From: Candidatus Bathyarchaeia archaeon
GTDB lineage: Archaea; Thermoproteota; Bathyarchaeia; Bathyarchaeales; Bathycorpusculaceae
Direction of reading: 5' to 3'
Length of the DNA stretch: 40,507 nt
NCBI GenBank assembly: GCA_049970895.1
Contig: JBMFMB010000014.1
Location: 1-40,507 of the forward strand
Of this stretch, positions 1 through 40,507 are shown piece after piece. Both the position numbers and the translations under genes were made by a program. Within the stretch, counting starts at the first letter, position 1. Every line of letters begins with the position of its first letter. Under the pieces are notes generated by a model. The model had not been told where the DNA came from. It worked only from the letters and a program-made list of their open reading frames with translations, and made no database searches.

Positions 1-54
1 GGCAACTGTTAGACACAAAATTATTGCTGTTTTAATTTTCTCAGATGACACCAT
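1..54 (-). CDS. 5' end of a gene running off the window; signal-peptide-like N-terminus
   Basis: Manual translation from ATG at 54 gives MVSSEKIKTAIILCLTVA (basic then hydrophobic), open to the window edge. Confidence 0.5.
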   Translation of the reverse strand, partial: MVSSEKIKTAIILCLTVA

Positions 55-697
55 ATCTTCACATCCATCAGACGACTACAACCTATAAAACCGTCGAATG
101 GAATTAAACTTTACCAGCACGCTAGCCCGTTGCTAAATTCGGACAAAATAGATTTTATTCCACTATTATGTAGTTTAATATGCAAATTTGAAGCCTTATT
201 TTTATCTCCCTCCCCAAAAATTTAAGAGTTTACAGGCGAGACCAACAACTATAGCAAGCGCATCAAACCATTTTTCCATTTCAGTCTGAAATTAGCAACA
301 CCCTAGCGCGCATAACCGAAGCCAAAGATTTTCCTAAAATACTAAGTTCAAAAGATAAAATGCACGAACATTAGCATTCCATATTGCTTAAATTTCCCGT
401 GAAGTTCATTCTAACTAGGCTGATTACTTTCTGACTTATTAGGGTAAACTTAAAGATGTCATAGACATGTAGGTCCATCACTGCGAAGTAAAATCGCATA
501 ATCCCTCTAAGGGGGGAATCATCCCCTTTTTCTCATAAAATCTAAAAAATCGTAATTTTCACTAAAACCTTCCCGTTGAACATTTGAAGAGCTGGCTCAC
601 ATACATAATTGTTATCATTGCTAATAGAAATATCAAACTTATGGTTAGGGAATTAAAGGAGTAAAGTTTTTAAGATTGCACTTTGTAAACGTTTTGC

Positions 698-1279
698 ATG
701 GACTCGGTTGAGCCGTTTGCTTTGTATGTGAGTAAGAGGTTTGTTGATAAGGCTTCTAAAACTTTTGGTTTGGGTTTCCTCGTTAGAAAGCCTTTGGTGG
801 AAATTCTGAAGAAGATGGGTGTGAGGTTTGAGGAGCTTGACAGGGATGGGGCTAAGTTGGCTCTTGAAAGGATTGGCGAGTCAAAGGGCATAACTGTTTC
901 TACTAGCCAGCTTGTTAAGACCTTAGCTTTGGCTTTCTTTCTTCCAACAGGGGTATTTTTGGCCGCATTAAAAAAGGTGCTTTACCGTTCTGGAGTTGAA
1001 ACTGATAATTACGTGATGTTTGAGTTTCTGGCGGAAATACCGAGAGCGTTTAGACCCTCTCTTTTTTACGATGTCTGGCTTGTCGTGCCAAAAACGGAGG
1101 CTGGCGCTGAGGATGCAAAAGAGTTGATCATGAAAATAGTGGAGACAGTTGGGGTTTCGCCCTTAAATGAAGAGGAATGGGAGAATGCGAAGCCCATTAG
1201 AGAAAAGCTTGCTGGTAAAATTGAAGTTAAAGGTTTGACGGAGAACCTTTGGGCATCATTAATTAATTATGGCGGGTAA
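698..1279 (+). CDS. Hypothetical protein, 193 aa
   Basis: Long ORF with protein-like composition, 3 nt upstream of the next gene; no family recognised. Confidence 0.7.
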   Translation: MDSVEPFALYVSKRFVDKASKTFGLGFLVRKPLVEILKKMGVRFEELDRDGAKLALERIGESKGITVSTSQLVKTLALAFFLPTGVFLAALKKVLYRSGVETDNYVMFEFLAEIPRAFRPSLFYDVWLVVPKTEAGAEDAKELIMKIVETVGVSPLNEEEWENAKPIREKLAGKIEVKGLTENLWASLINYGG

Positions 1280-1282
1280 GAG

Positions 1283-2401
1283 ATGAGTCTTAAACATATT
1301 GGATTTTTAATGGTTTTAGCCTTTTTAGGCTTTCTCCCCGTCCAGTTGTCCAGGGCTTCTTTGACCCCCCACAACCCAATTCACATAAGTAGCAACGCGG
1401 ACTTTACCGCAGCCAACGGAGTAACTGGGGGTTCTGGAACAGCAGCCGATCCATATATTATCGAGGGGTGGGCGATAACTGAAGCGGTGGTGGGCGCTGA
1501 TTATGGAATTTGGCTTGAAAATACTGACGCTTACGTCGTTATTAGGAACTGCTTTGTTATACCCCCAGATACTGGCATAAGGCTTGAACATGTGGCAAAT
1601 GTTGCGATTGAGAATGTTACCGTTAGAGGCGGGCATCAGGGCTTATATGTCTATGACTCAAAATGCGTCACCATTTCCACGAGTGACATAGGCCCCATAG
1701 GCGGCCCCGTTGTCCTGCTATATTCATCAACCAACGTTAAAGTGGATAATTGCAAAATAGGAAACGGCCTATACTATAGCCTCTACATGCAACATGTAAA
1801 CAACACAACCGTCGAGAACTGCGAAATCTACGATAGCCATTACGGCGTCTACGCTGAATCTTCAACAAACTTTTCCATAAACAACTGCAACATCCACAAT
1901 AATGGAGACGGCGTACACTTTTATGTAACCGGTAACAGCATCGTTTCAAACTGCCTAATACACTTCAACGAAGATCATGGAATATACCTGGACATGTCAG
2001 ACCACATAACAATAGAATACTGCGACGTGAGAAACAGCTCGCTGGGCATATGGCTTAACCCAGCCTTCAACTGTGAAATCCACTACAACAACTTCATCAA
2101 TATATACGGTAACGCACAAGACGATAGATACGGTAACGGTGGACAACAAAACAACTGGGATAAAAACTACTGGAGCGACTATAATGGCGTGGACGCAAAC
2201 AAAGACGGATACGGAGACACGCCATACGCAATCGCGGGAAGCGCAAACGCAAAAGACAACATGCCACTAATGCAAGTTATCCCAGAAATTCCCAACCTAT
2301 TAATACTCCTGCTAACAATAATATTCATTGGAATAGCAATCAACATGCTCAAAAACAAACAACAAACCAATAAGCACAAAACTTCGTTTAGTCGCTGTTA
2401 A
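1283..2401 (+). CDS. Secreted/surface right-handed parallel beta-helix protein (NosD/CASH-like) with PEF-CTERM-like C-terminal anchor
   Basis: N-terminal signal peptide; repeated GI-x-L...N-x-x-I-x-N-C-x-I units; NYWSDYNGVDANKDGYGDTPY motif; C-terminal VIPEIP + hydrophobic helix + basic tail. Confidence 0.85.
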   Translation: MSLKHIGFLMVLAFLGFLPVQLSRASLTPHNPIHISSNADFTAANGVTGGSGTAADPYIIEGWAITEAVVGADYGIWLENTDAYVVIRNCFVIPPDTGIRLEHVANVAIENVTVRGGHQGLYVYDSKCVTISTSDIGPIGGPVVLLYSSTNVKVDNCKIGNGLYYSLYMQHVNNTTVENCEIYDSHYGVYAESSTNFSINNCNIHNNGDGVHFYVTGNSIVSNCLIHFNEDHGIYLDMSDHITIEYCDVRNSSLGIWLNPAFNCEIHYNNFINIYGNAQDDRYGNGGQQNNWDKNYWSDYNGVDANKDGYGDTPYAIAGSANAKDNMPLMQVIPEIPNLLILLLTIIFIGIAINMLKNKQQTNKHKTSFSRC

Positions 2402-3128
2402 GGGAATTGGACCAGTATAGGTAAACTTTTGTTTGTAGCAGGAATCCGCATACTTTGCGTTTCGTTTCAACGGTTGTTAGTTTGTTACGCTTTGAGGAAA
2501 GTGTGATGGCGGTGAGGTAGGCTGCTGTTGAGGGTATAGTCAGCCAGAACCCGGCTTTAAACTCTGTAATGGCATGGTTTGTGGTTGCTTGGGCGATGAG
2601 CCACATGTTGAAGACTATGAAGATGTTTAGTATTAATGGTGGAAGCATGTATGTGCGTTTCATTCGCAACATTGCAAGGGCTGAAAAGACGAAAGTGAGG
2701 ATTTGGGCTTCAAACATTAAAATTAATGCGGGTTCCACCCACACAGTCAGGTGATTTCTATAAGCATACCATTCCGCCCGTCTCCACCAATCCGCAAACC
2801 AAAACTCCTCAACAACAATGCCCCAAAACTCTTGAGAGCCCTTAAAAGACCAGAAAAGAAGTGGTCTAACAGGTCTCTTCTCCGGGATGGCAATTGAAAA
2901 CGGAGGTTGCGAAAGAAAAGGGTTAATAAAAGAAAGTGAAAAAAGAACCAATGCGAAAGTAATTAGTAAACGCAGCACAATCAACCTCAACCAAAACCCC
3001 AAAACTCCAATTTTACACAGCTTAAAAAGTCTACGCATTAGAACAATAAAATAGCTTCCAACACACAATATTCGGTTTAATTTGCTTAAACTTTCGTTTA
3101 AAGAAAGGTGTGTGGAAATAAAATTCAT
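2388..3128 (-). CDS. Hypothetical multi-pass membrane protein (true start probably downstream of the ORF start)
   Basis: About four hydrophobic segments; GFWLTIPS motif near the C-terminus. Confidence 0.55.
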   Translation of the reverse strand: MNFISTHLSLNESLSKLNRILCVGSYFIVLMRRLFKLCKIGVLGFWLRLIVLRLLITFALVLFSLSFINPFLSQPPFSIAIPEKRPVRPLLFWSFKGSQEFWGIVVEEFWFADWWRRAEWYAYRNHLTVWVEPALILMFEAQILTFVFSALAMLRMKRTYMLPPLILNIFIVFNMWLIAQATTNHAITEFKAGFWLTIPSTAAYLTAITLSSKRNKLTTVETKRKVCGFLLQTKVYLYWSNSLNSD

Positions 3129-3183
3129 ACTTGAGATTCATAACGGATAATTTGTTTTACACGCATTCTCAATTTGATGGGTT

Positions 3184-3366
3184 TTGTCGGAGGCTGACAT
3201 TGTAACTGTTAGGAAGAGGGCTGTATGCCCACGTTGTGGAATGACAGTCTATGAAGGAGCAGAGATGTTCAGAAGCCTGAAAATGCCAAATAAATACGTA
3301 TGCGTGACATGCGCCATAATGGAAAGGGAGGAGCTGAAGAAGGAGCGGAAAGCTGGGAAGGGTTAA
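3184..3366 (+). CDS. Small C4 zinc-finger protein
   Basis: CPRC...CVTC pairs in 60 aa; stop overlaps the next start (TAATG). Confidence 0.6.
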   Translation: MSEADIVTVRKRAVCPRCGMTVYEGAEMFRSLKMPNKYVCVTCAIMEREELKKERKAGKG

Positions 3367-3521
3367 TGCCTAAATGCCGAGAATGCCGCTTCATAGACTA
3401 CTTCACAAGCGAAAATCGATACTGGTGCCACCAAAACAAACGCTACGTGAACCCAGAAGACAGCATATGCGAAAAATACAAGCCACAAATTAAAGGACCA
3501 TTAGACAAATACATATGGTGA
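3366..3521 (+). CDS. Small Cys-rich protein (MPKCRECRF...WC...IC)
   Basis: ATG at 3366 overlaps the upstream TAA, suggesting translational coupling; four Cys. Confidence 0.55.
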   Translation: MPKCRECRFIDYFTSENRYWCHQNKRYVNPEDSICEKYKPQIKGPLDKYIW

Positions 3522-3540
3522 GTGTAGGTTAAGCATTATT

Positions 3541-3777
3541 TTATTCGATTGGTATTGTTTCCCATGTTCCACGTTTTCTCGGAATTCTTATTCTGATCCG
3601 ACCCTCCCTAAACTCTACTTTGACTTCTTCTTTCTTAACATCCCTCGGAACCTTCAGGGTAAAGATGATCTCGTCAGCCGTCCTCTCAACGTCAATCCAG
3701 CCCGGCATCCACCATTCTGGACCCCAAAAACCCAAACCAAAGGGACCTATACGGAAATAATGCCAATGATGAGGCAA
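3541..3777 (-). CDS. Minimal Hsp20/alpha-crystallin-like protein
   Basis: Aromatic/Pro-rich N-terminus, IDVERTADEIIFTLKVP, VKVEFREGRIRIRIPR, C-terminal IPI (IxI) motif; upstream GGGGTGGTGG RBS-like tract. Confidence 0.65.
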   Translation of the reverse strand: MPHHWHYFRIGPFGLGFWGPEWWMPGWIDVERTADEIIFTLKVPRDVKKEEVKVEFREGRIRIRIPRKRGTWETIPIE

Positions 3778-3869
3778 ACCACCACCCCACTAAAACAAAA
3801 ACTCAAATACAGTTTATAAAGAGTATGCCAACATGCACGAATAGAACATAAGACACGGGAAAATGTAAA

Positions 3870-4178
3870 CCCTAACGGAGCCCTTATTGGCTCCTTAACG
3901 AACCTGTCTATGTAGCTTACCATGCACCTCGCATTTCTCTGGTTATACTTCTTAAACTCGATGTATTGCAGAAACATTTGCCTCGTTTCAGGCCAGCTTA
4001 AAGCAAAGCCTTCACCCCTCAATCCCACCTCCAAAGAACCTAAAACTTTGCACTGCATATTCACCCGCTTCCTCAACTCGCCGATATCGCCCTCGCCCTC
4101 CATAACAGCCCTTAAACACTCTAACTTCCTACACTGCTCCTCGACGCTTTTCTTAATCTCCTCAATCCTCTCCGACAT
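3870..4178 (-). pseudogene. Probable truncated tyrosine-integrase N-terminal fragment
   Basis: W...FLQYIEFKKYNQRNARCMVSYIDRFVKEPI resembles, by eye, the core-binding helices of archaeal SSV1-like integrases; starts 105 nt from the tRNA 3' end; no catalytic domain follows; breakpoint approximate. Confidence 0.5.
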
Positions 4179-4200
4179 GGGACAACCCCCAAGCCGGGGC

Positions 4201-4224
4201 TGGGACGGTCCCAGGACGGTCCCA
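4201..4224. repeat. Tandem 11-bp repeat GGACGGTCCCA x2 overlapping the palindrome TGGGAC-G-GTCCCA
   Basis: Copies at 4203-4213 and 4214-4224; inverted repeat at 4201-4213. Confidence 0.85.
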
Positions 4225-4282
4225 AAGACTGATATCCAAACCAGCCCATTTCAGGCTTATTTCCGCCAAAGCAAACAGTTTT

Positions 4283-4360
4283 TGGTGCGGCCGCCGGGAT
4301 TTGAACCCGGGTCGTCAGCGTGGCAGGCTGATGTCCTAGTCCAGGCTAGACTACGGCCGC
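4283..4360 (-). tRNA. tRNA-Gly (GCC), intronless, CCA encoded
   Basis: GCGGCCG acceptor stem, D-loop AGCCTGGACTA, anticodon arm TCAGC-CTGCCAC-GCTGA, T-arm CCGGGTTCAAATCCCGG, 3' ACCA. Confidence 0.97.
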
Positions 4361-4427
4361 CAATATTTTCGGTTATCCTCTTATCTTTATTTTCCTAAAA
4401 AGCATTATGTTTCTGTTTCACGTCGCG

Positions 4428-4462
4428 TCAATTTTGCCTAGTTTTGGTTTCTGCAAAATTGA
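4428..4462. promoter_or_regulatory. Perfect 10-bp inverted repeat between divergent tRNA-Gly and rsmB-family genes
   Basis: TCAATTTTGC (4428-4437) N15 GCAAAATTGA (4453-4462); function unknown. Confidence 0.35.
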
Positions 4463-4582
4463 TAGCCCTCTGATTTTCGGCAATGGGCAAGCTGGAAAAT
4501 GTGTTGTTCTGGCGTTATTTTCGATTTCCTCCCCTTTTATGGTTTTCGTCAAGTTTTTATTTGTTTGTTGGCTTTTTGATGT

Positions 4583-5467
4583 TTGATGTTTGGCAGGGAG
4601 TTTTTTGTTAATCGTTATCGGTTGTTGGGCTGGGAGTTTAGGGATGTTACACCAAGACAGGCCATTAGGGTTAACGCCATGAACGTTAAGGGCGTCAAAA
4701 TTGTGGAGAGGCTTAGGGGTTTGGGTGTTGAGCTTGAGGAAATCCCCTTTGTGCGTGGTGGCTACTGGGTTTTACGTTCGGAGTTTTCCGTCGGCGCCGC
4801 TGTTGAGTATCTTTTGGGCTATTATTCCATTCAGGAGGCTGCAGCCCAGATTCCGGCAACCCTTTTCACAGATTTGAGGGGTAAGACCGTTCTGGATGCT
4901 TGTGCGGCTCCGGGCGGCAAGACTGTTCAGTTGGCCGATTTGATGGGGAACACTGGCGTCGTTGTGGCTTTGGACGTTAATGAGCGGAGGCTTAAAGCAT
5001 TAATGAATCAGCTGGAGCGTTGCCGCGTGAAAAATACTATTGTTTATAAGTTGGATGCCAGAAAAATCTCGAAGCTGGACTTAAAATTTGACAGGATATT
5101 GCTGGATGTTCCATGTTCTGGCAACTTCGCTACAGATAAAGACTGGTTTAGGCGGAGGACATTGGCTGATGTTGAAAGAAACGCCAAACTTCAAAGGGAG
5201 ATTCTTGCAGAATCTGTTAAGGCCTTAAAGGATGATGGCGAAATAGTTTATGCCACATGCTCTCTAGAACCCGAAGAAGACGAGTTAAACATTGACTGGG
5301 CTGTGAAGAATTTAGGCCTTGAAACTGTGGAAGTTGAATGTTATGGGGAGGAGGCGCCAACGGAAATTTTCGGCAAAAGGCTAGACGACTCTATAAGGAA
5401 TTGCCGCCGCATATGGCCAGACAAAACTCAAGGCTTTTTTGTCTGTAAACTCAAAAAGCGTGGGTGA
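4583..5467 (+). CDS. RsmB/NOL1/NOP2/Sun-family RNA m5C methyltransferase
   Basis: LDACAAPGGKT SAM motif; DVPCSG and YATCSL catalytic Cys motifs. Confidence 0.95.
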   Translation: MMFGREFFVNRYRLLGWEFRDVTPRQAIRVNAMNVKGVKIVERLRGLGVELEEIPFVRGGYWVLRSEFSVGAAVEYLLGYYSIQEAAAQIPATLFTDLRGKTVLDACAAPGGKTVQLADLMGNTGVVVALDVNERRLKALMNQLERCRVKNTIVYKLDARKISKLDLKFDRILLDVPCSGNFATDKDWFRRRTLADVERNAKLQREILAESVKALKDDGEIVYATCSLEPEEDELNIDWAVKNLGLETVEVECYGEEAPTEIFGKRLDDSIRNCRRIWPDKTQGFFVCKLKKRG

Positions 5468-5967
5468 TCCAGATAATGCTGAAGCCTATTGAAGATTTTG
5501 CCAGACTTTTTGGTGCAGAACTGAGCTTGGACGGAAGTTCGGTTGTTAGAAAGGGGAATAAGTTTTTCATGCTTAATCCTAGTTTGAAGATTTTGGCTGA
5601 GAAGAGCGGAGAATGGCTTTTTGCTGGCACATACCTTGGCAAAATTGAGGGTGGCAGGTTCCATCCAAGTTTTCCCCTGCTTTTCATGATTGCGGAACAA
5701 GCCCAAAACAGGGTGGTTGTTGACGATAAGGCGGCTTGGCTTTTCGTTTGTGGCAGAGACATATTCAAGGAAGGCATATTGGAGGTTAAAGGTTCAAGGC
5801 GTAAAGGCGCCTACACGCTGGTTTTTAACCGTTATGGAGAGTGCCTAGGCTTCGGCGTAATAGCAAAAGACTTGGAAAAGGCGAGGGGAGGTGTTGTTGT
5901 CAAAAACATTTTGGATGTTGGAGACTTTCTTAGAAGGGAGCGAGGCGAAAGGATTTCAGAAACTTAA
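5464..5967 (+). CDS. Nip7-like ribosome biogenesis protein (pre-PUA + PUA)
   Basis: GTYLGK, LFVCGRDI, LGFG and DVGDFLRRE match the Nip7 pattern; GTGA overlap with the methyltransferase. Confidence 0.8.
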   Translation: MIQIMLKPIEDFARLFGAELSLDGSSVVRKGNKFFMLNPSLKILAEKSGEWLFAGTYLGKIEGGRFHPSFPLLFMIAEQAQNRVVVDDKAAWLFVCGRDIFKEGILEVKGSRRKGAYTLVFNRYGECLGFGVIAKDLEKARGGVVVKNILDVGDFLRRERGERISET

Positions 5968-5969
5968 AT

Positions 5970-7262
5970 TCAGCCCGATTTTATTTTTTCAGCTAGCTCT
6001 CCAATTTTGACCATGGCTTGTTCTTTTCTCTGCATGTCTCTTAAGACCACTGCTCCTTGGTTTAGCTCTCTTTCGCCAATTATTATTACGTGGCTTATGC
6101 CCCTTCTGTCCGCGTCCTCCAAAGCCTTTGTAACCCTTCGTCTCATAACTTCGGTTTCAACGGCTATTCCTTCGTCTCTTAGCATTTCAGAAATTCTTAA
6201 AGCCTCATTATTTAAGCTCTCGCTCACTGGAATGACCATGACTCTTTTCTCCTCTTCTGCTGTTACGCTGGTTTTCTGCTCCTGCATGGCGAGCATTATT
6301 CTGTCTATTCCGTGGGCAACCCCCACGGCGGGTGTTGGTTCACCTCCAAAAAGTTCCACAAGTTTGTCGTATCTTCCCCCTCCAGCCAATGCTATGTCCA
6401 ATTCTGGAACGTAAACCTCGAAAATCATTCCAGTATAGTATTCTAGTCCACGGGCGAAACCGGCATCCACCGTTATGTCCGGTTCTTTTGCCGTTTTCTT
6501 TACCAGTTTGAGGATTTCTCCAAGATTTTTCACTGCGTTGGAGGCTGTTCCATAATCCTTCACGAGTTTTGCCATTTCCTCTAGAATGTTTGTGGTGTTG
6601 CCTCCTTTTAGGGCGACGAGCTTCTGAAGGGTTTTTAGGCATTTTTCCGAGGCTTTTGCTTCTTTTACGATGCTTAGTGCTTCTTCGTACTGTTTTTTGT
6701 CCATGAGCTGCATGATGCGGTTTTGGGTTTCCTCCTCTATGCCTTCTTGGCTTAAAATTCCTCGCAAAACGCCGACATGCCCAACTTTGAAGGCGTAATT
6801 CCTCAGCCCTACAGATCTCATCAAATTGTTTGTTAGTAGTAGCACTTCGGCGTCGGCTTCTGGCTTTTCTGAACCCATAAGCTCGAAGTTTGATTGCCAA
6901 AACTCTCTAAAACGTCCCTTTTGTGGTTCGTCATATCTGTAGAGGCTTCCAACACAGAATAGCCGCAGTGGCTTAGGATCGTTTCGCATTGTTGTTGCCA
7001 CAAGCCTTGCAACAGAAGCTGTGAACTCCGGTCTCAAAGCAACTTTTCTTCCACCTAAATCTTCAAAGGCGTACATTCTTGCGCGGACTTCTTCGCCTGC
7101 CTTCGCCGCAACAAGCTCATAAGACTCAACAACAGGCGTTATTATCTCCCTATACCCGTACAGTTTGGCGGTTATTCTGGCTTTTTCCTCGATAAAACGC
7201 ATTAATTTTGCCTCTTCTGGCAGAAAGTCCCTCATTCCACGAACTGTTTTGAAGGCGCTCAT
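5970..7262 (-). CDS. hisS: Histidyl-tRNA synthetase
   Basis: RGMRDF, LRPEFTAS, YRYDEPQKGRFREFWQ, RGLEYYTG, GGGRYD. Confidence 0.98.
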   Translation of the reverse strand: MSAFKTVRGMRDFLPEEAKLMRFIEEKARITAKLYGYREIITPVVESYELVAAKAGEEVRARMYAFEDLGGRKVALRPEFTASVARLVATTMRNDPKPLRLFCVGSLYRYDEPQKGRFREFWQSNFELMGSEKPEADAEVLLLTNNLMRSVGLRNYAFKVGHVGVLRGILSQEGIEEETQNRIMQLMDKKQYEEALSIVKEAKASEKCLKTLQKLVALKGGNTTNILEEMAKLVKDYGTASNAVKNLGEILKLVKKTAKEPDITVDAGFARGLEYYTGMIFEVYVPELDIALAGGGRYDKLVELFGGEPTPAVGVAHGIDRIMLAMQEQKTSVTAEEEKRVMVIPVSESLNNEALRISEMLRDEGIAVETEVMRRRVTKALEDADRRGISHVIIIGERELNQGAVVLRDMQRKEQAMVKIGELAEKIKSG

Positions 7263-7291
7263 AACTGTTCACGTTTTAGGCTTATGCTTTT

Positions 7292-7855
7292 TTATGGTAG
7301 GGTTAATTGTGAGACGGAATAGTAAACTATTTCGCCTCTTCTGCTCATAACAGCCAAAATAAGCTCCTTTTTAAGGCTCTGGCACTGCCTCATTATTTGA
7401 GTTAGCTCCTCCATTTTTATTGGCTTGCCCTCTTGAAGGCTTAGGATTAAGTATTTAGCTGTATCCCTCCCATACTCACCTCTCTCATAAACTCTGAAGT
7501 CAACGCCCATGCCGAAGCCTTCGCGGACAACATACCCGCGGCTTCTTAGGTCTCTATAAACCAAATACTTAGCCCAAGCATTCTCGTCTGTTTTTTCCGC
7601 CACTTGCAAAAGCCTCTGGAAGCCTATTTCCTCACCTTCCGTGTCTTTAACTAAAACTAAGCCCTTGTCCAGCAGGTGTAGCGCCTCGTAAAAGTTTAGG
7701 AGCAGCCCACCGTTTTCCTCTATGCCATAGCCTTTGGCTTTTAGCTCCTCTATCCTCTGCTTGTTCGCTATTTTTACTCCATTATCTGTTAGTGTGCCCT
7801 CGATTTTTTCTTGGCGGATTGGCTGTTTCTGCGGCTGTTCTTTACCTTTGCTCAT
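7292..7855 (-). CDS. endA: tRNA-splicing endonuclease subunit, probably non-catalytic (structural)
   Basis: EALHL, VYRDLRSRGY, DFRVY motifs; the catalytic His position reads DTAKYL. Confidence 0.85.
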   Translation of the reverse strand: MSKGKEQPQKQPIRQEKIEGTLTDNGVKIANKQRIEELKAKGYGIEENGGLLLNFYEALHLLDKGLVLVKDTEGEEIGFQRLLQVAEKTDENAWAKYLVYRDLRSRGYVVREGFGMGVDFRVYERGEYGRDTAKYLILSLQEGKPIKMEELTQIMRQCQSLKKELILAVMSRRGEIVYYSVSQLTLP

Positions 7856-8865
7856 AGGCTTAACCGTGCTAAATCATCCTTATATAGGATGCCTTCCTCG
7901 CAGATAATTGCTGACACATATTTTATCGGCGTAATATCAAAGGCTGGGTTTATGACTGGCACGTTTTCTGGGGCTATTCGCTCGGAGCCTATGTGGGTTA
8001 CTTCTTCTGGGCTTCGCTCCTCTATTGTTATGTCTGCGGCCGTGTGGGCTAGGTCGAAGGTGGATTTTGGAGCCGCCACGTAGAAGGGTATGCCATGTTC
8101 CTTGGCTAAGACTGCTATTTGGTAGGTTCCAATCTTGTTTATGACGGCGTCCCGCACTATTCTGTCTGCTCCAACAATAACCTTGTCCACCATACGCCTA
8201 TACATGACGTATCCCACCATGGTGTCGCTTATCAAAGTGACTGGTATGCCATCCCGCTTAAGCTCATAGGCTGTTAGGCGGGCACCCTGCAGCTTCGGTC
8301 TTGTTTCTGTGGCGATAACCCTAACCCTTTTGCCTTGCTCAACAGCCGCCCTAATTACACCTAAGGCTGTTCCATAATCAACTGTAGCTAGTGCCCCAGC
8401 ATTACAATGTGTCAGCACGGTGTCGCCATCATTGATGAGGGTGGCTCCATGCCTTCCCATTGAACGGTTTGCCTCAACATCCTCATCGGCTATCTTGTCT
8501 GCCTCTTCAACGACGAAGGCGGCTAACTCTTCGACGCTTCCTTGGAAGGCACGTGCCTTGCTTAGGATTCTGTCAACAGCCCAGAATAGGTTAACACCAG
8601 TAGGTCTGGTTTTTCGCAGGGTTTCCGCAGCCCTTTCCAGTTCGCTGATAAGCTCCTCTTTTCGCCTAGCCTTTGAATGGTGGGCTGTTAGCGCTAAGGC
8701 GTAGGCTGCAGCAACTCCGATTAGGGGCGCCCCCCTAATCTTCATTGTTTTTATTGCTTCAGCCACCTCACTGCAGCTTTTCAGTTCTAGAAACTCTGTT
8801 TTGTGGGGAAGCTTCATCTGGTCAATTGTTATGACCATGCCGTTGCGCCACAGTAGGGTCCGCAT
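7852..8865 (-). CDS. mtnA: S-methyl-5-thioribose-1-phosphate isomerase (eIF2B-alpha-like family)
   Basis: IDQMKLP, IRGAPLIG, RPTGVNL, THCNAGALAT, ETRP, NPAFDITP. Confidence 0.92.
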   Translation of the reverse strand: MRTLLWRNGMVITIDQMKLPHKTEFLELKSCSEVAEAIKTMKIRGAPLIGVAAAYALALTAHHSKARRKEELISELERAAETLRKTRPTGVNLFWAVDRILSKARAFQGSVEELAAFVVEEADKIADEDVEANRSMGRHGATLINDGDTVLTHCNAGALATVDYGTALGVIRAAVEQGKRVRVIATETRPKLQGARLTAYELKRDGIPVTLISDTMVGYVMYRRMVDKVIVGADRIVRDAVINKIGTYQIAVLAKEHGIPFYVAAPKSTFDLAHTAADITIEERSPEEVTHIGSERIAPENVPVINPAFDITPIKYVSAIICEEGILYKDDLARLSL

Positions 8866-8963
8866 TTCCGCTTTTCTCCTCCACCTTTTGCATCCGCTAA
8901 CCGTTTATGCCAGTAATAGTATAAATCTTGTTGACAAACGCAAGAAGGTGGTGAATTAGAATT

Positions 8964-9680
8964 TTGAAGAGGGGAAGCCTCCAAACCCTTATTGAAAAGT
9001 TTGGGACGCGTTATCCGGAAATTTTGGGCATAGACCTAAAAAGCCGAAGGGAGGAGGAGATTTTCAAATGGTTTTTGGCTTCCATACTTTTCGGAGCGCC
9101 AATAACCGAAACCTCAGTCATAAAAACCTACAAGTGTTTTGAAAGGTATGGCGTCTTAACACCCCAAAGGATTTTGGAGGCTGGCTGGGACGTTTTAGTG
9201 AGGATTCTTGATGAGGGAAGCTACACGCGTTACGACTTCAAAACGGCTGACAAGCTCCTCGAAGTAACGCGAAACTTGATGGCGAATTATGGGGGCAAAC
9301 TAACCAAAATCTGTGAAGAGGCTCGCGACCATGCGGATTTGGAAGCGAAGCTTAAAAGTTTGGGGAAGGGCGTCGGCGACGTAACAGTTAGCATATTCTT
9401 ACGAGAGCTCCGCGATTTATGGGATAAAGCCAAACCAAAACTAACAAGCCTTGTGGTGATGGCGGCCAAAAACCTTGGAATAATTGATGAAAAAGCGCCG
9501 AAAGAAGTTTTGCGGCAACTCGAAGAGTTTTGGAGCGAAAACGCGGTTGCGGACAAGTCCTTCATAAACTTTGAAACTGCACTGCTACGCTTGGGCAAGG
9601 ACTATTGTAGAAGGGAAAAGTGCAACATTTGCCCAGTTAAGGCTGACTGCAAGCGTCATGCTGTTGGGGGCTTAATGTAG
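8964..9680 (+). CDS. HhH-GPD/EndoIII-related protein with C-terminal Cys cluster
   Basis: FKWFLASILFG, GSYTRYD, HhH KGVGDVTVSIFLRE, C-x4-C-x2-C-x5-C. Confidence 0.7.
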   Translation: MKRGSLQTLIEKFGTRYPEILGIDLKSRREEEIFKWFLASILFGAPITETSVIKTYKCFERYGVLTPQRILEAGWDVLVRILDEGSYTRYDFKTADKLLEVTRNLMANYGGKLTKICEEARDHADLEAKLKSLGKGVGDVTVSIFLRELRDLWDKAKPKLTSLVVMAAKNLGIIDEKAPKEVLRQLEEFWSENAVADKSFINFETALLRLGKDYCRREKCNICPVKADCKRHAVGGLM

Positions 9681-10396
9681 GTTACAACCTCTATTGGACA
9701 CTCTTCTGGCAGTTTCAGCCTTTTCCGCCACTCGTCGCCCACGGCTATTAGGGAGAAAACCCCTGAAATTTCAGCTTTCGCTTTACGCACAAGATTGACG
9801 AGGGCTGCCTGTGTTTCGCCAGTCTTAATCATGTCGTCCACTATTAGGACGCTGTCCCTCTTTTTGATGGCGTCTTTTGGAACATAAAGCGTTATTGTCA
9901 CGCCCGAATCCCTGAGCACATAGGTTTCTTCAAGAAACTCTTTCACGCCAACTTCCTTACTCCTTTTTGCTATGACTAGGTTTACGCCTAGAGCGTTTGC
10001 CACCATAGTTGCCAAGGGAATGCCATCCACGGCCGCCGTGAACACTTTTGTGACTCGTTTTCCAGCAAAATTTGCAAGCGCGTGATTAGCCGCCTGCTGA
10101 AGAATGTTAAAATCGCCAATAATCTCAGTATTATCAAAATAGCCATCCTCATTAAACCTTATCCTGTTACGAAGTTCGTTCTCCAAGCCGACAAATTTTG
10201 AAAGGACTTTCCAGAGCTGCTTTGCTCTGGCTGTGTTGGGCAAAACGTGCCCTTTTGCATATCGGCTTAGAACTGTTACTGGCAAGCCGGTTTTCGCCGA
10301 CAACTCTCGATATGTGATATTCCGCTTGTATTTGGCTGTTCTGAGAAGCTCTATGGTCATCAATCGCAGTTTCAGTTCTTCTGCGTGTGTGCTCAT
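9656..10396 (-). CDS. HTH + phosphoribosyltransferase-domain protein (PurR-like regulator / purine PRTase)
   Basis: N-terminal HTH TYRELSAKTGLPVTVLSRY; PRPP loop VLIVDDMIKTGET. Confidence 0.85.
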   Translation of the reverse strand: MSTHAEELKLRLMTIELLRTAKYKRNITYRELSAKTGLPVTVLSRYAKGHVLPNTARAKQLWKVLSKFVGLENELRNRIRFNEDGYFDNTEIIGDFNILQQAANHALANFAGKRVTKVFTAAVDGIPLATMVANALGVNLVIAKRSKEVGVKEFLEETYVLRDSGVTITLYVPKDAIKKRDSVLIVDDMIKTGETQAALVNLVRKAKAEISGVFSLIAVGDEWRKRLKLPEECPIEVVTYIKPPTA

Positions 10397-10529
10397 GAGC
10401 CTCCCTCATACACATGGACTAGTTAAATTCCAAAGCGTCTACATTTTATTATTTCCTTCCCAATTTATAATTTCCGCTCGAAAACCGAACACTTGGCAGA
10501 CAAATATTTTAGTGTCTAGCCGTCAACTG

Positions 10530-11477
10530 TTATGGTGCTTTAGCCAAAACCACTTCTATGGAATATTCAAACCCGTCTCTGTAAACTGTTAGGTTTACTT
10601 TTTCGCCAGCCCTTTTCTTGTGGATCTCGCCAAGAAGCTTCTCTATCCGCATTACGGGCACGTCGTCTAAGGCGAGGATTATGTCGCCTGCCACTATTCC
10701 AGCCTCATGTGCTGGACTTCCATCAACAACTCTCGTTACCAAAACGCCTTCGTCTACTGGTATCCCGTAATAGCTGGAAATCTCCTTTGTTAGGCTTAAA
10801 CCCATTATTCCAAGCCATGGGCGAGTGTGCACACCTTTCGTTATGATTTCTGATGCGCACTTCTTAGCTGAGTTTATTGGGATGGCAAAGCCTATACCGT
10901 GGGCGAAGGGTATTATCGCCGTGCTTATGGCAACGACTTTTCCATTAACATCCACTAGTGGTCCGCCGCTGTTTCCTGGGTTTATGGCGGCATCCGTCTG
11001 AACAAGATTTTCCAAAAGCTCATTTTTAGATTCTATTGTGCGGTTTAAGGCGCTTATAACCCCAGAAGTTATTGTTGGTCCACCCGCTAACCCGAAAGGA
11101 TTGCCTATGGCGTAAACACGCTGCCCAATCCTAAGCTTGTCAGAGTCTCCAAGCTCAGCATAGGGCAAGCCCTTCCTATCAACTTTTACAACGGCTATAT
11201 CATGGATTGTGCACGTTCCAAGCAACCGCCCATTCAAAACCTCACCGTTCCAAAGCGTAACAGCTATGCGTTCAGCACCTTGAACAACATGGTTGTTGGT
11301 CAATATGTGACCTTCGCTGTCTATTATTGTTCCCGAACCCATGCCCTTAACTGGGAAAACTTGGTAGAATACGTCTTGAATAAGCCTAATCGTGCTGATG
11401 TTAACAACACATTTGCTAACCCTCTCAAGCACGTCCAAAACCCTTGATTCTTCATTGGAAGCCAATCCGACCGCCAC
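10530..11477 (-). CDS. htrA: HtrA/DegP-family serine protease with one PDZ domain
   Basis: GSG, TNNHVV, DIAV, QTDAAINPGNSGGPL, PWLGI-led PDZ domain. Confidence 0.93.
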   Translation of the reverse strand: MAVGLASNEESRVLDVLERVSKCVVNISTIRLIQDVFYQVFPVKGMGSGTIIDSEGHILTNNHVVQGAERIAVTLWNGEVLNGRLLGTCTIHDIAVVKVDRKGLPYAELGDSDKLRIGQRVYAIGNPFGLAGGPTITSGVISALNRTIESKNELLENLVQTDAAINPGNSGGPLVDVNGKVVAISTAIIPFAHGIGFAIPINSAKKCASEIITKGVHTRPWLGIMGLSLTKEISSYYGIPVDEGVLVTRVVDGSPAHEAGIVAGDIILALDDVPVMRIEKLLGEIHKKRAGEKVNLTVYRDGFEYSIEVVLAKAP

Positions 11478-11510
11478 GTTAAAATTGTCTAATAAGTTTT
11501 AACTTTTTCT

Positions 11511-12710
11511 TCACCTTTGCGTTTGAGTTTTTGAGTGGGCGTTAAGGAGCAGAACCACCGCAGAGGCTTGGGTCACAAGAACATAGGCTATCACCGCCAA
11601 GTATGGAATGTTCAGCTCTACCATTAAGCCGTACACAGCCCCGCCGATCAACATGCCAACACCGTAAGCCGTGTTAAATATGCCGTAGGCTGTTCCCCGC
11701 AAAGAGATTGAAGCGAAACCAGAAACAGCCGCCCGATAAATGGACTCTTGCATTCCCAAGACTAGACCGAAAAAGGCTGCGGCAACGATGAGCATTATTA
11801 AGTCCGCGTTTGTCATGGCGAAAAATGTTGGAACAATTGACAAAATGAATGGCAATATTAAAACTCTAATCTTGAACTTGTCGTAGGCGAATCCCGCGAA
11901 AAGTGCTGTTGGCGCATCCACCCCCTGTATAAGCGTATAAATTAGGGGGACAATCCACAACTGGTTTGTCGGCTCTAGAATCTTTGTAGCCTTTAAGAGT
12001 ATAAGCTCGAAGGGTATAAGCCCAACAGTGTTCAGCAAAACAGCAAAAGTATAAACGTAGAAGGCTTTCCCAAGTTTTTCATCAGCCTTGACTGGCTTAG
12101 CTTCCGACGGCTCAGCGGCTTTTCTCCATCCAATTCTCCTATAAGTGTAGGCTAGGAATGCCAAAAGCATGATGAAAGGCAATGATAGGAGGCTGAAGGT
12201 TAAATTGTAATTGTTGCTGGTGTAAAACATTAGACCCGCCACTATGAGGGGACCTAGAATTGCGCCTACCTGATCTAGGAGCTCATGAATTCCGAAGGCT
12301 TTACCAGCCCCAACCCCGCGGCTTACAATTGATAGTACGGCGTCCCTTGAGGGCGACCTTACTGCTTTTCCAATTCTTTCAAGAAGCACCAAAATTACCG
12401 CTATTTGCCACATCCTCACGATTCCCAACAATGGAATTGAAACAATAAGCCCATATCCTAAGAAGATGAAGAGCCAGTAAGCCCTCGTTGTGTCTGCAAG
12501 TCTCCCGCTTACAAGCCTTAAGGCGTACCCTAAAAACTCACCAAATCTGCCGACAAAAATTATGGCGAAAGCCGGGGTCAATAAAAATTCCAGGTATGGT
12601 GTAACAATGCCCCGCGAGCCTTCATATACAACGTCTCCTAATAGGCTCACTATTCCGAGGAGGAGAATAGCCACGTAGGCGTTTTTCGCGTTCACTAAGC
12701 CATGTCCCAT
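11511..12710 (-). CDS. MFS transporter
   Basis: About 12 TM helices; SGRLADTT and ERIGKAVRSPSRD motifs. Confidence 0.92.
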   Translation of the reverse strand: MGHGLVNAKNAYVAILLLGIVSLLGDVVYEGSRGIVTPYLEFLLTPAFAIIFVGRFGEFLGYALRLVSGRLADTTRAYWLFIFLGYGLIVSIPLLGIVRMWQIAVILVLLERIGKAVRSPSRDAVLSIVSRGVGAGKAFGIHELLDQVGAILGPLIVAGLMFYTSNNYNLTFSLLSLPFIMLLAFLAYTYRRIGWRKAAEPSEAKPVKADEKLGKAFYVYTFAVLLNTVGLIPFELILLKATKILEPTNQLWIVPLIYTLIQGVDAPTALFAGFAYDKFKIRVLILPFILSIVPTFFAMTNADLIMLIVAAAFFGLVLGMQESIYRAAVSGFASISLRGTAYGIFNTAYGVGMLIGGAVYGLMVELNIPYLAVIAYVLVTQASAVVLLLNAHSKTQTQR

Positions 12711-12738
12711 TACTGTTTCCTGCTGCTAAAACAGCCTC

Positions 12739-13192
12739 TTATTCCATGTTAGCCGAAGTTAAGAGTTTCGCTATTTTCTCAAGCCACTCCTTATCCTTCT
12801 CGTCGAAGCTATCATACTCGTCGCTGTCAACGTCGAGAACAGCCATAACCTCGCCCTTTTCATCAAAGACTGGGACGGCTATTTCAGATTTAGACCTTGG
12901 ATCGCACATTATGTGTCCAGGAAATTCGTGAACATTTGGCACAATAATGGTTTTTCCGTTTTTAGCGCATTTCCCACAAACACCAGTGTAGCGATTCTCG
13001 AGCATGCTGGTGGACCTCTTGATGGTCCAAGTTCCAACCACTCCTCTTTTGGGATATAGAATCCAACCCAGAAGTAGTATGGGATTTTAGCCTTCAAAAC
13101 ATCGCATACGATAGCCATTCTCTCAGCTTCAAGCTTTCCTTAATTGTTTTAAAGCTTTCGCTATACATCCTATCTTTTTCGTTGTTTTCCAT
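12739..13192 (-). pseudogene. msrC: GAF-domain protein of the free methionine-(R)-sulfoxide reductase type, split by two frameshifts
   Basis: Three frames join as MENNEK.../MAIVCD...WVGFY...PPACSRI/YTGVCGKCA...GHIMCDPRSKSEIAVP...VLDVDS; shifts near 13136 and 12991. Confidence 0.75.
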
Positions 13193-13200
13193 GGTAGTTT

Positions 13201-13496
13201 TCACTTCTTTCCTTTTTCAACAAACTTCCTAATTGTCCTTTCATGCTTTTCAAGGGCTTTTTTGAAGGCTTCTGTTGCGTCTTTCTCAAGCCAGTTTAGG
13301 TAGGCTAGGCTAACAACAATAACGTCTGCAATGTCCACCTCTATGTCCTTGGCGTTTCTCCCCCCTCCATGTATTTTTCAGCCACCTGCCCCGCCTGCTC
13401 CGCCAGCAGTGTTATGAAAAAGCTTGATGTAAAAACTTCCTTCTTATGAGCCTCGTAGGAAATCTTTCTAACGGCTTCCTGTGCCTCCCTTAACAT
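13201..13496 (-). pseudogene. MazG-like all-alpha NTP-pyrophosphatase fold protein with a frameshift in a G6 run
   Basis: MLREAQ...LAEQAGQVAEKYMEG continues in another frame as RNAKDIEVDIADVIVVSLAYLNWL...KGKK*; adding one G at 13360-13365 restores a ~98 aa ORF. Confidence 0.65.
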
Positions 13497-13563
13497 TTGC
13501 CACCTTCTCCTTTTCCACTTATCTATGTGTTTCAAATGTTATAAAATTTGGGAAAACGGCAAG

Positions 13564-14334
13564 TTATTGGGTTGGGGCTCTGGCTTTGTCCCATTCTTGT
13601 GTGATTTCCCTTAAAATTTTCGGGTATAGTCTAAAAATGTCCTTTGGGTCTTCAACATAGATGTAGAACATGTAGTTTCTTTCAACGCTTGTCAGCTTAG
13701 AAATATGATATTCCGGTTTCCTTGGGAGCATCTCGGCATTCTGCTCTATAACCTTGTCAAGAAGCCTCTCTAACTTTTCGGTTGGAAGGGAGTGATCAAA
13801 GTTCAGCTCAAAACTATAACAGTAAAGCTTCGATTCTTCCCCCATAAAGCGGTAGTTTGTGACTTCCTTGTCCAAAATTCTCTGGGTGCTTATGGACACG
13901 ACGGTGTTGTTGGGGGTTAAAATCTTGGCATAGTTTATTGTTATTTCTTGCACTATGCCCTCAATGTTGTCTAGGCGGATGTAGTCTCCAACGCGGAAGG
14001 GTCTTGCAACCAGCAAATATATTCCAGCAATGAGGTTTCCAATGGTTCTTTGGGAGGCAAAACCCACAGCGGCGCCGCCTAAGGCTGAAAAGCTAACTAT
14101 TATGTCTGATGGAACTCCGCCTATATGTAGGACTGCGACGACAGCTCCAACAAGAATAAGCAGTCTCGCCGTTACTATCAGCCCGTTTCCAACATCTGGC
14201 GGAATCTGGGCTCTCTTCATAAACTTCTTCAGCCATCTTGTGGTTAGCCGCTCCAGAATTGTTGCAGCCACCGCCACAACAATTAGCCAAACAACGGTAG
14301 TTAGGTAAGGGTGCTCTGTAAAGATTTCAAACAT
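13564..14334 (-). CDS. mscS: Small-conductance mechanosensitive channel family protein
   Basis: Three TM helices; VGFASQRTIGNLIAG and RPFRVGDYI. Confidence 0.92.
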   Translation of the reverse strand: MFEIFTEHPYLTTVVWLIVVAVAATILERLTTRWLKKFMKRAQIPPDVGNGLIVTARLLILVGAVVAVLHIGGVPSDIIVSFSALGGAAVGFASQRTIGNLIAGIYLLVARPFRVGDYIRLDNIEGIVQEITINYAKILTPNNTVVSISTQRILDKEVTNYRFMGEESKLYCYSFELNFDHSLPTEKLERLLDKVIEQNAEMLPRKPEYHISKLTSVERNYMFYIYVEDPKDIFRLYPKILREITQEWDKARAPTQ

Positions 14335-14451
14335 TTAAACGCCTCTCATCAACTAATGAATGTGTACGGGTCCAAAGCGGATTAATTTAGATAAAGCTTT
14401 TATTAATGCTTTAAGCTTAGTTTGGCAAATGCTTTGGAAGATGATGTGAAA

Positions 14452-15153
14452 ATGGCTTTGCAGAAGGGCGACTTCATACTGTTGGATTACATCGCCAAAG
14501 TGAAAGAGACAGGCGAAGTTTTCGACACCACAATTGAGGAAGTAGCCAAAAAAGAACGCTTATACAAGGAGGGCGAAATCTACGAGCCGAAACTTGTCGT
14601 TATAGGCGAAGGCTGGGTTCTCAAGGCTTTGGATGAAAGCTTAACAAACATGGATGTTGGGAAAACCGAAACCGTTGAAATCTCACCAGAAAAAGCCTTC
14701 GGCGCAAGAGATCCCGAGAAGGTTAGACGTGTTCCCCTACGGCATCTTACGGCTAAGGGTATAACCCCAACCCTTGGAATGCGCCTAGAATATGATGGTA
14801 AAATGGCGGTTGTTAGGGCTATTGGGGCTGGACGTGTCCTCTTAGACTTCAATCCGCCATTAGCTGGAAAAACACTGGTTTACGAGGTTACTGTCAAAAA
14901 GAAGCTTGAAACACCAGAAGAGAAGATAGCAGCCCTAATCCACCGCAGAATACCAACTGTTGAAGCTGAAAAGTTCAAATTCACCATTAAGGCGAAAAAT
15001 GTCAGCATAGAGATGCCTGAAGAAGCCTTCTACCTGGAAGGGATTCAGGTGGCAAAACGTGGCGTAGCCCTAGACATACAGAAGTTCTTCCCAGAAATAA
15101 CCGCAGTTAAATTTATAGAAACTTTTAAGGCAGAGCCTAAAGCAAAAGCCTAA
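14452..15153 (+). CDS. Archaeal long-type FKBP peptidyl-prolyl isomerase (SlyD-like)
   Basis: GEVFDTT, PEKAFGARD, LDFNPPLAGKTL; start placed at ATG 14452. Confidence 0.93.
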   Translation: MALQKGDFILLDYIAKVKETGEVFDTTIEEVAKKERLYKEGEIYEPKLVVIGEGWVLKALDESLTNMDVGKTETVEISPEKAFGARDPEKVRRVPLRHLTAKGITPTLGMRLEYDGKMAVVRAIGAGRVLLDFNPPLAGKTLVYEVTVKKKLETPEEKIAALIHRRIPTVEAEKFKFTIKAKNVSIEMPEEAFYLEGIQVAKRGVALDIQKFFPEITAVKFIETFKAEPKAKA

Positions 15154-16232
15154 ATAACCCCAGTTATTTTCGCGATTCTCTCGCATTCTTCTGGGCTCAG
15201 TTCCAGCTTGTTAAGGATCGTGTAGCGTTCAGGTCTTATAGAAGGAGCCATCAACAAGGCTTTGACAACATCCTCCTTAGATAATCCCAGCTCGTAGGCG
15301 TTTGTCGGCGCCCCAACAATTCTCAAAGTCTCCTTTATGCGCCTCCAATTTTCGCCATGCAGATAAGCCATAACAATTGTTCCCACACCACACTGCTCAC
15401 CGTGCAAAGCATTATTAGGCTTAATCAAATCTAAGGCATGGCTAAACAAGTGTTCCGAGCCACTGCATGGTCGGCTGCTACCAGCAATGCTCATGGCTAC
15501 ACCACAGCTTATCAAGGCTTCCAGAAGCACTCGCAAGCCCTCATCGTTCTGCGGTTTTATGAGATTGGCGTTTCGCATCACAAGCCTGGCACTCATTAGG
15601 GCTAGGCTGGCGGCGTACTCCCCATAATACTCGTTCCTATCCATGTGCGCCAGTTTCCAGTCCCTTACGGCTGTGAACTTGGCGATGACGTCGCCGCAGC
15701 CACTCGCAATGAAACGGTGGGGCGTCTGTGCAATAATTTTTGTGTCGGCTATTATGGCTATTGGGGCTTGAGCCATAATAGAAAAGGGCTTTTCAAGACC
15801 CTTAACAGACGAAAGCGGGCTTGCAATACCGTCGTGGGAAGCCGTTGTTGGGACGCTTATGAAGGGCACTTTTTGCCGTGCTGAGCTTAGCTTCGCCACG
15901 TCAATTTTTGTTCCTCCGCCCACGCCGAAAACTACTTGAGGCTTTAGGGTTCTAATCCTCTCCTCAACGGCTTCCACGTCCTTTATCGTTGCCAACTCCA
16001 CAATGTAGGTTTTGGCTTCTACACCTTCCTTTTCAAGGATTTCCTCGACAATTTTACCAGCGACGTCATGGGTTTTCCGCCCAGTAATTATTAGTGCTGA
16101 TTCCGTGAAGCCCAATCTTCTGGATATTTCTGCAACCCGCTCTATTACACCTTCTCCAACAATAACCTCCCTTGGAAGCTGCATCCAATGGTGCTTTAAA
16201 GGCAAATCAACCACTGTTAAAGGCTTATCCAA
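15150..16232 (-). CDS. egsA: sn-glycerol-1-phosphate dehydrogenase
   Basis: GVGGGTKIDVAK, PTTASHDG, SSRPCSGSEHLFSHALD, HGEQCG. Confidence 0.97.
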   Translation of the reverse strand: MDKPLTVVDLPLKHHWMQLPREVIVGEGVIERVAEISRRLGFTESALIITGRKTHDVAGKIVEEILEKEGVEAKTYIVELATIKDVEAVEERIRTLKPQVVFGVGGGTKIDVAKLSSARQKVPFISVPTTASHDGIASPLSSVKGLEKPFSIMAQAPIAIIADTKIIAQTPHRFIASGCGDVIAKFTAVRDWKLAHMDRNEYYGEYAASLALMSARLVMRNANLIKPQNDEGLRVLLEALISCGVAMSIAGSSRPCSGSEHLFSHALDLIKPNNALHGEQCGVGTIVMAYLHGENWRRIKETLRIVGAPTNAYELGLSKEDVVKALLMAPSIRPERYTILNKLELSPEECERIAKITGVI

Positions 16233-16298
16233 CTGTCAAAGTAGTGGCGTTAACGCTTAAAACCCTTTTCGCACATCTTCAATTTGGCAAATCATCGG

Positions 16299-16347
16299 TT
16301 GATGAGCGGAAATGCAATATCACTGTGAAAGGTGCTGCAAGGGCTGA
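16299..16347 (+). ncRNA. Candidate box C/D sRNA (internal boxes degenerate)
   Basis: TGATGA at 16300-16305 and CTGA at 16344-16347 at typical spacing in an intergenic region; no clear D' box. Confidence 0.35.
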
Positions 16348-16508
16348 CGGAGGGCAAGGGCATAGTTTGGGCTTTAGGCCATGGCGTTTGTGGATGGATT
16401 AGCGGTTTTTAAGCGTAATATTAATAAGTCTCATGACGTGATTACATGATGCTACTTCCTAGCGAAGTAATTTGGCCGATATGTTTAGGTTTTGGGAGAA
16501 ATGCGTAA

Positions 16509-17150
16509 ATGTCAAACAGCAACGTAATTGACAAGTTGACGTTAAAGGGGACGACAACCATAGGGGTTGTCTGCAAAGACGGGGTAATCCTCGCCTCAGA
16601 CACCCGCGTAACCATGGGATTCTATGTAGCCCACAAACATGGGAAAAAGATTTACAAGATAGACGACCACATGGCAATGACCATAGCCGGGACCGTGGCA
16701 GACGCCCAAAGAACAGTTGACATCTTAACGGCTAACGCCCAACTTTACAAAATAAACATGGGAAGGCCTATGCCAATAAGCTCAGCGGCAAGGCTTATGG
16801 CAAACCTCCTATTCTCCGCTAGATATATACCATTGGCAACTCAAGTCCTAATTGGGGGCGTTGACGATACTGGCCCTCACGTGTTTTCCATAGATCCCTT
16901 CGGAAGCCTAACAGAGGAGAAGTGCGTTGCCACCGGTTCTGGTTCTCCAGTGGCTTATGGCGTTTTGGAGGACAAATTCCGCGAGGGCATGACTGTGGCT
17001 GAGGCTTTACCAATTGTTGTTAGGGCTGTCGATTCAGCCATGAAGAGGGATGCAGCCAGCGGAGACAGCTTCAATGTGGCTGTTGTGGACGCTAAGGGTT
17101 ACAGAGAACTAACTGAAGAGGAGAAGAAGAAACTTTTGGAGGCAAATTAA
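16509..17150 (+). CDS. psmB: Proteasome beta subunit
   Basis: Propeptide then GTTTIG (Thr1), VADAQ, ATGSGS, RDAASG. Confidence 0.97.
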   Translation: MSNSNVIDKLTLKGTTTIGVVCKDGVILASDTRVTMGFYVAHKHGKKIYKIDDHMAMTIAGTVADAQRTVDILTANAQLYKINMGRPMPISSAARLMANLLFSARYIPLATQVLIGGVDDTGPHVFSIDPFGSLTEEKCVATGSGSPVAYGVLEDKFREGMTVAEALPIVVRAVDSAMKRDAASGDSFNVAVVDAKGYRELTEEEKKKLLEAN

Positions 17151-17165
17151 AAGGGAAGTTTAGAG

Positions 17166-19085
17166 TTGGCGCCCAACACTGAAAGGGAGAAAATCGAAAT
17201 AAGCAAATACATACTCGAGCATGTCCCCAAAGAGGCGGAAGTCACAAGAGTGGAATATGAGGGTCCAATGCTGGCTGTTTATGCCAAAAGACCAGAAATC
17301 CTCGTGGAGCAGAGCAGCCTAATCGCAGACATAGTCAACGTCATAAGAAAAAGAATTGTCGTCCGCTCCGACCCCTCTGTGAGGCTTCCGGAAAAGGAAG
17401 CTGAAAAATTAGCCCGCGAAATAATTCCCGCGGAGGCTGAGGTTACAGACATATACTTCGACCCAACCCTAGGCGAAATAATTATTGAAGCAAAAAAGCC
17501 CGGACTCGTCATAGGGAAAAATGGCACCGTTCTTCAGGAAATCATAAAGAGGACAAAGTGGCGCCCCCACGTTTTAAGAAGCCCGCCGTTGCGTTCTAAG
17601 ATTATTGCGCACATGCGCCACTACCTTCACTCCGAAAGTAAGGAGAGGGAGCGGAACCTCCGCCTCTTCGGCGAGAGAATCTTTAGACCAAAAGTCTTCG
17701 AGGTTGGCGATATCAGGATTACTGCTTTAGGCGGCGTCCAGGAGGTTGGGCGTTCAGCCTTCCTCGTTCAGACAAGAGAAAGCAACATCCTCTTGGACTG
17801 TGGCATAAATCCTGGCTCTTCAAAGCCTTTTGAGGCTTTTCCAAGGTTTGACCATTCAGCCTTCGAAATAGATTCGCTGGACGCTGTTGTTATAAGCCAC
17901 GCCCACCTGGACCACTGCGGCTTGGTGCCGTTCCTCTACAAGTATGGCTATGAAGGTCCAGTTTACTGTTCAGCTCCAACATCCAACCTCATGACGCTGC
18001 TCCAACTGGACTATTTGGATGTAGCCAGCAAACAAGGCATAATCCCACCCTACGACCAGAAGGATGTCCGGGAATGCGTCCTCCACACAATTCCGCTACG
18101 TTACGGTGTTGTAACTGACATAGCCCCAGACGTTCGGCTGACACTGCATAATGCTGGACACATTTTAGGCTCTTCGATAATTCATTTGCACATAGGCGAA
18201 GGCTTACACAACATTGTTTACACGGGCGATTATAAGTATGCGCGAACCATGCTTTTGGAGGCGGCGACAGCTGAATTTCCAAGGGTTGAAACAGTCATAA
18301 CCGAAAGCACTTATGGCGGTCCAGAGGACATTATGCCATCAAGGGTTGAAGCTGAAGAACGCCTAACAAAAATAGTGAACGAAACCCTAGAGAAGAGGGG
18401 CAAAGTCCTAATCCCAGTGCCAGCGGTGGGCAGAGCACAAGAAATAATGCTTGTCTTAGACGGTTACATGAAACGTGGATTAATGAAGGAGGCTCCAGTC
18501 TTCATTGAAGGCATGATTTCAGAGGCTACGGCAATCCACACTGCTTACCCAGAGTATTTGGGCAGGGAAGTACGGAACAGCATCCTCCACGATGGAATAA
18601 ACCCCTTCGAGTCAGACTACTTCACTGTTGTTGAGCATCCAAGCGTTAGGCAAAATGTAATCGACGGGGAACCATGCATAATTATGGCTACTTCTGGAAT
18701 GCTTGAAGGCGGACCAGTAATAGAGTACTTCAAAAGCCTAGCAGAAGACGAGAGAAACTCCATAATCTTCGTAAGCTACCAGATTGAGGGCACCTTGGGA
18801 AGAAGAGTGCAAAAGGGCATAAACGAAGTGGCAATGATTGACAGCGAGGGCAAAATGAGCGTTGTTAAAGTGCGTATGCGTGTGGAATCCATAGAAGGCT
18901 TTTCGGGACACTCTGACAGGCGGCAAATAATAAACTATTTGACACACTTAAAGCCTAGACCAGAAAGGGTTATAGTTTGCCACGGCGAAAGAGCAAAAAT
19001 AGCCAGCATATCCAATTTCATAGAGAAAAAGTGTGGAATCCAAACCTTCGCGCCAGCGGTTATGGAAACCATTAGGCTGCTGTAG
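17166..19085 (+). CDS. fttA: beta-CASP ribonuclease aCPSF1 / transcription termination factor FttA
   Basis: N-terminal KH domains (KPGLVIGKNG), EVGRS, SHAHLDH, AGHILGS, GFSGHSD. Confidence 0.96.
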   Translation: MAPNTEREKIEISKYILEHVPKEAEVTRVEYEGPMLAVYAKRPEILVEQSSLIADIVNVIRKRIVVRSDPSVRLPEKEAEKLAREIIPAEAEVTDIYFDPTLGEIIIEAKKPGLVIGKNGTVLQEIIKRTKWRPHVLRSPPLRSKIIAHMRHYLHSESKERERNLRLFGERIFRPKVFEVGDIRITALGGVQEVGRSAFLVQTRESNILLDCGINPGSSKPFEAFPRFDHSAFEIDSLDAVVISHAHLDHCGLVPFLYKYGYEGPVYCSAPTSNLMTLLQLDYLDVASKQGIIPPYDQKDVRECVLHTIPLRYGVVTDIAPDVRLTLHNAGHILGSSIIHLHIGEGLHNIVYTGDYKYARTMLLEAATAEFPRVETVITESTYGGPEDIMPSRVEAEERLTKIVNETLEKRGKVLIPVPAVGRAQEIMLVLDGYMKRGLMKEAPVFIEGMISEATAIHTAYPEYLGREVRNSILHDGINPFESDYFTVVEHPSVRQNVIDGEPCIIMATSGMLEGGPVIEYFKSLAEDERNSIIFVSYQIEGTLGRRVQKGINEVAMIDSEGKMSVVKVRMRVESIEGFSGHSDRRQIINYLTHLKPRPERVIVCHGERAKIASISNFIEKKCGIQTFAPAVMETIRLL

Positions 19086-19443
19086 TTATAGGCTCACTTG
19101 CCACGGGCGTTTTCTCTCTCCAGATCTTCACGTTAGGTGGGCAAATAACAACGCGTTCTTCGCCTAGGCGGGCGATGTCCCCGCCAACAGACTCAACAAA
19201 CTCGCATAACTCGTTGACAGCCCGCTTAACATCCTCTATACTCTTATTTGCGAGGGGAGTTATTCTGAGGATAAGGATGTTTCCGGAGCGCACCTCCTTT
19301 TTTACGACATCCAAGTCAGATAAGTTTCGGAGGGGCATAGCCTTCAAAAAGGTTTTGCCGGGCTTCTCCTCAGCCTCCGCTTTTGGAGTTTCACCCTTCT
19401 CCTCTTTCTTGTATTTGCGGAAGAGTTCACCTAAACCCGGCAA
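19072..19443 (-). CDS. sepF: Cell division protein SepF
   Basis: Amphipathic N-terminus, GNILILRI, GGDIARLGEERVVICP. Confidence 0.88.
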   Translation of the reverse strand: MPGLGELFRKYKKEEKGETPKAEAEEKPGKTFLKAMPLRNLSDLDVVKKEVRSGNILILRITPLANKSIEDVKRAVNELCEFVESVGGDIARLGEERVVICPPNVKIWREKTPVASEPITTAA

Positions 19444-19587
19444 ACTTCTCCTCTCTATTCACCACTTATACCCTATTTACCCTTTTAAGAGTTTAAACAT
19501 TTCCTTCTGAGCACTGCTCTGAACCTAAAATACAGATTGTTATTAATAGGTTTATGAATCCAAAATATAGATTTAGGCTATTTTCGA

Positions 19588-20094
19588 CTATGTGCCCGCC
19601 AACTCCCTTATGGTTTTCCAGATTTTGTCTCCGACATAGTGAATGTTCTTAACCACAGTGCCATGCTTAACCCCAGCCACTTCATCTGCGCTGTATAGGA
19701 TTTCGCCAACGGCAATAGCCTTCCCATGTTTCTCGTCCAAAACCAAAACCACGTCGCCTTTTACAAATTCTCCTTTAAAGCGTAAAATTCCAGGGGCCAT
19801 CACATCCGCGCCGTTGCAAACGTGAGGGACAGCCCCCATGTCCACAACAACTTTTGGCAAAAAGCCGAAAACCTCCTTGAAAAGTAGGGTTGGGTAAACG
19901 TTTTCTCCGCTTTTGAAGAGTGCCAGTTCGCTGTTTAGGAGGTAGACCTCGCCAAAATCCGCTTCGACTAACTCCACTTTTGGCATACTAGCGAAGCATT
20001 TTTCCAAAGCTATTTTTAGCTTTTTTGAGGCGTTTTCTAAAAGCCTTTTAGCCTCTTTACTCTTTAGAAAGTGCCTCTTGTACTGTTTGGACAT
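19588..20094 (-). CDS. Pre-PUA/PUA RNA-binding protein (DUF1947, MCT-1/Tma20-like)
   Basis: YPTL, VVVDMGAVPHVCNGADVMAPGI, IHYVGDKIW. Confidence 0.92.
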   Translation of the reverse strand: MSKQYKRHFLKSKEAKRLLENASKKLKIALEKCFASMPKVELVEADFGEVYLLNSELALFKSGENVYPTLLFKEVFGFLPKVVVDMGAVPHVCNGADVMAPGILRFKGEFVKGDVVLVLDEKHGKAIAVGEILYSADEVAGVKHGTVVKNIHYVGDKIWKTIRELAGT

Positions 20095-20178
20095 GGTTTT
20101 TCGCTTCTCATTTAGATAGGTTTAAATGGTATAAGTTTAAGTATAAAAAGGGTAAATGTCTAATTTGAGGTCTGCCTA

Positions 20179-20406
20179 ATGAGCGAGATGACAACCGAAA
20201 TCCTCGAGCAGAACCTTGGGAAAATAGTGCTTGTAAGGTTGAAGGGTGGAAAAAGCCTTAGGGGTAGGCTTAAGGGCTTTGACCAGCACCTAAACCTTGT
20301 ATTGGAAGAGACAGAAGACACAACGGACGCTGAAAACACAAAGAAGCTTGGCTTAATAATAGTCCGTGGAGACAATGTTGTCCTAATATCGCCACCACCT
20401 AGGTGA
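20179..20406 (+). CDS. Sm-like archaeal protein (SmAP1)
   Basis: [14 protein letters not shown] (Sm1), [13 protein letters not shown] (Sm2); directly upstream of rpl37e. Confidence 0.96.
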
Positions 20407-20411
20407 AAATT

Positions 20412-20600
20412 TTGGGAAAAGGAACGCCATCCTTTGGAAAACGTGCTGGAAAAACGCTTCATATACGTTGTAGGCGTTGTGGAAGGCGAGCCTATAACGT
20501 TTCTAAAAAGCGTTGTGCCGCGTGTGGCTATGGGGCTTCAACAACCATTAGGCGTTATTCTTGGCAGACTAAAAACCTTAACAGAGAAAGAATCCGCTAA
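20412..20600 (+). CDS. rpl37e: 50S ribosomal protein L37e
   Basis: [24 protein letters not shown]; start probably TTG 20412. Confidence 0.96.
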
Positions 20601-21211
20601 AACTCGTTATTGTTGTAGTAGCCCTTATCAATTCTGACGAATATAAGCGGTCCCTTGCTTCTTGTTAGTTCTCTAGCCTTGCGCAAAGTGTTGTTTACAA
20701 CGTTTAGCACTTGTTCTTGGTCGCTTGTATACTTCCTTTTGTTTTCGCCCAACTCCATTTTCAGGAGGTTTTCAGCCAGTATTGATGTGCCGCATATTTC
20801 CCCGTTCTTGATAAGCGTTGATATGACGACTTCCTGCATTTCCCTGCTGTTAGCCAGTCTCCTCCATATGGGCTCTGCGTTACTCAGTATTTTCGTCACC
20901 TTGTTCCATCTGTGGGCTTCCTCGTTGCCTATTAGGAGTTTTACCCTCTCCCCCCACTTTTTCAGCCATATCCCAGTCCACAAGTCCACGAACTCTTCAA
21001 ACTCTTCTGGCTCTTTCTGATAAAATTCTTCAATTTTGTCTGCAAGCTCAAACTCGTTTGCCTCTTTGCCCACAAGGTTCCAGTAAACCTTCAGGTAGTT
21101 TGTGAAGTCTTGGCATGCTATCTGCAGAACCTTTCGGTCAGCGCCAAAAATGTCCAGCATCGGGTTTTTGCTTTTAAGCTTTTCAGACAGCAACGTCTCA
21201 ATGAAATTCAT
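20597..21211 (-). CDS. Hypothetical helical protein, 204 aa
   Basis: Long ORF with GGAGAGGG RBS-like tract; Trp-rich [14 protein letters not shown] motif; no family recognised. Confidence 0.75.
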
Positions 21212-21332
21212 TGTTTTCGAAGCCCTCTCCGCTCTAATACTAAGTTTAAGGTTTTAATTAAGCTTTATTTATGGTTGCTTCTATAACATTCTTAAGTAAT
21301 TTTCAACCATATTGTATGCCCCATAATATTCT

Positions 21333-21983
21333 TCACTCAAGAAAACTTGGCAGTTCATTAATGTCATTGATGATCAGGTCCGGCTTTTCCCTCTCCAACT
21401 CTTCCCTCGTGAATATTCCAGACAAAACTGCAACTGTTTTGGCTCCGGCGTTCTTTCCAGCCCTAACGTCTGCGATGGAATCTCCCACAATGGCACATTC
21501 GCCTACTTCAACGCCTAACCGTTTAGCGCATTCCGCTAACGCCTTGGGAGAAGGCTTCGGAAAACGCGTATTCAGCGCTGTAACAACACATTGGAAATAT
21601 TTTGCTAAGCCAGCCCTCTCAAGCCAATTTCCAATTTTCTCACATGGAACATAACGCATTGTCAGCAAAGCCAACCTAGCCTTCCCAGAAAGCTTTTCAA
21701 GTGTTTTTTGCACGTTTGGCAAGGGTTTTGCCCTATCCTCAGCAAGCCTATAATAGGCTTCAAGGTAGGCTTTCAAGAACTTCTCAATGCTTATCTTTGG
21801 CAATAAATCCTCTATTGATAAGTTCTGCTCCAATCTTCTCGGTATTTCCAAAGCCAAATTTTGGTCAAAATTTTTAACGCCAAAGGTTTCTAGGGCTTTT
21901 ACTAATGCATCACGGTAGGCTTCTTTGGAGTCTGTGAGCGTGCCGTCTAAGTCCATGATTATCCCCTTAACTTTAAGCTTCAT
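21333..21983 (-). CDS. HAD-family hydrolase (phosphoglycolate-phosphatase-like)
   Basis: DLDGTLTDS, KPSP, VGDSIADV. Confidence 0.93.
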   Translation of the reverse strand: MKLKVKGIIMDLDGTLTDSKEAYRDALVKALETFGVKNFDQNLALEIPRRLEQNLSIEDLLPKISIEKFLKAYLEAYYRLAEDRAKPLPNVQKTLEKLSGKARLALLTMRYVPCEKIGNWLERAGLAKYFQCVVTALNTRFPKPSPKALAECAKRLGVEVGECAIVGDSIADVRAGKNAGAKTVAVLSGIFTREELEREKPDLIINDINELPSFLE

Positions 21984-22105
21984 CCTTCCGCCCCTTTTCG
22001 CTTGGTTACTTGGGTTTTGTTTCGATAAGTTTTTATCTATGGTTTATTGTCTAAAAGGATACCCACTAAAAGATATAAAAGGTTGAAGGTTTGGAGTATT
22101 AGCCT

Positions 22106-22414
22106 ATGGTTAGGAAGGCGCGGATACGCCTAACAAGCACAGACTACAAAAAACTTGAAGAAGTGTGCCAAGAGCTTAAGGCTATAGCCGAAAAGACAGG
22201 GGTGAAAATGACAGGGCCTATTCCGTTGCCAACCAAAAGGCTTAGGGTTCCAGTTTTGAAGTCTCCATGCGGCGAGGGGACATCCACATGGGACAAGTGG
22301 GAACTGCGAATCCACAAACGCCTCGTGGACATTGATGCCGAAGAGCGTGCCATGAGGCGGATTATGCGTATCCGTGTCCCAGAAGAAGTGCATGTAACAA
22401 TAGAGCTTCTCTAG
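22106..22414 (+). CDS. rps10: 30S ribosomal protein S10 (uS10)
   Basis: [30 protein letters not shown]. Confidence 0.98.
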
Positions 22415-22434
22415 TTTTGCCATCCCCGTGCCTT

Positions 22435-23244
22435 TTACAAGAGTATGAAGGATGCCACTGTTAGAGCTAGGCTTATTGTGAAGGCTAAAGCCCAAACCAA
22501 CTTGTCCCATAAAAAGATTTTGTAGCCATCAAGCATTCCGAAGGGGATTAGGTTGATGAAGGCTATCCAGGCGTTTATTGCAAAACTTAGTAGAAAAAGG
22601 TATGAAAGGTTGCCTGCAAAGGCGAAATGCGCCGCCAGAAATCCCGTAGATAATAAAATGTTTGTTAGTGGACCGGCCATGGAGATTTTTCCAAAGCTTC
22701 TCTTGCTTGTTAATCCTGAAACAACTACCGCTCCTGGTGATACTATTTTGAAGAGCGGTGAAACAATGGATATGGCTGTTAGTATTAGGCCGAAAAGCAT
22801 TATTCTGAATTCTGCCCATAAACCGCTTTTTTGAGCTGTGAATTTGTGGGCTAACTCGTGAATTAGGAAGGAGGCTGTTACTATAGCTCCAAATGCTAAC
22901 AGCATGGGAACACCTCCAATATTTTTGATTGTTTTAGACGAAATTCCTAGGGAAAGCCCTATGCCAAAAACAACGAGTGCTGCCACTGCCAAATGCATGG
23001 CCTCTTTGGTGCTGAAGTGAATTTTTGTGCTGGTGTTTTCTACTGGGATGTATGTGATCGTGTATTCAATTGGTTTCCATGCTTGAGATGCCCGTGTTTG
23101 CTCCTCTCTTGTGGGTGTTCGTGCCATTTCGATTTTTGGGCATTCGTGGTTTTCTGGTAGGCGGTGCTCCGCGCAGAAATAGCCTCCACAGTAGGGGCAT
23201 CTGAAGGGGAGGAATGTTTCTTCACCGCATTTTTGGCATCGCAT
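22435..23244 (-). CDS. AN1-type zinc finger fused to M50-family membrane metalloprotease
   Basis: CQKC...[44 protein letters not shown]. Confidence 0.9.
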
Positions 23245-23363
23245 TTTAGGTGCGCCTTTTAACCGCTTAAAGTGGCTTTTGCTCTTTATATGTTTCTGTT
23301 TGCGTTAGGCTTAAAACGTTAATAGGAGTACGCATCCAGTTAACTTGGAAGGGTGGAGAGGGC

Positions 23364-24569
23364 GTGAAGGCTTTCAGCTTTGTCCACGCCGCAGACTTGC
23401 ATCTGGGCTATTCACAATACGGCTTAGAGGTGAGACGCGAAGACTTTGACAAAGCGTTTAAGGAACTTGTTGACAAAACCCTTGAGCTAAAACCGTCATT
23501 CCTCATAATCGCTGGTGATCTTTTCCACAATGCTAGACCATCCAACATCACACTGGAGAACGCGATAAAAAACTTTAGTAGGCTCCGTGAGGCTGGCATA
23601 CCGGTGCTGGTTGTTGACGGCTCCCATGACTCGGCGCCGAACGTTGTAACAAGCACGATTCTCAACCCGTTGGACAGTGCTGGACTCATCTACTATCTGC
23701 CAAGGCATGAAGGGGCTTGTTGGCGGAAACCCGAAAGCTGCTACGTTTATGGAGTGCCAAACTATCGAACTAGGCGAAAAACCGAGGAGATGCTTCCAGT
23801 TTTCATGGAGCAGAACAAGCCAACACCAGACCCATCGCTTTTCAACATTTTCGTCTTCCACATGGCATTGGATATTCCGGAGGTTAATCCGCCATACATA
23901 GAGGCTGAAGCCCCAGTTGAGCTTATACCAGAAGGTTTCAATTATTATGCTGCTGGGCACGTCCACAAACCATACATGGGAAAGTTCAAAAAAGGATTGC
24001 TGGTTTATCCCGGAAGCACTGAAACGATAAACTATGATGAGGCTGGAAACGAGAAGGGCTTTTACTATGTGGAGGTGAACGAGAAGGGGGAGGCTTCCCC
24101 ACAGTTTATAAAATTGGAGTCCCCCCGCAAATTTGTTGTTTTAGAACAGGATTTCACTGGCGTTACTGCGTCGAAGATTACTGAGCTTGCAGTCCAGCTT
24201 GTGAAGGGCGCCGACGAAGAAGGCGCCGTTCTTATTCCAGTTTTGCGGGGTGTCTTGCCCGTTGAGGCTAGCCGTGCAGAAGTTGACGTCGCCCAAATCC
24301 GTGGTGCTGCTGAAAAGGCTTTGCTTGTGCATCCGGTTGTTTTGCTGCGGGAGAGCGAAGTTCCAGAGGCTGTTGTCCGCTCTATATTCGAAAGCGAAAT
24401 CAAGGATTTGAAAACGAAAAGTTTCGAATACTTCCTCCAAATCTTCTCTGAACGCTACAGTCCGCAAGAGGCTGAAAAAATTGCAAGGGCTGCAGTCAAC
24501 CTAATTGAGCCCCTAACCAAAAAGCAAGACGAAAAGGTTCGGCAGATTTTGGAGGAGCTTCTCCAATGA
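23364..24569 (+). CDS. mre11: DNA double-strand break repair nuclease Mre11
   Basis: ADLHLG, AGDLFH, GSHD, GHVH, YPGS; ATGA overlap with rad50. Confidence 0.93.
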   Translation: MKAFSFVHAADLHLGYSQYGLEVRREDFDKAFKELVDKTLELKPSFLIIAGDLFHNARPSNITLENAIKNFSRLREAGIPVLVVDGSHDSAPNVVTSTILNPLDSAGLIYYLPRHEGACWRKPESCYVYGVPNYRTRRKTEEMLPVFMEQNKPTPDPSLFNIFVFHMALDIPEVNPPYIEAEAPVELIPEGFNYYAAGHVHKPYMGKFKKGLLVYPGSTETINYDEAGNEKGFYYVEVNEKGEASPQFIKLESPRKFVVLEQDFTGVTASKITELAVQLVKGADEEGAVLIPVLRGVLPVEASRAEVDVAQIRGAAEKALLVHPVVLLRESEVPEAVVRSIFESEIKDLKTKSFEYFLQIFSERYSPQEAEKIARAAVNLIEPLTKKQDEKVRQILEELLQ

Positions 24570-26653
24570 AAATCGAAGTTGTCCAGTTGGAGAATATCCG
24601 CTCCCATGTGAAGTCTACAGTCCCTTTTGCAAGGGGTTTCAACTGCCTTGTCGGAGGCTTGGGTTGCGGGAAATCCAGCATACTTTACGCCATAGACTTC
24701 GCCCTCTTCGGAGACCCCCTTGGAAGAAGCTACGACTACCTCTTGCGGGATGGTGTCGAAACCGGCAAAGTTGTTGTCCAGTTCACTCACAACGGCAAGA
24801 GCTACACTATTTCACGGGGTTTGAAGAGACGTGGGAAGGGCATAAGCCAAGACTTTGACGAGCTTAAACTCTTTGAGGGCGAAACCCTAATTGCAAGTGT
24901 GAAAAGCGACGCCGTCACAGAACAGCTGAAGGCTATTACAGGCTTGGAGAAGGAGCTTTTCCGCGAAATAGTTTGGATCCGCCAAGAACACCTAAAAGAG
25001 CTTTTGGACGTTCCACCAAGAGAGCGGCAAAAACGCCTAGACGAACTTTTCGGCTTGTCAGAATACGAAACAGCATGGAGCAACATGGCTGGCTACCAGA
25101 AGGAGTACGAAGGCGAAAAAAGAGTCTACGAAAGAGACCCAGACGTTATTGGAATTAAAAAGCTAAATGAAGATTACAACAGACTAGCCAGAGAATTCGC
25201 CCAATTAGAGGTTGAAATCCAAGAAAACACGCGAAGGTTGAGTGAAGCTAAAAGGGCTTTGGAGGATGCAGATCTCAAACTAAAGAGGCTTGAGGAGCTA
25301 AAAACATCTGTAGAAAACCTCAAGCGGAAGGAAGTCCAAATACAAGCAAGCCTAACAAGCCTTGAGGATTCTTTGGCTTCGCTGGCTGAGAAGGTTGAGG
25401 GGAAAAAGGCAATAATTGAGAATTTGAAGCAGCGGCTAAACGCTATGGAGTCGCAGGCAAACACTTATAAGGAAACACTTAAAAAGGTTGGAGTTCCAGC
25501 AGACCAGCCCATCGAAACCCTAAGGCAGCACCTTTCAGCTTTCGACGAGCAAATCGCAAGCCTAAAAGCCGAACAGGAGGCTATTCTCCGAAACCTCCAA
25601 GCAGACCAGAGGAGGCTATCTTCACTTTCAACCGAAAACCGCTGTCCACTTTGTCTCCAACCCTTAACCGCCGATTACAAGAACAGTTTGATGGAGCGCA
25701 TACAGAAGGAAAACAGCGAGAGGCAAAAGACCATAAGCCAGCTTCAAAAGGACATCGAGGAACTGCAGCAGATAAGGGAGAAAGCCAACTCCGCAATATC
25801 CAACCTTCAGGCTTTGCTGCCAAGAATGGAAGACTTGAAAATTCGCTTAAATGAGGAGGCTAAGGCTTCAGCCGAGCTTTCAAGGGAATTTGAGGAAAAG
25901 CAGAAAATGGAAAACACTTTAAGAGCACAGCTTGAAAGCGTAAGGGCGGAAATTAGCAGATTCGACATATCTCAGTTAGAAACTGCCAGAAAGCTTAGGG
26001 AACAAGCCTTCCAGCAGTATTACAGGCTTGAAGCAGAACTGCGAACCATGGAAAGCCACAAAAAGGACATGATGCAAAGGCTTGATGAAATCAAGGAACG
26101 CATAGACCAAGCCCAGAAAAAGCTGGAAGAAATGGAAAAGCTTGACAAGCTTTTAGGCGTTATAGGCAGTATACGCGACGCTTACAGGAGTATACAGCCA
26201 AAACTAAGAAGCGAATTTATAAAAGTCTTGAAAAGCTTTGTCCAGCAAATTCTAGACAGCCTAGTGGGCGAGGAAGGAGCACCCATAAACATCACCATAG
26301 ACGAGACTTACACGCCATACGTGATAAGCGAAACAGGCGTCGAAAGAGAGGTATCAAACCTTTCTGGTGGGGAGCGCACCCTAATAGCCTTTGCATACCG
26401 CCTAGGACTCGGTCAGCTAATAATGCAGTCCAGAACAGGTCATGGCTTAAGCCTTCTACTGCTTGATGAGCCAACTGAAAGCCTTGGAAGGGAGGATGGC
26501 TCAATAGACCGCCTGGCAGAAGCCATCTCAAGGTTTAAAGCTGTAGAACAAATAATCGCCGTAACCCATAGTGAGGCTTTCGCAGAAAAAGCCGAACATG
26601 TTATAAGGGTGGAAAAGGAGGCTGGTGAAAGCAAAATATCGGTCGAAAAATAG
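24566..26653 (+). CDS. rad50: Rad50 SMC-like ATPase
   Basis: Walker A GxxGCGKSS, coiled coil with CPLC zinc hook, LSGGE signature, LLLDEPT, VTH. Confidence 0.93.
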   Translation: MKIEVVQLENIRSHVKSTVPFARGFNCLVGGLGCGKSSILYAIDFALFGDPLGRSYDYLLRDGVETGKVVVQFTHNGKSYTISRGLKRRGKGISQDFDELKLFEGETLIASVKSDAVTEQLKAITGLEKELFREIVWIRQEHLKELLDVPPRERQKRLDELFGLSEYETAWSNMAGYQKEYEGEKRVYERDPDVIGIKKLNEDYNRLAREFAQLEVEIQENTRRLSEAKRALEDADLKLKRLEELKTSVENLKRKEVQIQASLTSLEDSLASLAEKVEGKKAIIENLKQRLNAMESQANTYKETLKKVGVPADQPIETLRQHLSAFDEQIASLKAEQEAILRNLQADQRRLSSLSTENRCPLCLQPLTADYKNSLMERIQKENSERQKTISQLQKDIEELQQIREKANSAISNLQALLPRMEDLKIRLNEEAKASAELSREFEEKQKMENTLRAQLESVRAEISRFDISQLETARKLREQAFQQYYRLEAELRTMESHKKDMMQRLDEIKERIDQAQKKLEEMEKLDKLLGVIGSIRDAYRSIQPKLRSEFIKVLKSFVQQILDSLVGEEGAPINITIDETYTPYVISETGVEREVSNLSGGERTLIAFAYRLGLGQLIMQSRTGHGLSLLLLDEPTESLGREDGSIDRLAEAISRFKAVEQIIAVTHSEAFAEKAEHVIRVEKEAGESKISVEK

Positions 26654-26659
26654 CCTAGG

Positions 26660-27556
26660 CTAGCTTTCCTCAACAACCCTGTTTTCTAAAACACCTATCC
26701 CCTCAATCTCTATCTTAACAACGCTTCCGGGTTTCAGAAATTTTGGTTCTGGCTTGCTGACGAAGCCCACACCAGCAGGCGTTCCAGTGGCGATTATGTC
26801 GCATGGTTCCAGCGTCATGACCTTGCTTAGGTGGTGGACTATTTCGTAAACGTTGAAAACCATATTTCTTGTTGTTGAGTTTTGGCGAAGTTCTCCATCC
26901 ACCAATGTTCTGATGTGAAGATTGGAAGTGTCCTGCAGTTGGTTTTCTGTTGTTATGCATGGTCCAGTGGGTGCGAAGGTGTCAAAGCTTTTGCCCCTTG
27001 TCCACTGCTTGTCCTTGAACTGGATGTCCCGTGCTGAAACGTCATTTAAAATTGTGTATCCGAAAATGTGTTTTCTCGCTTCTGAAACTGGAATGTTTTT
27101 GCCTTTTCGCCCTATCACTATGGCTAGCTCCGCCTCGTAGTCTAATTCCTTGACAAATTTTGGCTTAACAATGTTTTCGTTTGGTCCAATTATTGTTGTG
27201 TGAGGCTTCAGAAAGATTATTGGCTCGTCCGGTATCCGAGCATTTTGCTCTGCAGCATGATCCCTATAATTCAGCCCCAAACAGATGATTTTTGGCGGGT
27301 GGGCAATTGGTGCAAGCAACCTTATTTTGCTAAATGGAACAGAGTTGCTCTCGATGACTTTTTTAGTGGCTTTTTTAAAGAGTCTTTCCGCATTTTGAAC
27401 GGCTTTTTCTCCCATTTTTATAAAAGCTTCTAAACTTTTCGGAAGCCTCTTATGCACGCTTTTAGCGAGGGTTGGCAGACACGTCACAATCTTTTCATTG
27501 TCGGATAAAACGCCATAGCTTTCCTTTTCTCCGTCAAAATAGTGGACAAGCTTCAT
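26660..27556 (-). CDS. Fumarylacetoacetate hydrolase family protein
   Basis: KIICLGLNY, DYEAEL, NDVSARD, GKSFDTF, TGTPAGVG. Confidence 0.95.
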   Translation of the reverse strand: MKLVHYFDGEKESYGVLSDNEKIVTCLPTLAKSVHKRLPKSLEAFIKMGEKAVQNAERLFKKATKKVIESNSVPFSKIRLLAPIAHPPKIICLGLNYRDHAAEQNARIPDEPIIFLKPHTTIIGPNENIVKPKFVKELDYEAELAIVIGRKGKNIPVSEARKHIFGYTILNDVSARDIQFKDKQWTRGKSFDTFAPTGPCITTENQLQDTSNLHIRTLVDGELRQNSTTRNMVFNVYEIVHHLSKVMTLEPCDIIATGTPAGVGFVSKPEPKFLKPGSVVKIEIEGIGVLENRVVEES

Positions 27557-27633
27557 GGTGCAGTCCTCTTTAGCTTAAATTTAAGTCCCTACACTTTTGA
27601 TATTAAATAAACTTTCAGCTTGGAGATGCCAGC

Positions 27634-28566
27634 TTGACAAGTGCTAGAACAAGAAAATTAACATTGTTGGAGGGCATAGCCGCCGGGATTTTCTTCGGAA
27701 CAGCCTCCATATTTATCAGGTTCTTGCCAACATTAGACGTTTTTTCAATAGCCTTTTGGCGCCTAATAATTGCATGTGCAGTTCTAGCCGTGATAATTTT
27801 TGCTCTTAAAATGTCGCGTGGCTTGGGTTATACTTGGAAAAATTTGAAGAGGCTTGTTTTTCTGGGGTTTTTCCTAGGCTTGCACTTCATATTTTTCATA
27901 TCCGCTGTGAAGGACACTACGATTTTGAATGCCACGGTTCTAGTTAACACTACGCCTATTTTCTCTATGTTCCTCTCGTCCTTCCTCTTCGGTTTGAAGC
28001 CTTCCCGTCTTGCGGTTTTGGGAATAGCCATAGCCATAGGCGGAGTATGCATAATCGCTTATGCAGAAGCTGCCATTGCTGGCTCCATCAGCGTCACGAC
28101 AAGCGGGACTTCAAGCTTAAAGGGCGACTTAGAAGCCGTTCTAGCAGCTTTCTTTGAGGCACTTTACCTAAGCTATGGCAAGAAAGTGCGGGAGCAAAGT
28201 GCCATACTGCCCATAATGCTTTCCATATACATTTTCGCCGCCATCACCATAGCAGCGTTAAGCCCCTTTGGCGGAGGCGAAACACCGCAGTTTCCAACGG
28301 AGATTTCTTTGATTCTTCCGCTTTTGGGTTTGGGGGTTCTGCCAACAGCCGTAGCCCACACACTTTACTTCTCGTCTCTGTCAAACTTGAAGTCTTTTGA
28401 AACAGCGACCATGGCGCTTCTCGAACCTGTAGGAGCAACAGTTTTGGGCATAATCCTATTTAACGAGTGGCCCATCCCAATTTTTGTTGTTGGAACAGCT
28501 TTGACGCTGGCTGGAATAGTCTTCGTTTCTAGAGGGAAAGCTGAAAGGCTTTTACGAAACAGATAA
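27634..28566 (+). CDS. DMT/EamA family transporter
   Basis: About 10 TM helices in two EamA repeats; NTTPIF and LLEPVGA. Confidence 0.9.
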   Translation: MTSARTRKLTLLEGIAAGIFFGTASIFIRFLPTLDVFSIAFWRLIIACAVLAVIIFALKMSRGLGYTWKNLKRLVFLGFFLGLHFIFFISAVKDTTILNATVLVNTTPIFSMFLSSFLFGLKPSRLAVLGIAIAIGGVCIIAYAEAAIAGSISVTTSGTSSLKGDLEAVLAAFFEALYLSYGKKVREQSAILPIMLSIYIFAAITIAALSPFGGGETPQFPTEISLILPLLGLGVLPTAVAHTLYFSSLSNLKSFETATMALLEPVGATVLGIILFNEWPIPIFVVGTALTLAGIVFVSRGKAERLLRNR

Positions 28567-28608
28567 AAAGCTTCACAATATATTGTGCAGAAAGCGAGTT
28601 GAAATTCC

Positions 28609-29004
28609 ATGGTGTCTAACGACAAAATATTGAAGGCTTTGGAATCCGCAACCAGCTACTTGGAAAAATCGGTTTCAGCGCTGAAAAGTGGAAACGAGAA
28701 CTCCTTTACGGAAAATTTTTGGCATGTTGCCGCAGAGCTGGAATACGCCATCTTCATGTTCTCCCTCATGGTTCAGGAAGAAAGCGTTGACAAGTCAAAA
28801 TGGAAGCCAAACCCAGACGTTAAAAAGGATAATATTCGCAACGTTTTGGCTGAAGTTCAAGGCATGTTGGACAACGCTAAAAAGTTTTTGACAGGTGGCA
28901 AAGTATTAGATGCATACAAGAGCGTTTATGTGGCGAGGCACTGCGTTTTCGCTGTTGAGGAGAACCTTGCAAAGAAAAAGCGTGAACAATCGAAGGCGAG
29001 GTAG
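28609..29004 (+). CDS. Hypothetical helical protein, 131 aa
   Basis: ORF fills the gap exactly; WHVAAELEYAIFMFSL core; no family recognised. Confidence 0.7.
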   Translation: MVSNDKILKALESATSYLEKSVSALKSGNENSFTENFWHVAAELEYAIFMFSLMVQEESVDKSKWKPNPDVKKDNIRNVLAEVQGMLDNAKKFLTGGKVLDAYKSVYVARHCVFAVEENLAKKKREQSKAR

Positions 29005-29005
29005 G

Positions 29006-29287
29006 CTACTCCTCTTCTGGTATTTTCCGTCCCTTAACCTTTAAGGCGCCTCCTTCTCCACTTATAACCTTATAATAGTCCTTAAGCTCGCTTTTATGTA
29101 GGAACTTTCTAAGGAGCACCCTCAAATACTGTTTTGAGAAACTTTTCTCTTCGCCTTTCACAACTATTTCGTTTGTCAAGGTTTTCACTTCAGCATTTGT
29201 CTTTTCCTTCAAAAATTCTGCAAGCTCCTTTATGATGTCTCCGCCTTCAGCCTTAAGCTCTGATATGTCAACTTTTATTTCCGCCAT
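29006..29287 (-). CDS. rpl22e: Ribosomal protein eL22 (L22e)-like
   Basis: VDIS...LAEFLKEK...FSKQYLRVLLRKFLHKSELKDYYKVIS parallels eukaryotic eL22 [26 protein letters not shown]; acidic tail; strong RBS GGAGGCGG. Confidence 0.8.
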   Translation of the reverse strand: MAEIKVDISELKAEGGDIIKELAEFLKEKTNAEVKTLTNEIVVKGEEKSFSKQYLRVLLRKFLHKSELKDYYKVISGEGGALKVKGRKIPEEE

Positions 29288-29307
29288 TTTTCCGCCTCCA
29301 CTCCTCT

Positions 29308-29967
29308 TTACTTTCTAACCATAATAACTCTTACTTGATCACATGCGTCCTCACATGCGTCTGCAATCATCTCCATGGCTTCGAAAAGCTGACCAACCAA
29401 GACGGCGACTCCAGCCCTCTGCAAGTTCTCCCTCCCCAACAAGGTTCTCGCCTCCTCGTGCAAGTCGTCAACCTTCTCCTCCTCTCTTTCCACAGCGTCC
29501 GCCGCTTGGAGAGCTTCCTCCGGCTTTGTTAGTATCTTGTTTATGCACTTTTGAAGCATTATGGCACATTCCTTTACGCCTTTAGCCATCTCCACAAACT
29601 CTTTCTTGATGGAGGCTGGCACATATTCCATAGGCGTGGCCATCAAAACCCTTGTTGACTCTCTGCTCCAGTCTGCAACCATGTCCACCCTCTTGATAAG
29701 GTGCATGATGTCCTCCCTGGCTGTTGGTGATAGCTCTCCTCTTGAAACTTCATCCATCACTTTTCTGCGGAGGCTATCTGCCTCCCTTTCGCCGCTGGCA
29801 ATTCTTTCCACACAGTTTTGTAACCCTTTTTGATTGCCGTCCACAGCCGCCTTAACGGCTTTTTCTAAATCCTCAACTATGCCCGTTGTTATGGCGAGAT
29901 GCTGTTGTATCATTGTTAGGGCTTTTGTCTCCCTCCGCTTCTCAAACCATTTTATTAGTTCACTCAA
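29308..29967 (-). CDS. DUF47 (PhoU-like, phosphate-transport regulator family) protein
   Basis: EREADSLRR, REDI, DMVADW, EEKVDD, EMIADACEDACD. Confidence 0.9.
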   Translation of the reverse strand: MSELIKWFEKRRETKALTMIQQHLAITTGIVEDLEKAVKAAVDGNQKGLQNCVERIASGEREADSLRRKVMDEVSRGELSPTAREDIMHLIKRVDMVADWSRESTRVLMATPMEYVPASIKKEFVEMAKGVKECAIMLQKCINKILTKPEEALQAADAVEREEEKVDDLHEEARTLLGRENLQRAGVAVLVGQLFEAMEMIADACEDACDQVRVIMVRK

Positions 29968-31063
29968 CGGCTAACTCCTCCCTTAAGCCCAACTCTGGAT
30001 AGGCAAACAAGTGGGCGTTTTCCGGCTGAAAGCTTAAAGTAACCTTATCCCCTATATTAAACCATTCACACGCTAGCGAAGGCGTAACAACCACCACCAA
30101 ATCCTGATTTTCAAGCCTGACCTCATAGCGTACATTTGTTCCCTCAAAAGCCATTCTTTCAACAATGCCTAACATTGCGTTTTCATCTGTGCCTTTTCCC
30201 TTATTTATGGTGAAGGTTTCTGGTCTGATGGCTAATACTACTCTTTCGCCTTTGCCAATGCCCTTGTTGACTGCTTGAACTCTTAAGCCGCCTCGAAGCT
30301 CAACAACAGCCATTCGCCCCTTAATTTCAGCTATGAAACCTTCAAGAAAGTTTGAGCCTCCGATAAAGTTCGCCACAAAAATGCTTTGAGGATTCATGTA
30401 AAGCTCCTGGGGTGTCCCCACTTGCAGAATCTTTCCCTTCTTCATAACGGCTATTCTATCCGATATTGCCATAGCCTCAGACTGGTCATGGGTCACGTGT
30501 ATGGCTGTTAACTCCAAATCCTTTGTCATGCGCCTAATCTCATATCTAAGCTCATTTCTAACCTTAGCGTCCAAATGTCCCAAAGGCTCGTCTAAAAGTA
30601 GCAGCTTTGCACCAGCGGCAAGGGCTCTTGCAACGGCTACTCTCTGCATCATCCCACCGCTCAGCTCGCTTGGAAAGGCGTCCAAGCGCTCATGAAGCCT
30701 TACCATCTCCAAAACTTCATGTCCTATCCTTTCGGCTTTTTGCATGTCAAAACCTTTAACCCTTGGACCATAAGTGACGTTTTCCCATGCGTTCATGTGG
30801 GGGAAAAGTGCAAACGTTTGGAAGACAAAGCCGACATCGCGGTCTTCTGGCGGAACATTGTTTACAAGCCTATCGCCGATATATATTTCGCCCTCATCAG
30901 GCTCTATAAGCCCAGCAATAAGCCTGAGCAGAGTTGTTTTCCCACATCCGCTCGGTCCAAGAATAGAAAAATATTCCTTATTCCTAATGTGCAGGTTAAC
31001 TTTGTCAACCGCCACAATTTTGCCAAACCTTTTTGTAACGTTAACTAAGCGTACGTCTGGCAT
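29960..31063 (-). CDS. ABC transporter ATP-binding subunit (PotA/FbpC-like, TOBE domain)
   Basis: GPSGCGKTT, LSGGMMQR, LLLDEP, VTHDQ; start ATG 31063. Confidence 0.95.
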   Translation of the reverse strand: MPDVRLVNVTKRFGKIVAVDKVNLHIRNKEYFSILGPSGCGKTTLLRLIAGLIEPDEGEIYIGDRLVNNVPPEDRDVGFVFQTFALFPHMNAWENVTYGPRVKGFDMQKAERIGHEVLEMVRLHERLDAFPSELSGGMMQRVAVARALAAGAKLLLLDEPLGHLDAKVRNELRYEIRRMTKDLELTAIHVTHDQSEAMAISDRIAVMKKGKILQVGTPQELYMNPQSIFVANFIGGSNFLEGFIAEIKGRMAVVELRGGLRVQAVNKGIGKGERVVLAIRPETFTINKGKGTDENAMLGIVERMAFEGTNVRYEVRLENQDLVVVVTPSLACEWFNIGDKVTLSFQPENAHLFAYPELGLREELAVE

Positions 31064-31064
31064 G

Positions 31065-32696
31065 TTAATACCTCCCCTTACCCCTAACAATAAGCCTTAA
31101 GGCTAATAGGATTATGAAGGAGATTAATATTAAGAAACCGCAGCCCAAACCAATCTCCAAAGGTGTCGCTGCAACTTTCCCCTTAACCCAGTCCACAAGA
31201 ACCACCGGGGCGGTCTTAAGATGGGTGACAGCCAAAGTGGCACCGGTTTCGCTTATGCTTCTTGTGAAAACCATTATGGCGCCAGAAAACATCGAATACT
31301 TAGTCAACGGAAATATAATTGTTCTGAAAACGCAGAAGGGCTTGGCTCCTAAAGTTCTCGATGCTTCTTCAAGCTCTATGCTTATTCGCTCAACAGCCGC
31401 CGCCATAGACCTAACAAAATATGGATAAGTAATTGCCAAATGTGCAAAGACGAGAAGTAAAATATCTGGAATAAAAGCCAAAGTTTCTTTCCAGAAAAAG
31501 CGGAGGGAGACCCCCAAAGCCACCGACGGCACGATTATTGGAATGTCAACAAGAACGTTTATGGCTGATGAAGCTTTTCCAAGGCGTTTTCGAGCGACAA
31601 TTATCGCCATTGGCAGTCCTATAAGAACATTCAAAAAAGTGACGGCAGCCCCAAGCGAATAGGAGCGGATAAGGCTCTGCCAATACTCGCCCCAATGAGA
31701 GTCGCGGGACAAAGCTTTAGGCAATATGCCCGTTGTAATGGCTTCAAAAGCTGGAAGTGCCGCGAAAAGTGACGGAATTAAAACGACAGCCAAAAAAATT
31801 AGTAGTGTGATGCCGTCTCTGGCGAATGTTGCCGAAGAATAGCTCACTTTCCTCTCAAGTGTGGGCCACGCTCTTTTCACCGGTAGTTTAAATTTACCGC
31901 CTAGAATGCGAACCACCGCAAATATTAAGCATGAAACAACTATCAGAATTAGGCTAACGAAAACTGTTGCGCCGACATAAGTATCCTTTGTGTTTTGGAT
32001 AAATATTGGTCCGTTTTCAAAGGCTCCAGCAACCATCATTGTTGCTCCAGTTTCTGAAATAGACCTTGCAAAAGCCAAAACAAAAGCTGCAATTAATGAA
32101 GGCTTTATAATTCCAAAAGTGACTGTTCTAGCCGCCGTGAATGGCGGTGCGCCCAGAGTTCTTGACGCCTGCTCATACTCAATCTTATAATCTAACAGTG
32201 CGCCAACAATAACCCTTACCGCGACGGGATAAGAAAATGTGAAGTGAAGCAAAGCCACGAGAGGCAACCCAGGCGAAACGAGGGAATAGCCGAAAAGAGG
32301 CGAAATTTCTCCTGGTTTATACCAAAAAAGTAGAAGCGAATAGCCAAGCACGGCTGTCGGCACGATAAACGGGATGTCTGCAAGCGTGTCCAAAATGTTT
32401 ATCCATTTGGATTTGCTGCGGGCTATAAGCCAAGCCATCGGAATGCCAGCAGCCACATCCAAAATTGAAACCAGCACAGCCAAAACAAAGGAATTTTTCA
32501 CAGCCTCCAATGCGCGGGACAAAAGTTGGCTTTCTTCAAAAACTTCCCTCATAGAACCCCACTTGATAACTATGCCCAAAATTGGAGGAACCAAAATCAA
32601 AGCGAAAAAAAGTATAACGGCAGATAAATAGACCCCATATTTGACCGCTGGCTTTGAGGAAAGCCTATCAAGCTTCTCAACGAGTTTTTTGGGCAA
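31065..32696 (-). CDS. ABC transporter permease with two fused permease modules (FbpB/ThiP/ModB-like)
   Basis: Duplicated EQASRTLGA / EEASRTLGA EAA loops and RSISETGAT. Confidence 0.92.
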   Translation of the reverse strand: MPKKLVEKLDRLSSKPAVKYGVYLSAVILFFALILVPPILGIVIKWGSMREVFEESQLLSRALEAVKNSFVLAVLVSILDVAAGIPMAWLIARSKSKWINILDTLADIPFIVPTAVLGYSLLLFWYKPGEISPLFGYSLVSPGLPLVALLHFTFSYPVAVRVIVGALLDYKIEYEQASRTLGAPPFTAARTVTFGIIKPSLIAAFVLAFARSISETGATMMVAGAFENGPIFIQNTKDTYVGATVFVSLILIVVSCLIFAVVRILGGKFKLPVKRAWPTLERKVSYSSATFARDGITLLIFLAVVLIPSLFAALPAFEAITTGILPKALSRDSHWGEYWQSLIRSYSLGAAVTFLNVLIGLPMAIIVARKRLGKASSAINVLVDIPIIVPSVALGVSLRFFWKETLAFIPDILLLVFAHLAITYPYFVRSMAAAVERISIELEEASRTLGAKPFCVFRTIIFPLTKYSMFSGAIMVFTRSISETGATLAVTHLKTAPVVLVDWVKGKVAATPLEIGLGCGFLILISFIILLALRLIVRGKGRY

Positions 32697-32781
32697 ACCT
32701 ATCAGCCTAAATCCAACTCAGCAAACCAACGTGCTTCTTTTCTCATTCGCAAAATTTGCTGATAAGCTTTCCGTAGAAAAT

Positions 32782-32851
32782 GCGTCAGTTCGCCCGTCGA
32801 GTCATATCACAGCCGTAAGCCAGCTCTATTGACTCTCTAACTCATCATCCA
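32782..32851 (-). ncRNA. Box C/D guide sRNA, predicted targets 23S C1920 and 16S C1402 (E. coli numbering)
   Basis: Box C ATGATGA (32848-32842); guide GTTAGAGAGTCAA; D' TAGA (32828-32825); stem GCTG/CGGC; C' GTGATAT (32810-32804); guide GACTCGACGGGCGAA; box D CTGA (32788-32785). Confidence 0.85.
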
Positions 32852-32872
32852 AAATAGGGATATCAAACCATC

Positions 32873-32888
32873 AAATTTAAAGCTTCCC
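32873..32888 (-). promoter_or_regulatory. BRE/TATA-like promoter upstream of the C/D sRNA
   Basis: GGGAAGC-TTTAAATTT; TATA-like box begins 33 nt upstream of box C. Confidence 0.5.
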
Positions 32889-32923
32889 GCGCATTCAAAA
32901 TGGGGAAAAGGCAAGTTTTAAAA

Positions 32924-33304
32924 TTATTCGTATTTGCCTTTTCTTCTCTTTAGTAGGTTGACGTACTCTTCCACTGCTTTTTCAACGTCCCATTTGAAGC
33001 CGGACTCCCCGAAGGTTGCATTCCACCAGTTAATGAACCTTCTAAGGGAAACCTTCACAAAAAACGTAAAAGTGACGGCTGGGATGATGAAAGTTAAAAT
33101 GATGTTTACTGGGAAAGGAAAGGTCATAAGGAGATAGAGGCTTAAGAAAAATTCCCCTATCAAAAATATCGGTATTAAGATTCCCCAGAAGATTCCGCCA
33201 GCGCTTTCCAAGAAGTCTGTTCCGGGAACTTTCAGAATTAACCTATAAAACCATGGCAGATTTTTCTCTTCAAACCGTCTAGGTTTGTCATCCTTTTCTT
33301 CCAT
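32924..33304 (-). CDS. Hypothetical membrane protein (two TM helices)
   Basis: Two hydrophobic stretches with charged termini. Confidence 0.7.
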   Translation of the reverse strand: MEEKDDKPRRFEEKNLPWFYRLILKVPGTDFLESAGGIFWGILIPIFLIGEFFLSLYLLMTFPFPVNIILTFIIPAVTFTFFVKVSLRRFINWWNATFGESGFKWDVEKAVEEYVNLLKRRKGKYE

Positions 33305-33369
33305 GAAAACCGCATAGTTTAATGATTTTGTAAAACTTAAGCTTTGAGTAAACCATAACCTTTTGTCAT

Positions 33370-34184
33370 CTAACCTTCCACAACTCCAATTTTGGTTACT
33401 GATAATCCTCTTCTTTCCAACTCGTGAATGAATGGATTTATACCTAAGGAATCGCTGGCAATATGCCCTGTCACTATAAGGTTGCTTTTTCCCTCAACCC
33501 TCAATTTTTCTAGGTCTGGGGGTTTATGTGAATGTAAATTAGCGTGCCGGCATCGTACTTGAAATATGTTTTTGCAATTTCATAGCCTCCGTTGGTGGCT
33601 GCTGCGTGGGAAACAACAACTTTTCCAGCCTTGTTCTCCTCTTTTCCAAGGCAAACATTAATCCTTGTAAGGGCGTTTTTAAATTCTGGAAACTCCATTA
33701 GGGCGGAAACCACATCACCGACTGTAGATTCTTCTTTAACTTTTTTGTTGATCTGCTCAACCATCCTTTTTCTTCCAATTTCATCCAGCGGCATGTGTAT
33801 ATTCATGAAGGGCATCCCTAAAAGCCTTGCAAAATCCACAGCATGCGCATAATTCTTGGCGTGCGCCTCAACACTTAACTGTTCAAGTTTTCTGTTTACA
33901 GCCGCCTCAGCCATTTCCCGTGGGACACCAGCTTCCACCATCAGCTGAACATGCCTCCTAAAAACTTTTGGAAAGCCAAGAACCGCCGATCCACCAGCAT
34001 GATGATGAGCAATGACGGCGTCGTAGCCTAGCTGCTTGGCGAGGAGAAGCTCCGCTGGTCCAGCATCTATACAGAATAGAACTCGTTGAATGTTTTCACC
34101 TTCAACGTAAATGGCACTGTCTTCTGGAACCTCAGATAAACCAGCAAGTTTTACGGCTAACCCCATAATTTCTTCAGTGTTCAA
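33370..34184 (-). pseudogene. Nif3/YbgI-like dinuclear metal-centre protein with one frameshift in a C5 run
   Basis: DAVIAHH, NIHMPLD, YIH; adding one base at 33518-33522 gives NPPDLEKLRVEGKSNLIVTGHIASDSLGINPFIHELERRG...* ending at 33370. Confidence 0.75.
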
Positions 34185-34297
34185 AGCTTTTCACCTTTCA
34201 TGAGGGAACTGGATAATTTGTTAGGGCTAACTATTTATTAGTTCTGCAAAATTTTATCAAGGCGCAGAAAAAACATTGATTATGGATGTGTGATTTT

Positions 34298-34819
34298 ATG
34301 GAAGTTTTCGAAGCCATAAAAGGAAGACGAAGCATAAGAGCCTTCAAAGACGCTGATGTTTCACCGGAAATCGTCGAAAAACTCATCGAAGCCGCCAGAT
34401 GGGCACCTTCCGCTGGAAACATTCAGCCATGGGAATTTATTATTGTCCGCAATCCAGAAACCAAAAGGAGGCTGGCCGAGGCTGCCTTAGGCCAATCCTT
34501 CATCGAAGAGGCTCCAGTGGTTATTGTTGTGTGTGCGGATGAGGAGCGTTCTGCAAGAGGCTATGGCACACGTGGGAGAACTCTTTACTGTATACAGGAT
34601 ACTGCTGCAGCCATACAGAACATTCATTTGGCAGCCTACGCACTAGGCTTAGGAACATGCTGGGTTGGTGCCTTCAGAGAAGACGAGGCAAGAAAAATTC
34701 TAGGCATTCCAGAAGGAGTGAGACCAGTAGCCATAATCCCAGTTGGCTACCCGGCGGAGTTGCCCCAGCCACGGAGCAGGAGACCAATAAAACAGATAGT
34801 TCACTACGAAAAGTTTTAG
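34298..34819 (+). CDS. Nitroreductase family protein
   Basis: RRSIRAF, APSAGNIQPW, GLGTCWVG, IIPVGYP. Confidence 0.95.
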   Translation: MEVFEAIKGRRSIRAFKDADVSPEIVEKLIEAARWAPSAGNIQPWEFIIVRNPETKRRLAEAALGQSFIEEAPVVIVVCADEERSARGYGTRGRTLYCIQDTAAAIQNIHLAAYALGLGTCWVGAFREDEARKILGIPEGVRPVAIIPVGYPAELPQPRSRRPIKQIVHYEKF

Positions 34820-34831
34820 GGGCGAAGCATT

Positions 34832-35596
34832 ATGAAGATGCGAAGTTACTATCTTGGCGAGTTAACATGGGTTGACGTTGAAGAATTTCTTAAAAGGCAT
34901 AAAACTGTCATAGTGCCTTTTGGAAGCTGCGAACAGCACGGTCCCCATTTGCCACTTGACACTGACGCCTACGACGCCTTCTGGCTTTCCGTTAAAGCAG
35001 CCGAAGAAGCCCGGTGCGCTTTGGTGGCACCGCCAATCTATTATGGTGTCTCCTCCCATCATATGGACTTTCCGGGAACGATAACGCTGAATCCTCAAAC
35101 TTTGGAGCAAACAGCCTACGAGGTTGGCATCTGCCTAGTAAAGCATGGATTTAAGAAGGTACTCTTCGAGAATGGCCATGGCGGAAACACTCCAGCCTTG
35201 GAAGCTGCAGCTCAGAGGATTAAGGCTGAGACGGACGCTTTTGTAGCCATAGACACCGTCAGCCTCATACCAGACTTCATAGAACAGTTTATAGAAACGC
35301 CCTATGACGCGCATGCCGGAGAGTTTGAAACCTCCACAAGCCTAGCCAACCGAGAAAAATACGTTGTGAAAGAGCGAATTGCAAAACCACAGATAACCCT
35401 TCCAAAATCAAAATACATAAAGATTGGGCTTAAAGAGGCGGGGCCGAAAGTTTCATGGGCTTTCAGGACAAAGGAGATAAGCAGCACAGGCGTGATCGGA
35501 GACCCAACCAAAGCCTCAAAGGAGAAGGGCGAAAAAGCATGGAAACTCGCCATAGAAAGACTTGCTGAACTCCTAAAAGAGCTTGACAGCATGTGA
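34832..35596 (+). CDS. Creatininase/creatinine amidohydrolase family protein
   Basis: GSCEQHGPHLPLDTD, NGHGGN, HAGEFETS, GVIGDP. Confidence 0.93.
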   Translation: MKMRSYYLGELTWVDVEEFLKRHKTVIVPFGSCEQHGPHLPLDTDAYDAFWLSVKAAEEARCALVAPPIYYGVSSHHMDFPGTITLNPQTLEQTAYEVGICLVKHGFKKVLFENGHGGNTPALEAAAQRIKAETDAFVAIDTVSLIPDFIEQFIETPYDAHAGEFETSTSLANREKYVVKERIAKPQITLPKSKYIKIGLKEAGPKVSWAFRTKEISSTGVIGDPTKASKEKGEKAWKLAIERLAELLKELDSM

Positions 35597-35657
35597 GCCC
35601 AGCGCGCTTAAGAAAAAGATTAATCTGCAATCTGACAATTGCTTTCTGGGTTAACTT

Positions 35658-36059
35658 ATGAGCAATTTAGAGGAGGGCTTGAGGTGGCTGGACCAGGCGG
35701 AAGCCGATTTCAAAACGGCTAGAGACTGCCTAAAAGACGGAAATTTTTATGCTTGTGCCTTTTTCGCCCAACAGTCGGCTGAAAAAGCGTTGAAGGGTTT
35801 CCTATACTCAAAGGGTTACAGAGCCCTGATAACGCATTCTGTCACCGAACTACTTGAAGAAGCCTCCAAAATCGAGAAGGGTTTCGGAAGGTTTGTTGAT
35901 TGTGGGCGGGAGCTCGACAGGCATTACATTGGTTCAAGGTACCCGAACTTTTATCCGAAGGGACCAGCCTATAAATATTACACGGAGGAAATAGCCAACA
36001 GATGCTTAAACTACGCAGAGTCGATATTGAAAGAAGTGAAGAAGTTTTTGAGAAAATAA
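35658..36059 (+). CDS. HEPN domain protein
   Basis: WLDQAEAD, ACFFAQQSAEKALK, THS, LDRHYIGSRYP. Confidence 0.92.
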   Translation: MSNLEEGLRWLDQAEADFKTARDCLKDGNFYACAFFAQQSAEKALKGFLYSKGYRALITHSVTELLEEASKIEKGFGRFVDCGRELDRHYIGSRYPNFYPKGPAYKYYTEEIANRCLNYAESILKEVKKFLRK

Positions 36060-36367
36060 ACGCCTACTTAAACAAAGTTATCAAACATCTTAACCCATAC
36101 CTCGTCATTCTTTTTGGCTCGTTTGCAACCGGCGAAATAAATGAAGGCTCAGACATAGACATTCTCGTTGTCGCAGACTTTAAGGAAGATTTTCTGGAGA
36201 GAATAGGAACTTTGATGAGGCTAAACACCTTTAGCATACCAGTTGAGCCTGTTGGTTATACGCTTGAAGAGTTTGAGGAAATGAAACGCCGAGGAAACCC
36301 CTTCATTTTAGAGGTTTTGGAGAAGGGCAAAGTCCTATACAAGTCCGAACGTGCCAGTTGCCACTAA
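36002..36367 (+). CDS. Minimal nucleotidyltransferase (MNT)
   Basis: LFGSFATG...SDIDILVV; overlaps the HEPN gene. Confidence 0.92.
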   Translation: MLKLRRVDIERSEEVFEKINAYLNKVIKHLNPYLVILFGSFATGEINEGSDIDILVVADFKEDFLERIGTLMRLNTFSIPVEPVGYTLEEFEEMKRRGNPFILEVLEKGKVLYKSERASCH

Positions 36368-36413
36368 ACTTAATATTGAGGGGATACTCCCTTAATCCTT
36401 TGAGGAGTTAGTT

Positions 36414-38177
36414 TTGCTATACTCCGAGATTGCCGACACCTACGAGAAGATTGAGGCCACAACTAAAAGGCTTGAAATGACAGGCCTGCTAGTAGACCTC
36501 TTAAAGAGGACGCCTAAAGAAATAATTGACAAAGTTGTTTATCTAACTCAAGGCAAAATCTACCCAGACTTTGTTAAACTTGAGATAGGTGTGGCTGAGA
36601 GACTTGCCATAAAGGCTTTGGCTCACGCTTCTGGGCGGCGGGAAAGCGAAATCGAAGAGGATTTGAAGAAGACTGGGGATATTGGTGAGACAGCCCAGAA
36701 GTTTATAGGCCAGAAGAGGCAGTTGACCTTTTTCCAAAAGCCCTTAACCGTTCAGAGGGTTTATGAAACCTTTGATAAGATGGCTAGGGCTTCTGGTTCT
36801 GGGGCTGTTGATACAAAGATTACGCTTTTGGCTGGGCTTTTGGCTGACGCCACGCCTAAGGAAGCCAAATATATTATGCGAACGGTTACTGGAAATCTTC
36901 GCCTTGGCATTGCGGACATGACTGTGCTTGATGCTTTGGCAATAGCCTATGGAGGCGGCAAAGAAACCCGAGAGCTTGTGGAACGCGCCTACAATATTTC
37001 ATCAGACCTTGGAAGAGTCGCCAGGGTCCTCGCCGAAGAAGGTCTTGAAGGAATTAAAAAGTTCAAGGTTATTGTGGGCGAGCCTATTAGGCCCATGCTG
37101 GCTGAAAGGCTCTCTTCGCCCGAAGAAATCCTCGAAAAGCTTGGCGGGAAATGTATAGCCGAATACAAGTATGACGGCGAAAGAATCCAAGCCCATAAGA
37201 AGGGCGACGAAATAACGCTTTTTTCAAGGCGGCTCGAAGACATTTCAGACCAATATCCAGACGCCATCGAACTTTTAAGAGGGCATGTATTGGCGAAAGA
37301 GGCCATTTTAGAGGCTGAATGCGTAGCCATAGACCCTGACACTGGCGAGATGAGGCCTTTCCAGGAGCTTATGCACAGAAGACGCAAATACGGCATAGAA
37401 AAGGCCATGGAGGAGTATCCAGTCTCACTCTTTATGTTTGACGCCCTCTATGTTGATGGGAAAGACCTAACCCTCGAGCCCTATCCATTGAGGCGCAAGA
37501 TGCTGGAAAACGTTGTCAAAGAAGGCGATAGAGTAAAGCTTGCAAAACACATTATTACTGGTGATGTTAAGGAGCTTGAAAACTTCTTCTTAGAAGCCAT
37601 AGAAGATGGATGCGAAGGTCTAGTTTGCAAATCAATAATGGATGACTCTGTTTACCAGGCGGGTGCACGGGGCTGGTTATGGATAAAGTACAAGCGGGAT
37701 TACAAAAGTGAAATGACAGACACCGTAGACCTAGTCGTAGTAGGCGCCTTCCATGGAAGAGGAAAACGTGCAGGAACATACGGTGCACTACTATTGGCGG
37801 CATACAACCCTGAAAAAGACGCCTTCGAAACTGTATGCAAATGTGGAACAGGCTTCACAGATGAGGACTTAGCAAAACTGCCAGAAATGATGAAAAAACA
37901 CGTTATTTCCCATAAGCATCCAAGAGTAAACTCGCTTATAGAGGCGGATGTATGGTTTGAACCAAAAATAGTCATAGAAGTTTTAGGGGCAGAAATAACC
38001 CTAAGCCCCATCCACACATGCGCCATGAACACAATACGCCAAGGAAGCGGATTGGCGATACGCTTCCCGCGTTTTACAGGCAATTACAGAATAGATAAGG
38101 CTGCTGAAGACGCAACGACGGTAAGCGAGATTTTGGAAATGTATCAGAAACAGCTAAAGAAGATTGCTGAAAGTTAA
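36414..38177 (+). CDS. lig: ATP-dependent DNA ligase
   Basis: PMLA, EYKYDGER adenylation motif, EGLVCK, WIKYKRDY, IRFPRF. Confidence 0.98.
   Translation: MLYSEIADTYEKIEATTKRLEMTGLLVDLLKRTPKEIIDKVVYLTQGKIYPDFVKLEIGVAERLAIKALAHASGRRESEIEEDLKKTGDIGETAQKFIGQKRQLTFFQKPLTVQRVYETFDKMARASGSGAVDTKITLLAGLLADATPKEAKYIMRTVTGNLRLGIADMTVLDALAIAYGGGKETRELVERAYNISSDLGRVARVLAEEGLEGIKKFKVIVGEPIRPMLAERLSSPEEILEKLGGKCIAEYKYDGERIQAHKKGDEITLFSRRLEDISDQYPDAIELLRGHVLAKEAILEAECVAIDPDTGEMRPFQELMHRRRKYGIEKAMEEYPVSLFMFDALYVDGKDLTLEPYPLRRKMLENVVKEGDRVKLAKHIITGDVKELENFFLEAIEDGCEGLVCKSIMDDSVYQAGARGWLWIKYKRDYKSEMTDTVDLVVVGAFHGRGKRAGTYGALLLAAYNPEKDAFETVCKCGTGFTDEDLAKLPEMMKKHVISHKHPRVNSLIEADVWFEPKIVIEVLGAEITLSPIHTCAMNTIRQGSGLAIRFPRFTGNYRIDKAAEDATTVSEILEMYQKQLKKIAES
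38062..38163 (+). repeat. Left copy of a ~100-bp direct repeat (3' end of lig)
   Basis: 38121-38163 is identical to 39965-40007 (43 nt); upstream part similar but diverged. Confidence 0.92.
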
Positions 38178-38188
38178 ACTGAAAAGTT

Positions 38189-38599
38189 CTAAGTAGCTTG
38201 TTTTAGTTGTGTAAGTATTTTCTTATAGTCTGGTGACATGTAGATTATTTTCCCGTTTTTTAAGGCTTCTCTAGCGATTGGGTGTTTTTCCCTTATCATT
38301 TTGTCAAATTCTTCCTCGGAATATGCGAAGGGTTCTACGTATATTTCAAGGTTTGGATCCAGTAGTATTCGCGGTCTATCTTTGGGTTTTTCTGGAAGTT
38401 TTTCTGCCACTAAAAGCATGTCGATGTCGCTTCCATAGGAATATGTGTTTTTTGCGTATGATCCAAATATCACAGCTAGTTTTAAGCCTATCTTCTTTTC
38501 AATGCTTTTCACGTATTTTTTGGCTATTAATTCAGCTTTCTCTCTCGATGGTGCGTATTTTATCTTCACAAAATTTGATAATTTCCTCTGCAATTTCAA
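38189..38599 (-). CDS. Minimal nucleotidyltransferase (MNT); start possibly GTG 38569
   Basis: IFGSYAKN...SDIDMLLV. Confidence 0.9.
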   Translation of the reverse strand: MKLQRKLSNFVKIKYAPSREKAELIAKKYVKSIEKKIGLKLAVIFGSYAKNTYSYGSDIDMLLVAEKLPEKPKDRPRILLDPNLEIYVEPFAYSEEEFDKMIREKHPIAREALKNGKIIYMSPDYKKILTQLKQAT

Positions 38600-38936
38600 T
38601 AGCCTCCCCCGCGTCTTCCTTTGTATAATAGTTTAGAGGTGCACCTTCAGGATGGAAGTTTGGGTATCTCGATGGTATATAATGCCTATCAAGGAGTTTC
38701 GCTTTGTCAATCAACTCTTCATTTGCCTTCACTGTTTTGGGTAGCCTTTTGAGCAGCATGGAAACCGAATGTCCTATGGCTTCGGCTCTTAAGGCTTGAT
38801 ATAATGCCTTAACTCCCTTTTCCGCTGCTTGTTGAGCAGCGAAGCAGCTCCACTCGTAATCGCGGTTTTCCATACTTATTTTGGCGTGTTGCAAATCTTT
38901 TTTAGCCTGCCTAAGCCAATCGTGAGTTCTTTTCAT
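38532..38936 (-). CDS. HEPN domain protein
   Basis: DWLRQAKKDL, WSCFAAQQAAEK, GHS, LDRHYIPSRYP. Confidence 0.92.
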   Translation of the reverse strand: MKRTHDWLRQAKKDLQHAKISMENRDYEWSCFAAQQAAEKGVKALYQALRAEAIGHSVSMLLKRLPKTVKANEELIDKAKLLDRHYIPSRYPNFHPEGAPLNYYTKEDAGEAIEIAEEIIKFCEDKIRTIERES

Positions 38937-39061
38937 CTTTTTCAACCAATCATTTTGGTTTTACAAACTATTTATATTTTAATTATACCATCGCTTCCAG
39001 CGTTTAATAATTGGATAAAGTAAATTTAAATGCACCAATATAAATCCGAAGATAACTGAAG

Positions 39062-39457
39062 CTAAAGCCTTTTCGCTACGAAGTCCTTTGCTGTTTTAAT
39101 GAATTCCTCAGCATTATTTACCAGCGTCTGAACTTCCTCTCGGCTGAATATTGCACCTATTTCGTAGTCGCTGGTTTCCCTCATTTCAAAAGCCCTCCTC
39201 AAGTATTGCCCAAATTTTTTGTCTAGTAGGTTTGTTTTTATGATTCTTAATCCGAATTCTGATATTAGGCCTGAATGGGTTTTTGCATCATATCCTAACA
39301 CGTTGAGCACGGCTTTTGCCGCATGGAAAAATGCGTAGTAAGCTCTATTCACAGCGTCTTCCAGCATCCCCTTTTCAATGAGAAGTTTTGCAGCGTCCAG
39401 CCTTTTTTCGGCTACCTCCAATTCTTCTTTTATTCGGATTTTAACGCCTTCTTCCAT
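39062..39457 (-). CDS. HEPN domain protein (UPF0332-like)
   Basis: AVNRAYYAFFHAAKA, KTHSG, RETSDY. Confidence 0.92.
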   Translation of the reverse strand: MEEGVKIRIKEELEVAEKRLDAAKLLIEKGMLEDAVNRAYYAFFHAAKAVLNVLGYDAKTHSGLISEFGLRIIKTNLLDKKFGQYLRRAFEMRETSDYEIGAIFSREEVQTLVNNAEEFIKTAKDFVAKRL

Positions 39458-39746
39458 TGTATATCACTATTCCTTTTCTGATTTCTTCGATAATTGGATT
39501 TTTCCCCTTTTCAAGCTCCTCCTCTGCTATGAATTTGAGGGTTATAAGTTTTCCTTGCTCGGCAAGTATCTTGTCGGCTATTTTTGAGGCCCACCTCATT
39601 ACACGCCTGTCTTTTGTTACTATAGCTAAGTCAATGTCTGAATCAAGCCTATAGTTGCCTTTGGCTAATGAGCCGAATAGGATGATTTTTGCATTTCTAC
39701 CTACGGGCTCAAACTGCTTTAATATTTGCCTATGAAACTCCAGCAT
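39441..39746 (-). CDS. Minimal nucleotidyltransferase (MNT); start uncertain
   Basis: LFGSLAKG...SDIDLAIV. Confidence 0.88.
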   Translation of the reverse strand: MLEFHRQILKQFEPVGRNAKIILFGSLAKGNYRLDSDIDLAIVTKDRRVMRWASKIADKILAEQGKLITLKFIAEEELEKGKNPIIEEIRKGIVIYNGRRR

Positions 39747-39906
39747 AGTTAAAGCCGCCTTTTCCGATGAATTTAAAGCATGCAACCTATTTAATTTTGC
39801 TTGATTGCAAAGGATGGTTGTGATTGGACAGCCTTGAACATCATTAAACATTTTAACACTATGTTTGTCTTCTTAAAAGGCTTAATCTTGTGCGCACGCA
39901 TCAAGT

Positions 39907-40007
39907 GCTTCCCACACTTTACTGGCGTCTACGGAATAGATAAGGCTCTGAAGACGCAACAACTGTAAGCGAGATTTTGGAAATGTATCAGAAACAGCTA
40001 AAGAAGA
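39907..40007 (+). repeat. Right, degenerate copy of the lig 3' end
   Basis: GCTTCCCACACTTTACTGGC...GTAAGCGAGATTTTGGAAATGTATCAGAAACAGCTAAAGAAGA; 1-nt deletion (GGCTCTG vs GGCTGCTG) and substitutions. Confidence 0.92.
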
Positions 40008-40124
40008 GATATAGGTTTATGAAAGCTTCGTTAACTATTTATTTTTAACTTTAAAACGCTCTGACCTTAGGTTTAGTTAAAGATTTAATTTTGGCGCCTT
40101 GAGGGGTGGTAAAAGTTTAAAATT

Positions 40125-40499
40125 TTATAACGCAAATAGTGCCTCAACTTTCTTTAGAACCTTTGTGACAGGGTCTAATTCAAGTCTTAATCCTTCTAGG
40201 GCGTCAACTCCTAAAACTTCTGCGTCACTTTCATTTGCAAAAACAACTATTCTGGTAGCCCTTTCATTTAAACACTCAATAATGGCTTCTCCAATTTCCC
40301 GCTCTATTATTTTGCCATCAATGGTTTTGAATCTCCATCGCGTCATGGGTTTTATGCCGAGCTCCTCAAGCCTGCTCTTCTTAACCCAGCTATACGCGCT
40401 GCCAGTGTCAACAAGCAACCTCATTTCTAAACATTTAGATGGATTATAAGGGTTAATTAACTTAACATCAGCAAACGTGTGACCCATATTTTGCTCCAT
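40125..40499 (-). CDS. Clan AA (retropepsin-like) aspartic protease
   Basis: LVDTGS catalytic motif and VLGVDALE; single-domain 124 aa. Confidence 0.88.
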   Translation of the reverse strand: MEQNMGHTFADVKLINPYNPSKCLEMRLLVDTGSAYSWVKKSRLEELGIKPMTRWRFKTIDGKIIEREIGEAIIECLNERATRIVVFANESDAEVLGVDALEGLRLELDPVTKVLKKVEALFAL

Positions 40500-40507
40500 A
40501 TTTTTAG

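Follow-up and report, generated by a model that had tools for sequence, protein, structure and literature searches.

The window analysed here, the whole stretch of 40,507 nucleotides from a Candidatus Bathyarchaeia archaeon (genome of 1.34 Mb, 79 contigs, 45% G+C), carries in an intergenic region a short unit that on the minus strand, from 32848 to 32785, reads ATGATGA-GTTAGAGAGTCAA-TAGA-GCTGGCTTACGGCT-GTGATAT-GACTCGACGGGCGAA-CTGA, as taken directly from the window letters. A sequence-only reading of this DNA had proposed a box C/D guide RNA at this place, and its motif string and coordinates are correct, the interval it gave (32782-32851) being 32785-32848 plus three nucleotides on either side. 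The unit lies between a 126-aa ORF (32924-33304, minus strand), for which we found no Pfam match, and an ABC permease ORF (31065-32696, minus strand), and is on the same strand as both. Elsewhere in the window a tRNA gene at 4286-4360 (minus strand; RF00005, 64.7 bits) is the only Rfam match at gathering score. More than half of the sampled words from the interval 32600-33100 occur in contigs of runs labelled hot springs metagenome, which include two further studies besides the possible source sample; no run recorded as RNA was found to contain the stretch.

Table 1. Features of the box C/D unit and its upstream region, in window coordinates
Feature	Position	Strand	Remarks
TATA-like TTTAAAT	32875-32881	minus	27-33 nt upstream of box C
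Box C AUGAUGA	32842-32848	minus	conserved GG before it; invariant in alignment A1 (95 sequences)
D' spacer/guide GUUAGAGAGUCAA, 13 nt	32829-32841	minus	
23S-pairing part of D' spacer, AGAGAGUCA	32830-32838	minus	partner 23S 1917-1925 (E. coli numbering)
Internal helix, 5' strand GAGUCA	32830-32835	minus	overlaps D' guide
N+5 nucleotide of D' guide, G	32833	minus	
Box D' UAGA, degenerate	32825-32828	minus	CUGA, CAGA or UGGA in relatives
D'-C' stem-loop GCUG-GCUUA-CGGC-U, 14 nt	32811-32824	minus	from RNA fold
Box C' GUGAUAU	32804-32810	minus	RUGAU conserved; second GA of consensus missing
Internal helix, 3' strand UGACUC	32799-32804	minus	copy of H69 3' strand
D spacer GACUCGACGGGCGAA, 15 nt	32789-32803	minus	
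16S-pairing part of D spacer, CGACGGGCG	32791-32799	minus	partner 16S 1400-1408
N+5 nucleotide of D guide, G	32793	minus	
Box D CUGA	32785-32788	minus	invariant in alignment A1 (95 sequences)

The internal D'/C' motif is degenerate, with a D' that lacks its C and a C' that lacks the second GA, and it can form tandem G.A pairs, the GA of D' and the UGA of C' being conserved and a GC/GC stem replacing the loop. In the RNA fold the stem-loop between D' and C' forms the C-stem of a full K-turn in place of a K-loop; in A1, a MAFFT alignment of 95 sequences, 95.8% of cells are paired at its positions G26-C39 and C27-G38, which never covary, and the D'/C' stem II pairs do covary (UA 43, UG 9, CG 5; AU 62, GU 7, UG 6, GC 1). 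The spacer that separates C from D' is 13 nt long and the one that separates C' from D is 15 nt, against a typical length of about 12 nt that is not strictly defining. The three extra nucleotides of the D spacer sit within the internal helix treated below, and Thermoplasmata members with the same D guide have the canonical 12-nt spacer.

Upstream, the flanks of 123 unique homologues show an A+T peak of 77-92% at -31 to -28, TATA-like words start in them mostly at -31 (14), -32 (4) and -33 (4), and the GG directly before box C is near-invariant; an A+T peak at such a fixed distance fits a promoter. On the other side, just 3' of box D, the stretch UUUUCUACGGAA at 32768-32779 (minus strand) is conserved in about 10 of the 28 aligned relatives' copies, and a CA-pyrimidine-UUCU trailer is seen at many type A loci. 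This conserved stretch could be a terminator, could belong to the RNA, or could form the leader of the ABC permease gene that lies downstream.

The genome encodes the proteins expected to act with such an RNA, with fibrillarin (PF01269, 330.6 bits) and Nop5 (PF01798, 260.3 bits) adjacent on contig C28 and L7Ae (PF01248, 107.1 bits) on contig C1, all three far above the Pfam cut-offs. At the sequence level the RNA has the features of archaeal C/D sRNAs, namely boxes C and D, internal D' and C' boxes, guides of at least 8-9 bp and the genes for L7Ae, Nop5 and fibrillarin, although at 13 and 15 nt its spacers are long. A search of the window against Rfam gave no C/D family at gathering score, and on the locus itself, taken to E = 10, it returned weak generic C/D matches only (sR3 16.3/41, sR2 15.0/42, GlsR6 14.8/75), scores below gathering that place the sRNA in no curated Rfam family.

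Conservation of the RNA and the question of chance

Boxes C and D at the observed spacing are, taken alone, within chance: where 1.31 such pairs are expected the window holds 2, and as many or more turn up in 36 of 100 shuffles. The full box arrangement, by comparison, appeared in 0 of 100 shuffles of the window. When the genome was scanned with strict boxes and a required 9-mer rRNA match, a scan too stringent to count the genome's sRNAs, 5 candidates were returned and the reversed genome gave 0. The sRNA described here is the only clean dual-guide candidate of the five, the other four being 68-84 nt long and without internal boxes.

What the boxes alone leave open is settled by conservation that is limited to the RNA. 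A 121-nt BLAST query recovered the element (E <= 0.002) from 25 of 40 related genomes, 11 of the 13 from the same genus among them, in alignments that begin and end at the RNA's own limits (query 27-97) as the flanks diverge. The 28 copies aligned from this search, which did not presuppose the D guide, keep that guide and its register to box D near-invariant. One could still hold that these are box-like words arisen by chance in intergenic DNA that has no RNA gene, and both the frequency of boxes C and D at this spacing and the lack of an Rfam family at gathering score would agree with that. However, a 64-nt unit retained with exact limits in many genomes between diverging flanks, a promoter-like composition conserved upstream of it, and its standing as the only clean dual-guide candidate genome-wide against a reversed-genome control of 0 leave to chance a negligible probability, and we regard conservation as having effectively refuted it. 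The proposal of a C/D guide RNA is therefore borne out by an arrangement beyond chance and by conserved homologues, and the search among relatives that the sequence-only reading had put forward as a check found the element and its guides conserved.

A wider scan of the collection for box C, the D guide and box D gave at least 120 loci. Among the matches listed, about 108 are C/D-like RNAs, mostly titled Bathyarchaeia or Bathyarchaeota, together with Thermoplasmata/Methanomassiliicoccales, Hecatellales and two Heimdallarchaeota, and 12 are chance matches without internal boxes, 7 of these 12 being bacterial by title among the 80 titles listed. When the class was sampled evenly, 58 of 301 genomes had the pattern and 0 the reversed control pattern, and within the family labelled f1 the pattern is present in 29 of 48 genomes; these pattern counts are lower bounds because the genomes are incomplete MAGs and the pattern is exact. 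All the relatives are MAGs, and several of the counts come from exact-pattern scans that presuppose the D guide.

Outside Bathyarchaeia, 8 of the 47 genomes of a Heimdallarchaeota order have a C/D RNA in which the C1402 guide and its register are the same, three of them with a D' guide to H69 and the other five sharing another D' spacer that ends in GUCAG. The guide recurs in this register in Thermoplasmata as well. We considered whether the two Heimdall copies might be mis-binned Bathyarchaeia contigs and rejected this, as their D' guide fits their own 23S version (UUAAGG) and the architecture differs. Hecatellales (family f17, of the L090/L093 type) combine the same D guide with the D' spacer AUUCAGCCUUAGC, which matches the study genome's 16S over 9 Watson-Crick pairs at about nt 869 and is an example of D' guide replacement in this sRNA family. 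When the D' guides of other lineages were scanned against the study genome's rRNAs, this was the one 9-bp Watson-Crick match (16S at about nt 869); the remaining guides reached 5-7 bp by Watson-Crick pairs and at most 10 bp with G.U, in rRNAs that are not their own.

Pairing of the two guides with 16S and 23S rRNA

The D guide CGACGGGCG forms 9 Watson-Crick pairs with CGCCCGUCG in the organism's own 16S (nt 1364-1372, equal to E. coli 1400-1408 when the own 16S is aligned to the E. coli K-12 rrnH operon), and its N+5 nucleotide falls on own nt 1366, E. coli C1402. The assignment of this guide to C1402, which the sequence-only reading had made against a consensus, is thereby borne out against the genome's own rRNA. 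Among shuffled D guides 169 of 2000 (8.5%) reach 9 bp in the rRNAs with N+5 inside the duplex, and a duplex of only this length is by itself not rare. A 10-bp match counting Watson-Crick and G.U pairs, in 23S about 22 nt after H69, was considered as another target and rejected, 3 of its 10 pairs being G.U and N+5 lying at the duplex end. Table 2 of PMC11542601 treats Cm1369 of P. abyssi, Cm1402 of E. coli, Cm1639 of yeast and Cm1703 of human as equivalent, and the same source describes the equivalent Cm in plants, so that this nucleotide is already known to be ribose-methylated in an archaeon; according to PMC4644070, predictions of methylation in h44 of hyperthermophiles are sparse. Guidance of C1402 is well supported by the pairing, register and conservation, and the sRNA very probably directs methylation at this position.

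The D' guide AGAGAGUCA is the complement of H69 UGACUCUCU, E. coli 23S 1917-1925, with which it forms 9 Watson-Crick pairs in the spliced 23S and 8 in the unspliced. Its N+5 nucleotide falls on C2058 of the own spliced 23S, which is E. coli C1920 by a numbering taken from an E. coli stretch as printed, compared locally and without gaps rather than in a full alignment. Shuffled D' guides reach 9 bp in 45 of 2000 cases (2.3%).

The distinction between spliced and unspliced 23S arises from the gene itself, which spans 3844 nt (L003, C11:40085-43928) against a 2987-position model. It reads ...GGGAGUAACUCUGACUCUC, then a 763-nt insert (23S nt 2063-2825) that ends right before UCAAGGUAGCC and encodes a 185-aa LAGLIDADG_1 homing-endonuclease ORF (E 1.3e-15); at the D' target, accordingly, the unspliced 23S has UGACUCUC and then the insert. 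Since 11 of the 13 relatives with a 23S found are without it and read UGACUCUCUCAAGG or UGACUCUCUUAAGG, the insert is an intron between E. coli 1924 and 1925, with a cut that is ambiguous by one nucleotide and a site at the 3' end of H69, inside the D' target. Those 11 intronless relatives all have UGACUCUCU in H69, and an insert at this position is also seen in relative G012 and in two Heimdallarchaeota MAGs, both those whose 23S was read. Full pairing requires the spliced 23S, since the intron site falls within the D' target, and the H69 sequence that the sequence-only reading had used turns out to be correct for the mature rRNA and absent from the gene as it stands. The 16S and 23S genes are on different contigs (C4 and C11), and the 1.5 kb that precede the 23S contain no 16S, so that the two genes appear not to be linked; the 911-nt contig C37 carries a further, incomplete 16S-like stretch.

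Across the family the H69 match is kept unevenly. At least 8 bp to H69 with N+5 on C1920 is found in 52 of 105 unique members, in combination with D' boxes UAGA, CAGA, UGGA, CUGA and GUGA. In type B (13 of 105 members) the D' box is one nucleotide closer, which places N+5 on U1921 with 7 bp only; type C relatives have only 5-6 nt that can pair with H69; and in 27 of the 105 members no match to H69 reaches 7 bp. Three genomes with variant sRNAs, one each of types B, C and GAGCUA, had their 23S read, and H69 is unchanged in them. Guide nucleotides beyond the internal helix are also kept, an A at guide position 8 in at least 90% of the 95 sequences and a GA in all type A members. Three Heimdall genomes carry, beside the same D guide, UAAGAGAGUCA, an 11-nt perfect complement of their own spliced H69 that pairs over 11 bp in the spliced and 8 bp in the unspliced rRNA.

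Which nucleotide the D' half would select is a further matter. According to PMC5389607, the only sequence-specific contacts of Nop5 in stem II are with nucleotides that are absent here from D'/C', and in yeast departures at these nucleotides shift or split the methylated position, which makes the exact nucleotide methylated from D' less certain. Helices H68, H69 and H71 are predicted methylation hotspots in hyperthermophiles (PMC4644070). The earlier assignment of the D' guide to C1920 therefore stands in its 9 bp and in its N+5 position, and is weakened by a guide that is itself held in an internal helix and by a ninth pair that needs splicing. Guidance of C1920 is plausible but uncertain, given relatives that keep the helix yet lose H69 complementarity. 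We would give methylation of C1920 by this sRNA in the study organism about an even chance, and methylation of some nucleotide within 1919-1921 a slightly better one.

The internal helix and competing readings

Within the D' guide the sequence GAGUCA, which includes the N+5 nucleotide, is complementary over 6 bp to UGACUC at the junction of C' and the D spacer, a stretch made of the final nucleotide of box C' and the first five of the D spacer. This helix is the core of both the MFE and centroid structures from RNAfold (-17.8 kcal/mol, z -1.82, 9 of 200 shuffles as good), and 94 of 105 unique members can form a helix of at least 5 bp between the two regions. With the register fixed, the share of paired cells is 82.0%, a value that 0 of 1000 partner shuffles reach, and 74.5% after such shuffling; in A1 the figure is 91.8% against 11.7-58.6% for slid-partner controls, with a covariation score of 0.100 against 0.069 +/- 0.006 and 0 of 500 shuffles reaching 0.100. 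All these shuffle statistics are inflated by sequence relatedness, most members sharing one helix version. The informative compensatory cases are few but clear. A termite-gut lineage has GAGCUA/UAGCUC, with two pairs changed on both sides, H69 unchanged and the spacer match to it lost; the lineage of G028 has UUAGUG/UAUUAA, in which the D' spacer is wholly different and the helix is kept; and another lineage has the compensatory version CGAGAGU/ACUCUCG.

A literature search on internal pairing of guides found nothing relevant. The helix would fit several roles on the sequence evidence: it may replace a weak C'/D' stem II and so give L7Ae a full K-turn, it may keep the D' guide shut up to the point at which RNP or substrate opens it, or it may be the only function remaining to the spacer where the guide has decayed. 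A covarying helix that copies the H69 target is a small and unexplained structural twist, and it might show how a guide is gated.

Taken together, these observations are best explained, with a probability we would put somewhat above even, by a C/D sRNA with its own promoter whose D guide acts on C1402 and whose D' guide can act on C1920 after release from the helix. An RNA of about 64-70 nt would be transcribed from this promoter, L7Ae would bind two K-turns, the terminal C/D one and the internal C'/D' one, and Nop5-fibrillarin would then be recruited. The D guide on 16S 1400-1408 would position C1402, nt 1366 of the own 16S, for 2'-O-methylation at a distance of five nucleotides from box D, and the D' guide, once freed from the 6-bp helix, could pair with spliced 23S 1917-1925 with C1920 at N+5, so that in the study lineage the D' half would be an H69 guide competing with an intramolecular helix. 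Put in terms of outcome, the most likely role of the sRNA is to direct ribose methylation at a base of the small-subunit rRNA that is modified universally, and possibly also at a base of the large subunit.

The evidence from the helix can also be taken to mean that only the D guide is functional, the D' spacer being a structural strand that extends the non-canonical stem of the C'/D' K-turn and its H69 match a relic or coincidence. A helix of 5 bp or more in nearly all members, with pairing and covariation above all shuffles, speaks for such a single-guide RNA, as do the three compensatory classes that keep the helix and lose complementarity to an unchanged H69, the short pairing left to type C relatives and the non-consensus C'/D' stem II. 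It does not sit well, however, with the conservation of guide nucleotides outside the helix (the position-8 A and the type A GA), with the half of the members that keep N+5 on C1920 across differing D' boxes, with Heimdall members whose perfect H69 complement comes without a comparable helix, or with the sRNA-guided Cm1920 reported in another archaeon (PMC5389701); moreover, one helix version dominates and independent compensatory events are few. We therefore think a single functional guide rather unlikely. More doubtful still is a role mainly as an rRNA folding chaperone that keeps the top of h44 and the 3' strand of H69 open while assembly proceeds, with methylation secondary or absent. Such roles have been proposed for dual-guide sRNAs (PMC6009581, PMC5389701), and short 9-bp duplexes with a sequestering helix would suit transient binding, but nothing observed requires it and the D guide keeps strictly a register to box D that is relevant to methylation only, so that we consider it very improbable. 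The location of 16S and 23S on different contigs likewise does not favour a single RNA bridging both during transcription.

A bolder extension of the dual-guide reading takes UGACUC as a built-in mimic of H69 that gates the D' guide. C1402 would then be methylated constitutively and H69 only by strand exchange on spliced 23S, in which the 3' strand of H69 would go to the guide and its 5' strand to the mimic, and the pairing of H69 with C1402 guidance would be ancient and possibly related to U43/snR70. We see this as a speculative and improbable elaboration. If it were true, the maturation of the two partners of bridge B2a would be coupled, and the combination of H69 and C1402 guides in Bathyarchaeia and Heimdallarchaeota would be an ancient arrangement. 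The finding in any case adds a well-supported guide RNA for 16S C1402, among the very few ribose methylations common to bacteria, archaea and eukaryotes, in Bathyarchaeia, a large uncultured lineage, with the D guide also present in Heimdallarchaeota and Thermoplasmata.

Comparison with known guide systems

In the literature searched we found no paper on a box sRNA in Bathyarchaeia, and the family thus appears to be undescribed in this class, bearing in mind that the target tables of published surveys (PMC4644070, PMC6009581) may already list guides to C1402 or C1920 from other archaea. For the C1402 equivalent in eukaryotes we take the guides to be snR70 (yeast Cm1639) and SNORD43/U43 (human Cm1703). 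Neither family is among the Rfam matches to E = 10 on the locus, where no sequence-level relation was detected. The guides for yeast Cm1639, human Cm1703 and Arabidopsis Cm1645 (AtU43) nonetheless share with the D guide the same C1402-equivalent target (PMC11542601). In bacteria the same two nucleotides are modified by RsmI (16S Cm1402) and TlyA (23S Cm1920), and type II TlyA also makes 16S Cm1409, one agent thereby serving both subunits at bridge B2a; unlike the sRNA, these are protein-only methyltransferases without a guide RNA (PMC5053481, PMC7317525).

The closest described functional analogue is sR20 of Nanoarchaeum equitans, which similarly has one guide on the 3' region of 16S and the other on H69 (PMC5389701). 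Its reported targets are 16S Gm1530 and 23S Cm1920; the authors describe the latter as confirmed by RiboMeth-seq and mass spectrometry, on data that the paper does not show, and note that the two target helices meet at the subunit interface (PMC5389701). Compared by description, it differs from the sRNA here in a 16S site, G1530, that is next to h45 and is not C1402 of h44. The idea of one RNA serving both subunits at their interface thus holds here as complementarity to both of the organism's own rRNAs, and is not new, the cross-subunit combination of H69 and 16S having in Neq sR20 an experimentally backed precedent.

With the canonical archaeal C/D sRNAs of Pyrococcus, Pyrobaculum and Sulfolobus (including sR2 and sR3) the RNA shares its boxes, two guides, the N+5 rule and the L7Ae, Nop5 and fibrillarin genes, and its guides match their targets over no fewer than the 8 bp set as threshold in PMC6009581, which also describes drift of the exact site within a conserved target region for archaeal C/D sRNAs. 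It departs from them in size and shape, canonical sRNAs being about 50 nt with a K-loop and this one having a 64-nt core, 13- and 15-nt spacers and a full K-turn with a stem-loop, and also in a C' without the second GA and a covarying helix between the D' guide and the D spacer's 5' part. The sRNA is thus a member of a well-known class, and the covarying target-mimic helix is its only mildly new element.
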